Assembly: GCA_963677485.1 (NCBI GenBank)
Contig: OY781964.1
Location: 1,440,001-1,504,000, forward strand
From: Armatimonadota bacterium
GTDB lineage: Bacteria > Armatimonadota > HRBIN16
Direction: 5' to 3'
DNA: 64,000 bases
Position numbers and translations under genes: made by a program. This document shows positions 1-64,000 of this stretch, in pieces (positions within the stretch are counted from its first letter, which is position 1; each line of letters opens with the position of its first letter). Under the pieces are notes generated by a model, which worked only from the letters and a program-made list of their open reading frames with translations, ran no database searches and was not told the DNA's origin.

Positions 1-1
1 C

Positions 2-313
2 AAGGACAACAACCCCAAAACCGGCTGGAACGGCTATGACTTGATGATCAACCGCAGCCGCAAGAACGGCAAGGCCAGCATTGAGAAATGTGTGGGCAAT
101 AAATGGGCCTGGACCACGATCGGCTCCGCCGCCATGAGCATCGGAAAAACGCAGCTTGAGCTGCAGTTTCCGCGAAGCCTGATCTGCGCGGGTAAGCTGG
201 CGTTTGGCTTCAAGTGGATGGACAACCAACCCACCCAGCCCAGCATCGAGAGCTTCTACACCGATGGCGATGTCGCCCCCAACAGCCGGTATAACTACCT
301 GTTCAAGGAGTAA
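2..313 (+). CDS. C-terminal part of a hypothetical (possibly carbohydrate-active) protein, truncated by the window start
   Basis: Frame is open from base 2 to TAA at 313; protein-like C-terminus FKWMDN...GDVAPNSRYNYLF. Confidence 0.6.
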   Translation, partial: KDNNPKTGWNGYDLMINRSRKNGKASIEKCVGNKWAWTTIGSAAMSIGKTQLELQFPRSLICAGKLAFGFKWMDNQPTQPSIESFYTDGDVAPNSRYNYLFKE

Positions 314-1118
314 GGCAAAGCCCATGATTTCAAGGCAGCTCGTATCGTAATCGATACGGTCGCTTTAGTCGCTAAGTCCGGGCGGTCTTGCGGTACGCTG
401 CTAATCGCCACTGTATATAGACCAGTCTATTACCCATAATTATTGCATGGCCAGTAGGTCACCGATTCCGCGACATAAATGTCTCGGCTATTGAACACCA
501 AGACTGCTGAAGCAGTCTTCATTAACGTTATCTTTGTCGGCAATGAGCTCCGCAGCCCGGTTTACCGGGCTTGTTGATCAACAGCCGAGACATTTATGTC
601 GCGGCACATGGTCGATACGATCCCAATTGGATTTGTGGGTAATAGACTGGTTTATAGACCGCGCCGGTCTTGTTCCCGACACATATCATTCATGGCTATC
701 CGCCAGACCGGCGGTCTCGAGCCTTCTGCATCCGCTAGCCTACGCACAGACCGCCCCGGACTTAGGCAAATAAGTGATATACATGCACCCGCCCGTGCAT
801 GCACGGCAGCCCATGCTGCAACTAATGATGTCGGCAAATGGCCACGGGTTCAGTCACCTCACGGGACTGGCGTCCCTAAGGGGTTTCCTCACCGCGTGGC
901 TGATCATTAGCGGCCGGCGTCGCTACGCTCCTGCAGGCGCAGGGATTATCCCCGCGTCCGCTTCAGCGGACAGCCAGATGATAAGCGACGGGTGACGAGG
1001 CCTGCTTTAGCGTGCTGATGGAACCCGTCGCAGTGTGGCAACATAACCTTTATAAAGCCGAGTAGTATTCAAGCACCCGCCCATGCTGGCACGGCAACCT
1101 ATACTGTAACGGATACGG

Positions 1119-1202
1119 TCGTAGGGGCGCCCCTTGTGGGGCCTTAATCGTTGTTCATTCTATAATTCTTGTTTAGGTCGCCCACAAGGGGTGCCCCTAC
1201 GA
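1119..1202. repeat. REP doublet (REPIN-like inverted pair of GTAG palindromes)
   Basis: GTAGGGGCGCCCCTTGTGGGGCC ... GGTCGCCCACAAGGGGTGCCCCTAC. Confidence 0.75.
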
Positions 1203-1339
1203 CAAGTTATTCGGTAGTTAGTCATTCACCGTCGTAGTCTCATATGATTCCGTTGCGGTGGACGCGGCGAATGCATGTACGCAGAAATGCCCTGGAGTGT
1301 GCGATCTCCAGGGCAATGAGGAGGCGAAAGACTACTAGC

Positions 1340-2149
1340 CTAGTTGATTGGGCTGCCTGCAGGTGCACCAGCAGCGGGCCATCCGCATGCCGGTGTGGTT
1401 GTCCACTTCTTGCCAAACTGCACGAGTTTAGCATGGCCATCAAAGTAGGCGGCGTTGAAGCCTTGAGCGTGGTTGCAGTTGCCGTAACGCTCTTTCCAAG
1501 GCTGGTTAGCATCGTTGCGAGCGTCCTGGCCATCCCAGCCATAGTTCCCGTATTCGACGAAGAAGAATCGGTCAGCAACCCAGTTGCTACCTTCGCCTAC
1601 GGGGTCATTACTTAGGTTGCGGAACTCTGGAGTGGTCGTGTCACCGTAGTTCACCATTGGCCAACCGACTGATCCGTTGTAAACCCAGTTGGGGAACCAT
1701 TCGTAGGTTTGATTGCCCAAGTCCATATTGGCGGTTGAACCCTTGACATTACTGCTTGGGCAGTAGAAGATGGTTCGGGTTTTGATGTAAGGCTTGAGTT
1801 GGATGTTCATTAGGAAGCGGTAGAATCGGTAGCCATAGCAGCCCCAGTCAAGATCAAGAGCGGCGTAGGTATGGTCAACTCCCCAGTTCCTCGGGAATGA
1901 CAATGGACCGTCGATTTGGCCGTCGCCATCAAGGTCGCCACCGGTATAACAGCCGTTGGGGAAATCACCTTCATAGTCGTCAGCATACAGCTTCATAGCC
2001 AGACCAACCTGTTTCGTGTTGCTCAGGCAGCTTGACTGCTTGGCCTTTTCGCGAGCTTGTGCAAATACGGGGAATAGAATAGCTGCCAGAATCGCAATGA
2101 TTGCGATAACTACAAGCAGCTCGATGAGGGTAAATCCGTTACGTTTCAT
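1340..2149 (-). CDS. Prepilin-type N-terminal cleavage/methylation, DUF1559 / H-X9-DG protein (copy 1)
   Basis: [25 protein letters not shown], SCLSNxKQ, FYCPS, H-X9-DGH motifs. Confidence 0.9.
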
Positions 2150-2480
2150 CGTGCATCTCCCATGGAATCATGTAATCGTGAAGACACCACATCAACATGA
2201 GTGTATAGATGATGTTTCACAGTTGCCTGATATATATATACATCCAATCTACGTAAAAGCTTGCATGAATATACCAGGTATAATTACCAGATTTTACCTT
2301 CCGTGGGGATTCTTTGAATTTTCCGACAGCGGGTGTGATGATTCGGGAGCGATTCAGTTCACCTTTAGCGTGTGAGTGATCGGGCTACGTCAGCCATGGG
2401 AACCAACTCGTTGTCTGTATTTTTTATGTTATATCTGGTGGCTCCTCTCTGTAATGGTTGCTGGTCACATGTTTGTCTAG

Positions 2481-2515
2481 TGCAGCTCTGAAGTCTGATG
2501 GACTTCAGAGCTGCA
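2481..2515. terminator. Hairpin downstream of prepilin-like copy 2 (homologous hairpin at 3682-3716)
   Basis: TGCAGCTCTGAAGTC...GACTTCAGAGCTGCA perfect stem. Confidence 0.55.
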
Positions 2516-2532
2516 TTTCTACCCAACTAGAA

Positions 2533-3342
2533 CTAGTTGATTGGGCTGCCCGCAGGTGCGCCAGCGGCTGGCCAACCTGATGCAGGGGTGCATCTCCACT
2601 TCATGCCGAACTTCACGAGTTTAGCATGGCCGTCAAAGTAGGCGGCGTTGAAGCCCTGTGAGTGGTTCGAGTTTCCGTAACGCTCTTTCCAAGGCTGGTT
2701 AGCATCGTTGCGAGCATCCTGACCATCCCAGCCAAACACACCGTATTCGACGAAGAAGAAGCGGTCAGCTACCCAGTTGCTACCCTCGCCTACGGGGTCA
2801 TTACTCAGGTTGCGGAACTCAGGGGTAGTGGTGTCACCGTAGTTGACCATTGGCCAACCTGCGGAGCCGTTATATACCCAGTTAGGGAACCAAGAGTAGG
2901 TCTGGTTGCCCAGGTCCATATTTTTGGTGTTCCCCTTGATGTTACTGCTTGGGCAGTAGAAGATGCTGCGAGTTTTGATGTAAGGTTTGAGCTGGATGTT
3001 CATAAGGAAGCGATAGAAGCGGTAGCCGTAGCAACCCCAGTCGAGGTCTAGAGCTGCGTAATCTTTGTTGACTTCCCAGTTGCGTGGGAAAGACAATGGG
3101 CCATCAATCTGGCCATCGCCATCAAGGTCTCCACCGGTATAGCAACCGTTGGGGAAATCGCCTTCATAGTCGTCAGCATACAGTTTCATTGCAAGGCCGA
3201 CCTGCTTGCAGTTACTGAGACAACTGGACTGTTTTGCTTTTTCGCGGGCTTGAGCAAAAACGGGGAATAGAATAGCTGCCAGAATCGCAATGATAGCGAT
3301 TACTACGAGCAGCTCGATGAGGGTAAATCCGTTACGTTTCAT
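2533..3342 (-). CDS. Prepilin-type DUF1559 / H-X9-DG protein (copy 2)
   Basis: Same motifs, 269 aa, near-identical to copy 1. Confidence 0.9.
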
Positions 3343-3733
3343 CTTGCATCTCCCATGGGATCATGTAATCGTGAAGACACCTCATAAACATGAGTGTATA
3401 GATGATGTTTCACAGGTGCCTGATATATATATACCTCTAAATGACGTAAAAGCTTGTATGAATATACCAGGTAAAATTACTAGTTTTTACCTTCCGGGGG
3501 ATACTATTTTATTTTCGGACAACGGGGGGGGATGCTGCGGGAGCGGTTCAGTTCACAGCTAGTGTGTGAGTGATCGGGCTTCGTCATGCATGAAAGACCA
3601 ACTCGTTATCTGTATTTAGTAAGGATATGTTATATCTGATGGCTCCTATCTGTAATGGTTGCATATCACATTCTTGTCGAGTGCAGCCCTGAAATCCGAT
3701 GGACTTCAGAGCTGCATTTTTACTCAACTAGAA

Positions 3734-4543
3734 CTAGTTGATTGGGCTGCCTGCTGGTGCGCCAGCGGCTGGCCAACCGGTTGCAGGTGTGGTTGTCCAC
3801 TTCTTGCCAAACTGCACGAGTTTAGCATGGCCGTCAAAGTAGGTGGCATTGAAGCCTTGAGCGTGGTTGGTGTTGCCGTATCGCTCTTTCCAAGGCTGGT
3901 TAGCATCATTGCGAGCATCCTGGCCGTCATAGCCCTTTGAGCCATATTCGACAAAGAAGTAGCGGTCAGCAACCCAGTTACTGGCTTCGCCTACGGGGTC
4001 ATTACTCAGGTTGCGGTACTCTGGGGTAGTCGTGTCGCCGTAGTTGACCATTGGCCAGCCGACGGAACCGTTGTAAACCCAGTTAGGGAACCAGTCATAG
4101 GTTTGATTACCTGTATTCTGATTGTTTACAGAAGCCTTGACGTTACTGCTTGGGCAGTAGAAGATGGTTCGGGTTTTGATGTAAGGCTTGAGTTGGATAT
4201 TCATAAGAAAACGATAGAATCGGTAGCCGTAGCATCCCCAGTCAAGATCCTGAGCGGCGTAGGTATGGTCAACTTCCCAGTTGCGTGGGAAGGACAGGGG
4301 ACCGTCGATTTGGCCGTCGCCATCAAGGTCGCCACCGGTATAACAACCGTTGGGGAAATCACCTTCATAGTCGTCAGCGTACAACTTCATAGCCAGACCA
4401 ATCTGTTTCATGTTACTCAGACAGCTTGACTGCTTGGCCTTCTCGCGAGCCTGCGCGAAAACGGGGAATAGAATAGCTGCCAGAATCGCAATGATTGCGA
4501 TGACCACGAGCAGCTCGATGAGGGTAAATCCGTTACGTTTCAT
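3734..4543 (-). CDS. Prepilin-type DUF1559 / H-X9-DG protein (copy 3)
   Basis: Same motifs; start placed at the MKRNG ATG by homology to copies 1-2 and the GGGAG RBS. Confidence 0.9.
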
Positions 4544-4813
4544 CATGCATCTCCCATAAGATCGTGTGTTGGTGCGTTCAGATCGGTGTTTCATATTTAT
4601 GACTACCGTTCGTGCTGCGCTTCACTGTTACAAGTGTATTGACGTTCAGTGATATCTACATGCACCTAGTAATTATACCAGAATCAATAATTCGTTGCCA
4701 AATATGACGAAAATGACCCCGGAAGATATAACAATTCATCAATATACATAACACCATAGAATAATGTTTTTTCTGAGAATAGGATGACATGGAAATGGAC
4801 CGAGCCAACGGGC

Positions 4814-6922
4814 CTATTCTTGGCGTTCGAACACCATGCAGGTGATGCTCAGTTTGGGGAATGAGATGCCCGCGGTCAGTTGCTTCGATGACCAGCTCAG
4901 CTTGACCGGCTTGATGTTGTCAGCGAAGCCTGTGTCGATCTGCGAGCTGCGCGGATCGCTCGCTTGCTTGCCCCAGGTGAAGCCCGGGATATCCAGCAGG
5001 TCTTTGCCGTTATTGGAATCCAGCGTGTTTCCTTTTAGCTGCCATACCTGAATAGGTGCCTTGGCGGTAAATCCCTGAATGGCCATCTTCGTGCTGATGG
5101 CACTGATGGGGTGCTTGTTGATCACCATCACCGACAGCCTCTTGCCGTCTGCACTCAAGCTGCTGATCGCCTCCAGATACGGGACGCCCTCAACTGCCTC
5201 TATCTGCATCACCGGCCTGCTATTATATGTAGGTGAGGTCACCTGCGAGCTCACTAAATGATTACCAAACTGTTGGCGTAATAGCTGAAGTGTATAGTAG
5301 CTGGGTTTGGGGCCGCCGTCGCCGCCGATGCATCCCATGAAGCTGTATTCGGTCAGTTTGAAGAAGTTTGCCAGCTCCATTTTGGGTGTTTCCATATAGG
5401 CCTTCATCAAGCTGGCCACATAGAGCGCGGAACCCATTGTTTTGCAGTGGTCTATGAAGGGGTCTTTCGGCTCCACTGCGAAGAGTGGGCCATACTCCGT
5501 CACGGCCAGCTTGATGCGCTTGCTGTCTGCCGGCGCATAGCGGTCGATCTGAGCCGATACCTCAGCCAGATTGCGCTTCACCAGTATGGGATACGCCAGC
5601 AGGGCCTGGTATATCTCGTCAAAGCTGGCGTTGCTTGCGCTGGCCCCCGCCACGGCATAGGAGTTATGAACCGCAAGGTAATCAATCATGCTGCCGCACT
5701 GGGTCAGCAGTTTTTCGTTCCAGCGTTCGTCAGACACCATGCTGGCGGTCGGCATATTAGCGCCACCCACCGCAATCAACTGAACGCCCGGCTGCGCCTG
5801 CTTCATCATGGGCGCGAACTGCTTCACCTTGGCAATGTAGTCATCGATGCTAAGGCAGCTTTGCAATCCAACCGCGTCATCGCTCTTCAAGTATTGCTCG
5901 TTACCCAGCTCCCAGAGCTTCACCCGCATCTTTGGCTGATTGCAATACTGGAGCCACTCCACGGCCTCTTGTGGGCTTCCTGTGATGATGTTAGCTTGAA
6001 GCATCGGTTCGGCCCCGGTGAGCTGACAGAACTGTAGATACTCATCTGTGCCGAAGCCATTGGAGCTTGAATCCATACCTGGTCCGTGCGGACGGCTGGA
6101 CCTGGAGGCTCGGTCACTTATCCCGTCGCGCCAGTGGTAGAAGTCCGCAAAGAACCCGCCAGGAAAGCGCAGCGGACCAACACCCAGAGCTTTGGTCAAT
6201 AAAACCATCTCATTCCTGATCTGGTTGGTCTGCGTGCCCCATACACCGTTTGCGTCGTTGATCCACTCCAGGTTGTTGCCAAACAGCCGGGCTGGAATGA
6301 TCCGCCCCTTCACAGACGCGTTGACGGTCAGTTTTGCGGTTAGCTTTTGAGGGGTGGGTGAGAGCACGACCGGTTCTTCGCGCTTCAGGCTGATGTCGTC
6401 TATCCAGGCAGATCCGCTGGTGCCTTCGACGATGCAGGCGATCAGCAGTTTGTTGACACCCGGAGCGATGTTCACATAGCAATTCTGCTGTGTGTAGTTG
6501 CTGCGGGGGAAGTCCTGCACGGTCAACCCTGTGCTGCCCATAGTTCCGTCAGGCTTAAAGCCGATGGTCAGAACACGCGCCTTGCTGCCAGAGGAGACCT
6601 TCAGCCAGCACGATAGCCGGAACCGCTTGCCCTGCCACTTTTCGACATCTATAATCTGGGTGACGCCGAGTAGATGCTGTTTATCGGTGTTATTGGCGTT
6701 GGGGCTAAGCTGCAGCGCATATTGGCCAAGGTGCGCTTCGCCAGTATGACGGCTCACCTCTCCACAGCTCATATTGCCCGCATCGCGCATCCAAATAAGC
6801 GGAAGATCGATGCTCTGCTCAAAGCTCCCATTCTTCACATCCGGGGCGTCCGCCTCAGGTGCGGCGAATACCACCACCGCCAGTAAGGCGAGTAGTGGAT
6901 ACAGAGCAATTCTAAAACGCAT
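4814..6922 (-). CDS. Secreted GH51-like alpha-L-arabinofuranosidase with N-terminal CBM-like domain
   Basis: Signal peptide; NGSFE CBM start; LRFPGG, YHWRDGI, FGTDEY, WELGNE motifs. Confidence 0.8.
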   Translation of the reverse strand: MRFRIALYPLLALLAVVVFAAPEADAPDVKNGSFEQSIDLPLIWMRDAGNMSCGEVSRHTGEAHLGQYALQLSPNANNTDKQHLLGVTQIIDVEKWQGKRFRLSCWLKVSSGSKARVLTIGFKPDGTMGSTGLTVQDFPRSNYTQQNCYVNIAPGVNKLLIACIVEGTSGSAWIDDISLKREEPVVLSPTPQKLTAKLTVNASVKGRIIPARLFGNNLEWINDANGVWGTQTNQIRNEMVLLTKALGVGPLRFPGGFFADFYHWRDGISDRASRSSRPHGPGMDSSSNGFGTDEYLQFCQLTGAEPMLQANIITGSPQEAVEWLQYCNQPKMRVKLWELGNEQYLKSDDAVGLQSCLSIDDYIAKVKQFAPMMKQAQPGVQLIAVGGANMPTASMVSDERWNEKLLTQCGSMIDYLAVHNSYAVAGASASNASFDEIYQALLAYPILVKRNLAEVSAQIDRYAPADSKRIKLAVTEYGPLFAVEPKDPFIDHCKTMGSALYVASLMKAYMETPKMELANFFKLTEYSFMGCIGGDGGPKPSYYTLQLLRQQFGNHLVSSQVTSPTYNSRPVMQIEAVEGVPYLEAISSLSADGKRLSVMVINKHPISAISTKMAIQGFTAKAPIQVWQLKGNTLDSNNGKDLLDIPGFTWGKQASDPRSSQIDTGFADNIKPVKLSWSSKQLTAGISFPKLSITCMVFERQE

Positions 6923-7089
6923 CGAACACTTCCTGCGGGTAATGTGGTAGCTACCTTAATAAATAGACGCCAGAAACGGCTCAATGGGTCAAAACCACGG
7001 AAAAATCGGAATTCATCCACGGATTATGTAGATAGGACTGTATTTTCTCACGCGGAGACGCGGAGAACACAGAGGAACCTAATGGGATC

Positions 7090-8937
7090 ATAGGGGTAGG
7101 GAGAGCTTTCGCTCCCCCTCCCTCCGAACCGTGCGTGCGGTTCTCCCGCACACGGCTCTCCAGTTGGTAGTATTACCTTTCTAAGGATTGGCGATACTTC
7201 TCACAAGCTGTATGTAGTGAAAACAGCCCGTGATGCTCAAAGAAGGCGTTCGGCCATATGTTGTGGTCAATTCCACGACCTACACCGCGGCGTCCGTCAC
7301 GACCACGTAATATACTACGTAACCGCATACGTATCCATCCATCCAAGTCCCTAAATATACGACCATCGCAGTATTTGAAGTATCCAAACCAGCCTCTGGT
7401 GCTCATGTTTAAGTCATGGATGATGGCCTGCAGGCTGCGGCCATTTGCGCGTGGGGTCTTTTCGCGGATCGTATCCTTTAGCTTCTTGAGGCTCTTGTCA
7501 CGAACATTCAGGTATTTACCTTTTTCGAAACGAAAGCCCAAGAACTCAAAGGGCTCGATCAGAGCGTCTACGATCCGAGTCTTTACCGGGTGAAGGGTAA
7601 GACCAGCTCTTGTCGTCCAGTCTCCCAACTTCTGCAAGGCTGCCTCAGCATCTTCCTGGCTTTTGCACAATATCACCAGATCATCGGCGTACCGAACCAT
7701 CTCTATACCCAGCTCTTCCATCATATGGTCAAGTGGGTCTAGATAGATATTCGCCAGCAGTGGACTTATCACTGCCCCCTGCGGCGTCCCTTCATCAGGA
7801 CGCCATTCTGCCACGGTGTCGATAACCCCCTGGCCTAAGTATGACTTCAGTAAAGACAACACCTTACCATCAGACACCTTGCTCTCCACGAGTGAGAGCA
7901 GAGCTGCATGGGGTATCGTGTCAAAGTAGCTCCTAATGTCAGCATCTACAACGTAGGTGTAACCCTGTTCTAGTAGTGCTGACACACGGCCGATGGCGTG
8001 ATGGCAACCTAACCCCGGACGGAAACCATAACTCCTGTCGGAGAAGTCCCGCTCGAAGATCGGCTCAAGCACGTTCCTCAGTGCCGTTTGAACTACCCTG
8101 TCTCTGACTGTAGGTATCCCAAGTGGTCGCTTTTCTTTGCTTCCGGGCTTGGGTATCCATACTCGCAGTATCGATTGGGGGTAATAGATACCCTCAATCA
8201 GCCATGTGTGTATCTCTTGAAGATTGGCCTCAAGATGTTTCCCGAAATGAGCCACACTCTGGTGGTCTACACCGGCACTACCCTTATTTGCTTTCACTCG
8301 CGTGAAGGCATCCATCAGGTTTTGCATGGAGCAGACCTTGTCCATCAGGCTATACCATTTACCTCCATTGACCCCCTCGTCGAGGGCAGCCAACATTCGC
8401 CTCGTCCAGACAGCCGGTAGCATAACAGGGTCAGTGCTTGCTGCTCCCGCGTGGTTAGTCCCTCTAGACACTAGCGCGGGTAACTGTTCCTTTATCTTCA
8501 CTTGGCGAATCTACCTTCCTGCGCTCCCTTGGCTCCACATCCATTACAGACGCTTCAACGCTACTATGGGCGCTCTGACTTCTGCCTGCAACGAACTTAT
8601 TATCGCCACTACTGCAGGCAGATCTCCCTGCTTCACTTACGCGACCTCTTGTGACCATTCCATCCCCAAGCACCTCGCAACCCCCATCACTGCTCTATAC
8701 GCTCACTCTCAAGCATGACAGGCACTGTTTTCACAGCACAAACTTCGCCATTCCTACGCAGGCTCGTTGGTTCTACGCGGCCGAAACGGGTTTGTTATTC
8801 TACGGACTGGTCACTCGCCAACAGTTGCTCTCCACCCCACCTCGCGGTGACGCAGTTACTGCCGACTACAAGGCCAGAGTTGGCGTGGCCTCGAAGAGGA
8901 ATTGCACCTCTTTGTTCGCGTACGCTTGCAGGCGCAC
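7090..8937 (-). mobile_element. Group II intron (full length, 1848 nt)
   Basis: 5' GTGCG at 8937; domain V GAGCCGTGTGCGGGAGAACCGCACGCACGGTTC and domain VI ending CCTACCCCTAT at 7090; rejoined flanks match an empty repeat copy at 9134-9170. Confidence 0.9.
7173..8501 (-). CDS. ltrA: Group II intron reverse transcriptase/maturase (no endonuclease domain)
   Basis: RPLGIPTVRDRVVQ, SYGFRPG, GTPQGAVISPLLANIYL, YADD, domain X RGWFGYF. Confidence 0.92.
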   Translation of the reverse strand: MKIKEQLPALVSRGTNHAGAASTDPVMLPAVWTRRMLAALDEGVNGGKWYSLMDKVCSMQNLMDAFTRVKANKGSAGVDHQSVAHFGKHLEANLQEIHTWLIEGIYYPQSILRVWIPKPGSKEKRPLGIPTVRDRVVQTALRNVLEPIFERDFSDRSYGFRPGLGCHHAIGRVSALLEQGYTYVVDADIRSYFDTIPHAALLSLVESKVSDGKVLSLLKSYLGQGVIDTVAEWRPDEGTPQGAVISPLLANIYLDPLDHMMEELGIEMVRYADDLVILCKSQEDAEAALQKLGDWTTRAGLTLHPVKTRIVDALIEPFEFLGFRFEKGKYLNVRDKSLKKLKDTIREKTPRANGRSLQAIIHDLNMSTRGWFGYFKYCDGRIFRDLDGWIRMRLRSILRGRDGRRGVGRGIDHNIWPNAFFEHHGLFSLHTACEKYRQSLER

Positions 8938-9300
8938 GTAGGGGCTGGGTTTCCCAGCCCGGGGCCTAAACCATTCGTGATCGGTCCGATCCGCCTTATT
9001 CGTCGGATTCCGAGAATGCCTGAACCGCGGATTACACGGATTGACAGGATGACGCGGATAGGACGGGAAATGCCAATCGGGAGATTGGCGTTCCCAGGGG
9101 GGGGCGTGAAGGAGAATAACTGCGCCGGTTTGTGATGGAATCGTAGGGGCTAGGTCTCCCAGCCCGGGGCCTGAACCATTCGTGACCGGTCCGATCCGTC
9201 TTATCCGTCGGATTCTGAGAATGTCTGAACCGCGGACTTTACGGATAACGCAGATAGGAACAGGAAATGCCAATCGGGAGATTGGCGTTCCCAGGGGGGC
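8938..9300. repeat. Two tandem copies (8938-9103, 9143-9300) of a composite REP-like element
   Basis: Both begin GTAGGGGCT(G/A)GGT(T/C)TCCCAGCCCGGGGCCT and end GCCAATCGGGAGATTGGCGTTCCCAGGGG. Confidence 0.85.
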
Positions 9301-9319
9301 GCAGAGAGGGAGCATACAA

Positions 9320-9431
9320 CCACAGATGGCACAGATGGCGCAGATTAGGTCATGACCGCGCCGGTCGATGGCTATGCAGATAACATCCGGCGCGGTGAAC
9401 TGATAATCTGCGTAATCGGTGAAATCTGTGG
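9320..9431. repeat. Palindromic extragenic element with 9-mer arms
   Basis: CCACAGATGGCACAGATGGCGCAGAT ... ATCTGCGTAATCGGTGAAATCTGTGG; related half-element at 59233-59260. Confidence 0.65.
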
Positions 9432-9452
9432 ACTGTGATCTCCCGTTCGTCC

Positions 9453-9902
9453 CTAAGCCTTTTCGGCCATGACCTTCACGCCGTCCAGAATCATCTGCAC
9501 GTTCTGCTCCAGCTTTTTGTGAATCAGCTTCTTCACCAACGCACCTAAAAGCGGTACCTCATACTCGTAGTTCAGCGTGCTGTTGAACCGCGTGGCACCG
9601 GCCTCCTCGGTCAGTTGCCAAACACCGTCCATGCTGGTCATATCGCCCTCAATCTGGCGGAACTCCAGTTTGTGGGCGGCGTCATCCCAGGTGTCGTCCT
9701 CGGTCCAGCCCACCTTCATGTTGAACTCGCGCACCAGTCCCACCCACTTGGTGATGGTGTGGCTGGTATCGGCACTACGCTCCAGCACCACTAGCGACTC
9801 CAGGTCGGCCATGATATTGGGGAACTGCTCTACGTCCTTCATGATCTTATACACGGTTTCGATGGGGGCTGCGATCAGCACGTTCTGTATAATGGTGGGC
9901 AT
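9453..9902 (-). CDS. SRPBCC/START (polyketide cyclase/dehydrase-like) protein
   Basis: IAAPIETVY...DVEQFP, EFRQIEGD...DGVWQL pattern. Confidence 0.85.
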   Translation of the reverse strand: MPTIIQNVLIAAPIETVYKIMKDVEQFPNIMADLESLVVLERSADTSHTITKWVGLVREFNMKVGWTEDDTWDDAAHKLEFRQIEGDMTSMDGVWQLTEEAGATRFNSTLNYEYEVPLLGALVKKLIHKKLEQNVQMILDGVKVMAEKA

Positions 9903-10081
9903 ATGTCAAACTCCTTAAAGTGGCAAAGTGATCTATTATCAGTTCATTATGCCTTTCTGTCTGTCTAGATGCCCAACAGATCCCCGTCATTATCTCAAAT
10001 CATTGCTTTCTACCGGTCGTTTCAGGGTACAAATAAGAAGCAACGAGTCCAATCGCCTATTTCAAGGAGTGATAACCACAA

Positions 10082-10681
10082 ATGGCTCACGAATTACCTC
10101 CCCTTCCCTACGCATATAACGCGCTAGAACCCTACTACGATGCTGAGACAGTAAAACTACACCACGATATTCACCACAACGGCTACGTCACGGGATTAAA
10201 CGCCGCAGAAACCAAAGTGGCAGGTATGTTGGATAGCGGAGATTTCGCAGCAGCGAAAGCACTAGCCAAAGAGCAGGCTTTCCACGGCAGCGGGAACATC
10301 CTGCACTCCATCTTCTGGACCAATATGGCACCCAAGGGTGGCGGTGCGCCCGGCGGTGAACTAGGTAAAAAGATAGCAGCCGATTTCGGCAGCTACGACA
10401 AATTCAAAGCGCTCTTCCTGGCCACTACCAATGCGGTAGAGGGCAGCGGATGGGGCGTTCTGGCCTATCGGCAGGCTGATGACAAACTGGTGGTCCTACA
10501 GGCTGAGAAGCACGAGAACCTCTCGCAGTGGGGCGTCACGCCCATCCTGGTACTGGATGTGTGGGAACACGCATATTATCTGAAATATCAGAACCGCCGT
10601 CCAGAGTGGACCAAGGCGTTCATGGAGCACCTGGTGAACTGGGCCGATGTAGCGAAACGTTACGCAGAGGCCAAGGGGTAG
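10082..10681 (+). CDS. sodA: Fe/Mn superoxide dismutase
   Basis: LPPLPYAYNALEP, HHDIHH, DVWEHAYY. Confidence 0.95.
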   Translation: MAHELPPLPYAYNALEPYYDAETVKLHHDIHHNGYVTGLNAAETKVAGMLDSGDFAAAKALAKEQAFHGSGNILHSIFWTNMAPKGGGAPGGELGKKIAADFGSYDKFKALFLATTNAVEGSGWGVLAYRQADDKLVVLQAEKHENLSQWGVTPILVLDVWEHAYYLKYQNRRPEWTKAFMEHLVNWADVAKRYAEAKG

Positions 10682-10939
10682 ATCCCATGGGGCGGCTCAC
10701 CAGCCGCCCCAGTCCCTCCAGCCAAGGTATCAACCCGCATTACTGTGACTAATCACCTCAATCTCCCTCTTTTTACTCTTATTCACCCAATACAAGCACC
10801 ATATTCGTCTCGTCATTACGCTTAATCTGCACCTTCAACCCCATCTGCTGATATAATCAAAAATGTAAACCCTTATCTCGTTACACCTTAATTTGATATA
10901 CCCCCTCCCCCTGTTTTAGTGGTGGAGATGGAGACTGAT

Positions 10940-12535
10940 ATGATATATGCCCTTTCCGCTGCGGTGGGTATCATCGCGGCGTTACTGGTCGCGGCTGTGG
11001 TCTGGAAAACACGAATCACACCCGCGAACCTTAGTAATATTAAGCAGGCCGCCAGCCTGGAAGCACAAAATCTGCTGCTCACTCAAAAAGAAGCGGACCT
11101 GAACAAACAAGCCGCCGATTTGCACACAATAGCCAAGGATAACGCCGAAAAGCTGAAAAAAGAGGCCATCATGGAGGCGAAAGACGAAGCCTACCGCATG
11201 AGGGCCGAAGTGGAACGCGAAATCCGCGACAAACGCGCCGAGCAGCTCCGCCTGGAGCGTCGTCTGACCCATAAGGAAGAGACGCTGGACCACAGGCTGG
11301 AGCAGGTTGAGAAGAAGGAAACCACCCTCGCCGCTCAGCTTGCCGCTGCTGAGGCGTTGATCGTACAACACCAGCAGACCCTGGAAGCGCAGCAGCAAGA
11401 GCTTCAGCGTGTGAGTGGTCTGACCCCCGATGAAGCCAAACAGATATTCCTGAAGAGCGTGGAAGAAGAAGCCAGGCACGAAGCGGCACAGCTCTACCGC
11501 GACATCGAGGAACAGGCCAGGCAGGACGCCGATCGCCGGGCGAGTGAGATCGTGGTAGACGCCATCCAGCGCTGCGCCGTGGAGCAGGTCACAGAGACCA
11601 CCGTCAGTGTAGTTCCGCTGCCTACAGATGAGATGAAGGGCCGTATCATCGGCCGTGAGGGTCGCAACATCCGCGCCTTTGAGCTGGAGACCGGCGTCGA
11701 CTTGGTGATTGATGACACCCCCGAAGCGGTCGTTTTGAGCTGCTTCGACCCCATCCGCCGCGAAATCGCCCGTGTGGCTCTCACCAACCTGATCGCCGAC
11801 GGACGCATCCACCCAGCGCGCATCGAGGAAGCTGTGCAGAAAGCTGCCCAGGAAGTCGATCGTGCGATCTGGGAAGCGGGCGAAAGCGCCGTTCTGGACA
11901 CTGGTATCACAGGGTTATCACCCGACCTCGTGCGACTGATGGGCAAACTCAAATACCGCACCAGTTACGGCCAAAATATGCTGTCCCACAGCGTGGAAGT
12001 GGCCCACCTTTGCGGTGTGCTGGCCGCCGAACTGCGCGTGAATGTGCAATTGGCCAAACGGGCAGGACTGCTGCATGACATCGGCAAAGCGATGGACCAT
12101 GAAGAAGAGCAGCCGCATGCGATGCTGACCATCGAGATATTGAAGCGCCACGGCGAACCGGCCGATGTGGTCAACGCCGCTGGATCGCACCACCATGACA
12201 CCGAACCCAACTGCATTGAAGCCCACCTGGTGATCATCGCCGATGGCCTGAGTGCGGCGCGTCCAGGTGCCCGTCGCGAGATGCTGGAGACCTATGTGAA
12301 GCGGCTGGACAACCTGGAGAAGATCGCCAACAGCTTTGAGGGTGTCGAAAGCTCCTACGCAGTGCAGGCCGGCCGTGAGATGCGATTGATTGTGAAGCCT
12401 GACTTGGTAGACGATCTTGGCGCCCTTCGGATGGCGCGTGAAATTGCTCACCGCATTGAATCGGAGATGGAGTTCCCTGGACAGATAAAAGTGACCGTCA
12501 TCCGTGAAACCCGCGCGACGGAATACGCCAAGTGA
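10940..12535 (+). CDS. rny: Ribonuclease Y
   Basis: N-terminal TM, coiled coil, KH domain [15 protein letters not shown] domain LLHDIGK; exact start uncertain (10919-10940). Confidence 0.95.
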
Positions 12536-13356
12536 GCAACTTTAAAGCTGTTTTCCTTGGTGATGTGGTGGGGCGTCCCGGCCGTGAGGCGGTGGCAACC
12601 TGCATTCCGGCTATTCGCAAGCGCTATGACACCGGTCTGGTGATCGCCAATGGCGAAAACAGCCTTCACGGCATCGGCATCAGCTCCCAGAGCGCAGGGC
12701 AGCTTTTCGATGCTGGCGTGAGCATCATCACCACCGGCAACCACTGTTATAAAGAGCGTCGGATCGGCGAGTTTTTCGATGCAGAGACCAACGTGCTGCG
12801 CCCAGCCAACTACCCGGAAGGCTCACCGGGGCGCGGCCACAACCTCTACACTTATGGCGACCACACCTTTGGCGTGATCAACCTCAGCGGACGTGTGTTC
12901 CTGCAGGCACTGGATGACCCCTTCCGCTTGGCGAAAAAGCTGGTGGCGGAGATGCGTGAACGCACCCCACTCATTTTAGTGGACTTCCATGGAGAAGCCA
13001 CGAGTGAAAAGCAGGGGATCGGCTGGTATCTTGATGGGCTGGTCACCGCGGTGATGGGCACCCATACCCACGTGCAAACGGCTGATGCGCGCATTCTGGC
13101 GGGCGGCACGGGCCTGATCTGCGATGTGGGCATGTGCGGCCCGTTTGACAGTCTGCTGGGTATGAAGCCCGAGATCGGCATCGCACGGATGGTCACGCAG
13201 ATGCCGGTGAAGTTTGAAGTTGCCGAAGGCCCGACCTATGTGTGCGGTGTGTATATAGAGGCCGACCCTGCCACGGGCAAAACCACAGTGTTTGAGAGCT
13301 TCCAATGTGCCCCCAACAACGGCGGCGTGGATTTCCGCGTAGTCATTCGGGCCTAG
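12532..13356 (+). CDS. ymdB: YmdB-like metallophosphoesterase (TIGR00282)
   Basis: [32 protein letters not shown]; canonical position after rny. Confidence 0.92.
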
Positions 13357-13453
13357 CCGCCGGCAGCAAGCTGACCCGTCGCCGCACGCCGTAGTCATAC
13401 TCGTCTTACTCATCCTACCCGTCTTATGCGTGGTGTAATATTCAAGGACCTCA

Positions 13454-15565
13454 CTACCCGGCGATGATGTATTTTAACTGACGGATGGGACTTCGATATC
13501 CACTCGCAGGGTCATATGTCAGCTTATTCCCATCCCAGGTTACCCGGATGTGGTTATACTGGCCGCTGAGGTATCTATTGCTATACCCGTCATCTTCGTA
13601 GTAATGGCCCGCGGCTTTACCCTCACTGTCGGGGAATACTACCACAGTCAATGCTTCAGAGACCTTTTCCGTCGTATGCTGCATCACGTCGCCAATCGGC
13701 AGAATAGTGCCCGCCTTGACAAATACGGGTATCCATTGGTCGGACGCAGTGAATGTATACCATTTCGAGCCCTCGTACGTACCGTGGGCCCAGCTGCCTG
13801 ACCAGTAGTTATACCACGTACCTTCAGGGAAGTAGACCTTACGTTCATTACCCTCAAGTAAAGGAGCCACCATCATGTCAGGACCTATCATATACTGGTC
13901 ATCGATTCCCCACGTCTGCTTGTCTTCCGAGTAATCCATCACCAGTGCCCGGAAGGTACTCAACCCGCGCCAGCGAGTCCACCAGAACGAATAGTAGAGA
14001 TATGGGATCAGCTTCATCCGTTCTTCGGCTAGCCCTCGAAACCTCTTCTCGCAGAGTTCATTCCGGTTCCATGGCAGTAGACTCGACTTCTCATCCCAGG
14101 CGTTGATCATCGCTAATGGGCTGAAGAACATGAGCTGGCAGCGCCGCAGGAACTCCTGATCGGTCGCGGCTTCGCGTAGTTCAGGACACCACAGGAAGCC
14201 ACTGAATCCGCTGGTCACCATCGCCCGCAGATAGCAGCGCAGGTCATAGTAGTCGCTATAAATGACTGAGGCCTCCCGATTCCCTCCGGCGAAGTTGGCC
14301 CGGCAGAGCAGGTAGCTGCGCAGCTTCTGGCGGTTGAATATATCATGCATCGCGCGGCTATACAGCATCCCGCTGAGGTTGTGCATCTGTGCACCAGTAC
14401 GGCCGTTTGGGAATTTCGTGTCATCGGGGTAATACCAGCCGCCGGTGAAGTCGCTGCCGTCGCACTCATCCAGCTTATAGCCGTCCACCCCCAGGCTGAT
14501 GTGTTCCGCCACATGGTGTTCGGCCAATATGTCGGTGGCGACGGCTTTGGTGAAGTCTGGCACACTGCCGCCCATGGCCTTCTTATCAGCAAAACACCTG
14601 GCCTTCTTCAGCGGCGCATACACCGGCGATTCGGGGTGAACCCACTGGTGTTCCCACAGGTTGATGTGGAAGCCGTTCTCCCGCATGCCCTTCACGAACT
14701 CAGCCGGGTCAGGGAAGTTTTCGGGGTTCCACACATAGCTGCAAGGATAGCTGTGGGACTGCCATCCCGGTTCAAGACCAATCACATCGCATGGGATTTG
14801 GTGCTCGCGAAACCCCTGCGCGGCCTCAGCTATCTGTTCTGCGTTCCATGTACTGGGCATACGGTACCAAAATCCCAATCCCCATTTCGGTGGCATGGCA
14901 GCGTAGCCCCGCAGTTCCACCAGCCTGTGGCAGATTTCGTTGAATGTAGGCCCCCAGATGATGTACATATCCATCCGGTCACCAGGGACGGTGCAGGTAT
15001 ACTCATCGGGTTTGGCAGCGCACATATCAAACTGGGTGTATCCGGTGTCATCGAAATAGAGGCCGTAACCCTTGGTGCTGTAGAAGAATGGGTCTGGGGC
15101 ATGCGTCATGCCGCCTGATGCCTCTTCGGCATTAGTTTTGATCGTCAGATGCTGCCCGCGCTGTTGTAACTCATGGAACTGCATACCGAACCCAAAGAAC
15201 TGTTCATCCTCCTCGCTGCTGTGCCGGCTGGTGATGCTGTTTTCATCCCAGTCGATGGTGAACTTACAGATAAGGCTTCGCCGCCGGTTTCGCCAAGTGA
15301 ACACGCAGGGCTCGCACTGCATCTCCAGCCGCACCAACTCATCATGAAACCCCGATCTGCCGAATCCTTTGTTGTATTTGACTTTGGCATAGTTGTGGCG
15401 TGGAAACACCACACGGCTGTGCAGCTTGTCCGACGGCCTTCTAGGGCCCGCCTGCACACGCATCACACCGGCTGCCACCGAGCTGAGGCGCACCCAGCCC
15501 TCTTTGTACCGAAACATGATCTCATGCCGTCCGTATCCGATATCAATCAGCTCTTTATGTTCCAT
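13454..15565 (-). CDS. Glycoside hydrolase family 31
   Basis: PFFYSTKGYG, MPPKWGLG, IPCDVI, GVDGYKLDECD, DQYMIG..MVAP. Confidence 0.85.
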   Translation of the reverse strand: MEHKELIDIGYGRHEIMFRYKEGWVRLSSVAAGVMRVQAGPRRPSDKLHSRVVFPRHNYAKVKYNKGFGRSGFHDELVRLEMQCEPCVFTWRNRRRSLICKFTIDWDENSITSRHSSEEDEQFFGFGMQFHELQQRGQHLTIKTNAEEASGGMTHAPDPFFYSTKGYGLYFDDTGYTQFDMCAAKPDEYTCTVPGDRMDMYIIWGPTFNEICHRLVELRGYAAMPPKWGLGFWYRMPSTWNAEQIAEAAQGFREHQIPCDVIGLEPGWQSHSYPCSYVWNPENFPDPAEFVKGMRENGFHINLWEHQWVHPESPVYAPLKKARCFADKKAMGGSVPDFTKAVATDILAEHHVAEHISLGVDGYKLDECDGSDFTGGWYYPDDTKFPNGRTGAQMHNLSGMLYSRAMHDIFNRQKLRSYLLCRANFAGGNREASVIYSDYYDLRCYLRAMVTSGFSGFLWCPELREAATDQEFLRRCQLMFFSPLAMINAWDEKSSLLPWNRNELCEKRFRGLAEERMKLIPYLYYSFWWTRWRGLSTFRALVMDYSEDKQTWGIDDQYMIGPDMMVAPLLEGNERKVYFPEGTWYNYWSGSWAHGTYEGSKWYTFTASDQWIPVFVKAGTILPIGDVMQHTTEKVSEALTVVVFPDSEGKAAGHYYEDDGYSNRYLSGQYNHIRVTWDGNKLTYDPASGYRSPIRQLKYIIAG

Positions 15566-15820
15566 TGTTCATTCCCTTGTATAACCGATTTATGGTTTTC
15601 TGCGGCCCCTGTGAGCTGCATAATTCGCCTTCAGAATGGATCCTGTGAAAGTATCAGCAAATCACCTTGGTTGCTCATCGTGGTCTTCGCTGCATATTTC
15701 CTAGGTATACGATATATGTAGTAATTTTACGCCCTGCACAGAAGGAGTATCCACACCCGCTGACTAACCTATACCAGCGGGCAGAGGCGATGCCCCAAAA
15801 TATGTGGAGTGTGAATCATC

Positions 15821-17122
15821 ATGGCGGAGATACGCGTCGACTTTTCCAAACCCATCGGGCAGATTAAACCTGTCAACGGGGTGAATAACGGGCCTGTGTG
15901 TTATGGATCGATCCTGAATGTGTCGGCTTCGTGGCGTGAGCTGGGTATCCCATTCGCGCGTTTGCACGACCCCAACTGGCCGCATCCCCGTGAGGTCGAT
16001 ATCCCGCAGATTTTCCCAGACTTTTCAAAGGACCCGCAAGATCCCGCCAGTTACGACTTCCGGCAGACCGACGACTACATCCAGTCGATCATCGATGCCG
16101 GCACGAATATCTTCTACCGGCTGGGTGTGAGTATCGAGCATACTAAGCGCAAAATCTACACCGCTCCACCCGCCGACTTCGGGAAGTGGGCGCAAATCTG
16201 TGTGGGCGTCATCCGGCACTACAACGATGGCTGGGCGGACGGCTTCCAGCACGGTATCAAATACTGGGAGATATGGAACGAACCCGATAATCCCGATGGC
16301 CACTGCATGTGGTCAGGCACCCCAGAGCAGTATTACCAGCTCTACGCCGCGGCCTCGCGTGCAATTAAGGCATACGACCCCAGTCTGATGGTGGGTGGTT
16401 TTGCGGCCACCAGCATCAACCCTGAGTTCACAAACGGATTTCTGGCCTTCTGCCGTGCCGAAGGACTGTCTCTGGATTTTTACTCATGGCATGTGTATGC
16501 GAATGAAATCGGTCAGGTGACCAAGCTTGCGTTGGAAGCCCAGGAACTGCTGAAGCAATACGGTTATGAGAACGCCGAAAGCTGGCTGAACGAATGGAAC
16601 TATGTGCCCGAAGGGCTGGGAGCGCTGTTTGATCCCAATAGTCCACGCACCGCCGTGCGCAAAGCGATCGAGGGGCTACGCAGTGCCGAGGCAGCATCTT
16701 TCGTGACATCGGTGCTGCTCAAGATGCAAGACCTGCCCATTGACCACTCCTGCTATTATGATGGTCAACCCGGGGCCTGGTATTGCGGTCTATGGGACAC
16801 CTACGGGGTGCCGATGAAGCCCTACTACGGCTTCAAGGCGTTCCGAACACTGGTAGATTGCGGCACCCGAGTCAGTGTAGAGCTGACGAGTGATTGCGAG
16901 GGCATCTATAGCTGTGCGGCGATCAGTGCGGATGGCCAGTCTGGGTGTTTGCTTGTCTGCAACCCTTCCGCGGAGGCCAGGGATTGCCAGATCACTATGG
17001 CGGGAGTGCCAAGCGGAGCCGTCGTGCAGAAATTGCTGGTGGACGACACACACGAGCTGGAGCCTGTGCAGGGTCTGGTTGGGCTGCCCGCCCATTCCAT
17101 ACAACTCCACCGCTGGGGGTAG
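15821..17122 (+). CDS. GH39-like glycoside hydrolase
   Basis: ARLHD, YWEIWNEPD, LDFYSWHVY, LNEWN. Confidence 0.8.
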   Translation: MAEIRVDFSKPIGQIKPVNGVNNGPVCYGSILNVSASWRELGIPFARLHDPNWPHPREVDIPQIFPDFSKDPQDPASYDFRQTDDYIQSIIDAGTNIFYRLGVSIEHTKRKIYTAPPADFGKWAQICVGVIRHYNDGWADGFQHGIKYWEIWNEPDNPDGHCMWSGTPEQYYQLYAAASRAIKAYDPSLMVGGFAATSINPEFTNGFLAFCRAEGLSLDFYSWHVYANEIGQVTKLALEAQELLKQYGYENAESWLNEWNYVPEGLGALFDPNSPRTAVRKAIEGLRSAEAASFVTSVLLKMQDLPIDHSCYYDGQPGAWYCGLWDTYGVPMKPYYGFKAFRTLVDCGTRVSVELTSDCEGIYSCAAISADGQSGCLLVCNPSAEARDCQITMAGVPSGAVVQKLLVDDTHELEPVQGLVGLPAHSIQLHRWG

Positions 17123-17241
17123 AGGCAACCATGCGGGGCTAACAGACCGTTAGCCCCAGCACAGGTGTCTTCCTTCCTGCTGGTTGATCTGGTATCTCTG
17201 GCGGCAACATGCGACGACTAACCGTGTAAAGATAGGCGACA

Positions 17242-17751
17242 ATGAACGACACTGACATCATCTGCCAACTTAATGAGCTGACAGAGAAGCTGGACCAACT
17301 GAAGTCTCAAATTCGAGTTGGTATGCGCTCTTGTCATTTAACCATAGGAAAAAAAGAGGAAGCTCGGATCAAGCTCGCACGTACCCCGTATGGACGCCGA
17401 TTCGTATCGCTGGAACTTCAAGCCTATGACAAGTTTTACTACATCGACATTACCAGTAGTTACATATCTATTAATAACTATCACGTGTCAAAAAATGAAT
17501 TTGGATATCCATCCAAGATCGAACTTGATGCTGGCCGCATCACTAGTTATGCCCATCGCTCGCCCATTTCGTGGTGTATCGGTGGGTCAGTGCATGGTGT
17601 CTACCTCATTGATAAATGGCTGCATATCATGCTGAAAAAGCCCAAATCTGAAATTGAGTTAGGGTTCAAGAAAAACGCATTTTGCATACTCAGAAATAAG
17701 GACCGTAAACCCCTCACAATGGGGAAGAAAGAGAGAGATAAACCATTTTGA
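17242..17751 (+). CDS. Hypothetical protein, N-terminal coiled coil
   Basis: 169-aa ORF, first of three coupled ORFs. Confidence 0.6.
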   Translation: MNDTDIICQLNELTEKLDQLKSQIRVGMRSCHLTIGKKEEARIKLARTPYGRRFVSLELQAYDKFYYIDITSSYISINNYHVSKNEFGYPSKIELDAGRITSYAHRSPISWCIGGSVHGVYLIDKWLHIMLKKPKSEIELGFKKNAFCILRNKDRKPLTMGKKERDKPF

Positions 17752-18248
17752 ATACAGCCGAGATTGAACAACGAATCGCTGCCCTGTCCGCAGAGATGAG
17801 TGCTTTAGGAGAACAGCTTCAAAAAGAAGTCGTAACAGAAGACTTTAAACTGGTCGATGACAACCAGTGCGTGCGTGCTCGCATGTATATCGATGATACA
17901 GACGCATCAAGATTTGAGATGTATGATGAGACCGGACTTGTCGGAGCACAGATATTGGTAGGCCCTGAGGGTCACAGCCATATCGCGTTGGGTGACGAAA
18001 GGGGCTCGAGACTAGATGTCAATATGGAGCGCGGTAACCCAGGCTCCATTCGAATGTGGGTTCCTGGCTATGATGAATATCTGTCAAGGGAAATCATCAT
18101 CGGAACTTCCGATGACATGATGGTGGGCATCAAAATGTCTCAAGGTGGAGTGCAAAAGATATTTGTTGGTATCGATCAAGATGGTATTGCTAAGATATCC
18201 TTGCGTCAAGAAGATGGAACAGTCAAGGAATATGGCCCAAAGGAGTGA
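17748..18248 (+). CDS. Hypothetical protein, N-terminal coiled coil plus beta-rich domain
   Basis: 166-aa ORF, TTGA overlap with upstream stop. Confidence 0.65.
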   Translation: MNTAEIEQRIAALSAEMSALGEQLQKEVVTEDFKLVDDNQCVRARMYIDDTDASRFEMYDETGLVGAQILVGPEGHSHIALGDERGSRLDVNMERGNPGSIRMWVPGYDEYLSREIIIGTSDDMMVGIKMSQGGVQKIFVGIDQDGIAKISLRQEDGTVKEYGPKE

Positions 18249-18784
18249 GCACTATAGAGCAATTGGATGAAAGGCTGCACGAGCTGGAACAACAGCTTGC
18301 ACGTCTAAAACAAACCCTCGCGTCTCAGATAAGCACTCGGCGGCTATGTGTTGGAAATCTACCTGTACCTGCTGATATGCCTGCACTCCTGAAGTGTCGC
18401 ATTGATCTGCGTGGGCCTGTAATCTCGGAACCGGTAGGCGGCATGAAGTTGATACCAGACTTTCTAGGTGCAAGTCTTAACATAAACCCAAAAACTATTA
18501 AGCATCAATTGATATTTCGGTATGATCCCGAACAACATGACCTTGTGATGTCGCTTTTCAATATGCTAACACGTGACAATGTCAGTTTATACCGACCATT
18601 GCTGCTGTGTTTGTATGAAAAAACCAAGGCGAAGCTGGCCATTGGTGTTAAGATGGAAGGAAACTGCGCCTTGTTAATACAAAGCGACAAGAAGCCAAAA
18701 TGCAGTATCCAGTTTATACTCACCGATGTACCTCAAGTTGTTGTGCTCTCAGGGCGAAAGCAGCACCGACTATTCAATAACTAA
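18245..18784 (+). CDS. Hypothetical protein, N-terminal coiled coil
   Basis: 179-aa ORF, GTGA overlap. Confidence 0.6.
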   Translation: MSTIEQLDERLHELEQQLARLKQTLASQISTRRLCVGNLPVPADMPALLKCRIDLRGPVISEPVGGMKLIPDFLGASLNINPKTIKHQLIFRYDPEQHDLVMSLFNMLTRDNVSLYRPLLLCLYEKTKAKLAIGVKMEGNCALLIQSDKKPKCSIQFILTDVPQVVVLSGRKQHRLFNN

Positions 18785-18852
18785 ATAGACCACCGCAGGA
18801 GCAAACACTCGCAACACAGACGGACCTTGTATATAAGTGCACAGTATTCCGG

Positions 18853-18935
18853 TCGTGGATGACCCTTGTGGTCATCCGAAAACCCAATGCACATGTCGCA
18901 ACCGGTGCGCGGATGACCACAAGGGTCATCCACGA
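18853..18935. repeat. REP doublet (inverted pair)
   Basis: TCGTGGATGACCCTTGTGGTCATCCG ... CGGATGACCACAAGGGTCATCCACGA perfect inverted 26-mers. Confidence 0.75.
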
Positions 18936-19095
18936 AAACAGTACTTATTATACGGGCTGACTTGAACTCAAGAGCGGTGCTGTCTACTATCACTACACAC
19001 TAGGTTTGGCAGAAGGAGTATAAAAACCCGAATAGTTCGGATACTATTAAGTCGGAAGGTACTATATAAGCAAAGTCCTGAATACAGAGGTTTTT

Positions 19096-19200
19096 ATGAT
19101 GTCAGACGAATCAGAAACCATCGAACACAAACTGTCACTAGCTGAACGTAAAGAGATCGTCGAATCTGTGGCTTCCCCTTTAGGCGCTGCACGGCCTTGA
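19096..19200 (+). pseudogene. N-terminal stub of an AlbA_2 (Schlafen-like) domain gene
   Basis: MMSDESETIEHKLSLAERKEIVESVA resembles the ESETxEFK...EIxETVAAFAN start of AlbA_2; RBS GAGG upstream. Confidence 0.55.
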
Positions 19201-19341
19201 CAACCTTTGCGACAACTGGTATATATCATTCAGAGTAGAGAAGACAGGAAGTTGCTCTCTTCCATTACAACCAAATGCTAACCAATAGACCTAGGAAAAC
19301 AGAAATTATACCATTTTCCAGACTTTACTGAGGTAAACAGT

Positions 19342-19764
19342 ATGGATCGATCTGAACATCACAATACGCGTGAACCAAACGCTACCGAGACACAACATAA
19401 TGAAGTACATTGTGTGAGATGCGAGGATAGCAGCAATAGTGATAAAATCGAAGTAAAGCGTGAATGCAAACCAGTGCGTTGTGTGATATCGATGGTTCTT
19501 CATTTTCTTAAAGCACCGATACAGTACGTATTTATAATACTTGGCGTAGCGTATGGTGCGAAATTAACAAAAATTAGTGATAATTTATTATCAATAATGG
19601 TTGTTCGATCATCAGGATCGGTTGATAAAGCGCTAGAAAATATGAATGGGCAACAAACCATGTGGGTTAGTATAGTGTTGTTAGTAACGATTAGTCTTAA
19701 CATATGGATCACACGTTCAAATCTATGTAAGGATTATACTATGATTGGTGCCGCAAGTCGCTAG
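19342..19764 (+). CDS. Hypothetical AT-rich membrane protein (possibly one frameshifted gene with 19745-20317)
   Basis: 140-aa ORF with two hydrophobic segments. Confidence 0.35.
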   Translation: MDRSEHHNTREPNATETQHNEVHCVRCEDSSNSDKIEVKRECKPVRCVISMVLHFLKAPIQYVFIILGVAYGAKLTKISDNLLSIMVVRSSGSVDKALENMNGQQTMWVSIVLLVTISLNIWITRSNLCKDYTMIGAASR

Positions 19765-20317
19765 TGTCATATTAATGGAAAGGATGCCTCTCATGATAAT
19801 CACCTCCATATTTGGTATAGCTATCGTATGTGTTGTAATTCAAACTATATATATAACTTTACGGTTCTTTCATATAAAGCTCATGAATTACTGGGTATTT
19901 GATGCTATCAAATACCGGAATCTCATGGAATATCCTTATCACGCATGCTTAAATGCAGTATTTGCAGATATCGGATTGTATGGTTCATCTACAACGTCTG
20001 CAATGAAGTATAGTGACCTAATATACCAGTCAATTCAAAATCACTTTGATTCATCTGCCATAGCCCAACTGCTAGATAATATGAATCCAGTCATGATAAG
20101 GATGTGTATGGCATGGATGATCGGGGCGCATCCTCTGAGGCTAATCACATATATCACGTTTGCGATAATCGATACATATAGGCAACTAACCATACAGCTA
20201 TGTCAGGAACTAAGGTTCGGATTAGTGAAAGCAACGTACCATTTATTTAGGAAACTATGCGCTATCAAAGTCATGAATGAGGCAAATGACTTCAGGGAGA
20301 TATCATTTTGCGTTTGA
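19745..20317 (+). CDS. Hypothetical AT-rich membrane protein
   Basis: 190-aa ORF with hydrophobic N-terminus. Confidence 0.35.
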   Translation: MVPQVASVILMERMPLMIITSIFGIAIVCVVIQTIYITLRFFHIKLMNYWVFDAIKYRNLMEYPYHACLNAVFADIGLYGSSTTSAMKYSDLIYQSIQNHFDSSAIAQLLDNMNPVMIRMCMAWMIGAHPLRLITYITFAIIDTYRQLTIQLCQELRFGLVKATYHLFRKLCAIKVMNEANDFREISFCV

Positions 20318-20356
20318 TTCGGTTGTCATTACGAATGAATTGCAAGGTTAGGCCAC

Positions 20357-20830
20357 ATTTATGATGATCGTCTGGAGGTGTGGAACCCTGGTATGCTTCC
20401 GACCGGTATGTCTGTAGAGGAATTGTACCGTGAACACCCTTCTCGCCCTCGCAACCCGCGGTTGGCTTCCGCCATGCACAGAGCACGGTTGATTGAGCAC
20501 TGGGGTACAGGAACTCTGCGCATAATCAATGCCTGTGAGTCACGCGGAATGCCTAAGCCGGAGTTCGTCTCCTCCATGGGGTCATTCATCGTGCGATTCA
20601 ACAGAGCATTAAACGAGCCCACATCTGAAACAAATAACGAGCCCAGCGGATGGCAGCAAATCGCACTGAACTATATTCGCGAGAATGGATCTATCACGAC
20701 GTCTGTATTTCAGAAGTTGTTAGGTGTGAGCAATCGGCAAGCATATAACTACCTTATATTGCTGGTGAATAACAAAATCATCGAGAGGGTAGGCTCTGGC
20801 CGTTCAACACATTACGTGACTAGTGCATGA
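20357..20830 (+). pseudogene. C-terminal fragment of an AlbA_2/HATPase_c_4 (RecG-C-like)-HTH protein
   Basis: IYDDRLEVWNPG...SRPRNP...LIEHWGTG...wHTH; homologous to the C-half of 61803-63173. Confidence 0.75.
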
Positions 20831-21036
20831 TTAATGCGGGATTAATGCGGGATTAATGCGGGATTAGTGCGGGATTAATGCGGGATTAGTGCGGGATTAG
20901 TGCGGGATTGGCGCGAATATGGCGGGATAATGGCGCGAATGGCGGGAAATGGCGGGAAATGGCGGGATATTGCGGGATTAGTGCACAAATAATGCACAAT
21001 TAGTGCGCGATTATTGCGCAATTATTGCGCGATTAG
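20829..21036. repeat. 11-bp tandem repeat GATTA(A/G)TGCGG, 7 near-perfect units then degenerate
   Basis: Directly visible. Confidence 0.85.
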
Positions 21037-21118
21037 CCTCTCCTTCAGCTCTCTATCGTCCGCAGGTTGAGGTGGTAAACACTGTGATCCGTCACTCGGA
21101 AAGAGGTACCTCCAGCCG

Positions 21119-22615
21119 ATGATACTGATACCCCTGCTGTTCTATCTATCTGCCATGATCGGTGTACTCGTGTGGAACATTACGGCTTGTATCATCGTTC
21201 GACGCAGCAAAGATAGATACCCGCGCTGGGGCCGGTGGTGCTGCTATATCGCCACGGTGCTCATGCTGCCCGGACTGGTCTGCGATGTGGATGGTATGAC
21301 CCCGAATCCGCCTTCGACCACATTCGGTGCCTGGCTCTACCCCCTGTCGTTCGTCATGGCTGCCGGGGCCGCCGTCGCTTTTCGTTCTACATCCGGGCCA
21401 CGCCGCTGGTTCATACCGATACTGGCGTTCAACCTCTTGATGGCGTGGGTTTATTCAGCCCGTTTGCTGTTATACCACGGGGTTCCGCTCGGTCTGGCAT
21501 TGGAAGGTCAACAGGTCGCATACGCCATGGTGCAATCGGTCATGACGATATTCCTTTATGTGTTCTTCCCAATATTGAACTGGTGGCCTGTTCTGCCCTG
21601 GCCTGTGCCATCATCTCAATCGCGCTGGCGGGTCTTGCGCGTATTACCGTCTATTGCGGCCGCACTCATCGTGTCGGCAAACATCGTAATGACGCCGTTT
21701 GGCATACGGATTGCCAATAGCTGGCGCAACCCCCTGCCAGTGGCCAGTGCGACGATACCCTCCACTTTTCGGCCCGGTCTCGTGCTGCGTGTGTCGGCTG
21801 AGCCGGGAGCGTGGGAGAAGAGAGCACCTGTGCAGCTTGCGGCGATACGCGAGCTTCGCCCCCGCGCGGTCAACCTGTTTGTCCACGACGACTTGATGCG
21901 GAATCAGGTCAAAGCGAAGGCATTGGAGCGTTTCATTAACGAGATCAAAGCCACTGGAGCGTCTATCATATTGACGGCCGACTACCCTTCAGATTGGCCG
22001 CTCCGCCCGCCAAAAACACGCGAGCAGATACTACGGGTGATGCTGCCTTACCAGCGGTTCCTGGCACGCCGCTATGAACCGGAATACCTGGTGCCTTTCA
22101 TCGAACCGTATGGAGCGTTTGTCGCGGTGACGGGACGTACGCTGCCCGCCAGCGAATGGATGGCACTGCTGCGGGCATCGGCCACCGCGGTGCATTCAGA
22201 GAGCCCCAAGGTCCGATGTGCGGTCTACCTCGGTCAGGCCGAGACCGACCGGCTGCTTTACACGCAGGTCTGTATGAAGGGATCGCCTGTCGATGTCGTG
22301 GGTTTCAGCTTCTACGCTGTGTATCAAACGCGAGAGGAGATGGCCCCCAGACTCCGCTCCGTCGCACGCTGGATTCGCGATTACGGTCGGGGTCGAGAGC
22401 ATTGGGTGTTCGAGTATGGCCAGTCGCCAGTGACCATGGGTGGAGAGCGGTCACAGCGGAACTACCTGGAGTATGTGATGCGCTGGGCGGCTGATCAGCC
22501 CAACATGCGCGGGGCGTGCGTGTTTTCTTTAGATGACGAGGCCGAAAAGCTTGGGCTCATGACGGCCCAGGGCCGTCAACGTGAGGCGTACCGTTGGTTC
22601 CGTGGCCTGAGATGA
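21119..22615 (+). CDS. Membrane protein with C-terminal glycoside-hydrolase-like TIM-barrel domain
   Basis: About 6 hydrophobic helices, then FIEP, DVVGFSFY, WVFEYG, CVFSLDD, LGL motifs. Confidence 0.6.
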   Translation: MILIPLLFYLSAMIGVLVWNITACIIVRRSKDRYPRWGRWCCYIATVLMLPGLVCDVDGMTPNPPSTTFGAWLYPLSFVMAAGAAVAFRSTSGPRRWFIPILAFNLLMAWVYSARLLLYHGVPLGLALEGQQVAYAMVQSVMTIFLYVFFPILNWWPVLPWPVPSSQSRWRVLRVLPSIAAALIVSANIVMTPFGIRIANSWRNPLPVASATIPSTFRPGLVLRVSAEPGAWEKRAPVQLAAIRELRPRAVNLFVHDDLMRNQVKAKALERFINEIKATGASIILTADYPSDWPLRPPKTREQILRVMLPYQRFLARRYEPEYLVPFIEPYGAFVAVTGRTLPASEWMALLRASATAVHSESPKVRCAVYLGQAETDRLLYTQVCMKGSPVDVVGFSFYAVYQTREEMAPRLRSVARWIRDYGRGREHWVFEYGQSPVTMGGERSQRNYLEYVMRWAADQPNMRGACVFSLDDEAEKLGLMTAQGRQREAYRWFRGLR

Positions 22616-22643
22616 GCCGAAGGCCGGCCCAGTTTTTTCGCCT

Positions 22644-24860
22644 TTACCCCCTGCGCCGTTCGTGCTTCTCATCCTGCGGGTTCACGCGGTGTATCTCTAG
22701 CACGTCACTGAGCTTGTGCAGGTGGTCCATCACCCTGCGCAGGTGCTCCACACTCCGCACATTCAGCGTGACCTTTAGATTGGCCACAGAGTCGTCATCT
22801 AAAAATGCGTCGAGGGTATAAATACCGGCGCTGCAGTCGGTCAGTGCTTGCGACACACTGCTGATCAGTCCCGTCCGTTCCGCGGCGGTGATGCGCACAG
22901 GGGTGTGATACGTCACGTCCGGCTGTTCTTCCCACTCAAAACGACATACATTGTCCGGATCGGACATACGCTGTGTAAAGAATTTCGCACAGTCCGCCCT
23001 ATGTACTGTAATGCCACGACTTTTTGGCGGCCGCCAGCCATATACAGCATCACCTGGCAAAGGCAGGCAGCACGTGGCTCGCCGTAACAGGTTGTGCAAT
23101 ATGCAGAGTTTTGGCCCTTCGCGGTGTTCCCGCAGCAACCGCGTGATGGCTCTATCGGCACTGAACTGCCCATCCCCCAGCCCAGACAGGAAGGCATCGG
23201 CACCACCCAGTCCCAGCCGTTTTGCCATCTGCAGGATCGCCTCAGGTGTCAACATCTGCTGCGGATCGGGACCAAATCGAGAAGCGGCGGCGAGGAGCAT
23301 CTGTCGACCCTTTTCGATATTGCTTGCCAAAGCTTGCTTGCGGATGCTGGTCTTGATCGCCCTGAGAGCTAAAGGTGTGTGAGCATGGTTTAACCAGTGG
23401 ACCGAAGGCATCACATCTGGTTTCGTAATGATCTCGACCACATCACCCTTTTTCAGGATCGTATTCATGAACACGGGAGTTCGGTTGATGATGGCACCAG
23501 AATAGTGCATACCCAGTTCCGAGTGAATACGGAAAGCAAAATCGAGCGGTGTGGAACCCGCCTGTAAATCCACGACATCGCCCTTCGGTGTAAACACAGT
23601 GATCGAGGTACCGCCCAGATCTTCACGCAGCAGGCGCAGATACTCGTCGGGTTCGACATCCTTCTCCTGTGTCCACAACAAAAGCTGCTGCTGCAGTTTG
23701 GCGAAACGCTGTTCCAGCTTACAGTTGTGTGCGGGAGACTCCCCGTCGCGCCAGTAGGAGGCCAGACCGTAGTCGGCACTACGGTGCATCTCCTGGCTGC
23801 GTATCAAAATCCGCATTTCCATGCCGTTATGCCCAACCACCGTGGTATGCAGGGCCTCATACAGGTTCGAACGGCTTCTGGCTATGAAATCCTCGAATTT
23901 ACCAGGCACAGGCAGCCATAATCCATGCACAATGCCAAGTGTCTCGTAGCAACTGCTCACAGAAGGCACCACCACGACAATCGAAAACAGATCGAATATC
24001 TGCTCGGCACTCAACTCACCGCGGTGGGTTTTCATCACTACTTCGTAGAGGTGACGCTTCTGAACCATCACACTGGCATTCACACTACGGCCATAGAAGG
24101 CATTTCGGAGATCGTTGATCGCACTGCTCAGGATATATCCCTGCTTGGCGAAGGTGGCATCCATCTGAATGCGCATATTCTTGGCGAGGTGGGGCTCAAG
24201 TTCACTAAATGCGATATCCTCAAGCTCAGTTCGGATGGGCCATACTCCCAGCTTTTCGGCAAGAGGGGCGTATATCTGCAGCGTTTCGGCAGCCAGGCGT
24301 CTCCGTTTGGCGGCACTGGGAAGAGCACCCAGACTGCGCATATTATGCAGCCTGTCAGCCAGCTTCACCGCCAACACTCGAATGTCCTTCGCCACACCAT
24401 ACAGGATTTTACGCAGCGTCTGGGCTTTAGCACGCGTATCGCTCAGTTCCCTCACGCGGTCAGGATTGGTGGCCTCCACATCGATGTCTTCTGGTGTCAC
24501 CATATCACGTGGGATTTTGGTCACAGCGTCTACAATTTCCGCCACTTCATGCCCGAAGTGAGCACGCACCATCTCCAGATCGACTTGAGGGCAATCCTCC
24601 ACCGTGTCGTGCAGCAGCGCAGCCTGCACCGTCGGTGGGTCCATTTCCAGGTGCGCCACGATCTCAGCCACACTCAGGGGATGCTCTATGTAAGGCGTGA
24701 CGTGATCCGCACGCATCTGCCCTGTATGTGCCTCATAAGCGAATAGAAATGTCCGCTCAATCAACCCCTCGGGACAATTCGGATAGGCGGTCATAATGGT
24801 GTCTTGAAGTTTGGCTACGCGTTTCGCAAAGCGATCGGGTATTGCCTGTAAATTGCTCAT
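22644..24860 (-). CDS. Long RSH protein, predicted hydrolase-only (SpoT-like): HD, pseudo-SYNTH, TGS, ZFD, ACT
   Basis: Intact HTGQMR, HP, LLHDTVED, KLADRLHNMR; synthetase motifs degenerate (QKRH, DFIARSRSN, RILIRS); ATG at 24860 overlaps upstream TGA. Confidence 0.85.
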   Translation of the reverse strand: MSNLQAIPDRFAKRVAKLQDTIMTAYPNCPEGLIERTFLFAYEAHTGQMRADHVTPYIEHPLSVAEIVAHLEMDPPTVQAALLHDTVEDCPQVDLEMVRAHFGHEVAEIVDAVTKIPRDMVTPEDIDVEATNPDRVRELSDTRAKAQTLRKILYGVAKDIRVLAVKLADRLHNMRSLGALPSAAKRRRLAAETLQIYAPLAEKLGVWPIRTELEDIAFSELEPHLAKNMRIQMDATFAKQGYILSSAINDLRNAFYGRSVNASVMVQKRHLYEVVMKTHRGELSAEQIFDLFSIVVVVPSVSSCYETLGIVHGLWLPVPGKFEDFIARSRSNLYEALHTTVVGHNGMEMRILIRSQEMHRSADYGLASYWRDGESPAHNCKLEQRFAKLQQQLLLWTQEKDVEPDEYLRLLREDLGGTSITVFTPKGDVVDLQAGSTPLDFAFRIHSELGMHYSGAIINRTPVFMNTILKKGDVVEIITKPDVMPSVHWLNHAHTPLALRAIKTSIRKQALASNIEKGRQMLLAAASRFGPDPQQMLTPEAILQMAKRLGLGGADAFLSGLGDGQFSADRAITRLLREHREGPKLCILHNLLRRATCCLPLPGDAVYGWRPPKSRGITVHRADCAKFFTQRMSDPDNVCRFEWEEQPDVTYHTPVRITAAERTGLISSVSQALTDCSAGIYTLDAFLDDDSVANLKVTLNVRSVEHLRRVMDHLHKLSDVLEIHRVNPQDEKHERRRG

Positions 24861-27124
24861 AATGCCTCTTCCTGCGGGCCTTCGCGGCGCACCAAAAGCA
24901 CAGACGGCACACTCCGGCAACGGTCGATCAATGTTTGCAGATGGCTTAGCCCCGTGACCTCACAGCAGATGTCTGTGACCGAACTAGCCTGTTTCGTGAC
25001 TTTGGACTTAAAGCTGGTGATGTTGGTTTTGGTGTCGCTAAAGTTGGAGATGATCTCGGGCCAAATACCATGCCTGTCCATGAACTCGATGCGTACGGTG
25101 GCACTAAAAACTTCGCCTGCCCGCTCGTTCCACTCAATCAACACCAGCCGTTCCGGCTCAGTGCGCTGATAGTTCTTCGCGTTTGGGCAGCAAGAACGGT
25201 GCATCATCAGTCCACGACCGCGGCTGGTATACCCCAGCACCACATCGCCAGGGATCGGTGAGCAGCAGCGTCCCCGCTTGATCATGACATTATCGATGCC
25301 GCCCACAACCAGTTTGGTCTCTTTTTCAACCACCTTGCTGATGGGTGTAATCAGCTCGTTAGTCACAGGGGCGTCAGGCAACAGCCGCTGACCGATGGCC
25401 TGTGCGGAGGCGCGACCATCGGCTACTGCGGCGTAGACGTCGTCGATATCGTGGAAGCTCATGCGTCGCACGATCTCATCAAGCGCGTCCGGCCTCAGCA
25501 GTTCGTGCGGTTCGAGCCCTAGCCGCTCCGCCTCCTTTTCAAGAAGCTCGCGGCCACGCTGCACATTCGCATCATGGTCTAGTTTGCGGAAAAAGTTTCG
25601 TATCTTACTGCGGGCATGGTTAGTTTTGACAAAGTTCAGCCAGTCACGGCTGGGTTCCGCGTTGGAGCGGGTGACGATCTCCACCACATCCCCGTTCTTC
25701 AGTTGCGTGTTGACGGGGGTCATACGGCCATTGACCTTGGCACCCACGCAGAGATTACCCATGTTAGTATGCACGCGGTAAGCGAAGTCGATGGGTGTAG
25801 AGCCCGCAACCAGGTCTACCACCTCACCCTTGGGTGTGAACACAAAAACCAGGTCGCTGAACAGGTTTTTTACCACGCTGCCAAGGAATGTGGTGTCTTC
25901 GCGGCCTTCTACCTGCCAGTTAAATAACTGCTGCCGCAGGTTGGTCATACGCCGCTCGAAGGTGTCATCCCCAGATCCGCCCTCTTTATACTGCCAGTGG
26001 GCGGCCAGCCCAAAGTCGGCGTTGCGGTGCATCTGCCAGGTACGTATCTGCACCTCCAGCGGCTGCTGGTTAGGCCCGAATACTTTAGTGTGGATGCTCT
26101 GGTAGAGGTTACTTTTCGGTCTGGCGATGTAATCATCAAAGCGGTTTGGAATCGGCTGCCACAGATCATGCACAATGCCCAGCGTATGGTAGCAGTCGCC
26201 AACCGTCTCGGTGATCACCCGCAAGGCTAACAGGTCAAAAATCTGATCGAGGTCCAACTGCTCTTTGATCATCTTATTGTAGATGCTATATAGGTGCTTG
26301 GGCCGGCCCTGCACCTCGGCGTTGATGCCCTCGCGTTCCAGTCGGTTCTTCAAGATGCCGATGGCCCGCTGGATATCGCGTTCGCGAACCTGCCGAGTGG
26401 AAGAGACCCTGGTGGCCAGTTGATGATAGGCTTCGGGGTTCCGCAGTTTGAAAGAAAGGTCTTCCAGCTCCCATTTCAACTGCCACACACCCAGGCGATG
26501 GCTCAACGGCGCATAGATGGCCAGAGTCTCTTCTGCGATCCGCTGCTGAGTATGTTGATCATACATATCGGCACTTCGGAGCTGGTGAAGGCGGTCGGCA
26601 AGTTTCAATACAATCACACGCAGGTCGCGCGACATCGCCAGAAGTATCTTACGGAGGTTCACCGCCGCAGCCTGTTGTATTTTCATCCGGCGGCGGCGGT
26701 CATGGTCGGTTTCGTCCTCAGCTACCTCATCCACATCGCGCAGCTCGAACACGCTGAGCGTGCTGATGCTATGCACAATGCCGGCTACTTCGTCACCGAA
26801 GCGGGCTTTTAAAGTATCAAGGGTGACCAACTGGCGGGGATAATACGTATTATGCAGGATGGCAGCGCAGATAGCCGCCGCATCCATTTCGAGGCCGATG
26901 AGTATTTGCGCGACTTGCACGGGGTGTTCGAAGAGTTCGAGGTGGGTGGTTTCGTCGATGTTGTTCAACATCACGGACTTGGCGAATTCGGCAGCCGCGA
27001 GGATAGCCGCACGCTCTTCTTCTGTATGAGTTTCAGGCAGTTCAGCTAGCAGCTTTTGAACCTGAAGATCATACCGCTTTGATACTGCGTCAAGGCTTAT
27101 GTCGATGTGCTCTGTTGTACCCAT
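24857..27124 (-). CDS. Long RSH protein, predicted synthetase-only (RelA-like): pseudo-HD, SYNTH, TGS, ZFD, ACT
   Basis: Intact GRPKHLYSI, DLLALR, DYIARPKSNLYQSIHT, EVQIRT; HD motif reads ILHNTYYP; start MGTTEH at 27124. Confidence 0.88.
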   Translation of the reverse strand: MGTTEHIDISLDAVSKRYDLQVQKLLAELPETHTEEERAAILAAAEFAKSVMLNNIDETTHLELFEHPVQVAQILIGLEMDAAAICAAILHNTYYPRQLVTLDTLKARFGDEVAGIVHSISTLSVFELRDVDEVAEDETDHDRRRRMKIQQAAAVNLRKILLAMSRDLRVIVLKLADRLHQLRSADMYDQHTQQRIAEETLAIYAPLSHRLGVWQLKWELEDLSFKLRNPEAYHQLATRVSSTRQVRERDIQRAIGILKNRLEREGINAEVQGRPKHLYSIYNKMIKEQLDLDQIFDLLALRVITETVGDCYHTLGIVHDLWQPIPNRFDDYIARPKSNLYQSIHTKVFGPNQQPLEVQIRTWQMHRNADFGLAAHWQYKEGGSGDDTFERRMTNLRQQLFNWQVEGREDTTFLGSVVKNLFSDLVFVFTPKGEVVDLVAGSTPIDFAYRVHTNMGNLCVGAKVNGRMTPVNTQLKNGDVVEIVTRSNAEPSRDWLNFVKTNHARSKIRNFFRKLDHDANVQRGRELLEKEAERLGLEPHELLRPDALDEIVRRMSFHDIDDVYAAVADGRASAQAIGQRLLPDAPVTNELITPISKVVEKETKLVVGGIDNVMIKRGRCCSPIPGDVVLGYTSRGRGLMMHRSCCPNAKNYQRTEPERLVLIEWNERAGEVFSATVRIEFMDRHGIWPEIISNFSDTKTNITSFKSKVTKQASSVTDICCEVTGLSHLQTLIDRCRSVPSVLLVRREGPQEEAL

Positions 27125-27154
27125 GCTGGGGTCAATACCACCGTTGTCTACTGT

Positions 27155-27167
27155 TTTTATATTATAC
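27155..27167. other. Candidate attL core (contains minus-strand TATAAT 37 nt upstream of the RSH start)
   Basis: TTTTATATTATAC identical to 58117-58129; arm-like CTCATATTTAGACTC at 27261-27275. Confidence 0.65.
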
Positions 27168-27367
27168 TCAACAATCGCACCTGGATGACTTGAGCACACT
27201 ACGCCACATATTTACACCTATAAGCGCACTGTATAACATGTTAGCGCACCGTGCGTGTGTCTCATATTTAGACTCCGGCGCGGTGACATTCAAATGAGAA
27301 TGAAGCGCGCTGAGCCATTTGTTGTCATTCAACTCGACTTAATGTTAGTGATTGCGGGAGGCACACT

Positions 27368-28195
27368 ATGAAGCTCGTTAAGGCGCAGAAATTTACTCCA
27401 TTCCCCTCTTCTATTATAAGATCAGGGTTGTGGGCGCAGCTGTCAGCATCGGCGAAAGCCGTCTATGTCTGTCTGCTTGATCGGTCCGATGGAAACACCT
27501 GCAAGTGTTGGCCAAGCTATGCTACGATCGCGAAAGATGCGGGTATCTGCAGGGCATCGGCAATCGTGGCTGTGAAGGAACTTATGACCAAGGAACTGGT
27601 GATAATAGAAGCCAGGCATGACGACGAAGGCGACCAGGCAAGCAACATCTACACTATGATGGTGCCGGACGATGAGCAGGAATACCCTAGTGTAAATAAT
27701 GCACTAGGTAGTCCAGAAAATAGACCACCCCAGTCTAAAAATCAGACTACCGGTAGTCCAAATTCTAGACCCGAACGAGACCCAATTGAACCAGACCCAT
27801 TGAACGGAGATTCCCCTACGGGATCGGCTGCCGCCGATGCGCCTCACAAAGCGATCAAACCCGATGTTTATCAAGCCGTTCTCGAGGTCTACAACCTCGC
27901 GTGGATGCCGGAACCTCCGAAGAGTGAGGTTGGGCGGGTGCTGAAATACATGAAAGAGGCCCTTAGCAGCGGGTGGGACACGCAGCGCATCGCCACCGCC
28001 TGGATGAATGCCCGCAAACACGCCACAAACCCACACTTCTGGACGCTGTCGTATTGCCTGGTGCACCTGACCGAGGCGGAGGCGATGACCTCGCGGCCTG
28101 GTGGCAAGCCGCCAAAGTTGACCGATGAAGAGCTTGAGGCACGGGCAAGGGCGAACGCACAAAGCGTGCAGGGGGTGCTCCACAATGACCGATGA
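27368..28195 (+). CDS. Phage replication initiator (HTH_36 / O-like)
   Basis: LSASAKAVY, CWPSYATIAKDAG, SNIY; low-complexity linker containing iterons. Confidence 0.8.
   Translation: MKLVKAQKFTPFPSSIIRSGLWAQLSASAKAVYVCLLDRSDGNTCKCWPSYATIAKDAGICRASAIVAVKELMTKELVIIEARHDDEGDQASNIYTMMVPDDEQEYPSVNNALGSPENRPPQSKNQTTGSPNSRPERDPIEPDPLNGDSPTGSAAADAPHKAIKPDVYQAVLEVYNLAWMPEPPKSEVGRVLKYMKEALSSGWDTQRIATAWMNARKHATNPHFWTLSYCLVHLTEAEAMTSRPGGKPPKLTDEELEARARANAQSVQGVLHNDR
27687..27773. other. Putative phage replication origin iterons inside rep
   Basis: Four ~21-bp imperfect palindromic units (AGT..A-rich..AC) spaced 21-23 bp, as for lambda O iterons. Confidence 0.55.
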
Positions 28196-28814
28196 GAGAT
28201 TCGCCGACGCGATGGCGTTCTTCGCCATCACCTACGGCGCGGAATACAGCGCGAAGCAGCAGACCATGTGGCGGGTGCAGATCGAACGCCACAACATCAG
28301 CGACGCGGAGTTCGACGCGGCATTGGATAAGTTTTTGATGACCAAGGAGTCGAACTTCATGCCGCGCACACCCGGCGCGGTGCTGTGCTACGTGGTGGAT
28401 GCCCGCCAGCAGGCGAAGATCGAGGGCTTGCCGACTGTCACTGAGGCCGCTATCGAAGTGCGGCGCAAGCTTGACGCCTACGGCCCGATGCCGGAGTATT
28501 CGCATCCACTGATACGCCTGGCTGTCGAGAGCATCGGATATTCAAGCCTGGTAAGGTATGACAGTGTGAAGCTGCAAGAGATATTCGGATATCGATATGG
28601 AGAGCTGCGGAAAAACTACCTCGAAGGCGGCGGTGAGGCTATTATGCAACGGATCGAGGCAGGAAAGAAGCCAAAGCAGCTAACAGGCGGCAATGTATCC
28701 TCTGGGAATTACCGCGAAGTGGCCCAGGAGCCGCCTGCACCACGCGGCGCGCCATCGAATGCGCTGCAAGCGATGCTGGCAAGGATCGGGAACCTCAGGG
28801 TGGCTACAAAGTGA
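28185..28814 (+). CDS. Replication accessory protein (helicase loader/inhibitor-like)
   Basis: Follows rep; W...FDAAL...FMP and AVESIG motifs. Confidence 0.5.
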   Translation: MTDERFADAMAFFAITYGAEYSAKQQTMWRVQIERHNISDAEFDAALDKFLMTKESNFMPRTPGAVLCYVVDARQQAKIEGLPTVTEAAIEVRRKLDAYGPMPEYSHPLIRLAVESIGYSSLVRYDSVKLQEIFGYRYGELRKNYLEGGGEAIMQRIEAGKKPKQLTGGNVSSGNYREVAQEPPAPRGAPSNALQAMLARIGNLRVATK

Positions 28815-29218
28815 TCACAAAATGCGTAATCATGCCGATTCACACAAAGTGGCTGGACCTGATAATTAACGGCGAGAAAATCATCGAACTGCGGCGCCAG
28901 GACCTGAGGGAAGGCATCCACACCGTGCTCTTCTATGAATGCAAAACTGGGCAAATCACCGCGGCTGCGGAGGTGCTCAGCTTATCGATGAAGTCGATCC
29001 ACACTCTGGAAAGTCAATACTCACGCCACACATGTGTCACATCGTCGGAATTGAGCAAATACGCAGCTGGTAACCAATGGCTATTATGCATCGTGCTGAT
29101 GGACGCTATTCGCCTTACAACACCCATCACGCTTGCTGAAGTTGGTTTGACCCGCGCACCACAGTCATACGTTTACAGAGATATCGACTGTAGCCGGCTG
29201 CAAGGAGTAAGCGAATGA
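28811..29218 (+). CDS. ASCH/PUA-like domain protein
   Basis: IHTKWLDLIINGEKIIELRR ... RAPQSYVY. Confidence 0.75.
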   Translation: MITKCVIMPIHTKWLDLIINGEKIIELRRQDLREGIHTVLFYECKTGQITAAAEVLSLSMKSIHTLESQYSRHTCVTSSELSKYAAGNQWLLCIVLMDAIRLTTPITLAEVGLTRAPQSYVYRDIDCSRLQGVSE

Positions 29219-29502
29219 GGAAGCCATCGGAGTTCATAGGCCATCACCTGATGGCCGCAAATGGCCGCATGTGGAGCTGCAGGGCGTGCGGCGGGTCGTA
29301 TGTGGTGGTAGGCCACACGCTGGACACAAAGGGCAAGGTGGCCTATCTGCGCGGGCTATGCAGCAACTGCCTAGCTGAGAGCTACCGCAACTACAGCGAG
29401 GGCCAGCGGCCAATAGAGGCCAAGTGGCCGGTGAAGCTAGCGATGATCAGAAACGACCGATGGCCCGCATGGGCCTCTAAAGGAGTATTCGACTGTGAGT
29501 GA
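29215..29502 (+). CDS. Hypothetical phage protein with two CxxC motifs
   Basis: Coupled ORF. Confidence 0.55.
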   Translation: MRKPSEFIGHHLMAANGRMWSCRACGGSYVVVGHTLDTKGKVAYLRGLCSNCLAESYRNYSEGQRPIEAKWPVKLAMIRNDRWPAWASKGVFDCE

Positions 29503-29977
29503 AAATCAAGCGCAGCACCTTACAAAGGTGCAAGGACGTGCATATCTGCCAGTGGATGCCCGCATCGTGGCATTCAGGGAGGATCACCCAGAGTGGGCAA
29601 TCGAGACCGAGGTGACCTTTACGGATGACATGAACGCGTGCATCGTGAAGTGCTCGGTGAAGGACGAAACCGGGCGTGTGCTGGCAAACGGCCACAAGAA
29701 GGAGAGCTCGGCAGCATTCGCGGACTTCGTGGAGAAGGCTGAGACGGGCGCGATCGGGCGGGCGCTGAAGTTGATGGGATATGGAACCCTTAACGCACTG
29801 AATGAGGCGGGCGCGCCATGTGGTGATAAAATACAGACAGATACACCTGCAAATATACCCACTGCTGAGGCGTGCGTATCCTGCGGGTGTGTGTTGACCG
29901 CTGGGCAGGCTGCGCTGGCCATGAAGCGGTATGAGCGGCTGATCTGTGGCGCGTGCCAGAAGGGAGCGGGGAAGTGA
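29495..29977 (+). CDS. Putative single-strand annealing (Rad52/Erf-like) protein with C-terminal Zn ribbon
   Basis: YLPVDARIVAFREDHP, EKAETGAIGRAL, CxxC...CxxC. Confidence 0.55.
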   Translation: MSENQAQHLTKVQGRAYLPVDARIVAFREDHPEWAIETEVTFTDDMNACIVKCSVKDETGRVLANGHKKESSAAFADFVEKAETGAIGRALKLMGYGTLNALNEAGAPCGDKIQTDTPANIPTAEACVSCGCVLTAGQAALAMKRYERLICGACQKGAGK

Positions 29978-30195
29978 AAAGCGAAACAAAGATGATACCT
30001 GTGACGGTCGCGTTACAAGGCGAATGCTGCCATCAAACGTGCCCGCAGCTTAGAATGCGAGATGCTGGCCGTGGTGATGCATGGCGCTGTAAGTGGTTGG
30101 ACTGCAAACTTGAGAAGTGCTTCATGCCCAATCAGCCTGCCTTTCGAGCATTCCAATGCATTGAGGTATTTGGGGATGGAGAAGAAGCCAGTTGA
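29974..30195 (+). CDS. Hypothetical Cys-rich phage protein
   Basis: Coupled GTG start. Confidence 0.45.
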   Translation: MKSETKMIPVTVALQGECCHQTCPQLRMRDAGRGDAWRCKWLDCKLEKCFMPNQPAFRAFQCIEVFGDGEEAS

Positions 30196-30512
30196 GTGAC
30201 TACGAGAACCAACTTGCCTTGCAACTGAAGCTCACCGGTCACGCTGATGTGGTGACTGAGCTGAGGTTTGCAGATGGCAGGCGGTTCCGGTTTGATGTGG
30301 CGTTGCCAGCGCATCAGTTGGCAGTGGAGATCGACGGCGGCTGCTTCAATGGTGGCCGCCATGTGTCGGCGGCGGGCATACGGTCCGAGCATGAGAAGAG
30401 TTACCTTGCGGCGTTGTATGGTTGGAGAGTGATCCACGTGTTGCCAGAAGATGTGCGCTCTGGGGTGGCGTTGGCGCGCATTGAGAAGGTGATCCGTGGA
30501 TGTGGAGGCTGA
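30192..30512 (+). CDS. PD-(D/E)XK endonuclease, DUF559/Vsr-like
   Basis: RRFRFDVA, LAVEIDGG, GWRVI. Confidence 0.75.
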   Translation: MSDYENQLALQLKLTGHADVVTELRFADGRRFRFDVALPAHQLAVEIDGGCFNGGRHVSAAGIRSEHEKSYLAALYGWRVIHVLPEDVRSGVALARIEKVIRGCGG

Positions 30513-30869
30513 ATGACTGAGCATCCGTGGCGTGATCTGGTTCATTTCACCGACATCGATCAGTTCGCGATACGATTGGAGCAGTTGGAGTATTGGCCTG
30601 TGTGCAGCGTGTGTGGCGGGTTAGTCAAAGAGGAACTGGCGCAGGCTGTGCGTAAGGGCGTGCTCACGAACCGTGAGTGTATGGTGCTAATTGCCATCAT
30701 GCACGGCGTGCGTGCGAAGCAGATTGCGCCCATGATGGGCATCACCGAGCGCGGCGTGAACATCGCATACAAGCGCGCTTGTAAGGCCATCAACGAGTGG
30801 CGTGATTGCGGCGTAACCACCGCATTGCTTGAGGCGTTTGGGCGTGGAGCGTTGGAGATCATCGAATGA
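30513..30869 (+). CDS. LuxR/sigma-70 region 4-type HTH regulator (probable late activator)
   Basis: LTNRE...G...KQIA..MGITERGV; position just before the packaging genes. Confidence 0.65.
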   Translation: MTEHPWRDLVHFTDIDQFAIRLEQLEYWPVCSVCGGLVKEELAQAVRKGVLTNRECMVLIAIMHGVRAKQIAPMMGITERGVNIAYKRACKAINEWRDCGVTTALLEAFGRGALEIIE

Positions 30870-31189
30870 GCAAGGCACCACTCAAGCCGTGCGCTAAGGT
30901 CGGCTGCCGTGAGCTGGTGCGCGGCGTCCGCTACTGCAAGGCGCACACCAGGGACGAGTCGGCGCGCGTGCAGTCGCAGGATCGCGGCTACAACGAACGC
31001 TGGAAGCTGATCAGGCGGCTCTATGTGCAGAAACATCCGCTGTGTGAGGTCTGTATGGCGCCGGTGGAGATTGTCCACCACAAAACCCCCATCGCGGAAG
31101 GCGGCGAGCGCTACAACTACGACAACCTCCAAAGTCTGTGCCGAGTCTGCCACGGCAAGGCGCACGGGGGAGGGGGGTCGATATGTTGA
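30866..31189 (+). CDS. HNH endonuclease (terminase-associated)
   Basis: HPLCEVC, VHHK, NLQSLCRVCH. Confidence 0.9.
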   Translation: MSKAPLKPCAKVGCRELVRGVRYCKAHTRDESARVQSQDRGYNERWKLIRRLYVQKHPLCEVCMAPVEIVHHKTPIAEGGERYNYDNLQSLCRVCHGKAHGGGGSIC

Positions 31190-31437
31190 GATGCTTTCAA
31201 ACCCCCACCGCGCATTGGGTCGTTTGTGCGAGAGATCAAATTCCAGTTTTTTGGTGCTTTGTATGTAAACGGTAATATAATAACGGTTGCGTGCGTAATG
31301 ATGGCAAAAGTTGCTATGTAATGACGGTACGGAGATATTCAATAATTGGTCGGTGGTTAATCGGGAGTAGGTCGAGAGTTAATCTGGAGTTGGTCTGTGG
31401 TCGGTCTGTAATAAGTCGATGATGGGTGGGTGATGAC

Positions 31438-31920
31438 ATGAGTGCGAACAAAGGCAGGAAGCCGGCAGCAGGTAATGATGTGTTGGGCGGAAACACTACA
31501 TCATCTGATGCAGGCGGTTACGTTTCGGATGGGCACAAGGGATCATCTACCGCAGGTGGCGATTCCATCAGCCAGAGATTATCTCCACCGAGTCACCTCG
31601 GACAGTATGGCAGAGCAGAGTGGCGAAGGATACTTCCAAAGCTCATAGGCATCGCAACTAACCTTGACTATGCTGCATTGGTTGCTTATTGCAGTGCATA
31701 TAACACCATGATCCAAGCGGATATCCTACTTAACCAGCAAGGGTTGATCATCGAGACTGAGAAGGGAATGATAGCACATCCTGCCACCAGAATTAAAGCA
31801 TCAGCTTCGGACCAGGTGCGCAGGTATCAAACAGAGTTTGGGCTTACTCCGCTGGCCAGGTTGAGGGTGCAGCCGTCGCTGCCAGAGGGCGATGAAGATG
31901 ATCTGGCGAAAATGTGCTAA
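31438..31920 (+). CDS. Terminase small subunit, P27 family
   Basis: PPSHL, EWRRI, LVAYC, HPA, EFGLTPLAR. Confidence 0.85.
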   Translation: MSANKGRKPAAGNDVLGGNTTSSDAGGYVSDGHKGSSTAGGDSISQRLSPPSHLGQYGRAEWRRILPKLIGIATNLDYAALVAYCSAYNTMIQADILLNQQGLIIETEKGMIAHPATRIKASASDQVRRYQTEFGLTPLARLRVQPSLPEGDEDDLAKMC

Positions 31921-33662
31921 GGCCATATTTAGAACTTAAGGAAACCAAACAGTGGCGGTTCGATGAAGAAAAAGCGGACCGCGCATGCAGGTGGATGGAA
32001 GGCCTGCGACTCTGGGAAGGTGAATGGGCTGGGCGCAAACTTGAGTTGATGGCGTGGCAGCGGAGAACCATCCGGGATATCTTCGGGTGGGTGGACCGCA
32101 ACACCGGTATGCGCCGGTTTCGGTATGTGCTGATTGTTGTGCCGCGCAAGAATGGCAAAACCACCTTCAACGCGCCGATCGCAAGCTACATGATGATGGC
32201 AGACGGCGAGCCAGGCGCCCAGGTGTATGCAGCCGCGGGCGATTTGCCGCAGGCTACCATTGTATTTAACTCCACGCTCAATATGCTAGAGGCGCAGCCG
32301 TCTCTGTGGAAAATGTTGCGGCCGATCAAAAGCTCCAACACCGTCGTCTATCCCAAAAAGCACAGCAGTTTCACGGCTATATCAAAGATCGCTGATGCTC
32401 AGCTTGGCAAGAACCCTCACTTCGTTGTCTATGATGAGCTACTGGTGGCCAAAAGCAGGGAACTGTTTGTCGCACTCGAAGGTGGTATGGCGGCGCGGCG
32501 GCAGCCGATGATGATGATGCTGACCACCGCTGGACTGGACCGGAGCACCTTGTGCTGGGAGCAGTATGACTACGGCAAGAGGATTCTAGCAGGCAAAATC
32601 AAGAATGACCGCTGGTATCCGGTGATTTATGAGGCCGAAGAAGGCGCGGACTGGACATCTGTCGACGTGTGGAAGGCCGCCAACCCGAGTTGGGGTGTGA
32701 CCATCAACCAGGAATACATGGAAACGAGGTGTCAAAAGGCCAAAGATCAGCCCAGTAACCAGGCTGATTTCAAGAGATTCCACCTGAATATCTGGACGAA
32801 CAGCTCCGAAAGATGGCTGGATATGAGCAAATGGGATGCCTGCCAGGCGGAACCGCTTGAGCCGCTGGAAGGTCGGGCATGTTATGGCGGGCTGGACCTG
32901 TCGAGCACCATCGACCTGAGCAGTTTGTGCCTGGTGTTTCCGAATGATGATGGATCGTATGATGTGATCTGGCGGACATGGACGCCGGAGGCGACGATGG
33001 CGGAGCGGGCGCAGCATGACAGCGTGGAATATGACGAGTGGGCACGGGCAGGCTGGTTGAGCACGACTCCCGGGGAGCGTCTGGACTACCGATACATCCG
33101 GTCCGAGATCAATGCCCTGGCGGAGAAATACGACATCATTGAGCTGGCCTATGACCCCTGGGGTGCGGCGCATCTGGCCACCGAGCTAAGTGAAGAGGAT
33201 GGAATCCAGATGGTGCAGTGTAGGCAGGGGTTCATCACGCTGTCGAGCCCATCGAAAGAACTAGAGGCTGGGGTGGTTCTAGGGGCATCAACACCGGAGC
33301 AGGTTGAAGAATACCGAATCAAATTTGAGGCCGATCAGGATCGCCGGTTTGAGGAATACCAGATCGCTTTTGAGCAATTAAAAGCAGCGGGTGAAGATAT
33401 CAGCGTGTGCAAACCATTCGTCCGGCAGGAATGGAAATACAATGCTCTGCGTCATAATGGGGACCCCGTGGCGCGCTGGTGCGCCAACAATGTGGCGATC
33501 GTGAGAGATGATGCGGACAATATCAAGCCCACGAAATCCAAATCGAGCGGAAGGATTGACTGCATTGTGGCGCTGGTGACGGCGATGAGCCGCGCGATGA
33601 TGAAGGGCGGCCAGCCTAAGCGGAGCGTTTATGAGGATCGGGCGCCGTATGTTCCGGAGTGA
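31914..33662 (+). CDS. Terminase large subunit
   Basis: LMAWQ, PRKNGKT, YDEL, TTAG, GLDLS, YDPW, RIDCIVA. Confidence 0.95.
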   Translation: MLRPYLELKETKQWRFDEEKADRACRWMEGLRLWEGEWAGRKLELMAWQRRTIRDIFGWVDRNTGMRRFRYVLIVVPRKNGKTTFNAPIASYMMMADGEPGAQVYAAAGDLPQATIVFNSTLNMLEAQPSLWKMLRPIKSSNTVVYPKKHSSFTAISKIADAQLGKNPHFVVYDELLVAKSRELFVALEGGMAARRQPMMMMLTTAGLDRSTLCWEQYDYGKRILAGKIKNDRWYPVIYEAEEGADWTSVDVWKAANPSWGVTINQEYMETRCQKAKDQPSNQADFKRFHLNIWTNSSERWLDMSKWDACQAEPLEPLEGRACYGGLDLSSTIDLSSLCLVFPNDDGSYDVIWRTWTPEATMAERAQHDSVEYDEWARAGWLSTTPGERLDYRYIRSEINALAEKYDIIELAYDPWGAAHLATELSEEDGIQMVQCRQGFITLSSPSKELEAGVVLGASTPEQVEEYRIKFEADQDRRFEEYQIAFEQLKAAGEDISVCKPFVRQEWKYNALRHNGDPVARWCANNVAIVRDDADNIKPTKSKSSGRIDCIVALVTAMSRAMMKGGQPKRSVYEDRAPYVPE

Positions 33663-33776
33663 GGAGTCAGGAGACAGGAGTTAGGAGACGGGAGGATTCC
33701 CGGAGGCCAATCAGGAGATTGGCGTTCCCAGGGGCGTTCCCTATTCTGACTCCTGACTCCTATCTCCTGTCTCCTT
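33661..33776 (+). repeat. AGGAG-NN heptamer array / inverted CTCCT array hairpin element
   Basis: GAGGAGTCAGGAGACAGGAGTTAGGAGAC ... TTCTGACTCCTGACTCCTATCTCCTGTCTCCT. Confidence 0.8.
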
Positions 33777-33831
33777 CCCCCAGTTCCCAAAATGTGAGTT
33801 AACCGCCCTAGTAATTGGAGGGCTTCATATT

Positions 33832-35028
33832 TTGAGATGGCCGTGGCAGAAGGAAAAGCGAGCAGCGGTAACCCACCCGTTTTATATTGGCGGGTCCGAC
33901 CGGCTTGGCCGTCCGAGTAATGCGGCGATTCAGATCGCGGCACTGCATCGGTGCGTGGCCGTGATCAGCGAGAACATCGCGTCGCTTCCAATCCACGTAT
34001 ATCAAAACACTAAAGATGGTTCGGTTCCCAAACCAAACCACCCACTACAATCCCTCCTTTATTTGACCCCAAACAAGCGGATGATCCCGTTCACTTTTTG
34101 GCAGACCACAGTTGAGAACACCGTGCTGCTTGGCGACGGCTTTGTGGAAATTTTGAGAGACCAGGCGGCTCGACCATATGAGCTTTGGCCGCTGGACACG
34201 AAAGCCACACGAGTGGAAACAGAGGATGACGGGACCCCCAGATACACATTTACAAAAGACAAATCCGAATACCGGCTTAAAGACCGGGATGTGATGCACA
34301 TCCCTGGTTCTGGATACGACGGTCTGCGCGGGACTTCGATGCTCGAGCGGTTTCGGACCGTGTTCGGGATCACGGTGAGCGCGGATGTGCTGGCTGAGAG
34401 TTATTTCCGGCAAGGCGCAAAACCGAGCGGCGTGCTGAGCACTCCGGATTCGATGAGCCCAGAAGCCGAGAAGAATTTGATCGACGGCTGGCGGCGGTTG
34501 TATGAGGGCGCGCACAATGCGGGGCGGATCATGATGCTTCAGCAGGGCATCAAGTTCGATCCCCTCTCTGTCAACTTTTCCGATTCTGAGTTCCTGAAGA
34601 ACCGCGAGTTTCAAGTGGCGGAGGTGTGCCGCGTTTTCGGCGTGCCGATGCACATGGTGATGGCGGCGGGTGGAACCTATGCCAGCGACGAAGCGCGCAC
34701 GCGGGACTTTTACGCGTTGACGCTGCGGCCTTGGATTGTGCGGCTGGAGCAGGCGATTAACAAAAGTCTGCTGATGCCGAGTGAGCGTGGTCGGCTGTTT
34801 GTGAAGTTTGAGGTTGGGGGCTTGCTTCGGGCGGATGTGGATAAGCGGAACGCGGCTTATGCGATCGCGAAGCAGAACGGCTGGATGAGCACGAACGAGA
34901 TCAGGCGGCTGGAGGACCTTGCTCCGATTGAGGGCGGAGACACGTATTATGTGCCGCTGAACATGGTGCCGGTGGGCGAGGCGGCGAAGCTGATTGGGGA
35001 CGGCGAGCCGGGGAGCGTGAGGAAGTGA
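33832..35028 (+). CDS. Portal protein, HK97 family
   Basis: IASLP, PNKRM, GLRGTS, PSGVL, VFGVP, STNEIRRLEDL. Confidence 0.95.
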   Translation: MRWPWQKEKRAAVTHPFYIGGSDRLGRPSNAAIQIAALHRCVAVISENIASLPIHVYQNTKDGSVPKPNHPLQSLLYLTPNKRMIPFTFWQTTVENTVLLGDGFVEILRDQAARPYELWPLDTKATRVETEDDGTPRYTFTKDKSEYRLKDRDVMHIPGSGYDGLRGTSMLERFRTVFGITVSADVLAESYFRQGAKPSGVLSTPDSMSPEAEKNLIDGWRRLYEGAHNAGRIMMLQQGIKFDPLSVNFSDSEFLKNREFQVAEVCRVFGVPMHMVMAAGGTYASDEARTRDFYALTLRPWIVRLEQAINKSLLMPSERGRLFVKFEVGGLLRADVDKRNAAYAIAKQNGWMSTNEIRRLEDLAPIEGGDTYYVPLNMVPVGEAAKLIGDGEPGSVRK

Positions 35029-35076
35029 GCAAGGAGACATCCTGGGAGACAGGAGTCAGGAGGCGGAGGGGAAGAT

Positions 35077-35691
35077 ATGGGGAAATTGGCAACTGATCTT
35101 CAGTTTCGGTGGATGGTGCCGGATGCTGAGATGCGGATGGCGGGGGATGAGGGCCGGACTATTACGGGGTATGCGGCTGTGTTTGACAGCGAGGCGAAGA
35201 TTTGGGGCGACATGACCGAGGTGATCAGGCGCGGGGCGTTTGATGCTACCGACATGAGTAAGGTGGTGTGTTTGTTTAACCACTCCTATGACCAAATGCT
35301 GGCGAGTGTGAAGGGCGGGACGCTGAAGCTTGCTGTGGATGAGCGCGGGTTGAGGTTTGAGGCCGATGTGGCCAGGACCGCGATGGGCGATCAGGTGATT
35401 GAGCTTGTGAAGCGCGGCGACCTTCAGGGGTGCAGCTTTGCGTTTTGGACGAAACACGATTCCTGGACCGATATGGGTAACGGGCAGATGCTTCGGGAGC
35501 TGCTTGATATCAGCGCGATTGATGATGTGGGTCCGGTGGTTCGGCCGGCCTATGAGGCCACCAGCGTGGCCATGCGGAGCTACTACGAAAGTCAGCTCAA
35601 ACAACCGGAGGCGGAACCCGACACACGGGCGAGCCTAAACGACGACTGGCGAATATTGATCGCCGCAATGGAGGAAACGCATAATGCGTGA
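35077..35691 (+). CDS. Prohead protease, HK97 family
   Basis: GYAAVF, LFNH, DERGL, GCSFAF, PAY. Confidence 0.9.
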   Translation: MGKLATDLQFRWMVPDAEMRMAGDEGRTITGYAAVFDSEAKIWGDMTEVIRRGAFDATDMSKVVCLFNHSYDQMLASVKGGTLKLAVDERGLRFEADVARTAMGDQVIELVKRGDLQGCSFAFWTKHDSWTDMGNGQMLRELLDISAIDDVGPVVRPAYEATSVAMRSYYESQLKQPEAEPDTRASLNDDWRILIAAMEETHNA

Positions 35692-36862
35692 GAAATTGAT
35701 GGAGCGACGCCAGGCGTTGCTTGATGGCATCCAGGAGATGCTTGCTACTGCCGAGGCCGCCGGGCGCGACCTGACCGAAGATGAGCGTGCGAAGCGCGAC
35801 AAGAACTTGACCGATGTAAAAGCGATGACCGCGGACCTGAAGGCGATGGATGAAGCCGAAGAGCTTCGCAGTTTGGTGACCCCTACCCCTGCGCGGCGTG
35901 CTGTTGGTGCGAGTCATGGCCCGAGCGTGGCAGAAAACCAGAAGCTGATGATCAGCCCTGAATACAGGTCTGCATTTGAGGGCTGGATGAAGTCAGGAGA
36001 TGACCGAGAGATGCGTCTGCTTGGTGCCACTACCGGATCGAGCGGCGGATTCCTGGTTCCCACCGTCATCTATGATGAGATTTTTGACGCGACACTGAAG
36101 CTATCTCCAGTGCTGGCCCAGGTCAAACACATCAACAGCACCGACGACAAGCTGGCATTGCCGATCAAAACCACGGCAGGCGGATTTGCCTACGTAACCG
36201 AAGGCAATAAGCCGAACGCGAATGACCCTGCGTTGAGCCAGTTGATCCTTGGATCGCTCAAGGGGCAGTGGAACATAACCGTCGACGAGAACCTCAGGAA
36301 CAGCACTGTGGATGTGGCATCCTGGATGAGCGGTCTGTTTGCCGAAGGGCTAGCTGAGTTCTTGGAGGCTGAGATCATCACCGGTGTGGACACCACCGCA
36401 CTGGCTGGAATACTGGTGGGTGGCACCGTCGCATTGACCACGGCCAGTGCAACCGCGATCACACGGGCTGAAATTGAAAAGTGCTATTTCGCGATGCCAT
36501 CCAAATATCTCGGCACCGCGATGTGGGTGCTGAGTGGAACTGTGGCTGAGAAAATAGCCGCGATCGCGAACAGTGTGACTGGAGACTTCCTGTGGGCCCC
36601 AAGCCTTGCTGATGGCTATGCCTGGAAAATTCTTGGCAGACCGGCTTTGGTCACCGATGGTGCCCCCGCTTGGGCCGCGAACAAAAACTTGATCGCATTT
36701 TTCAACCCTGGCAGCTATCTGCTTAAGGATGGCGGGCTGGAGATTAAGGTAAGTGAGCACGCCGCGTTTGAGAGCTGCGGGTTGGTTTACCGCGCGGTGT
36801 GGGTTGGAGACGGCGGACTGGCCGCAGCCACCCACGCGCAGATCATCAAGAGCAAGGCCTAG
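35684..36862 (+). CDS. Major capsid protein, HK97 family
   Basis: N-terminal coiled delta domain, GGFLVP, ILGRP. Confidence 0.9.
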   Translation: MREKLMERRQALLDGIQEMLATAEAAGRDLTEDERAKRDKNLTDVKAMTADLKAMDEAEELRSLVTPTPARRAVGASHGPSVAENQKLMISPEYRSAFEGWMKSGDDREMRLLGATTGSSGGFLVPTVIYDEIFDATLKLSPVLAQVKHINSTDDKLALPIKTTAGGFAYVTEGNKPNANDPALSQLILGSLKGQWNITVDENLRNSTVDVASWMSGLFAEGLAEFLEAEIITGVDTTALAGILVGGTVALTTASATAITRAEIEKCYFAMPSKYLGTAMWVLSGTVAEKIAAIANSVTGDFLWAPSLADGYAWKILGRPALVTDGAPAWAANKNLIAFFNPGSYLLKDGGLEIKVSEHAAFESCGLVYRAVWVGDGGLAAATHAQIIKSKA

Positions 36863-36880
36863 CTTTTAAGGAGTTAGAAG

Positions 36881-36944
36881 ACCGTAGGGGCGCGGTGACC
36901 CCGCCCCTACGGTAAGGCGAGGCCAATCATGAGATTGGCGTTCC
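36881..36944. repeat. GTAG REP hairpin plus CCAATC/GATTGG REP motif after the capsid gene
   Basis: ACCGTAGGGGCG...CGCCCCTACGGT; GCCAATCATGAGATTGGCGTTCC. Confidence 0.7.
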
Positions 36945-36965
36945 TATGGAAAGGACCGTAAAATC

Positions 36966-38861
36966 ATGGCAGATAATTATATAGGCAGGGTAACGATAGA
37001 TGGGAACGCGCCAGCGGCACCAGTTTCAGTTCAGCCGATTGTGAATGGTGCGCCGGTTAGTGCAACTAATCCTCAACCGACAACTACCGCCATTACCTTC
37101 CCCTCCGCCCTCACCACCACCGACAGCGGCGTGCGGAGGATGCAGCCGCTGACCTGGGAGGCGGGCGCATCGGTTAGCAACATGGTTGGGCTTGGAAATC
37201 GAGAGCGCGTCAGCTCGCTGTTGATACCTGCCTCCGGCTGGGCAGCCACGGCCACGAGGATTTATTTTGACATCTCGGACGATGGAACCACATGGTATCC
37301 TGCACGCGACTTGGCTGGTAACTTGATCTACGCTCAAGTAGGAGCTTCTGCGGCGTCATACGGGATTGGGCTCTCTGATGAAGAGCGTGCCCGTATCAGC
37401 CGTAAATTCGTGCGCATGAAAAGCGCAACGGACGCTGCTGCTCCCGTGACGCAGGCGGCGGCCGTGAGCTGTGTGCTTGGCAGCATGAACGCCGGCACAG
37501 TGAACCCATACAGCACATGGAGCTTCCGTGTGGCGGCGGGGGGCTCAATCAATGCGGAGGTCATCAGCGCAGGGCGTGTGACGTGGGCGGTCTCAGACGG
37601 AACGGGCACCACTACCACGATCTCAAGTGCATTAGTGTTGACCACAATCGCGAAAACTGTGGATGTCGTCTGCACTGCGGCGTTTGCTTATGAGGGAAGT
37701 TATATCAATGTCAACAGCAGCATATATCTGACATTTAAGCTGCTGGACCTCCCGAATAATCTAGAAAGATTAAGGCTCTCCAACACCCCACTGGTGACGG
37801 GCGCGTTGAATGACCTGAGCAAGGTTCTGACCTCTCTCACCCTCTCCAACACCCCACTCGTAACGGGCGCGTTGAATGACCTGAGCAAGGTTCTGACCTA
37901 TCTCTACCTCTCCACCCCACTCGTAACGGGCGCGTTGAATGACCTGAGCAAGGTTCTGACCTATCTCTACCTCTCCACGCCACTGGTGACGGGCGCGTTG
38001 AATGACCTGAGCAAGGTTCTGACCTCTCTCACCCTCTCCAACACCCCACTCGTAACGGGCGCGTTGAATGACCTGAGCAAGGTTCTGACCTCTCTCACCC
38101 TCTACAACACCCCACTCGTAACGGGCGCGTTGAATGACCTGAGCAAGGTTCTGACCTCTCTCACCCTCTCCAACACCCCACTGGTGACGGGCGCGTTGAA
38201 TGACCTGAGCAAGGTTCTGACCTATCTCTACCTCTCCACCCCACTCGTAACGGGCGCGTTGAATGACCTGAGCAAGGTTCTGACCTATCTCTACCTCTCC
38301 ACGCCACTCGTAACGGGCGCGTTGAATGACCTGAGCAAGGTTCTGACCTCTCTCACCCTCTCCAACACCCCACTCGTAACGGGCGCGTTGAATGACCTGA
38401 GCAAGGTTCTGACCTATCTCTACCTCTCCACCCCACTCGTAACGGGCGCGTTGAATGACCTGAGCAAGGTTCTGACCTATCTCTACCTCTCCACGCCACT
38501 GGTGACGGGCGCGTTGAATGACCTGAGCAAGGTTCTGACCACTCTCTACCTCTACAACACCCCACTCGTGACGGGCGCGTTGTCTACTGATTTACCGACT
38601 GCGCTAACTGTTGAGTTGAGGCTTGTCGGGCTTACGTTGGTGACAGGCTCTTTCACAGCCACACAAGTTCCTGCCAGCAACAAGGCAGTGAGGTGCTATG
38701 ATTGCGGATTTAGCCCGACTGACACCGACAATATGATCATAACTCTTGAAAGTGTGGGTAGTTCAAACGGTGTAGCCGTGTTCGAGACCAACCGCACAGC
38801 GGCATCTGACGCAGCGTTGACTGCACTTCAGGGTCGCGGTTGGACTGTGACTTTCGCCTAG
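36966..38861 (+). CDS. Phage protein with C-terminal LRR-like tandem repeats
   Basis: 12 full repeats of TPLVTGALNDLSKV-LTxLxL(S/Y)(N) with LxxLxL spacing; cap-like end RTAASDAALTALQGRGWTV. Confidence 0.8.
   Translation: MADNYIGRVTIDGNAPAAPVSVQPIVNGAPVSATNPQPTTTAITFPSALTTTDSGVRRMQPLTWEAGASVSNMVGLGNRERVSSLLIPASGWAATATRIYFDISDDGTTWYPARDLAGNLIYAQVGASAASYGIGLSDEERARISRKFVRMKSATDAAAPVTQAAAVSCVLGSMNAGTVNPYSTWSFRVAAGGSINAEVISAGRVTWAVSDGTGTTTTISSALVLTTIAKTVDVVCTAAFAYEGSYINVNSSIYLTFKLLDLPNNLERLRLSNTPLVTGALNDLSKVLTSLTLSNTPLVTGALNDLSKVLTYLYLSTPLVTGALNDLSKVLTYLYLSTPLVTGALNDLSKVLTSLTLSNTPLVTGALNDLSKVLTSLTLYNTPLVTGALNDLSKVLTSLTLSNTPLVTGALNDLSKVLTYLYLSTPLVTGALNDLSKVLTYLYLSTPLVTGALNDLSKVLTSLTLSNTPLVTGALNDLSKVLTYLYLSTPLVTGALNDLSKVLTYLYLSTPLVTGALNDLSKVLTTLYLYNTPLVTGALSTDLPTALTVELRLVGLTLVTGSFTATQVPASNKAVRCYDCGFSPTDTDNMIITLESVGSSNGVAVFETNRTAASDAALTALQGRGWTVTFA
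37776..38582 (+). repeat. 63/66-bp coding tandem repeat (12 full units plus a partial)
   Basis: Invariant ACGGGCGCGTTGAATGACCTGAGCAAGGTTCTGACC core. Confidence 0.95.
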
Positions 38862-38885
38862 AGGCGCGCCTGAAGGAGGGCATAA

Positions 38886-39101
38886 ATGGCATATCAAGTA
38901 AGTTTCTATGACGGGCTAGAAATCGACGTGGCCGAGGATGTGGACGGCTTTATCGAAATTGCATCCAGCGCTGACATCACAGGCCAGCCGGACGTTCCAG
39001 ACGGCGTATGGCCAGACCGCACCGGTGACTACGCCTTTGTGATGTATCGCCCGACTGCCACCGGCGCGGTTGCGATTGTGGCTATGGAGGTAACCGAATG
39101 A
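38886..39101 (+). CDS. Hypothetical phage protein
   Basis: RBS AAGGAGG, 71 aa. Confidence 0.6.
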   Translation: MAYQVSFYDGLEIDVAEDVDGFIEIASSADITGQPDVPDGVWPDRTGDYAFVMYRPTATGAVAIVAMEVTE

Positions 39102-39442
39102 GCTGGTTATCGAGTTTAATGAGCGGGCTAACGAAGTGGTGGAAAAAAAACAACAGCGGCGGAGATGTGGTTCGCAATAACAAGGCACTCGTTCGACGCA
39201 CGGTGACCGCCGTGGTGGCGGAGGTGTGGGCGTTGAAGGCGCAGGGCGAGGTATCGGCCAACACGTTCGCGCAGAAGCTGATCGCGCGCGTGCTGGCGCC
39301 GCTACCTGACGGCGTGGAGCTGCTGGCTTCGGTGCTGGTTGAACCCAAGGTGCGCACCTGGTGCCACGCGGTGTTCACACTGCGGTGTTCGGAGGCTGAG
39401 GCTGTGGAGTATCTGATGGCGAAGCTGGTGGGACTGCCATGA
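39098..39442 (+). CDS. Hypothetical phage protein
   Basis: Coupled ORF, amphipathic N-terminus. Confidence 0.55.
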   Translation: MSWLSSLMSGLTKWWKKNNSGGDVVRNNKALVRRTVTAVVAEVWALKAQGEVSANTFAQKLIARVLAPLPDGVELLASVLVEPKVRTWCHAVFTLRCSEAEAVEYLMAKLVGLP

Positions 39443-39478
39443 TGGGAGGAGTCAGGAGGCAGGAGATAGGAGACAGGA

Positions 39479-39877
39479 GTGGATAAGGCGTGGCGCGATG
39501 TAATCAACGCCGTGTCTGTGGGTGCTCTGGCGGCGTTTGTGTGGATTCCTGATCTGGTGTCGATGCTTCTTGGCTTGATCGTGATGGATATCGCCACTGG
39601 GATGGCATATGCTTACTGCAACGGCAAGGTGTGCAGCTCGATCCAGCGAAAGGGGCTGGTGAAGAAATCTCAAGTGTTGCTACTGGTGACCGCTGGATAT
39701 TGGGTCCAGCACTGGGCCGGCGGCGGCATTCCGGTAGGTCCAGCCATCGCCGCATTCTATTGCGGCAACGAACTGCTGTCTATTATTGAAAACGCGGGGC
39801 GCTTGGGTATCCCCATCGCCCCTGCTCTTCGCAAGGGCTTGGCGGCGCTGAACAAAGAGGATGACGAAAAAGAATGA
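39479..39877 (+). CDS. Holin (phage holin 4 / toxin-secretion family)
   Basis: MDIATG, SSI..KGLVKK, NELLSIIENAGRLGIPI. Confidence 0.88.
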   Translation: MDKAWRDVINAVSVGALAAFVWIPDLVSMLLGLIVMDIATGMAYAYCNGKVCSSIQRKGLVKKSQVLLLVTAGYWVQHWAGGGIPVGPAIAAFYCGNELLSIIENAGRLGIPIAPALRKGLAALNKEDDEKE

Positions 39878-40458
39878 TTACAATGAGCTCCGCGGAAACC
39901 CCTGTGCTTCCGCTGGCGACGACTGCCGAGGCGGTGGCGCACATGAGGTTAGTGACATCCGATGCGGGTGAGTTGGCTTACATCCAGGCGTTGATTGATG
40001 CAGCTACGGAGTTCATTGAGAGCGCGGCGAATGCGAGCCTGAGCGTTCGGGAGCGGGTGTTTGAGATCAATGCGCAGGGGTGTTGTGGGGATTACATGAG
40101 GGCGACCAGCCGGTCGCCCCTACGTGAGAGGCTGCCGTATATGCCATTTTACACTGGGGCGCTGGATGTGGACGCGCCGGCGATGGTGGCGGTGGATGAT
40201 GACGGCGTGGAGACGGCGGAGACGGTGAACGCGGAGCAGTTGCGGCGCGGGTATGTGGACCTTCCTGCGGTTGGGCGGTATATCCTGACGGCGACAATGG
40301 GACCGGTGACGATCAACCCGATGGCGAAGCAGGCGTGTCTGCTGCTGGTGGGGCACTGGTATGAGCACCGTGAGGCTGTGGATGACGGTCGGGCGCTTTC
40401 CGAGGTGCCGATGACTGTGAACACGCTGGTGAAGCAGCTGTGGAGACCGATGTCTTGA
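39874..40458 (+). CDS. Head-tail connector (gp6-like)
   Basis: AHMRL, LIDAATEFIE, KQACLLLVGHWYEHRE. Confidence 0.85.
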   Translation: MITMSSAETPVLPLATTAEAVAHMRLVTSDAGELAYIQALIDAATEFIESAANASLSVRERVFEINAQGCCGDYMRATSRSPLRERLPYMPFYTGALDVDAPAMVAVDDDGVETAETVNAEQLRRGYVDLPAVGRYILTATMGPVTINPMAKQACLLLVGHWYEHREAVDDGRALSEVPMTVNTLVKQLWRPMS

Positions 40459-40596
40459 GAATACAGAAGGCAGGAGATAGGAGACATGTTGAGGAGTAAG
40501 GAGACAGGAGATAGGAGTCAGGAGAATACCCGGACCTGCGGATCCGGTTCCTTCCCTGTTCCCATTCTGACTCCTGACTCCTGTCTTCTTCCTTCC
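40459..40596 (+). repeat. AGGAG heptamer hairpin element
   Basis: AGGAGACAGGAGATAGGAGTCAGGAGAATACCCGGACC ... TTCTGACTCCTGACTCCTGTCTTCT. Confidence 0.8.
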
Positions 40597-40609
40597 AGGA
40601 GGCCGACAG

Positions 40610-41065
40610 TTGGCTGAACAGACGTGCAACGATTGGATGATTGACCAGGCTGGGGTGAACGCGGTGGCGGCGCGGAAGTTCAAGGCGGTGCTTTCAGATG
40701 TCAGAGGCCACGGGTATCAGGTGATGGTGACGCAGGTGCTGCGGAGTAAGGAAGTGCAGCGGAAGCTGTATTGTGCGGGACGATCCGATGCGGAGCTGCT
40801 GGAGGATGGTTTGAGTAAGGTGGAGATTAAGGCGGCACGATCGGCGGGGTATGCGGCTGATGAGAAGCCGGTGACGGGCACGGTGAACAGTATGCACTGC
40901 AAGGGGCGGGCGATGGATGTGGTGGTGCTGAACGATGGCAAGGTGACGTGGAACACGAAGCACCCTGCGTGGGCGGTTTATGCGGCGGCGGCGAAGGCGC
41001 ACGGTCTGGTGGCGGGGGCGAGTTTTCGGATGAGGGACTGGCCGCACGTTGAATACAGAATATAG
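40610..41065 (+). CDS. Endolysin, M15 family peptidase
   Basis: RSKEVQRKLY..GR, SMH..GRAMD, DWPHVE. Confidence 0.85.
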   Translation: MAEQTCNDWMIDQAGVNAVAARKFKAVLSDVRGHGYQVMVTQVLRSKEVQRKLYCAGRSDAELLEDGLSKVEIKAARSAGYAADEKPVTGTVNSMHCKGRAMDVVVLNDGKVTWNTKHPAWAVYAAAAKAHGLVAGASFRMRDWPHVEYRI

Positions 41066-41202
41066 GAGTCAGGAGAGAGGAGACATCATGAGGAGGCAGG
41101 AGTTAGGAGATAGGAGTCAGGAGAATACCCGGACCAGATATCCGTATCCCGTCCCTATTCTGACTCCTGTCTTCTGCCTCCTATCTCCAAAGATGTCTCC
41201 TT
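41064..41202 (+). repeat. AGGAG heptamer hairpin element
   Basis: Shares GGAGATAGGAGTCAGGAGAATACCCGGACC with the 40459-40596 copy. Confidence 0.8.
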
Positions 41203-41219
41203 CCTACTAGGAGAAATAG

Positions 41220-41534
41220 ATGGAAGCTGGGCGGTTGAGACATATGGGAACGGTGTTTCAGAATATGGGCATTGAGGACGGTCGGGCCGGGGTGACGGAT
41301 GACTGGACGGCAATTGGGACGGTGCCGCTGGCGATCCAGTCGATCAGTGTGAAGGACCGGATGGCGAGCGGGTTTCCGATTTTGGATGCGATGGTGAAGC
41401 TGGAGTGCCGGCCAAATGCGATTTTGGCGATCGGTAGACAAGTGTCTGCGAACGGGCACCGGTACGAGGTTACGACGATTGACACGGACGAAAGAGGGCG
41501 CACGATGATAGCGCTGGCGAAGGAGATTTTCTGA
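41220..41534 (+). CDS. Head closure protein (gp16-like)
   Basis: MEAGRLRH start, size, position. Confidence 0.65.
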   Translation: MEAGRLRHMGTVFQNMGIEDGRAGVTDDWTAIGTVPLAIQSISVKDRMASGFPILDAMVKLECRPNAILAIGRQVSANGHRYEVTTIDTDERGRTMIALAKEIF

Positions 41535-42016
41535 TGGGCAATCTGGTTGGCAATATTACGCTTGGTGCGCACCTGCGGTATTCGGATGCCGCACTTGGCA
41601 CTGCGTCGTGGTCTCTTGATGTGGACCATTCGAAAACACTGGTGCCAGGCAGCGGCGCAGGAAAGGTAAATCAAGGCTGCATTTACTCTTTGACAGTGGG
41701 CTCGAGTGACGTCACTGTAGATTTGAAGACGTTGCCTTCAGAATCGCTGGAGTCAAACCGGGCGGTGCAGACGAACGGCGGTCCAAATATCTCAGGCATC
41801 GCTGGGCTGGTGATCAGGAACAAGAGCGCCACAGCCACAGTGACCGTAACGAAGCCGATGGCGGCGGGGTTTGTGGGACTCACTTGCAAGCTGCCGCCAC
41901 TGGCTGCGGTGGCCATAGATTATGCAGTGGGGTTTGACATGGGCAGTGCTTCCAACCTGACATTTGTGAGCAACGTGCCCGGAGCGGTGGTTGAGATCAC
42001 CGCCTTCGGGAGCTAG
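41534..42016 (+). CDS. Hypothetical virion protein
   Basis: Coupled beta-rich ORF. Confidence 0.55.
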   Translation: MGNLVGNITLGAHLRYSDAALGTASWSLDVDHSKTLVPGSGAGKVNQGCIYSLTVGSSDVTVDLKTLPSESLESNRAVQTNGGPNISGIAGLVIRNKSATATVTVTKPMAAGFVGLTCKLPPLAAVAIDYAVGFDMGSASNLTFVSNVPGAVVEITAFGS

Positions 42017-42393
42017 TGATGAGCGACCCCACCGATGCTGTGATGGCTGCGCTGGCCAGCACGCTGAATCTGGCGCTGGATATACCGGTGGTGGATGGGT
42101 GGCCGGAACCGAAACCGGCGCCGGTGTGCGTGATCGGCGAGGCTGACAGTGAGCCGGATGAAGAGGAAGGCAGCGACGCGTGGATCGTGACGGCCTACAT
42201 CAATGTGATCATCAGCGATAAGGCAATGAAGCGGCTAAATGAGGTGCTACGGCAGATCACGGACGCGATGCGGGAGTTCACGATGAGCAACCTGGTGTGG
42301 GTTTCGGTGAGCGTGCAGCGCAAACGGATGGCGGACGGTGCGACGCGGATCGGGACGGTGACCGTGAAGATGGAGATTGAAGATGGCACTTAA
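42016..42393 (+). CDS. Tail terminator-like protein
   Basis: PVVD...PVCVIGE pattern, position. Confidence 0.55.
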   Translation: MMSDPTDAVMAALASTLNLALDIPVVDGWPEPKPAPVCVIGEADSEPDEEEGSDAWIVTAYINVIISDKAMKRLNEVLRQITDAMREFTMSNLVWVSVSVQRKRMADGATRIGTVTVKMEIEDGT

Positions 42394-42751
42394 GGAGGGC
42401 ACGCTTGACCTGCAGTTTGCGGATCGCGAGATCATACGGGCACTTGGAGAGGCGTGCGATAAGGCCGTATACGGTGCAGCGGTAGCGACACTGGCTGATG
42501 CTAACTCGATGATACCTATCGAAACTGGTGAAGCGCAGGCCTCAGGTTATGTAGAGATGAAACCAGGCGACTTTCCGACTGCCTTGATAGGGTATCGGGT
42601 ATCTTACGCAAGGCGATTGAACTACGATAAGGCGCAGATGCTAAGAAGTGGGCGACACTACTTCCTTAGTCAAGCACGCAGGCGAACTGGGGCAAAGCTA
42701 CTGCGCCAGTTTATCAAACAAAATGTAGCTGATATGACAGGAGGCCAATAA
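42383..42751 (+). CDS. HK97 gp10-like neck protein
   Basis: PIETGEAQAS, SYARRL, HYFLSQA. Confidence 0.6.
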   Translation: MALKEGTLDLQFADREIIRALGEACDKAVYGAAVATLADANSMIPIETGEAQASGYVEMKPGDFPTALIGYRVSYARRLNYDKAQMLRSGRHYFLSQARRRTGAKLLRQFIKQNVADMTGGQ

Positions 42752-43159
42752 TTGGCGAGAGTTGAGTTGAAGGATATTCGTCTGTGGGAAGGCTCCACGC
42801 CCGCGGCGATTCTGGGTGCGAAGGAGTGCGGGCTGGATATCAGCGTGGAGGAACACGATGTGACCACGCAGGAAGATATCCAAAGCGCGTTTCAGAAGAT
42901 ATATGCGGCGGGTCTGGTGGATTCCACCATGGAGATTAGCGGCGGGGTTGTGGCAGCCACCACTGGCAGCGACACCAAGGCGATTGCTGACAAGGCGATT
43001 GCTGGCACCACGCTGAGTATGAGCTTTAAGATGGGCGCCGATAGCTACACAGCGAGCGCGTTCTTCACGAAGTTCAATGTGAAGGGCGGCACGAGCCGCG
43101 GCGACGCGACGTTCAGCGGGACGCTGCGCGTGATGAACGCACTGACACCGGGCGCCTAG
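42752..43159 (+). CDS. Tail tube protein
   Basis: HDVTT, AGL, ISGG, TFSGTL; precedes the chaperone and TMP genes. Confidence 0.7.
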   Translation: MARVELKDIRLWEGSTPAAILGAKECGLDISVEEHDVTTQEDIQSAFQKIYAAGLVDSTMEISGGVVAATTGSDTKAIADKAIAGTTLSMSFKMGADSYTASAFFTKFNVKGGTSRGDATFSGTLRVMNALTPGA

Positions 43160-43160
43160 G

Positions 43161-43693
43161 ATGATTATCACCTGGGGAGACCGGACGATTGAGGCGCCCA
43201 TTACGGCGGGCGACCTGAAGCGGGCAGGCGAGGCGGCGGGTTTCAACCTGCTGGAAGTCGACAAACTGAACTCGAGCGAGATGCTGACCGCGGCGTGTGC
43301 TGTGGTGTGGTGCATTCTTCGGCGGCGCGGCGTGGATATCTCGCTTGAGGCGATGATGGACGAAAGCGCTCTGGCGCAGGTGGTGGAGTGGAGCAACCAA
43401 TTCAACAGTGAATTGAGCGGGGACATAGAACCGCCTGCGAACCCTCCGACGGCGACTCCGAGCCCGTAAGCTGGGGTCGCCTAAAGTCTATCTGTTATGG
43501 ACCGCTGCGGATGCAAGCCGGGCGGTTCTATGACACCGAGTTTCGGGAGATTGTGGACGCCATTACGGCTTTCACGATTTGGCAGATTGAGCAGAGCGGC
43601 GGGCGCGTGGTGACACAAAGCGAGATGAACGAGCTGAGCGACCAACTACACAAGGAATTGAAGGAGCGCAAGGAATGGCCAACCAAAGTTTAA
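43161..43693 (+). CDS. Tail assembly chaperone G (43161-43469) and predicted -1 frameshift extension GT (to 43693)
   Basis: -1 frame open from G-AAC-CCT (43439-43445) through WGRLKSICYGPLRMQAGRFY. Confidence 0.65.
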
Positions 43694-45204
43694 TACTGGC
43701 GTTGAAATGCGATCTTAGACCGTTCCGCAAAGCGCTAGGCGAGGCGAAGGGCGCGGCGACCATTGCGGGCACTGATATACTGAAGGCGACCACGGTGACG
43801 CCGGATGTGAAAGGGATACAAAAGGCGCAGGCGAAGCTAAAGGAGCTGAAAGAAGAGGCGAAATTAGCCCGCGATGTATTGAGTGAAGCACTACAAGGTA
43901 AAGGAGGCGGGATTGATACCAGCTCAGTGCAGAAGGATATCGATAAGCTCAGTATTAAGATCAAAAAACTAAGCAGCGACACCGCGATAGCCAAAGCGGA
44001 GATGAACGCCAGCCTGAACGGGATGATAGACGGTTGGGGCAAAGTGTCCAGGGCGATTGGCGTGGGTTTGGCGGCGCTGGGAATGGCGGCGTTTGCCAGC
44101 GCGAAGAAGCTGGGTGATGAAGCGGAGGCGATGGACAACCTGGCGGCGAAGACTGGGATGCCTGTGAAAGCTCTGGCGGAGCTGGGGTTTGTGGCCAGCC
44201 AAAGCGGGCTGGACATTAACGCGATAGGCAACGGCGTGGGCGCGCTGGAGCGGAAGCTGTTCAGCATGGATGAAGGTGGTGGAGCAGCCGCGGACGCGCT
44301 GGCACAACTTGGCGTTAAGACGAAGGATGTGAACGGGCAGTTCCTGCCGATGGGTAAGATATTTGAGGAGACCGTGGACGCGCTGCGGAATGTGGAAAAC
44401 GCCACTACGCGGAACACCACCGCCGCGCAGATATTCGGCAAGGGGTTTGGGGAGCTGACTCCGATACTGGCCATGGGGCGCAATGAGTATAACGCGCTGG
44501 TGGAGAGCGGATACAAGGCGGGTGCGGTGCTGACTGGGACCGCACTTGAGCAGGCGAGAGGCGTGGACAACCTGATGGACAAGCTGAACGCTTACGCCCG
44601 AGGCTTGCAGATCACACTGGCCACGGCGATAGTGCCAGCGATGGAGAGCATTGCGCCGCTGATTGTTGGGCTGGTAAACGGATTGAGTGTGCTGGTCGGC
44701 GGGATCGGGCGGGTGTTCAGCGGCAAGAGCCCGTTCGTGACCTTCCTGGCCAGCTTTATTGTGGCCGCGCCAGTGACCATTGTGTGGGCATTAAAACTGG
44801 TGGCCGCATTCAATGCGATCCGAACCGCTATTGCCACCGCTGGCGGAATCGCCGCGGCGCTTTCCGGTAACTGGGGAGCGTTGGCGGCTGGACTTGCGGC
44901 GGCGGTTGGGATTGGTGCCGGCATGGTATACCTCACCAAGCAGTCCGAAAAGGGACTGGCGAGCGGGATGAAGAGCGCTGAGAGCTTCGGAACAAATAGA
45001 GGAAGCGGCGGCGCACTGGCGGCGTTGAACGCGATACCGTCCAGCTCACTGCCTGCGGTGTCGAGCATGATCAACTCCCCGCAATCCACCGTGATGCAAT
45101 CCCCGCCTGAGTTGGCAGTGATCCGTGATGCGGTGTTGGTGGTGCGGGACCTGGTGAACAGGATCGTGTGGAACCAGAACCGGATGATGGGGGTTGGTGC
45201 TTAA
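43675..45204 (+). CDS. Tape measure protein (short, 509 aa)
   Basis: Ala/Gly-rich helical sequence, LAQLGV, QIFGKG; position. Confidence 0.8.
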   Translation: MANQSLILALKCDLRPFRKALGEAKGAATIAGTDILKATTVTPDVKGIQKAQAKLKELKEEAKLARDVLSEALQGKGGGIDTSSVQKDIDKLSIKIKKLSSDTAIAKAEMNASLNGMIDGWGKVSRAIGVGLAALGMAAFASAKKLGDEAEAMDNLAAKTGMPVKALAELGFVASQSGLDINAIGNGVGALERKLFSMDEGGGAAADALAQLGVKTKDVNGQFLPMGKIFEETVDALRNVENATTRNTTAAQIFGKGFGELTPILAMGRNEYNALVESGYKAGAVLTGTALEQARGVDNLMDKLNAYARGLQITLATAIVPAMESIAPLIVGLVNGLSVLVGGIGRVFSGKSPFVTFLASFIVAAPVTIVWALKLVAAFNAIRTAIATAGGIAAALSGNWGALAAGLAAAVGIGAGMVYLTKQSEKGLASGMKSAESFGTNRGSGGALAALNAIPSSSLPAVSSMINSPQSTVMQSPPELAVIRDAVLVVRDLVNRIVWNQNRMMGVGA

Positions 45205-46115
45205 TGCCCAGGATAGGGACCGAGCTGGCGCAGGGTTCGCGAAAGATGCAGTGTTCGCAAGACGGGCTGACTGGGGTGATCACGCACCTGGTGCAATGGC
45301 AGCAAATTGAGCCGTTTTACGATCCATATCTGACAGGATTACCAGATATCGGTGATTTATGGCCTGGTATCTCACAACCTCAACTTAGAGTGGTGAAAAT
45401 CGACTATGATGAGGCGATGACGCTTGGCTACGATAATTCGATGTGCATGGTGACCGTGCAGTATTCGACCGAGCGGAACCTGGGCAATGAGAACGAATAC
45501 TGGGCACGGTGGAGTTTTAGCGGCACGCACGAACAGATTGATGTGGGCAAGGGCGGCTGGGTTTGGGAGACGGCTGGGACGCGGCTGGATGACGGCGTGC
45601 AGGTGACGGTGCAGGAGACTCGATGCACAGCGGAGTTAAAACTGAGGGTCGATCAGTTCAATCGCGACCTGATTATGGAAGTTGATGGGTGCATTAATGA
45701 CAGACGCGTATTTGGATGGCCTACGGGGTGCGTAAGATGCGATGCTTGCGACGCGGTGCCGCAATACAACATGGTTGGTCAGATCATTTCGTGGGCGGTG
45801 CGGTATGAGTTTGTGGGGCGCAAGATTGAGTGGAATAAGAGCTGGAGAGAGGGCACGCAGGCGCGGGATGTGCATGGCGGTCTGCTGTTCTGGCAGAACG
45901 AAGATGCGGCGGCGGATTGGTATACCACCACGGCGACGCTAGTCGGTCAGCCCGTTTGGGTGAGCGACCTACCGGGGCAGAGTTCCAACCCGGCTGGCAC
46001 TGGCGGATGGGACACCCCGATGCTGGGCACCACACGCAAATATGAGAGCGTAGACTTTGGGACGCTGACGAATATACCGCTATGGACCGGAGATGACCCC
46101 ATTGGGACGCCTTAA
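45204..46115 (+). CDS. Putative tail protein
   Basis: TAATG coupling to TMP. Confidence 0.55.
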   Translation: MPRIGTELAQGSRKMQCSQDGLTGVITHLVQWQQIEPFYDPYLTGLPDIGDLWPGISQPQLRVVKIDYDEAMTLGYDNSMCMVTVQYSTERNLGNENEYWARWSFSGTHEQIDVGKGGWVWETAGTRLDDGVQVTVQETRCTAELKLRVDQFNRDLIMEVDGCINDRRVFGWPTGCVRCDACDAVPQYNMVGQIISWAVRYEFVGRKIEWNKSWREGTQARDVHGGLLFWQNEDAAADWYTTTATLVGQPVWVSDLPGQSSNPAGTGGWDTPMLGTTRKYESVDFGTLTNIPLWTGDDPIGTP

Positions 46116-46587
46116 CAGCCGGATCGCGAACCTTGGCCGCATGTTCCGCGGGATGGTGAGCATGGAGATGTGGCGTGAGCTGATCGACCTGCTGCGAGAG
46201 CTGGACGCTGCGAGCGACATTCGGGTGGGGCGAGGGTTGGAGATGAGCCGCGGGCCGAACGGCACGGCGATATCGAGCAGGTTGAGGGCTGGTGAAAGCA
46301 CTGGGCGGGTGGTGGACGAAACCGACGGGCCAGTGACAGAGCTTGGGCACACGCACGGCACCAGGGACACGGACACGTGGACGATGGGCGGGGCGAACAA
46401 CGCGCGGGTGTATGCGGTGACAGATATCTGGTATGACCCTGTGACGTTTAAGCAGATGTTCAGGATGCGGCCGGTGGAGATCACAGCCAGTGGGCGTTGG
46501 AAGCACATTGCTGGCGAGGATGACCCGGGTTCGATTGTGTTCCAGGCGGCGGAGTGCCAGGCGCAGCCGGACGAGGCGCCGGCGTAG
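46093..46587 (+). CDS. Hypothetical tail-region protein
   Basis: Overlapping ORF. Confidence 0.5.
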   Translation: MTPLGRLNSRIANLGRMFRGMVSMEMWRELIDLLRELDAASDIRVGRGLEMSRGPNGTAISSRLRAGESTGRVVDETDGPVTELGHTHGTRDTDTWTMGGANNARVYAVTDIWYDPVTFKQMFRMRPVEITASGRWKHIAGEDDPGSIVFQAAECQAQPDEAPA

Positions 46588-46690
46588 GAGACATCCTGAG
46601 GAGTCAGGAGATAGGAGTCAGGAGATAGGAGGGGAAGGCTCCCGTCCCGTCCCCATTCTGTCTCCTAACTCCTGTCTCCTGACTGCCTGC
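46586..46690 (+). repeat. AGGAG heptamer hairpin element
   Basis: GAGGAGTCAGGAGATAGGAGTCAGGAGATAGGAG ... TGTCTCCTAACTCCTGTCTCCTGACT. Confidence 0.8.
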
Positions 46691-46704
46691 TTCAAGGAGA
46701 AAAT

Positions 46705-49569
46705 ATGGCTGCAATAAAGATTGATGATATAGTCGTTTCCTGGTCGGTTGGGTTTGAGCATGCGGCGAAGATCGAGGTGTATAGTGACGCGTTCATGCCG
46801 TTTCTGCACTCCCGCATCACGGCGAACGGGACGCTATCCGCTGCTACGCCTTTGGCCGTTGGCGCGTTTTCGATAGGTGCTATCAGCGCAGGGGCTTACC
46901 CTGATGTGAGCTGGCCATATACGGACAAACTGCCTTTTGAATACACCTTAACCTACCCCACCGGTCTGCCTGCGCCGTTTGAGTTCACCTCTGAAAGTAT
47001 TCGGTTTGGGCTGCCGGTGGGCGTGCATGTGAGGCCGAACGTTGGGCAACTGGTGTTCACGGCGTTGTGTGAGGTGTGGGCGGATCTGATAGATATCGGG
47101 GATGGGTTTTGTGGATTCCACCATGACGGATTTCAGCGGGATATGCCTGACCGCAAGACGTGCAAAATATGGCTGAAGCTTGCGGAAGTGGCCGACTGGG
47201 CACTGACCACCAGCTATGACACCTACACCGGGACGTGCGGGACCGTTGGGCAGGATTTCATCAACACGCTAGCGTGTGCCGGGGCTGTGACCGCCGTGGC
47301 AGGAACCGAGTCGGCCTCTGGCCAAGTGTCGATAGGGTGCAGCCTGAGCACTTACCTGTGTGATGGCGAGAGTGAAACATGGAGTGAGGATGGCGGGACG
47401 TGCACGGGCTCCGCGGGAAATGGGACGGTTGAAGCCACGGCATCACCGGCATCGGCAGGAGTGATGAGCTCATCTATGAGCTGCACGTGGTGTCTTGGCA
47501 GGAACTGCGCGTTGGAATGCGCTGTTTTGGACCCCAACAGCGGAGGAATCGCGGCGGGGCTGGCCATCGCACGGTATGGAAATGACACGCAGCCTGCGAC
47601 AGTGACGTGTGACAGCGGCGGGGAGTATAACGAGGGCATCACCCACAAGCAATGGACTTGGAGTTTTAGCGCGTTTCGGATTGGCGGAGGCAGTTACAGC
47701 CAGGGCGGGAACTGGACGAACTGGGGAAAGCTGGCGGTGGGGCTGAACCCGGCGTGGAGCGTGGGGCCGGAGTATCAGGATTTGCCGGATGAATTTGCGG
47801 GCCCAGTGTATTCCCCCTACCTGAACTGGCACGATAACCGGCTGCTGATGAAGCTGTGGCACACCACGGGTCCGAGTTTCGCGCACGCATCGATGAGCAG
47901 CTTGGGGCTGGGGTGGAGCGTGGACGGCTACACGCCTGTAGGCGCGGCGTTGGAGGCGGTGGAGCCGAACCGGTACGGGCGGTGGACTATTGTGAACGGC
48001 ACGATGGTGGACAACACCACCAGCCTTCTGCTGGTGCCTGCCAGCGGAGAGGGCACGATGACCATCCGGCGCACGCTGGAATGGAGTGTGGATCAGACGG
48101 GGGGCAGCCCCACACGCAGTCCGCGGCCTACGTTCGCGGGGTATCGGTATCTGTATATCACACTCAAGCGGACCAGCATCACGCCTATCCCTGGCGACAC
48201 CGTGACCGTGCGCATCCGGCAGGATGACATGGCTGGTCTGTTCCCTGACCCGGCACTGCAGACGTGGGACAACGCGGGATATCGAGACAAGACATTTACC
48301 GGCGTGGTGAACAGCAGCGGCGTGGTGGTGATTGATTTGGCACGGCCGCAGGTGGTTGGTCTGACCGGCGAGGGAGACAACCCGCCGCCGACCGGCAACT
48401 ACGGGGAGCTGGCGCACCCGAACACACTGAGCCGGTGGCCACAACCCACCATGGACGGCAACCTGAGCGGCGTGACCGTGCCGATGTGGGTAGAGATAGA
48501 AATGCCCAACCCCGCGGGGGACGTGTGGGAGCTGGGCAGTATGGAGCTGGGGCGGCAGAGCGAGCCGGTGCTGTATATATTGCCCGCGCTGAACCAGTGG
48601 ATACGCGAAGAACGGCATGATTTGGCACAAGAGGGCGACACCACCAAGCGCAAGCACTGGCGGAGGAGATTGGTGACGGGGGTATGCGACGGTCTGCCCA
48701 ATCTGGAGCTGTTTGACATGGTGCGCACCAGCAGCCACATGGTGAGCGAGGAGCTGGGGGAATACGACATTTGGGAGTGGACGCTGCACAGCGTGGGCAA
48801 TACGGCGGTGCAGGCTGTTGAGGTGCATGAGCATGAGCACTGGGAGTATGGAACACCAGACACATATACACCTGTGGGCGCATTGGAGCGGTGGCCGGGT
48901 TGGAGCGCGAGTATGCCCACGCCAGCCAGCGGGAGCCTGGACGAATGGGTGCTGGCGGGTGAGGGCTGCCGAATGGGCGCGCATGGGGTGGTTTGGATAG
49001 GCAGCACGCGGGCGGTGCAGAGCGGGATCGCGCTGGGAACCGGCACCAAAGTGCAGAATATGGCGGATGAACTGGATTGGTTCGGCGGTTTGGTGGACCC
49101 GTTTAATATGGGCGACACGGCGTTTACCCTGCGCGCGGCGACTGTGCTGCATGGTCTGGCCGTGGGCGCCGGGATTGATAATGATGACGCGAACATCTGC
49201 ACTGTGCTGGCCACGATACAGAGCTTCAACACGGGCGCTGATGGCAGCTATGTGGCACGGAACCCGGGCGGGTGCCACGGGATCGCGCACAAGCTGGTGC
49301 GGCACGGGCGGACGCTGGTGCAGTGGGAGCCGCAGGTGATTGACTGGACGTTCAGACCATCGCTGTATCTGACGGCCATCTATACGCTGACTGAGGCGCC
49401 GCTGTGGTGGCACGGTCGGGGGGTGCATGTGGGTCACTGGTGGAAGCTGCTTGGTCCGCCCTGGATACGGCATGACAAGCAGGGGCGGATACTGTGCCAG
49501 CGGGCGGAGTTTGAGGGCGCGGGGTTGTGCTTGCAGTGCAGGCAGGGGCCGGGGCCGCCAGCGGCCTAG
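46705..49569 (+). CDS. Large putative tail-tip/receptor-binding protein
   Basis: 954 aa, G/T/W-rich beta-type composition, last late gene, RBS AAGGAG. Confidence 0.55.
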   Translation: MAAIKIDDIVVSWSVGFEHAAKIEVYSDAFMPFLHSRITANGTLSAATPLAVGAFSIGAISAGAYPDVSWPYTDKLPFEYTLTYPTGLPAPFEFTSESIRFGLPVGVHVRPNVGQLVFTALCEVWADLIDIGDGFCGFHHDGFQRDMPDRKTCKIWLKLAEVADWALTTSYDTYTGTCGTVGQDFINTLACAGAVTAVAGTESASGQVSIGCSLSTYLCDGESETWSEDGGTCTGSAGNGTVEATASPASAGVMSSSMSCTWCLGRNCALECAVLDPNSGGIAAGLAIARYGNDTQPATVTCDSGGEYNEGITHKQWTWSFSAFRIGGGSYSQGGNWTNWGKLAVGLNPAWSVGPEYQDLPDEFAGPVYSPYLNWHDNRLLMKLWHTTGPSFAHASMSSLGLGWSVDGYTPVGAALEAVEPNRYGRWTIVNGTMVDNTTSLLLVPASGEGTMTIRRTLEWSVDQTGGSPTRSPRPTFAGYRYLYITLKRTSITPIPGDTVTVRIRQDDMAGLFPDPALQTWDNAGYRDKTFTGVVNSSGVVVIDLARPQVVGLTGEGDNPPPTGNYGELAHPNTLSRWPQPTMDGNLSGVTVPMWVEIEMPNPAGDVWELGSMELGRQSEPVLYILPALNQWIREERHDLAQEGDTTKRKHWRRRLVTGVCDGLPNLELFDMVRTSSHMVSEELGEYDIWEWTLHSVGNTAVQAVEVHEHEHWEYGTPDTYTPVGALERWPGWSASMPTPASGSLDEWVLAGEGCRMGAHGVVWIGSTRAVQSGIALGTGTKVQNMADELDWFGGLVDPFNMGDTAFTLRAATVLHGLAVGAGIDNDDANICTVLATIQSFNTGADGSYVARNPGGCHGIAHKLVRHGRTLVQWEPQVIDWTFRPSLYLTAIYTLTEAPLWWHGRGVHVGHWWKLLGPPWIRHDKQGRILCQRAEFEGAGLCLQCRQGPGPPAA

Positions 49570-49660
49570 GAGTCAGGAGGCAGGAGAGAGGAGAAAGGAG
49601 ACAGGAGGGGGACGGGACCGCGGGTCCGGGTATTCTCCTGACTCCTGTCTCCTATCTCCT
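49568..49660. repeat. AGGAG heptamer hairpin element with inverted core
   Basis: Contains GGTCCGGGTATTCTCCTGACTCCT, the reverse complement of the core of the 40.5/41.1 kb copies. Confidence 0.8.
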
Positions 49661-49780
49661 ATATACTTATGCGCTATAATATATCTAGTTGTAAGCGTGC
49701 CACTCCAATCACACGCGAGCATTAGGGGCGGCTGGTCAATACGTTGGCTGGTTGCCCTGCATTCTTCTGTCTCCTTCCTC

Positions 49781-49957
49781 CTAACTCCTGTCTCCTGATC
49801 GCCCACGCCACCAGTCGGCCAGGCCGTAGAGTAGGATGGTGATGAGCATGGCGGCGATGACGTAGGGGCGATAAGGCAGATCGTGCCTTTGGAGGATGCC
49901 GAAGAATATGATGAGGCACCAGATGAGTGACATGGGTATTTGGGTGTTTGTGTTCAT
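49781..49957 (-). CDS. Small two-TM membrane protein (58 aa; below the ORF-track cut-off)
   Basis: RBS AAGGAG; MNTNTQIPMSLIWCLIIFFGILQRHDLPYRPYVIAAMLITILLYGLADWWRGRSGDRS. Confidence 0.55.
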   Translation of the reverse strand: MNTNTQIPMSLIWCLIIFFGILQRHDLPYRPYVIAAMLITILLYGLADWWRGRSGDRS

Positions 49958-50012
49958 GGCGCGGCTCCTTGGTGGATGTGGGCGACCGCCGGCCGCCCAT
50001 TCGATGGGCTAT

Positions 50013-50660
50013 TTAGTAGCTTGTTATATCCGATAGTTTTGCAGACTTCGCATCATCTTCAATAACTATGGCCTTGAATTTCCATGTGGCGTCAGGGTCA
50101 AGATAATTCATGGATGATATAGCAGTGCCTACCTGGTTATTATCAGCATCATATAGTTTGAATGTAATCCCCACATAGTTCGCTTTTTTTGTGCCGTTGT
50201 TTTTGACAACGCCCTCGATATACCTGAACGTCCCATCGTTCGACCAATCCCATGACACCAGTTGAAGCTTATCTTCAGTGTTTATAGTTGATGCAGCATC
50301 CACTACCTTACCAGCACATGAGTAAAATGGTGCGCCGACAATGATCATTAGCAGAATGAATGACACGGCGACGAACACCGTGACCCGTTGCATAAACTGC
50401 TTCGTGCGAAATACTATTTTGTCACTGCCACACCGACCGCATCTATCGACGCTTATGTGATGCACAAAACTGCACTTGGCGCATATCCATTGCCCATCGG
50501 TCTGATCTACTGCTGGCGGCGCAGCTTGTGCAGGTGTGGCTTGTGGTTGTGGCGCGTTCGATCCGTCAGTCGCGCGCCCGCACTTCGGGCAGAATGGGGT
50601 GGTGGATGGGCGCGTAAGGCCGCATCCTGTGCATGTGTGCATTCCAGGGTTCTGATCCAT
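50013..50660 (-). CDS. Zn-ribbon / TM / FxLYD-domain protein
   Basis: Paired CxxC ribbons, TM helix, GVVKNNG...FKLYDADNNQVG...WKF. Confidence 0.75.
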   Translation of the reverse strand: MDQNPGMHTCTGCGLTRPSTTPFCPKCGRATDGSNAPQPQATPAQAAPPAVDQTDGQWICAKCSFVHHISVDRCGRCGSDKIVFRTKQFMQRVTVFVAVSFILLMIIVGAPFYSCAGKVVDAASTINTEDKLQLVSWDWSNDGTFRYIEGVVKNNGTKKANYVGITFKLYDADNNQVGTAISSMNYLDPDATWKFKAIVIEDDAKSAKLSDITSY

Positions 50661-50743
50661 TGGACGGCTCCTTTAAGTGGTGGTGATGTGTTGCGCGGTA
50701 ACCTTCACCAGCGGGCGCGGGGAATCCTTCTTTTGTGGATGAA

Positions 50744-51292
50744 TTAGTAGGGGTTATTCAGATCAATGGATTCCGCTATGCGCGGCCGTGGGATGGCTGC
50801 CTGCGGGTCGCTGAATAAATGGTTGAAGATATAGGCCTCGCCAAGCTTGTTGCTTAGGCTTGTTCTGCCTACTATACGCATGTCTGCGGTAAATTCCTTT
50901 GACATGTGAACCACGAGTATACCGCACTCGATGAGCTCTGCTACTTCGGGCTCATCCAAAGGTAAGCGCAGGGTGCCCTTATTGCGAAGCTTGAACTCGT
51001 GGATGATTGACACCTCTTCAGGCGTGAGCCGTTTCAGTTTCCGCTTGGCTGTAAATGTGTCTACCATAGCTTTTATTCTACTCCCTTTGCGGACATCTTC
51101 AAATATAGAATAACACGCAATTATGAACACTATCCATACGACGGCTATGGTGCTATTTAGGAATCGGCTTAGGGGGTGCTGCGGCAGCAGACCGCAAATG
51201 AGAATGAAGGTTCCGGTGGATGCTGCCATCACTACTTTGTGTTTGGACATCCACGGCAGTATTTTGCCAAGGTCCAAACCCGATACGCACAC
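50744..51292 (-). CDS. Superinfection exclusion B (SieB)-like membrane protein
   Basis: Two TM, then LTPEE...EF...TLRLP..EPEVAELIECGIL. Confidence 0.6.
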   Translation of the reverse strand: MCVSGLDLGKILPWMSKHKVVMAASTGTFILICGLLPQHPLSRFLNSTIAVVWIVFIIACYSIFEDVRKGSRIKAMVDTFTAKRKLKRLTPEEVSIIHEFKLRNKGTLRLPLDEPEVAELIECGILVVHMSKEFTADMRIVGRTSLSNKLGEAYIFNHLFSDPQAAIPRPRIAESIDLNNPY

Positions 51293-51948
51293 TATATTCC
51301 GCCCTTACCGCGGGTGAGTGCCACGCCGACGCCGATGACGCGGCAGCCTTCTGCGGGGATGGCGTATTCACCGGCGGCCTCGTTGTCTGGTGCGAAGAAG
51401 CGGCGGCCCTTAATCATGACCGATCGCTTGATCATGCGGTCACCAGTTTCAAGCACCTCTATTAACGCCACTTCTCCGGTACCACAGAAGGGCTGGCGCT
51501 TGATACCCAGGTAGTCGCCGCGGCAGACGCGGGGCTCCATGCAGACGCCGGTAATGTGCGCCACAAACTCGGCGCCGGTGTCTGCAGGGAAGCTGATGTA
51601 ACCATCGGGCTCATCTACGTCGGGGCTGCGTCCGTTGAGCGGATCGGCGGGGACATCCCAATATGGCAGCTTGACCATTTTGGGCACGCCCATGACATAT
51701 ATCTCGTTGCGGTTGTCGAAGGCGGCACAAGCCTGCTCAATGGATAGATCGCCGGTGAAATACCCCATGTCCACTCCTATAGATTTCGAGAACTGAGACA
51801 ACAGATCAATTGAGGGTAGTCGCTTGCCGTTTACCCAGTTGTTCAAAGTGCTATAGCCAATATCACTAGCTATTGCAGCCGCTCTCAGCGACCGAAACTT
51901 ACGGTATAGAGCAGCTAGTCTGATCCTCTCCCCGATTTCTGTATTCAT
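51292..51948 (-). CDS. CI-like repressor (XRE HTH plus S24-like domain)
   Basis: HTH STLNNWVNGKRLPS; GVCMEP...GD...IKR; divergent from cro. Confidence 0.85.
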   Translation of the reverse strand: MNTEIGERIRLAALYRKFRSLRAAAIASDIGYSTLNNWVNGKRLPSIDLLSQFSKSIGVDMGYFTGDLSIEQACAAFDNRNEIYVMGVPKMVKLPYWDVPADPLNGRSPDVDEPDGYISFPADTGAEFVAHITGVCMEPRVCRGDYLGIKRQPFCGTGEVALIEVLETGDRMIKRSVMIKGRRFFAPDNEAAGEYAIPAEGCRVIGVGVALTRGKGGI

Positions 51949-51983
51949 ATTAGTAATTTACTCCCAATATGGTGTTATTAGTA

Positions 51984-52011
51984 TTGACAATATATCTACG
52001 TTAGTGATAAT
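51984..52011 (+). promoter_or_regulatory. Early lytic promoter (PR-like)
   Basis: TTGACA-16-GATAAT upstream of cro. Confidence 0.65.
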
Positions 52012-52050
52012 CTAGTCCTGTAAGTAGTAATATTCAAACAAGGAGGGACC

Positions 52051-52254
52051 ATGAAGAGCCTGAAAGAGCTTCGAGAACAGCGAAACATGAGCCAGGTAGA
52101 GCTAAGTCAGCGTGCCGGGTGCAGCCCCACAACGATTTTACGGATTGAGAAATGGGGTCACCGCCCCCGTGTTGAGGTCTGCCAGCGCATTGTTACAGCT
52201 TTGGGGGTAAATGTAACGGACGTATGGGGGGAGGGAGCAGGAGATGGGAGATAG
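52051..52254 (+). CDS. Cro-like XRE HTH protein
   Basis: LKELREQRNMSQVELSQRAGCSPTTILRIE; RBS AAGGAGG. Confidence 0.85.
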   Translation: MKSLKELREQRNMSQVELSQRAGCSPTTILRIEKWGHRPRVEVCQRIVTALGVNVTDVWGEGAGDGR

Positions 52255-52271
52255 GAGTCAGGAGACAGGAG

Positions 52272-52844
52272 ATGACGGAGGAGACAGGAGTGAGGAGTGA
52301 GGAGTCAGGAGGGGAGGCGCCGCAGCCGTTGACCGTGTGGGTTTTCGACGTGCCGATGCAAAGCCACCTTAAGGTGGACGCACAGAGCGCGAGGGCGTAT
52401 GTGGCACTGCTGAGATCGACACACTATCATGTCTCAGATTTGACCGATGCCTGCATTAACACGCCGCGATACGGAGACAACCAATACTGCCTGCGGATGT
52501 TTCGACGCCCGGAAGATTTCGTAACGGGTTCCGAAACCTTCCTGGACTGCATTGTCTACGAAAAGCCTGCCGTTGATCCTGCCGCGCCCATCACCGTGAA
52601 GCAGATCGTGAGCGACTGGTTGCGCGGGAACGGGTTTGACGGTCTGTGCAGTGTGGACTGCGGTTATGATGCGTGCGGATGCACGGTGGATCACCTGGCC
52701 CCATGCGGAGGCGGATGCTGGCGCGGGAGCATCATGGACTGCCAGCCTGCGTTTGTGGATAGTGATGGGATGCTGTGGTCCACAAAGGCCGCGGCGGACG
52801 AAGCGAGCCAGGCACTTCATGGCGCGGATGAGGAACCCCAATGA
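52272..52844 (+). CDS. Hypothetical phage protein, Cys-rich C-terminus
   Basis: WL..NGFDGLC...CGC..DHLAPC. Confidence 0.6.
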   Translation: MTEETGVRSEESGGEAPQPLTVWVFDVPMQSHLKVDAQSARAYVALLRSTHYHVSDLTDACINTPRYGDNQYCLRMFRRPEDFVTGSETFLDCIVYEKPAVDPAAPITVKQIVSDWLRGNGFDGLCSVDCGYDACGCTVDHLAPCGGGCWRGSIMDCQPAFVDSDGMLWSTKAAADEASQALHGADEEPQ

Positions 52845-53275
52845 GCGTGTGGGTTTATGACGTGGTGAGTAAGAGCCACCGGAAGGTAGAGGCTGATAGC
52901 GTGGCGGAGTTTGTGGTCGGCCTTGAGAAGATGTATGAGCACGTGATGGATGATGCCCGTGAGTGCGAGAAATACGGTGAGAACCAGCGCAACCTGCTGG
53001 TATTTACCACCAACGACAGTTGGGCCCACATGAACCTGAGCGTTTACGAGAAGCATGAGCTGGGCGATGTGCGGGTGCTGTCTAAAGGCGAGGTTGAGGT
53101 AGTGGAGAAGCTGATGGGCGGTCCAACCGACGCCGGCGACTACATACTTGAGATCAACAACCACGCATACAAAATACCGATGGCTTCCATGCTGGAGCTG
53201 GCGGTTACAACCATCGCGCTTGACCGCGCGATCAAGGCGCTAGATGAGGAGAAATACCGATGCGCAATAAACTGA
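52841..53275 (+). CDS. Hypothetical phage protein
   Basis: ATGA coupling. Confidence 0.55.
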   Translation: MSVWVYDVVSKSHRKVEADSVAEFVVGLEKMYEHVMDDARECEKYGENQRNLLVFTTNDSWAHMNLSVYEKHELGDVRVLSKGEVEVVEKLMGGPTDAGDYILEINNHAYKIPMASMLELAVTTIALDRAIKALDEEKYRCAIN

Positions 53276-53414
53276 AGTCGCAATACCCCGGTCGGCCGCT
53301 GAGTGAGCGGATTGATGACTGGGTGTTCTCGGCGATAGTGGTGATGGCACCTGTGATTTTGTGGAACATCGCTTACTATGTGGGGCAGATGGCCGTGGAG
53401 AGGGTGGCAAGCAA

Positions 53415-53753
53415 GTGAGCGGAAAGATTGAGATCAAGCGGTATATCCCGGGATCGATAAACCAGGTGGATAACCAATGCATTCTGATCCATTGCGCGAT
53501 TGAGACCATGAGGGCATCATTCGTTTACACTGTTATCAAGTGCGATGACGTGTATATCAAGGAGCGGGGCTGTTTCGGTCCGCTGCTGGTAAGTAAGAGC
53601 CTGGCGCAGCACATGCAGTGGATGATGGACTTCCTGACGAAGCTGGAAGATGTGCGGGATTTCAGCATCACACTTTACAGCCCAACCGAGGATGAAAGCG
53701 GGGTTGTCGGCAATGTGTGGGCTGAATGGCAGAAGGGGAACCTCGATGAGTAG
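53415..53753 (+). CDS. Hypothetical phage protein
   Basis: GTG start with RBS. Confidence 0.45.
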   Translation: MSGKIEIKRYIPGSINQVDNQCILIHCAIETMRASFVYTVIKCDDVYIKERGCFGPLLVSKSLAQHMQWMMDFLTKLEDVRDFSITLYSPTEDESGVVGNVWAEWQKGNLDE

Positions 53754-53925
53754 CCAGAAGATAAGCGTGAAGGCGCAGGGCGATGCGCTACGGATCAAAG
53801 CCGCCCGGGAGCGTGTAGTGGATAGTGACGTGCTGCTGGATATGGAGCCGGCTGAAGAGATGGCTTTGAAGGTGCTTGAGGAAGTAGCGCAATGGCGAAT
53901 GCGGAAGGCGGCGGGCGATGAGTGA
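53746..53925 (+). CDS. Hypothetical phage protein
   Basis: Coupled ORF. Confidence 0.45.
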   Translation: MSSQKISVKAQGDALRIKAARERVVDSDVLLDMEPAEEMALKVLEEVAQWRMRKAAGDE

Positions 53926-54124
53926 ATTTAATACTGTCGACCAAGACACCATGATTTGCCCATACTGCGGTCATGACCTCGGACTGTTATTGGGTAGTGG
54001 AGGCTATGAGATTTGCAACAAGTGTGACAAGCCTTTCAAGGTTGATGTCATTATCACAAAACTAAATGAGCATTGGCCTCATGAATACAAAACCTCTACA
54101 GAGAAAATACTGGGGGTAATGTAA
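53918..54124 (+). CDS. Small Zn-ribbon protein
   Basis: CPYCG...CNKCDKPF. Confidence 0.55.
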   Translation: MSEFNTVDQDTMICPYCGHDLGLLLGSGGYEICNKCDKPFKVDVIITKLNEHWPHEYKTSTEKILGVM

Positions 54125-54372
54125 TGAGTGAGCAGACAACTGCCGCGATCTATCCGGACCCGCGGAACCCGAAGATACTGCTAAAGGTGCGCAGTGCAAT
54201 GGGCGGGAGCCCTTATATGGTGGGTCGGTGGAGTGTGGACCGCAACGACTGGGCGCGGCCTGCGAAGTTTGCGCCGATCGCGCCGTATGCCAGCCGCGAG
54301 GATTGCCAGAGGGCGCTGTACCGCTGGGCGCATTTGCGGGGAGTGAAGGCGATTGAGGAGGTGGTGGCGTGA
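54124..54372 (+). CDS. Hypothetical phage protein
   Basis: TAATG coupling. Confidence 0.5.
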   Translation: MSEQTTAAIYPDPRNPKILLKVRSAMGGSPYMVGRWSVDRNDWARPAKFAPIAPYASREDCQRALYRWAHLRGVKAIEEVVA

Positions 54373-55001
54373 GCGACAAAGTGATCCTATATGATAGCGA
54401 TGATGCGGCAGTTTACAGGACCGACATCAAAGGATGGGTGTCACATGACGGTCTGTATTTCGGAGAGAACGAAGATGGCGCAAGACGTCACAGCTTAACA
54501 CATGTTGAGTGTGAAAACTGCCACGAGCTAAAAGTGCGCGATTACAGTAGGTTCTACGATGCGTGTGCCAGGATATCGCTAATCAATAAGTGGAATGACA
54601 TGCTGAAGCGCGTATGGGATGGCGATACTCCTGTATTTGTGTTCGTCAGCCCAGAACAGACTGATGACGATTCGTTCACTATACCAGAGTGGTTTGACAG
54701 TGGCGATGATCTGTGTGATTACGTCTATGACCACGGAATTGACCCATCTGCCTTAATGTTGGTGCATAGCACTCCGATGAGCGTGCCCGCTATAACGTCA
54801 GATATTTTTGAAGGCTACACCCCGGACGACTGGGATGACCGCATGTTGCCTGATAGCGTGACTGAAGCCATGGATGCACTCAACGCAGCCATCGGTGAGA
54901 TGGGCAGTTTGGGGTTCGAAATGTCGAAATATGCAGTGGTGTTTAGCGATAGATTAATGGCCGAGTTCGAGAAGATCAAAAAGCAAACGCCTGAGAACTG
55001 A
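54369..55001 (+). CDS. Hypothetical phage protein
   Basis: 210-aa coupled ORF. Confidence 0.65.
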   Translation: MSDKVILYDSDDAAVYRTDIKGWVSHDGLYFGENEDGARRHSLTHVECENCHELKVRDYSRFYDACARISLINKWNDMLKRVWDGDTPVFVFVSPEQTDDDSFTIPEWFDSGDDLCDYVYDHGIDPSALMLVHSTPMSVPAITSDIFEGYTPDDWDDRMLPDSVTEAMDALNAAIGEMGSLGFEMSKYAVVFSDRLMAEFEKIKKQTPEN

Positions 55002-55075
55002 CATTCTCAGGCGATCTATTCGAGGTGGACGGTGTGGTAACTATCCACCTCCATTATACCCCCAGGAGGGAAACT

Positions 55076-55375
55076 ATGGAAGAAGTTAGGAGTAAGGAGT
55101 CAGGAGCAGATCGGACCGCTAACTGCCCACAGAGGGCGCTGGCGCTTGTTATCCAGGCATTTGATGATGGCGTTGAGCAGTATGGTGATGCCAATGACAT
55201 GGCTGCCGAAGAATTCTACGTTATGGCAGGATTGGCACTAGTAACATTGAACGAAATATCACCCAATACACCCAATCATGATCTGGCGGATCGATATGCC
55301 AAGGTGGCAGGTTGGTGTATGTGCTGCAGCGAGCTGTGCGCGCGGGCTGCGGAGATGGAGGCCGACCATGATTAA
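55076..55375 (+). CDS. Hypothetical phage protein
   Basis: RBS AGGAGG. Confidence 0.5.
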   Translation: MEEVRSKESGADRTANCPQRALALVIQAFDDGVEQYGDANDMAAEEFYVMAGLALVTLNEISPNTPNHDLADRYAKVAGWCMCCSELCARAAEMEADHD

Positions 55376-55598
55376 CCTTGAGACGGCGGATGCGGGCGAC
55401 CTGCTGCTTGAGCTGGTGCGGGTGAGAGCATCGCTGCACCGACTGCACTCAGAGCTTTGTGCGGAACAAGGCCGCGAGGCGGCGGTTTATGCCGCGATCG
55501 AAGCGAAGGCCCACAAATTGAATGACATCGTGCATAGCATGAGCAACCAGCCGCTTGAGACGGCGGTGGCGGGAGCTCGAAGGAGGTCGGCGAAGTGA
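55368..55598 (+). CDS. Hypothetical phage protein
   Basis: RBS GGAGG, coupled. Confidence 0.5.
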   Translation: MINLETADAGDLLLELVRVRASLHRLHSELCAEQGREAAVYAAIEAKAHKLNDIVHSMSNQPLETAVAGARRRSAK

Positions 55599-55728
55599 GT
55601 ATTTTTCATATTGGCATGCTGGCGGGCGACGTGATCGGGATGTTGATCGGCATCGCGGTGATGGCTTGTGTGAGCTTCAGCGCGATGGAGAGTGCCCGTG
55701 AGCGGTGGCTTGAGGAGGCGCGAAGGCG

Positions 55729-56049
55729 ATGATGGAGGAGAAAGGAGAGAGGAGTCAGGAGATAGGAGGGGAGCTTGAGCGAGCCATACAAAAGAACAAG
55801 GACGGGCGCGCCGAACGGCAGAACAATTTGATGATCTTAGCCTGCAAGCACATAAATACCATGATACGCCATGGCTACGATAGGGCTGAATTCGCGCGCA
55901 CGATCGGTAACGGCGCAGGATTGCCCGTTGATGAACTCATCAGATTAAGCCTGGAATCTGATGGTGCACACAATATCCAAATGCAGGCAACTAGAGACGC
56001 CTCACAACCCATGCAGCTGTCATTATTCGACATGGAGGCCACAAGATGA
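55729..56049 (+). CDS. Hypothetical phage protein
   Basis: Ends in QLSLF, a beta-clamp-binding-like motif. Confidence 0.5.
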   Translation: MMEEKGERSQEIGGELERAIQKNKDGRAERQNNLMILACKHINTMIRHGYDRAEFARTIGNGAGLPVDELIRLSLESDGAHNIQMQATRDASQPMQLSLFDMEATR

Positions 56050-56546
56050 CCAAGGAGCTTTTGAAGGCGCATGTGGCAGAGCTGATCAGTGAGTCGATGG
56101 CGGTGCGTGCGATGAATATGCAGCAGTATGGGATGGCTGCGGGGCTGGGCCACAGCACAGTGAGCAATTATGCCAGTGGCAAGAAGCTGCCAATGACAGA
56201 TTCTTGGTCGAAGCTGATGGCGATATTCCCAGAGCTGCCGGACCTGCGCGGGCATATCGCCGTAGCGAATCTGGAAGAGCGGCAGGAGCGATATGCCAGA
56301 AAGGCGTCGCGCCGGTCGGGCATCGAGTGCTACGACAGCAGCCTTTATGACATCATGCCGCAGGAACGGGACCGCGTGGTGCGGCGGGTGTTTGGGTGCC
56401 ACGCGCGACAGGTGGCGGGATATGATGATATCAGCATGTTCGTGCTGGTGCGGCTGAAGAAGACGCCGCTGGCGGAGTTGCGGCAGAACCGGATGCAGGT
56501 GCTCTGCAAGCTGTTTGCGGAGGCTCGCCATGCAGTGCAGCAATAA
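56046..56546 (+). CDS. XRE-like HTH protein
   Basis: AAGLGHSTVSNYASGKKLP. Confidence 0.6.
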   Translation: MTKELLKAHVAELISESMAVRAMNMQQYGMAAGLGHSTVSNYASGKKLPMTDSWSKLMAIFPELPDLRGHIAVANLEERQERYARKASRRSGIECYDSSLYDIMPQERDRVVRRVFGCHARQVAGYDDISMFVLVRLKKTPLAELRQNRMQVLCKLFAEARHAVQQ

Positions 56547-56738
56547 CCGGTGTGACCATTGCAAGCAGCAGCGGTTCAGTCTGCACCTGCTGAAGCAGGG
56601 GGCGTTCTGCCATTACTGCCTGGCGGACTTAGCACAATGCGAGCTCGATAGGCGTGAGCATCGCGAGGGTGGCCGGGTTCAAACCGCTGCCGGTTTGGGC
56701 GCAAGTACCGGCCACCGCAAGACGATTGGAGGGGCCAA

Positions 56739-56985
56739 GTGAGTAAGAAGCCATATCCGATAGTCGGGCTGCTTCCTGAGGTTGTTGATGACGATCCGGC
56801 TGATCTGCCGGACCTTCTGACGCTGGCGGAGGCGGCCAAGCAACTGAAGTGCAGCGCAAAGCACCTGCGTGATCATGTGGCGGCTGGAGGACCTTGCTCA
56901 TTATAAGATCGGGCGCGGCTATATGGTGGCCAGGTGCGACCTTGTGAATTGGGCGCGATCACGCAGGGTGGCCAACCATGCGTAG
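56739..56985 (+). pseudogene. xis: Excisionase (HTH_17) interrupted by a +1 frameshift at ~56889
   Basis: LLTLAEAAKQLKCSAKHLRDHVAAG continues as DLAHYKIGRGYMVARCDLVNW only after removing one G. Confidence 0.75.
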
Positions 56986-58048
56986 AGACAAACATGAGGG
57001 CAGCATTACGCGGATGCCGAATGGACGGTACCGCCTTCGGGTGATGATCTCTGGCAAGATATTCAGCCACACGGCGGATTCTAAAGTGGAGCTAAACAAG
57101 TGGCGGCGGGAACTGCTGATACAGATCGAGAGCGGCATCAAGCCTCACGCCACCAGGATGACAGTCACAGAGGCGTTTCATGAGTGGTTCGTGGATTATG
57201 CGCCGACGGTGCGGCGGTCCACATCCTGCAACATCGCCTCTGCGATCAAGATGTGGGAGCGGCTGATGCCGGGCATGAAGCTGACACACCTAAACAAGGG
57301 CATATTACAGCACGCGGTAGATGTTGGACTTGCCAGCGGATATTCAGCGCGAACACTGTCATGTCGGGCGACCATTCTGGGCATGATGTGCTCCTGGGCG
57401 GTTGAGAAGGGGTATATTCTGCGCAGCCCGAATGATGGGATACGGTTGCCTGCGACTCGCACTAAGGTGGATCGGAATGTGGTGGACTACGCGGAGAGGA
57501 TCATCGAGTATTTCGACGAGCAGCACGATGAGCTAATGGCCGCGCGGTGCAGGCTCCTGGTGTATACCGGCCTGCGGATTTCCGAGGCGTGTGGGCTGAA
57601 GTGGAGTGATGTGGATATGGACCGTCAGAGCATATCGGTCAGCCGGCAGGCCTACAAAGGCCGTATCAGCGTGCCTAAGACCCTGAGCAGCTATCGCACG
57701 ATCACGCTGCCCAACAGTGCTATTGGGGTGCTGGAGTATTTCCAGGCGCAGAGCAAGGGGCCTTATATCATCTCAACCACCGATAAGCCGTGCAGCGGGA
57801 ACAATGTTTCAAAAAACATATCCCGCGCTGGAAAGGCGTTGGGCTTTGAGTTCAAGTGTCATTGGTTCCGGCACGCTCACAGCAGCTTTTGTTTGCACCA
57901 CGGCGTGAACATCGCGGCCATCAGCGCGCGGTTAGGGCATGCCTCCATCAGCACCACGTTGAACATCTATTCTCACATGCTTCCAGGGGCCGATGACGCG
58001 GTTAGGGAGCTGTGGGCGGTCAAACATGTCGTTAAAAAAGTCGAATAG
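56978..58048 (+). CDS. int: Tyrosine integrase
   Basis: GSIT arm domain, YTGLRISE, PKT, HWFRH, LGH, IYSH. Confidence 0.95.
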   Translation: MRRDKHEGSITRMPNGRYRLRVMISGKIFSHTADSKVELNKWRRELLIQIESGIKPHATRMTVTEAFHEWFVDYAPTVRRSTSCNIASAIKMWERLMPGMKLTHLNKGILQHAVDVGLASGYSARTLSCRATILGMMCSWAVEKGYILRSPNDGIRLPATRTKVDRNVVDYAERIIEYFDEQHDELMAARCRLLVYTGLRISEACGLKWSDVDMDRQSISVSRQAYKGRISVPKTLSSYRTITLPNSAIGVLEYFQAQSKGPYIISTTDKPCSGNNVSKNISRAGKALGFEFKCHWFRHAHSSFCLHHGVNIAAISARLGHASISTTLNIYSHMLPGADDAVRELWAVKHVVKKVE

Positions 58049-58116
58049 ACTCAGAATTAGACTCAAGGGGGAAAATCTGATGAGATATCAGCACGTAAAG
58101 CGCGGAGCTAATCATA

Positions 58117-58129
58117 TTTTATATTATAC
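58117..58129. other. Candidate attR core
   Basis: TTTTATATTATAC; arm-like CTCAGAATTAGACTC at 58050-58064 (13/15 match to 27261-27275). Confidence 0.65.
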
Positions 58130-58218
58130 CCCGTAGAGGGTATCCCAGGCTGAGACACCCCCGTACGGAGCTATTCTATGCTACGATATAGTGGAATTAC
58201 CAACTGCGGAGGCACCCC

Positions 58219-59223
58219 ATGACATCTCGCGAACGCGTATACCGCACCTTGAACCATCAATCGGTGGACCGAACCCCCCGTGAGCTCTGGGCATTACCGG
58301 GCATCCCCATGTTTCACGCTGACGAGTTCGAGAAGGTGATGCAGGCCTGGCCATCGGATTTCGGTGGACCATGTGTGCGTTACGGCACCGCGCTGCGGGC
58401 GAAAGGCGAGCCTTGCCAGGTAGGCCATTACACCGATGAGTGGGGCTGCGGCTGGGAAGTGGGTGAGCCGGGCGTGGTGGGCGAGGTGAAACACTATCCC
58501 CTGGCGGAGTGGAGCAGTCTGGACAGCTACGAGCTGCCATGGGAACTGCTGAAAGAGGCTGACTTCAGTTTGGCTAACCGTAGTTGCGCGGAGAGCGATC
58601 TGTTCATGAAGGCTGGCACGCACACACGCCCCTTCGAACGGATGCAGTTCCTGCGCGGAACCCAAAACCTGATGATGGACCTGGCTTACGGCGAAAAAGA
58701 GATCTACCAACTACGTGACCGCCTGCATGAGTTCTTCTGCGCCGAAATGGAGATGTGGGCCAAGACCGATGTGGATGGCGTGAGCTTCATGGATGACTGG
58801 GGCAGCCAGATCTCACTGCTGATATCACCCGCCATGTGGAGGGAGTTCTTCAAGCCGCTCTACCGCGACTACTGCCAGATACTGAAGAGTGCGGGCAAAA
58901 AAGTGTTCTTCCACAGCGATGGTCATATTTCCAGCATCTACCCCGACCTGATCGAGATCGGTGTGGATGCGGTGAACTCGCAGTTGTTCTGCATGGACAT
59001 CGAAGAAGTAGCCCGGAAACACCGCGGCCAGATCACCTTCTGGGGCGAGATCGACCGGCAGAATATCCTGCCCTTCGGCAGCGTGGATGACGTGACGCAG
59101 GCAGTGCGCCGGGTTCGCAAGGCACTGGATAACGGTCAGGGCGGTGTGATCGCACAGTGCGAGTGGGGCAACGACACCCCGATGGAGAACGTGCTGGCCG
59201 TGTTCGAAGCCTGGATGGAGTAG
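58219..59223 (+). CDS. Uroporphyrinogen decarboxylase / MtaA-CmuA-like family protein
   Basis: MTSRERV, DEWG, FMDDWG, FHSDG, FWGEIDRQ. Confidence 0.85.
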   Translation: MTSRERVYRTLNHQSVDRTPRELWALPGIPMFHADEFEKVMQAWPSDFGGPCVRYGTALRAKGEPCQVGHYTDEWGCGWEVGEPGVVGEVKHYPLAEWSSLDSYELPWELLKEADFSLANRSCAESDLFMKAGTHTRPFERMQFLRGTQNLMMDLAYGEKEIYQLRDRLHEFFCAEMEMWAKTDVDGVSFMDDWGSQISLLISPAMWREFFKPLYRDYCQILKSAGKKVFFHSDGHISSIYPDLIEIGVDAVNSQLFCMDIEEVARKHRGQITFWGEIDRQNILPFGSVDDVTQAVRRVRKALDNGQGGVIAQCEWGNDTPMENVLAVFEAWME

Positions 59224-59479
59224 GGAATATCAATCCACAGATTACACAGATGACGCAGATGAGGATGAGACGACGACCGGGGCGGTTTGGCGGTTAATCT
59301 ACCCTGTCCTACTCGTCCTGCTCATCCAACACGTCCTATTTGAGGCTCTAGAACCACAAAGTGACACGAATGCGGAACTGTCTCACGCGAAGAGGGATAT
59401 CGACCGGTGCGGTTATCCCTTTTCCGATCTGTTCTAGCCTACCAGGGGCAACCGGCCGATTGCCCCTTCTCCTCTTCTC

Positions 59480-60565
59480 CTAGCTCTTCCCCCGAATCAC
59501 CTCGGCGCAGTCGCGCGCGATGGAAGGCGTGCCGCCCATCTGCTCCGCCACAACCGCGATGCGCTCGCACTCCTCTATCGCCAACTGAGCATTCAGCTTG
59601 CGGGGTTCGCCGCCGAATAGCCGCTGGATATTTCCGCGCAGGATCTTTTCGACCACCTCAGCAGGCAGCTTTAACCCATGCAGATTTCCGCTGCCGGTTT
59701 CACCAAGCAGATAGTCAGCCTCGGCGGGAATCCCATACTGGTCGTCGGTGGTCAGCCAGCGGGTCACGATGTCCGAACGAGCACCCGCACCCGGCACATC
59801 CTGATCGGCCATAATGTCGGTGCCGAACACGATGCGGTCCGCGTACTTGATGAAAAACTCCCGTGCCTCCTGGTGTTTTAGGGACATGACGGTGTACATC
59901 TCGATGCCCGGGGTGAGGTCAAAATGCACGCCAGGGTAGGTGTCGAACAGCTCAGCGGCTTCCGGAAGGTGCTTAGACATAAAGAAGAAGTGCGCGAAGA
60001 TCACCTTCAACTTCGGATGGCGCTTCAGCACGTTGGCCACCTCGGCATACACCATCTCGGGCGTGACATCGGTGGGATGGTAGCCCCAGTCGTTCGCCTT
60101 CGCCCAGTCGGGGGTGGTGTCAGGGTTCCAGAACTCGTCGGGGTCGGCCACATGCCATACCATTGGTAGTCCCAGCTCCTCGATCCGCGCGAACATGGCG
60201 TCGTAGTAGTCGCTGTCAATCGGCACATCCAGCACGCGACGCTCGGTCGGCTTTGTCTCCAGCAGCTTCATCCCGTCGGCACCAATCGCCACCATGCGGT
60301 CTACCTGCTCAACCAGCGTGGGCGTGCTGACGGTGCCGCCGCTTAGGTAGGCACTGTGATCCAGTCCGGCCCCCACGTAGCACCACTCCGGGTAACATGC
60401 TTTGGCCGCATAGCAGGCCGGGTTGTTGTTGACCTCAGACTTATTAAAGACCGAAATCACCGTCATATGCGAGGCGTTCAGCCTTTCGCGAATCGGCAAC
60501 AAGTTGGGGATATCCGCCGCGGTGATGATATGCACATGGCCATCGATGGGTTGTATATGTGTCAT
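59480..60565 (-). CDS. Amidohydrolase family protein
   Basis: IDGHVH, WHVADP, FAHF, FGTD. Confidence 0.85.
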   Translation of the reverse strand: MTHIQPIDGHVHIITAADIPNLLPIRERLNASHMTVISVFNKSEVNNNPACYAAKACYPEWCYVGAGLDHSAYLSGGTVSTPTLVEQVDRMVAIGADGMKLLETKPTERRVLDVPIDSDYYDAMFARIEELGLPMVWHVADPDEFWNPDTTPDWAKANDWGYHPTDVTPEMVYAEVANVLKRHPKLKVIFAHFFFMSKHLPEAAELFDTYPGVHFDLTPGIEMYTVMSLKHQEAREFFIKYADRIVFGTDIMADQDVPGAGARSDIVTRWLTTDDQYGIPAEADYLLGETGSGNLHGLKLPAEVVEKILRGNIQRLFGGEPRKLNAQLAIEECERIAVVAEQMGGTPSIARDCAEVIRGKS

Positions 60566-60600
60566 TGAAGACCTCCGAATTGATCGCACTCTGCTCTATT

Positions 60601-61689
60601 TTATCGCACCAGGATATCTGGCCGGGCGACTGACTGCGTGGCACACATCGGCCAGCCGGTGATGGCACTGATCACCTGCGGACCGTCGGAGGTGATGACC
60701 ACCGTGTCTTCGCTCTTGGTGCCCGCGATGGAGGGGTTCCAAGCGTAGACCTGCCCAGTCTTGACCTCCCCGGCTACCGATAAGCTTCCGCGGAATTCGC
60801 GCGCCTTATACCCGGTGGGGCCGCCCTGATGGTGATGATGCCATTCGCCTTCAAAACCCGCCTGCTTGTATGCCTCCACACCCGCTTCAAACACCGATGC
60901 GATGGGTGTACCGGCAGTGGTGTGGGTAATGAAAGCAGCGTCTACCTCCGTCACAGCATCATGCCTGCGGCGCAGCTCTACAGGTAAGGCTCCGAAATGT
61001 ACCAGCCGTGTCATGGAGACAACAAGTCCCCACTTGCGTGCGCCGGTGACCAGCATCACCAACTTCTCCAGACGCTTTTCCGAGGGGATGGGATGGCGGT
61101 ATTTGGCGATGCGTTCGTCGGAGGCGATCAAGCTGACTTGCGGCACGATTCCGTGGTTCAACAGCTCGCGGTTGAGCAGTGATGCCACCTGGTGCTCGCT
61201 CATGCCGGGTTTGACCGCCATGCAGGCGGTGTTCATGCTTTCCGCCGTCATGCGACCGAGTTGGTGGTAGCGCACGATCTCCTGCCCGCAGAGCACCATC
61301 CTGAGCGGCATGAGCTGCGGCTCCAGGCTGGGCTTGCCGAACTGCTCCATGTCGCTGCCCCAGTTAGCACTGCCTACGAATTGGTCAATGGCAGTTGGCA
61401 TTGATGCCTCCCACCAGTTCAGGCTGATCACCGGGCAGTCCAGCTCCTGCAGCTCCTCATCAAGAATGCGGGGTGCCTCGATGTTTTCGCAGATCACCGC
61501 GCAGCGGTCGGCCGTGACGACCAGATGCGCCACACCCGCTTCGGTGGCGGTGGAGACGTAGCTGCTGCCTCCACAGGTGGCCCAGGCGAAGTTTGCTTGC
61601 GAGCTGATCACCAGCCCATCCAGCTTCTGCTGCTCCAGGACGCTGCGCAGTTGAGTCAACTTTGTAGTGAATTCATGTTTGCGGCTCAT
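60601..61689 (-). CDS. M24 family (Xaa-Pro-like) metallopeptidase
   Basis: YRHP, HHQGGPTGY..RE, WNPSI.GTKSEDT. Confidence 0.85.
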   Translation of the reverse strand: MSRKHEFTTKLTQLRSVLEQQKLDGLVISSQANFAWATCGGSSYVSTATEAGVAHLVVTADRCAVICENIEAPRILDEELQELDCPVISLNWWEASMPTAIDQFVGSANWGSDMEQFGKPSLEPQLMPLRMVLCGQEIVRYHQLGRMTAESMNTACMAVKPGMSEHQVASLLNRELLNHGIVPQVSLIASDERIAKYRHPIPSEKRLEKLVMLVTGARKWGLVVSMTRLVHFGALPVELRRRHDAVTEVDAAFITHTTAGTPIASVFEAGVEAYKQAGFEGEWHHHHQGGPTGYKAREFRGSLSVAGEVKTGQVYAWNPSIAGTKSEDTVVITSDGPQVISAITGWPMCATQSVARPDILVR

Positions 61690-61802
61690 GGCATCTCCTT
61701 TTTGGCGTTACGCCAGCGTTAGTATTGGACGGATTGGGTTAATCCGTCTGAGGTGTAGTCACATCTGCGACTTCGGTTATTTGCCGGTGACTGATTCATA
61801 TG

Positions 61803-63173
61803 TTAATCACCTTCGTGAACCGCAAGGTACTTCTTGTTGGGATCATAGGTGTTCTTGCCTATCGCAACAACACGATTAGTGTTAATCAGGCGTGCGAGAT
61901 GGCGTCTTACTGAACGTGCGACAAGACCCGTGGCATTTGTCAAATCATCCATAGAGGCTCCTCCGGAACCTTGTTTCTGTAAAATACACGAGAGTATCTG
62001 CTGCTCAATCGGATCCATGGTTACCTTGCTATTACGGGTCAACGGTAACGTCACGCGGAAATGATACCCTACTTCCTCAAATATCGGAACAGGAAAGCTG
62101 CCTTGCTCACAATCAGCGTACATACGCTCAAATCCACTGCCCCATTGTTCAATCAGGTTGAGGTCTTTGAATATCCGGCCTATCACTCGGTTACGGAGTT
62201 TGGACACACCCAACCTTAGGTTCTCTATCGTCAATCCACTCACTAATAATCCCGGATTTTCGATCTCGATTCTGTCATCATAGATAGCGATACGGATGGG
62301 TGACCCAACTTGCGAGTAATCTGCATGAACAATCGCATTTGTTAAGGCTTCACGAACAGCGGCTAATGGCACGGACCAAATATCCGTACGACGGAGTTCG
62401 CCAAATACTGCAGCACGCGATGCATGTTTCTTGACAAATTCAAACGATATTTCCAGAGCCTGTGGCAGGTGTTCTCTCAAATCCTGCTGGTCAAGGATTA
62501 CTGCTTTATTGGTACCACGAAACCGCCCGCATTGAATCCAGGCATCAGGAAAATGGCGTTCACGATCCTTACCAAATAGTAGCACTCCACCCACTGTTGG
62601 TACCAATCGCCCCTGGTATCTACATACTAGATGCAGACTCTCAGGCGTAGAATCACTCCACTCCTTGAACCCGGAAAACAACCCGGACGCTACCCGGACG
62701 TCCAAACTGTCCGGGTTGATGTCCGGCATAGGCTCTTCGTCATAGGACAGGTTCAATGCAGAACGGCGCATCTCTGCAATGAGTGGTTTGTCCGCTTGCC
62801 TGTTTGTAGAGCCAACGCGCACAAGCACGCCGTTCTCTATACCGCCTGTCTTCAGCCAATGCGGCCGAAGGGCACTGGGGTATACCTCTACCGCCAGCAG
62901 AGTACGCCCCTTCCAGTTGAGCAACTCGACATTGGGCACAAGACGAGGTTCGATCAAATCCGCAATCATGCTGCAAAGACGCTCTTCTTCATCTAGCGGG
63001 TTTGCCAGACCAAGCACCGCTTTGGTGCCGTCCTCAATCCCGATCAGGATCACCCCGCCTGCCGTGTTGGCGAAGGCAGTGATCGTCTTTATGATGTTTC
63101 GTGGAGAGGAAACATCCTGCTTGAATTCGAGTGTTTTGCCCTCAGTGCGGGTTAACAGCTCCTCTACCTTCAT
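61803..63173 (-). CDS. AlbA_2 (Schlafen-like) - HATPase_c_4 - wHTH protein
   Basis: EGKTLEFK, AFANTAGG, REALTNAIVHADY, IYDDRIEIENPG, IEQWGSG. Confidence 0.88.
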   Translation of the reverse strand: MKVEELLTRTEGKTLEFKQDVSSPRNIIKTITAFANTAGGVILIGIEDGTKAVLGLANPLDEEERLCSMIADLIEPRLVPNVELLNWKGRTLLAVEVYPSALRPHWLKTGGIENGVLVRVGSTNRQADKPLIAEMRRSALNLSYDEEPMPDINPDSLDVRVASGLFSGFKEWSDSTPESLHLVCRYQGRLVPTVGGVLLFGKDRERHFPDAWIQCGRFRGTNKAVILDQQDLREHLPQALEISFEFVKKHASRAAVFGELRRTDIWSVPLAAVREALTNAIVHADYSQVGSPIRIAIYDDRIEIENPGLLVSGLTIENLRLGVSKLRNRVIGRIFKDLNLIEQWGSGFERMYADCEQGSFPVPIFEEVGYHFRVTLPLTRNSKVTMDPIEQQILSCILQKQGSGGASMDDLTNATGLVARSVRRHLARLINTNRVVAIGKNTYDPNKKYLAVHEGD

Positions 63174-63623
63174 GCAACCTCCTCAGAAATGATGATGTCT
63201 AGTTCCGATACCTCAGGCTCCAGTGAGACCGATTATGTAACGGCGGGCACCATATGTTATTGCCCCCCTTATACCATCGACATTGCCAAATGACCTCTCT
63301 GCCTCAAATCAACCCGGAAGCTACCCGGAAGTGCAGTGCTTCCGGGTTGATGTCCAACATTGCCTAGTCCTGCATCCAAGCAGACCTCATACCCGAAGCA
63401 TGAAGGCTTCATGCAACACTAATGCTCGTATCTGCAGTGAATATCACGTATTGTGTCTCCGTTATTCCAGATGCCGCGGTTTCCGGTTGACCACATTCAC
63501 ACCAGTCGGTTTTATGATCATTTATTGATGGCTCCTGTAATTCGTATTCAACGTCAGACGGGTTCGGCGCATGAGACCGATAGGTAATTCCAGCTAATAC
63601 GTCCGATGTATTGTGCGAGTTCA

Positions 63624-64000
63624 TTATCCTGGCTTGACAGCTTCTATCAGCAAGGTGTGCGGCACTTCAAAGTCATTCTCTTCTTCGTTCGCAAGACATA
63701 CGTTAAATATGTCGGGATAGTTGGTTTCGGTCATCGGACAGCACAGCCGAATGTTGGTAAACCCAACATCCGTCATGAGTTCTTCAAGGAATGAATATGT
63801 CAGAATGGTTAAGTGTTCTTGTCGGCAAAAGATGAAGTTCTCGAATCGTCCGCCGATACTGGTTCGATTATCTGGAAAGTCGCGAAACCACTTTGCATCA
63901 TTTTCAACAAATTTCTTGATGGCGGAATCGCCGTTAGGGCCACCCACACGGTATACCCCTCCGAGCTTCAGGCAGCGTAACACTTCCTCAAAGTGAGCTT
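63624..64000 (-). CDS. C-terminal part of a probable class I SAM methyltransferase (truncated by the window end)
   Basis: RCLKLGGVYRV..P, H...Y..L..L...GF, TLLIEAVK. Confidence 0.55.
   Translation of the reverse strand, partial: AHFEEVLRCLKLGGVYRVGGPNGDSAIKKFVENDAKWFRDFPDNRTSIGGRFENFIFCRQEHLTILTYSFLEELMTDVGFTNIRLCCPMTETNYPDIFNVCLANEEENDFEVPHTLLIEAVKPG

Follow-up and report, generated by a model that had tools for sequence, protein, structure and literature searches.

Overlapping long RSH genes with reciprocally degenerate catalytic domains suggest a RelA/SpoT-like division of labour within one operon in Armatimonadota

Within the window, a stretch of 64,000 nucleotides from an Armatimonadota genome, two long RSH genes, here called A and B, lie head to tail and overlap by four nucleotides:

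24857..27124, minus strand: gene A, 755 aa from ATG, a long RSH predicted to be synthetase-only [hS] (open reading frame and translation)
22644..24860, minus strand: gene B, 738 aa from ATG, a long RSH predicted to be hydrolase-only [Hs] (open reading frame and translation)
24857..24860, minus strand: ATGA overlap of the A stop and the B start, read directly from the sequence
24865..24872, minus strand: Shine-Dalgarno-like GGAAGAGG within the 3' end of A, 4 nt ahead of the B ATG, with a putative role
27166..27171, minus strand: TATAAT, putative -10 promoter element some 40 nt before the A ATG

The stop codon of A occupies 24859-24857 and the ATG of B 24860-24858 (minus-strand reading ...GCA TTA TGA). 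Gene A could alternatively start at a GTG at 27199, giving 780 aa; however, the ATG start is matched by a 755-aa ATG-start orthologue in genome G002, and it is also favoured because the TATAAT lies within the GTG-start extension. The candidate -10 region, GTATAATATAAAA, is kept in genome G001. A consensus promoter scan did not return the TATAAT at 27166..27171 and scored no promoter before A, and a scan downstream of B found no clear terminator. Pfam assigns HD_4, RelA_SpoT, TGS and ACT_4 to both proteins and RelA_AH_RIS to A as well, and the ZFD Cys/His pattern is found in each; two full-length long RSHs joined by an ATGA, as the first-pass annotation had described them, are thus borne out by reading frames, domains, ZFD pattern and junction alike. 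The two proteins share 33% identity across 750 columns (E = 4e-140), which puts the pairing well past chance. Against the TIGR00691 cut-off of 499.2 bits, A scores 653.9 and B, at 496.0, falls slightly below. In the genome, a single contig of 5.22 Mb, nothing but A and B matches PF04607 or PF13328, which makes them its only RSH genes.

The domains of the two proteins lie as follows:

26483..26995, minus strand: pseudo-hydrolase (HD) domain of A, residues 44-214, Pfam HD_4
25976..26308, minus strand: intact synthetase domain of A, residues 273-383, Pfam RelA_SpoT 140.6 bits
25670..25849, minus strand: TGS domain of A, residues 426-485, conserved His of DFAYxxH present
24884..25114, minus strand: ACT/RRM domain of A, residues 671-747, Pfam ACT_4 44 bits
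24240..24743, minus strand: intact hydrolase (HD) domain of B, residues 40-207, Pfam HD_4 148.7 bits
23748..24056, minus strand: pseudo-synthetase domain of B, residues 269-371, Pfam RelA_SpoT just 74 bits
23424..23603, minus strand: TGS domain of B, residues 420-479, His of DFAYxxH kept
22686..22913, minus strand: ACT/RRM domain of B, residues 650-725, Pfam ACT_4 51.4 bits

Every motif that had been quoted for the two proteins was found in the alignment. In A, the synthetase motifs GRPKH, DLLALR, DDYIARPKSNLYQSIH and EVQIRT are intact (8/8 scored positions canonical) and those of the hydrolase are degenerate (5/7 deviant): HxGQxR is absent, HNTYYP stands for HDxxED and DRLHQ for DRLHN, which leaves none of the HD Asp, the two ED residues, the GQxR Arg and the DRLHN Asn in place. 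In B, it is the hydrolase that is intact (HTGQMR, EHP, HDTVED and DRLHN; 7/7 canonical) and the synthetase that deviates at 5/8 positions, reading VQKRH, DLFSIVV, EDFIARSRSNLYEALH and RILIRS. The Pfam scores are reciprocal too, with RelA_SpoT at 140.6 and HD_4 at 132.4 bits for A, and at 74.0 and 148.7 bits for B. The synthetase loss claimed for B holds for one Arg each in GRxKH and DxxxxR and for the Glu/Gln of ExQIRT (now Arg and Leu), but the Asp of DxxxxR (Mg-binding) and the Tyr (guanine-stacking) and His of YxxxH survive. Mapped by motif, B would appear to lack equivalents of R249, R277 and Q347 of Thermus thermophilus Rel, for which the available text of PMC9974481 gives a role in substrate binding or catalysis and reports replacement in the inactive pseudo-synthetase of Acinetobacter baumannii SpoT. 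Motif loss serves here as a proxy for the probable loss of an activity in A or B.

The reciprocal motif states and the overlap are found in 3/3 genomes of the genus, and A-like and B-like copies with the same motif states occur in both genomes of the sister genus; the complementary loss is thus not strain-specific decay. A survey of synteny in relatives found that an ATGA follows the A-type gene in all five genomes bearing the array (including G001, G002, G004 and G006). DNA contigs of relatives that are about 94-96% identical span the A/B junction, and none of the differences listed, which leave out 181 more, falls at 24857-24860. All domains, the dead ones included, are under purifying selection, with dN/dS of about 0.03-0.06: between genomes G000 and G001 the ratio is 0.030 for A (pseudo-HD 0.062, synthetase 0.011) and 0.064 for B (HD 0.048, pseudo-synthetase 0.031). 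The degenerate motifs HNTYYP, QKRH and RILIRS are themselves conserved, HNTYYP being identical in G002. Compared with G002, the synthetase domain of A is 98% identical and the pseudo-synthetase of B 78%, versus 46-54% for the C-terminal half of B; the ACT/RRM domain of B is 100% identical between G000 and G001.

The sister genus carries three tandem copies, namely [hS], a doubly degenerate [hs] (dN/dS 0.119) and [Hs]. In its B-type gene the TGS His is lost, the Glu and Gln of ExQIRT have become Arg and Val, and the conserved Arg residues are also gone. The family's third genus carries a single intact Rel, and no adjacent RSH pair was found elsewhere in the phylum among 401 genomes. In a quick tree of 39 rows, A and the first gene of the sister genus are sister to that single intact Rel (support 99), and B forms one clade with the third and second genes of the sister genus (98). 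All copies of the family fall inside a 27-row clade of Armatimonadota-type Rel (96), E. coli SpoT and Pelistega stand separately (100), and E. coli RelA is not a neighbour of A or B. Neither protein reaches the NCBIfam equivalog cut-offs for RelA or SpoT. Since A and B group with Armatimonadota-type Rel, and neither with E. coli SpoT nor next to its RelA, an independent split in a non-proteobacterial lineage, as first proposed, is upheld. A long alpha6-alpha7 loop, with 82-90 residues from the HD to DRLHN where Firmicutes and E. coli SpoT have 67, is common to A, B, the single Rel of the third genus and other Armatimonadota-type Rel.

The scenario that we favour, with a probability of roughly three in four, is that this two-gene operon represents the whole (p)ppGpp machinery of the cell, in the form of two specialised paralogues of the bifunctional Armatimonadota Rel. 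Protein A would act in a RelA-like manner, with an active synthetase and a dead HD domain kept as a regulatory pseudo-domain, and since its TGS/ZFD/ACT sensor half is complete, synthesis of (p)ppGpp would most likely take place on starved ribosomes. Protein B would act like the hydrolase-only SpoT of Moraxellaceae, degrading the alarmone with its intact Mn-type HD site and keeping its pseudo-synthetase as a regulatory domain. Because the TGS domain of B retains the His that reads the CCA end of tRNA (as stated in PMC7797070, in the text available), B may also have a ribosome-linked role. The genes are presumably co-transcribed, and the ATGA overlap would couple translation of B to that of A, perhaps so that the hydrolase is produced whenever the potentially toxic synthetase is. 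One metatranscriptome yielded five short contigs, 90-99% identical, that lie on both genes, none of them spanning the junction; RNA libraries may contain DNA. Rel would have duplicated at or before the base of the family, independently of the proteobacterial RelA/SpoT duplication, with reciprocal degeneration following. The division of labour seen in E. coli's relatives would then have been repeated, here within one operon.

AlphaFold2 gives a pTM of 0.71 for B, with pLDDT 72-80 in the Core region, and of 0.50 for A, whose Core region (377-418) and HEL-ZFD linker fall below 50; such models are consistent with the contrast between RelA and SpoT[Hs] described in the accessible part of PMC9974481. 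The global superposition of the full-length B model is poor (TM 0.38-0.39 to SpoT and 0.41 to ribosome-bound RelA), and its alpha6-alpha7 loop is not shortened, unlike that reported for SpoT[Hs].

It is conceivable, though improbable, that B and the second gene of the sister genus descend from an older paralogue or an Armatimonadota xenologue that ended up next to the resident rel, rather than from a local tandem duplication of A. The tree speaks for this, as A is sister to the single Rel of the third genus while B and that second gene lie outside this group and outside ten other Armatimonadota-type Rel; uniting the copies of the two array-bearing genera without that Rel costs 16.2 lnL and is rejected (p-AU = 0.0205). 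However, a single clade for the whole family is not rejected (p-AU = 0.085), and both AU tests used the quick tree, in which B sits among long branches (0.67 to 5.12; B-type 2.31 and 5.12) that invite a long-branch artefact and leave the timing of the duplication unsure. Head-to-tail order, the conserved 4-bp overlap and the common long loop suit tandem duplication, and a profile search gave no B-like donor clade, the two clusters above 1000 bits both belonging to this family and the next scoring 560. That the pair merely reflects a duplicate in decay towards a pseudogene, without any functional partition, is very hard to credit. Each copy does have one degenerate catalytic domain, but the dN/dS values contradict decay (0.03-0.06 overall and likewise within the degenerate domains), the degenerate sequences are conserved, these are the genome's only RSH genes, and both are intact full-length frames in 3/3 genomes of the genus at 60-79% protein identity.

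Another view, which we consider unlikely, is that A and B, or the three proteins of the sister genus, work as a switch that is heteromeric or in which they regulate each other directly, the overlap serving co-assembly at fixed stoichiometry and not mere co-expression. The coupling conserved in 5/5 genomes, selection on the pseudo-domains and retention under selection of the doubly dead paralogue would fit such a switch. In complex prediction of the suggested heterodimer, residues 1-425 of A with 1-419 of B scored 0.60, designated 'weak support', against 0.18 for the best of three controls, with runs sharing at least 97% of contacts and partner pLDDT of at least 75. The pass mark was met by 58/80 solved complexes and 2/110 mismatched pairs, but passes at or below 0.60 comprise only 7/80 of the solved complexes and both mismatches, and a pass at this level is more often wrong than right unless the pairing is likely a priori. 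Multi-chain crystal forms of the Rel N-terminal domain exist (1vj7, 5xnx, 7oiw, 6yxa), so the score may be template-driven, reflecting memory of like complexes. Moreover, PMC9974481, in its accessible part, describes full-length A. baumannii SpoT as monomeric in solution and intramolecular allostery as already accounting for the pseudo-domains in RelA and SpoT[Hs]. Finally, specialisation could be incomplete, with B a weak conditional synthetase or A a residual hydrolase, as in a RelA/SpoT[HS]-like pair. E. coli SpoT is a weak synthetase although its domain has diverged, and the Asp that binds Mg, the Tyr that stacks on guanine and the His of YxxxH survive in what is, after the HD, the best conserved part of B. 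We regard this as quite unlikely, as both conserved Arg and the Glu/Gln of ExQIRT are gone from B in 3/3 genomes of the genus, the same losses (with Val instead of Leu) recur in the sister genus, and A has replaced its HD Asp, ED, GQxR Arg and DRLHN Asn.

An independent split outside Beta- and Gammaproteobacteria is not new in itself, given published lineage-specific Rel duplicates: the background of the first-pass annotation omitted RshA-D (PMC3153485) and the synthetase-only Rel and bifunctional RshB of Bacteroidetes (PMC6994654). What would be new is that, outside Proteobacteria, the reciprocal split is complete and has been fixed in the form of a translationally coupled operon. The closest precedent is the complete reciprocal split of Moraxellaceae (A. 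baumannii) into RelA[hS] and SpoT[Hs], as far as described in PMC3153485 and PMC9974481. Like the predicted A/B pair, it consists of two Rel-derived long RSHs, one with a pseudo-hydrolase and an active synthetase and the other the reverse; its SpoT[Hs], like B, has lost substrate-binding Arg and catalytic residues from the pseudo-synthetase, and both systems keep their pseudo-domains. In contrast, the A/B duplication is independent and lies inside Armatimonadota-type Rel, B has the long alpha6-alpha7 loop and the TGS His, and it retains the Asp and Tyr missing from A. baumannii SpoT, its Glu having gone instead. The adjacency of A and B likewise differs from E. coli, where about 0.9 Mb separates relA from spoT. 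In Bacteroidetes (Porphyromonas, Bacteroides), a lineage-specific Rel duplication outside Beta- and Gammaproteobacteria has similarly cost one copy its hydrolase residues, giving a synthetase-only Rel and an RshB read as still bifunctional (PMC6994654, PMC3153485, as far as these texts were available), whereas A and B have undergone reciprocal loss in coupled genes; the available text of PMC6994654 contains no statement on whether Rel and RshB are adjacent. RshA, RshC and RshD, listed as [HS] (Atkinson et al., 2011, PMC3153485), are also divergent second Rel copies nested in the Rel part of the tree, and the main text of that paper, where the words 'tandem' and 'adjacent' each have 0 occurrences, describes none of them as belonging to a pair that is tandem or reciprocal. 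The toxSAS-antitoxin bicistrons, including those with a small alarmone hydrolase as antitoxin (Jimmy et al., 2020, PMC7229694), resemble A/B as overlapping operons of two (at times three) genes that pair a synthetase with a neutralising partner, possibly an alarmone hydrolase. However, these accessory loci combine single-domain SAS toxins with unrelated or SAH antitoxins, whereas A and B are both full-length long RSHs and the sole RSH genes of their genome.

The two genes that the first-pass annotation had described as a tandem, translationally coupled pair of long RSHs with reciprocal catalytic loss, here called A and B, are the following:

27124..24857, minus strand: gene A, 755 aa from its ATG (25 residues more if it starts at a GTG at 27199)
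24860..22644, minus strand: gene B, 738 aa

Their junction reads ...GCA TTA TGA GCA..., where A's TGA stop (24859-24857) has three bases in common with B's ATG (24860-24858), a classical ATGA overlap, with a GGAAGAGG run 4 nt 5' of B's ATG. Taking as a long RSH one protein of about 700-800 aa with HD, SYNTH, TGS, helical/ZFD and ACT (RRM) domains in this order, both proteins belong to this class: the Pfam domains HD_4, RelA_SpoT, TGS and ACT_4 are above cut-off in A and B, A also matches RelA_AH_RIS, and the CC...H...C pattern of the ZFD is present in both. The two proteins are 33% identical over their full length (E = 4e-140) and their Pfam scores are reciprocal, A reaching 140.6 bits for RelA_SpoT and 132.4 bits for HD_4, whereas B reaches 74.0 and 148.7 bits. 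Against the RelA/SpoT family model TIGR00691 (cut-off 499.2), A reaches 653.9 bits, and B falls 3 bits short at 496.0. Since the 5.22-Mb single-contig genome holds no other match to PF04607 or PF13328, A and B represent its entire RSH complement.

The reciprocity extends to the catalytic residues. In an alignment of 34 long RSHs, made up of the A/B family, Armatimonadota-type matches, three Firmicutes proteins, E. coli RelA and SpoT and a Pelistega protein, we scored 15 catalytic positions (8 synthetase and 7 hydrolase). A is canonical at 8/8 synthetase positions and deviant at 5/7 hydrolase positions, whereas B is canonical at 7/7 hydrolase positions and deviant at 5/8 synthetase positions (R>Q, K>R, R>V, E>R, Q>L).

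Catalytic motifs of A and B
Synthetase G-loop: canonical GRxKH; A GRPKH; B VQKRH
Synthetase: canonical DxxxxR; A DLLALR; B DLFSIVV
Synthetase: canonical PKxNxYQSxH; A PKSNLYQSIH; B SRSNLYEALH
Synthetase: canonical ExQIRT; A EVQIRT; B RILIRS
Hydrolase: canonical HxGQxR; A absent; B HTGQMR
Hydrolase: canonical HDxxED; A HNTYYP; B HDTVED
Hydrolase: canonical DRLHN; A DRLHQ; B DRLHN

The alignment bears out the motif list of the first-pass annotation for both proteins; B retains the catalytic Asp of DxxxxR. According to PMC9974481, replacement of R249, R277, Y329, D272 and Q347 (T. thermophilus Rel numbering) inactivates the pseudo-SYNTH of A. baumannii SpoT; judged by motif position, B appears to lack the equivalents of R249, R277 and Q347 as well as the Glu two residues before Q347, and to keep the Asp and the Tyr. 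Writing intact hydrolase and synthetase sites as H and S and degenerate ones as h and s, A is at the sequence level of the RelA[hS] type, with HD residues lost, an intact SYNTH and its sensor domains retained (TGS His, ZFD and ACT), and B is of the SpoT[Hs] type, with intact HD motifs, replaced SYNTH residues and a retained pseudo-SYNTH. Neither qualifies as a bifunctional Rel[HS], in which both sites are canonical. A toxSAS toxin-antitoxin module is ruled out, as A and B are full-length multi-domain RSHs and not single-domain small alarmone synthetases.

A search of the family, covering all 17 other genomes, recovered the pair in 3/3 genomes of the host's genus g1 (the host G000, G001 and G002). 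The B orthologues of the other two genomes are 91% and 61% identical to B, and in G002 the A-type and B-type genes likewise overlap by 4 bp. Degenerate strings are kept along with the pair, HNTYYP and DRLHQ in 3/3 g1 A proteins and QKRH, DLFSIVV and RI/VLIRS in 3/3 g1 B proteins; thus, the reciprocal loss does not reflect strain-specific decay. Between G000 and G001, dN/dS is 0.030 for A (pseudo-HD 0.062, SYNTH 0.011) and 0.064 for B (HD 0.048, pseudo-SYNTH 0.031). Identity to G002 is 79% for A and 60% for B, and within B the pseudo-SYNTH (78%) and HD (74%) lie above the C-terminal half (46-54%). Given these dN/dS values and the conservation of the degenerate regions, purifying selection acts on both genes and on both dead domains, and the dN/dS values rule out pseudogene decay of the pair.

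Elsewhere in the family the complement differs by genus. Genus g2 has one long RSH in 13/13 genomes searched, a Rel with every scored motif intact in the nine sequences aligned (9/9), and which thus has the bifunctional type that A and B lack. Several of these single-Rel genomes have an extra short ORF of about 190-310 aa with a weak match to the HD part of B only (e.g. G015:C4:285343-285630 and G014:C222:19159-19404; E 1e-8 to 3e-10). Such ORFs might encode either small alarmone hydrolases or HD proteins unrelated to them, and none of this type was found in the host genome. The sister genus g3 carries three head-to-tail long RSH genes in 2/2 genomes (L020 2696-9290 in G004; L021 2014-8613 in G006), all of them intact.

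Long RSH genes of genus g3
Gene 1, A-like [hS]: GRPKH, DLLALR and EVQIRT intact; LILSTYTP and ERLHA deviant
Gene 2 (middle), both sites degenerate [hs]: LLYEVSAGRQ, LAQKLITL, LRARS, FDVVNLFV, LVLIRT
Gene 3, B-like [Hs]: HRDQLR, HDTVED and DRTHN; degenerate QQRH, DLLSLVI and RIVIRT

By Pfam, HD_4, RelA_SpoT and TGS are still above cut-off in gene 2, and gene 3 has a TGS match below cut-off and no ACT domain. The dN/dS values between G004 and G006 (gene 1 0.057, gene 2 0.119, gene 3 0.147) are rough, as dS is 1.3-1.9 and near saturation. Intact and under purifying selection, gene 2 is a candidate pseudoenzyme. The TGS His, which reads the tRNA CCA end (H432 of E. coli RelA and H420 of B. subtilis Rel in PMC7797070), is kept in A, g1 B and g3 genes 1 and 2, and is lost in g3 gene 3. 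An ATGA follows the A-type gene in 5/5 array genomes, the next gene in g3 being the [hs] copy.

How far does the arrangement extend? PF04607 has a match in 386/401 genomes of the phylum and at least two in 30, including all five genomes of g1 and g3. The remaining 25 have their second match on a different contig or hundreds of kb off, mostly in a short ORF (one is a split single gene); none of these 25 multi-match genomes among the 401 searched with PF04607 has an adjacent long-RSH pair. When a profile of seven B-type sequences was run against 1.84 billion representatives, the two top clusters (1293.6 and 1081.9 bits) both came from the A/B family, and the next scored 560.1. At least two deviant catalytic positions were found in 8 of the best 150 profile matches: P0005 and P0138 are B-type and P0147 is g3 gene 1, while P0220 (from an Anaerolineae MAG by the source's name), P0271 and P0275 have synthetase deviations and P0245 and P0255 hydrolase deviations. 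As the latter five are long RSHs of other metagenomic lineages with deviations confined to one domain, sporadic monofunctional-looking long RSHs occur elsewhere; the sole find of a metagenome scan with P0271 was a 39% relative. Scanning genome contigs with B yielded only a G001-like record and a 31% Pelistega match, and no new carriers. Short DNA contigs of roughly 94-96% identical relatives span the A/B junction in two metagenome runs, and no difference is listed for the four bases of the overlap.

The origin of the pair was approached with a quick maximum-likelihood tree of 39 rows that leaves out four of the nine g2 rows as near-duplicates (G007, G014, G016 and G017) and holds no RshA-D reference sequences. 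The A, B, g2 and g3 copies all fall within a 27-row clade (support 96) with other Armatimonadota-type Rel, in which A and g3 gene 1 (99) are sister to g2 Rel (99), and B and g3 gene 3 (95) join g3 gene 2 (98) on long branches of 0.67, 2.31 and 5.12. The closest named relatives of A are 54-57% identical and are Armatimonadota by source labels only. E. coli SpoT and the Pelistega protein form their own clade (100), and E. coli RelA, on a long branch, groups with two unrelated matches. A is excluded from the RelA clade by an NF008124 score of 537.8 bits against a cut-off of 728 and by its position next to g2 Rel, as B is from the SpoT clade by an NF008303 score of 388.7 bits against a cut-off of 947 and by the separateness of the E. 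coli SpoT clade. Tree and NCBIfam cut-offs thus rule out a proteobacterial origin of the pair. The HD-to-DRLHN spacing, which corresponds to the alpha6-alpha7 loop, is 82-90 residues in A, g1 B, g2 Rel and the profile matches P0007 and P0019, compared with 67 in Firmicutes and E. coli SpoT and 73 in E. coli RelA; since the long loop is common to A and B, both appear to derive from the local Rel type. The independent reciprocal subfunctionalisation proposed in the first-pass annotation is therefore supported at the sequence level, as the pattern is conserved, under selection and outside the proteobacterial RelA/SpoT clades.

In the simplest reading of a quick tree with long branches, the duplication of Rel would date to the base of the family or earlier, g2 would then have lost the B lineage, its remaining copy staying bifunctional, and A's hydrolase would have been lost after g2 split off, once B was available. 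It is also possible that the duplication is recent and B has evolved very fast, or that B was acquired from a relative. AU tests did not reject the whole family as one clade (p = 0.085) and rejected a grouping of the g1 and g3 copies without g2 (p = 0.0205).

As for function, A would act like RelA, as a starvation sensor that synthesises (p)ppGpp and keeps its pseudo-HD for intramolecular control, and B would act like SpoT[Hs], as a constitutive or regulated Mn-dependent hydrolase whose HD site would be tuned by the pseudo-SYNTH and the C-terminal domains. Exactly these roles are given to the pseudo-domains of RelA and A. baumannii SpoT in PMC9974481. Coupling would strictly tie production of the hydrolase to the message of the synthetase and would fix their ratio. 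PMC9974481 also reports that relA+ E. coli conditionally requires spoT, since hydrolysis must balance RelA, and this need for balance provides a plain reason for coupling.

AlphaFold2 model confidences, from shallow alignments
A: mean pLDDT 79.4; pTM 0.50; Core 377-418 mostly below 50; HEL-ZFD linker 584-601 below 50
B: mean pLDDT 84.7; pTM 0.71; Core 372-419 pLDDT 72-80; HEL-ZFD linker 65-71

In tendency, these models agree with the contrast drawn in PMC9974481, where RelA is disordered and SpoT[Hs] is compact, with a tau-state and shortened disordered linkers. The B model as a whole matches neither the SpoT tau-state nor ribosome-bound RelA (TM about 0.4; global TM to 7qpr 0.38-0.39 only), its NTD alone superposes well (7oiw, TMt 0.91), and the alpha6-alpha7 loop of B is as long as that of A.

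It had also been suggested that the two proteins form a heteromer. A complex prediction for NTD with NTD only (A 1-425 and B 1-419) scored 0.60, the best of three controls reaching 0.18, with runs agreeing in at least 97% of contacts and a partner pLDDT of at least 75. The mark applied is reached by 58/80 solved complexes and 2/110 mismatched pairs, but those that reach it at 0.60 or under are only 7/80 solved complexes and both mismatches that passed. Moreover, a number of Rel NTD crystal entries are multi-chain, so the score may reflect likeness to solved assemblies. The NTD-NTD prediction passed as 'weak support', and we do not take it as evidence of a specific heteromer, which we regard as a minority reading. 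Bolder, and in our view improbable, is the idea that the RSH array is an obligate multi-paralogue machine in which synthetase-only, hydrolase-only and, in g3, [hs] paralogues would be supplied at a fixed ratio from one coupled message and would regulate each other directly, through a heteromer or through competition for the same starved-ribosome site, with the dead copy as a purely regulatory pseudoenzyme. If true, (p)ppGpp would be controlled in a way that has not been described for RelA/SpoT.

RelA and SpoT are the specialists' textbook case of subfunctionalisation of a bifunctional enzyme. Atkinson et al. 2011 (PMC3153485) describe RelA[hS]/SpoT[HS] and, in Moraxellaceae, a complete subfunctionalisation, as well as second long RSHs confined to particular lineages, namely RshA (Actinobacteria), RshB (Bacteroidetes), whose HD is as divergent as that of RelA, RshC (Bacilli) and RshD (Deltaproteobacteria). 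According to PMC6994654, the Porphyromonas and Bacteroides pair consists of a monofunctional synthetase and a bifunctional enzyme. The view in the first-pass annotation that such splits are limited to Beta/Gammaproteobacteria is thus incorrect, given this published pair and the lineage-specific second long RSHs. Jimmy et al. 2020 counted 13 long-RSH subfamilies (PMC7229694). The taxa that Atkinson et al. name for RshA-D do not match the nearest relatives of A and B, whose names are Armatimonadota. The words 'tandem' and 'adjacent' have 0 occurrences each in the main text of PMC3153485, and the full-text literature searched contains no report of adjacent or overlapping long-RSH genes or of RSH biology in Armatimonadetes. 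What appears to be new is the combination of a complete, sequence-predicted [hS]+[Hs] split outside Proteobacteria, its fixation as a translationally coupled operon and a sister genus with an extra, doubly dead paralogue. The complete RelA[hS] and SpoT[Hs] split has been described for one gammaproteobacterial family, and at the sequence level the A/B locus repeats it independently in a phylum that is distant and little studied. Within a single family, the three genera are graded from an intact Rel through a coupled [hS]-[Hs] pair to an [hS]-[hs]-[Hs] array, and comparing them lets one ask what changes in residues and linkers monofunctionalisation requires, whether pseudo-domains always become allosteric modules, what role a catalytically dead long RSH has, and why the proteobacterial genes separated while those of the A/B type stayed coupled. 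Practical impact is modest, as the enzymes and the principle are already known.

Of 23 sequencing runs listed, 20 contain at least part of the stretch and one is recorded as RNA. The RNA run contains about 5% of sampled words and yielded 5 short contigs, none over the A/B junction; its uncovered stretches are uninformative. A promoter and terminator scan gave sites no more numerous than in shuffles; the TATAAT near A was picked by eye and by conservation.

Several observations concern the surroundings of the pair, on either side of which lie:

18001-20830: region with a low-GC stretch (0.42 vs about 0.55)
20378-20830: 150-aa ORF next to the low-GC stretch, with the C-terminal part of HATPase_c_4 only and a DIP2311-like C-terminal domain
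21119-22615, plus strand: convergent downstream neighbour of B, a predicted membrane protein of 498 aa whose GH53-like match is below threshold
27168-58129: prophage-like element of about 31 kb, specific to G000, directly upstream of A
27155-27167 and 58117-58129: 13-bp direct repeat TTTTATATTATAC flanking the element
27368-28195: phage-type replication initiator (phrog_270) at one element end
56978-58048: tyrosine integrase (PF00589, 91.5 bits) at the other element end

The 150-aa ORF may be a truncated gene or a mobile-element remnant. The membrane protein gene adjoins the pair in G001 too, not in G002. Homology between G000 and G001 ends at 27167 and is found again from 58174 on, within a URO-D-like gene that in G001 lies immediately upstream of A. 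Since the TATAAT box of the RSH operon lies within the reverse complement of TTTTATATTATAC, it seems that the element integrated into the candidate operon promoter, the repeat restoring the -10 box and the -35 region being replaced. In one DNA run (X3) the contig breaks at 27155-27184, and depth doubles from 10.5 to 20.8.
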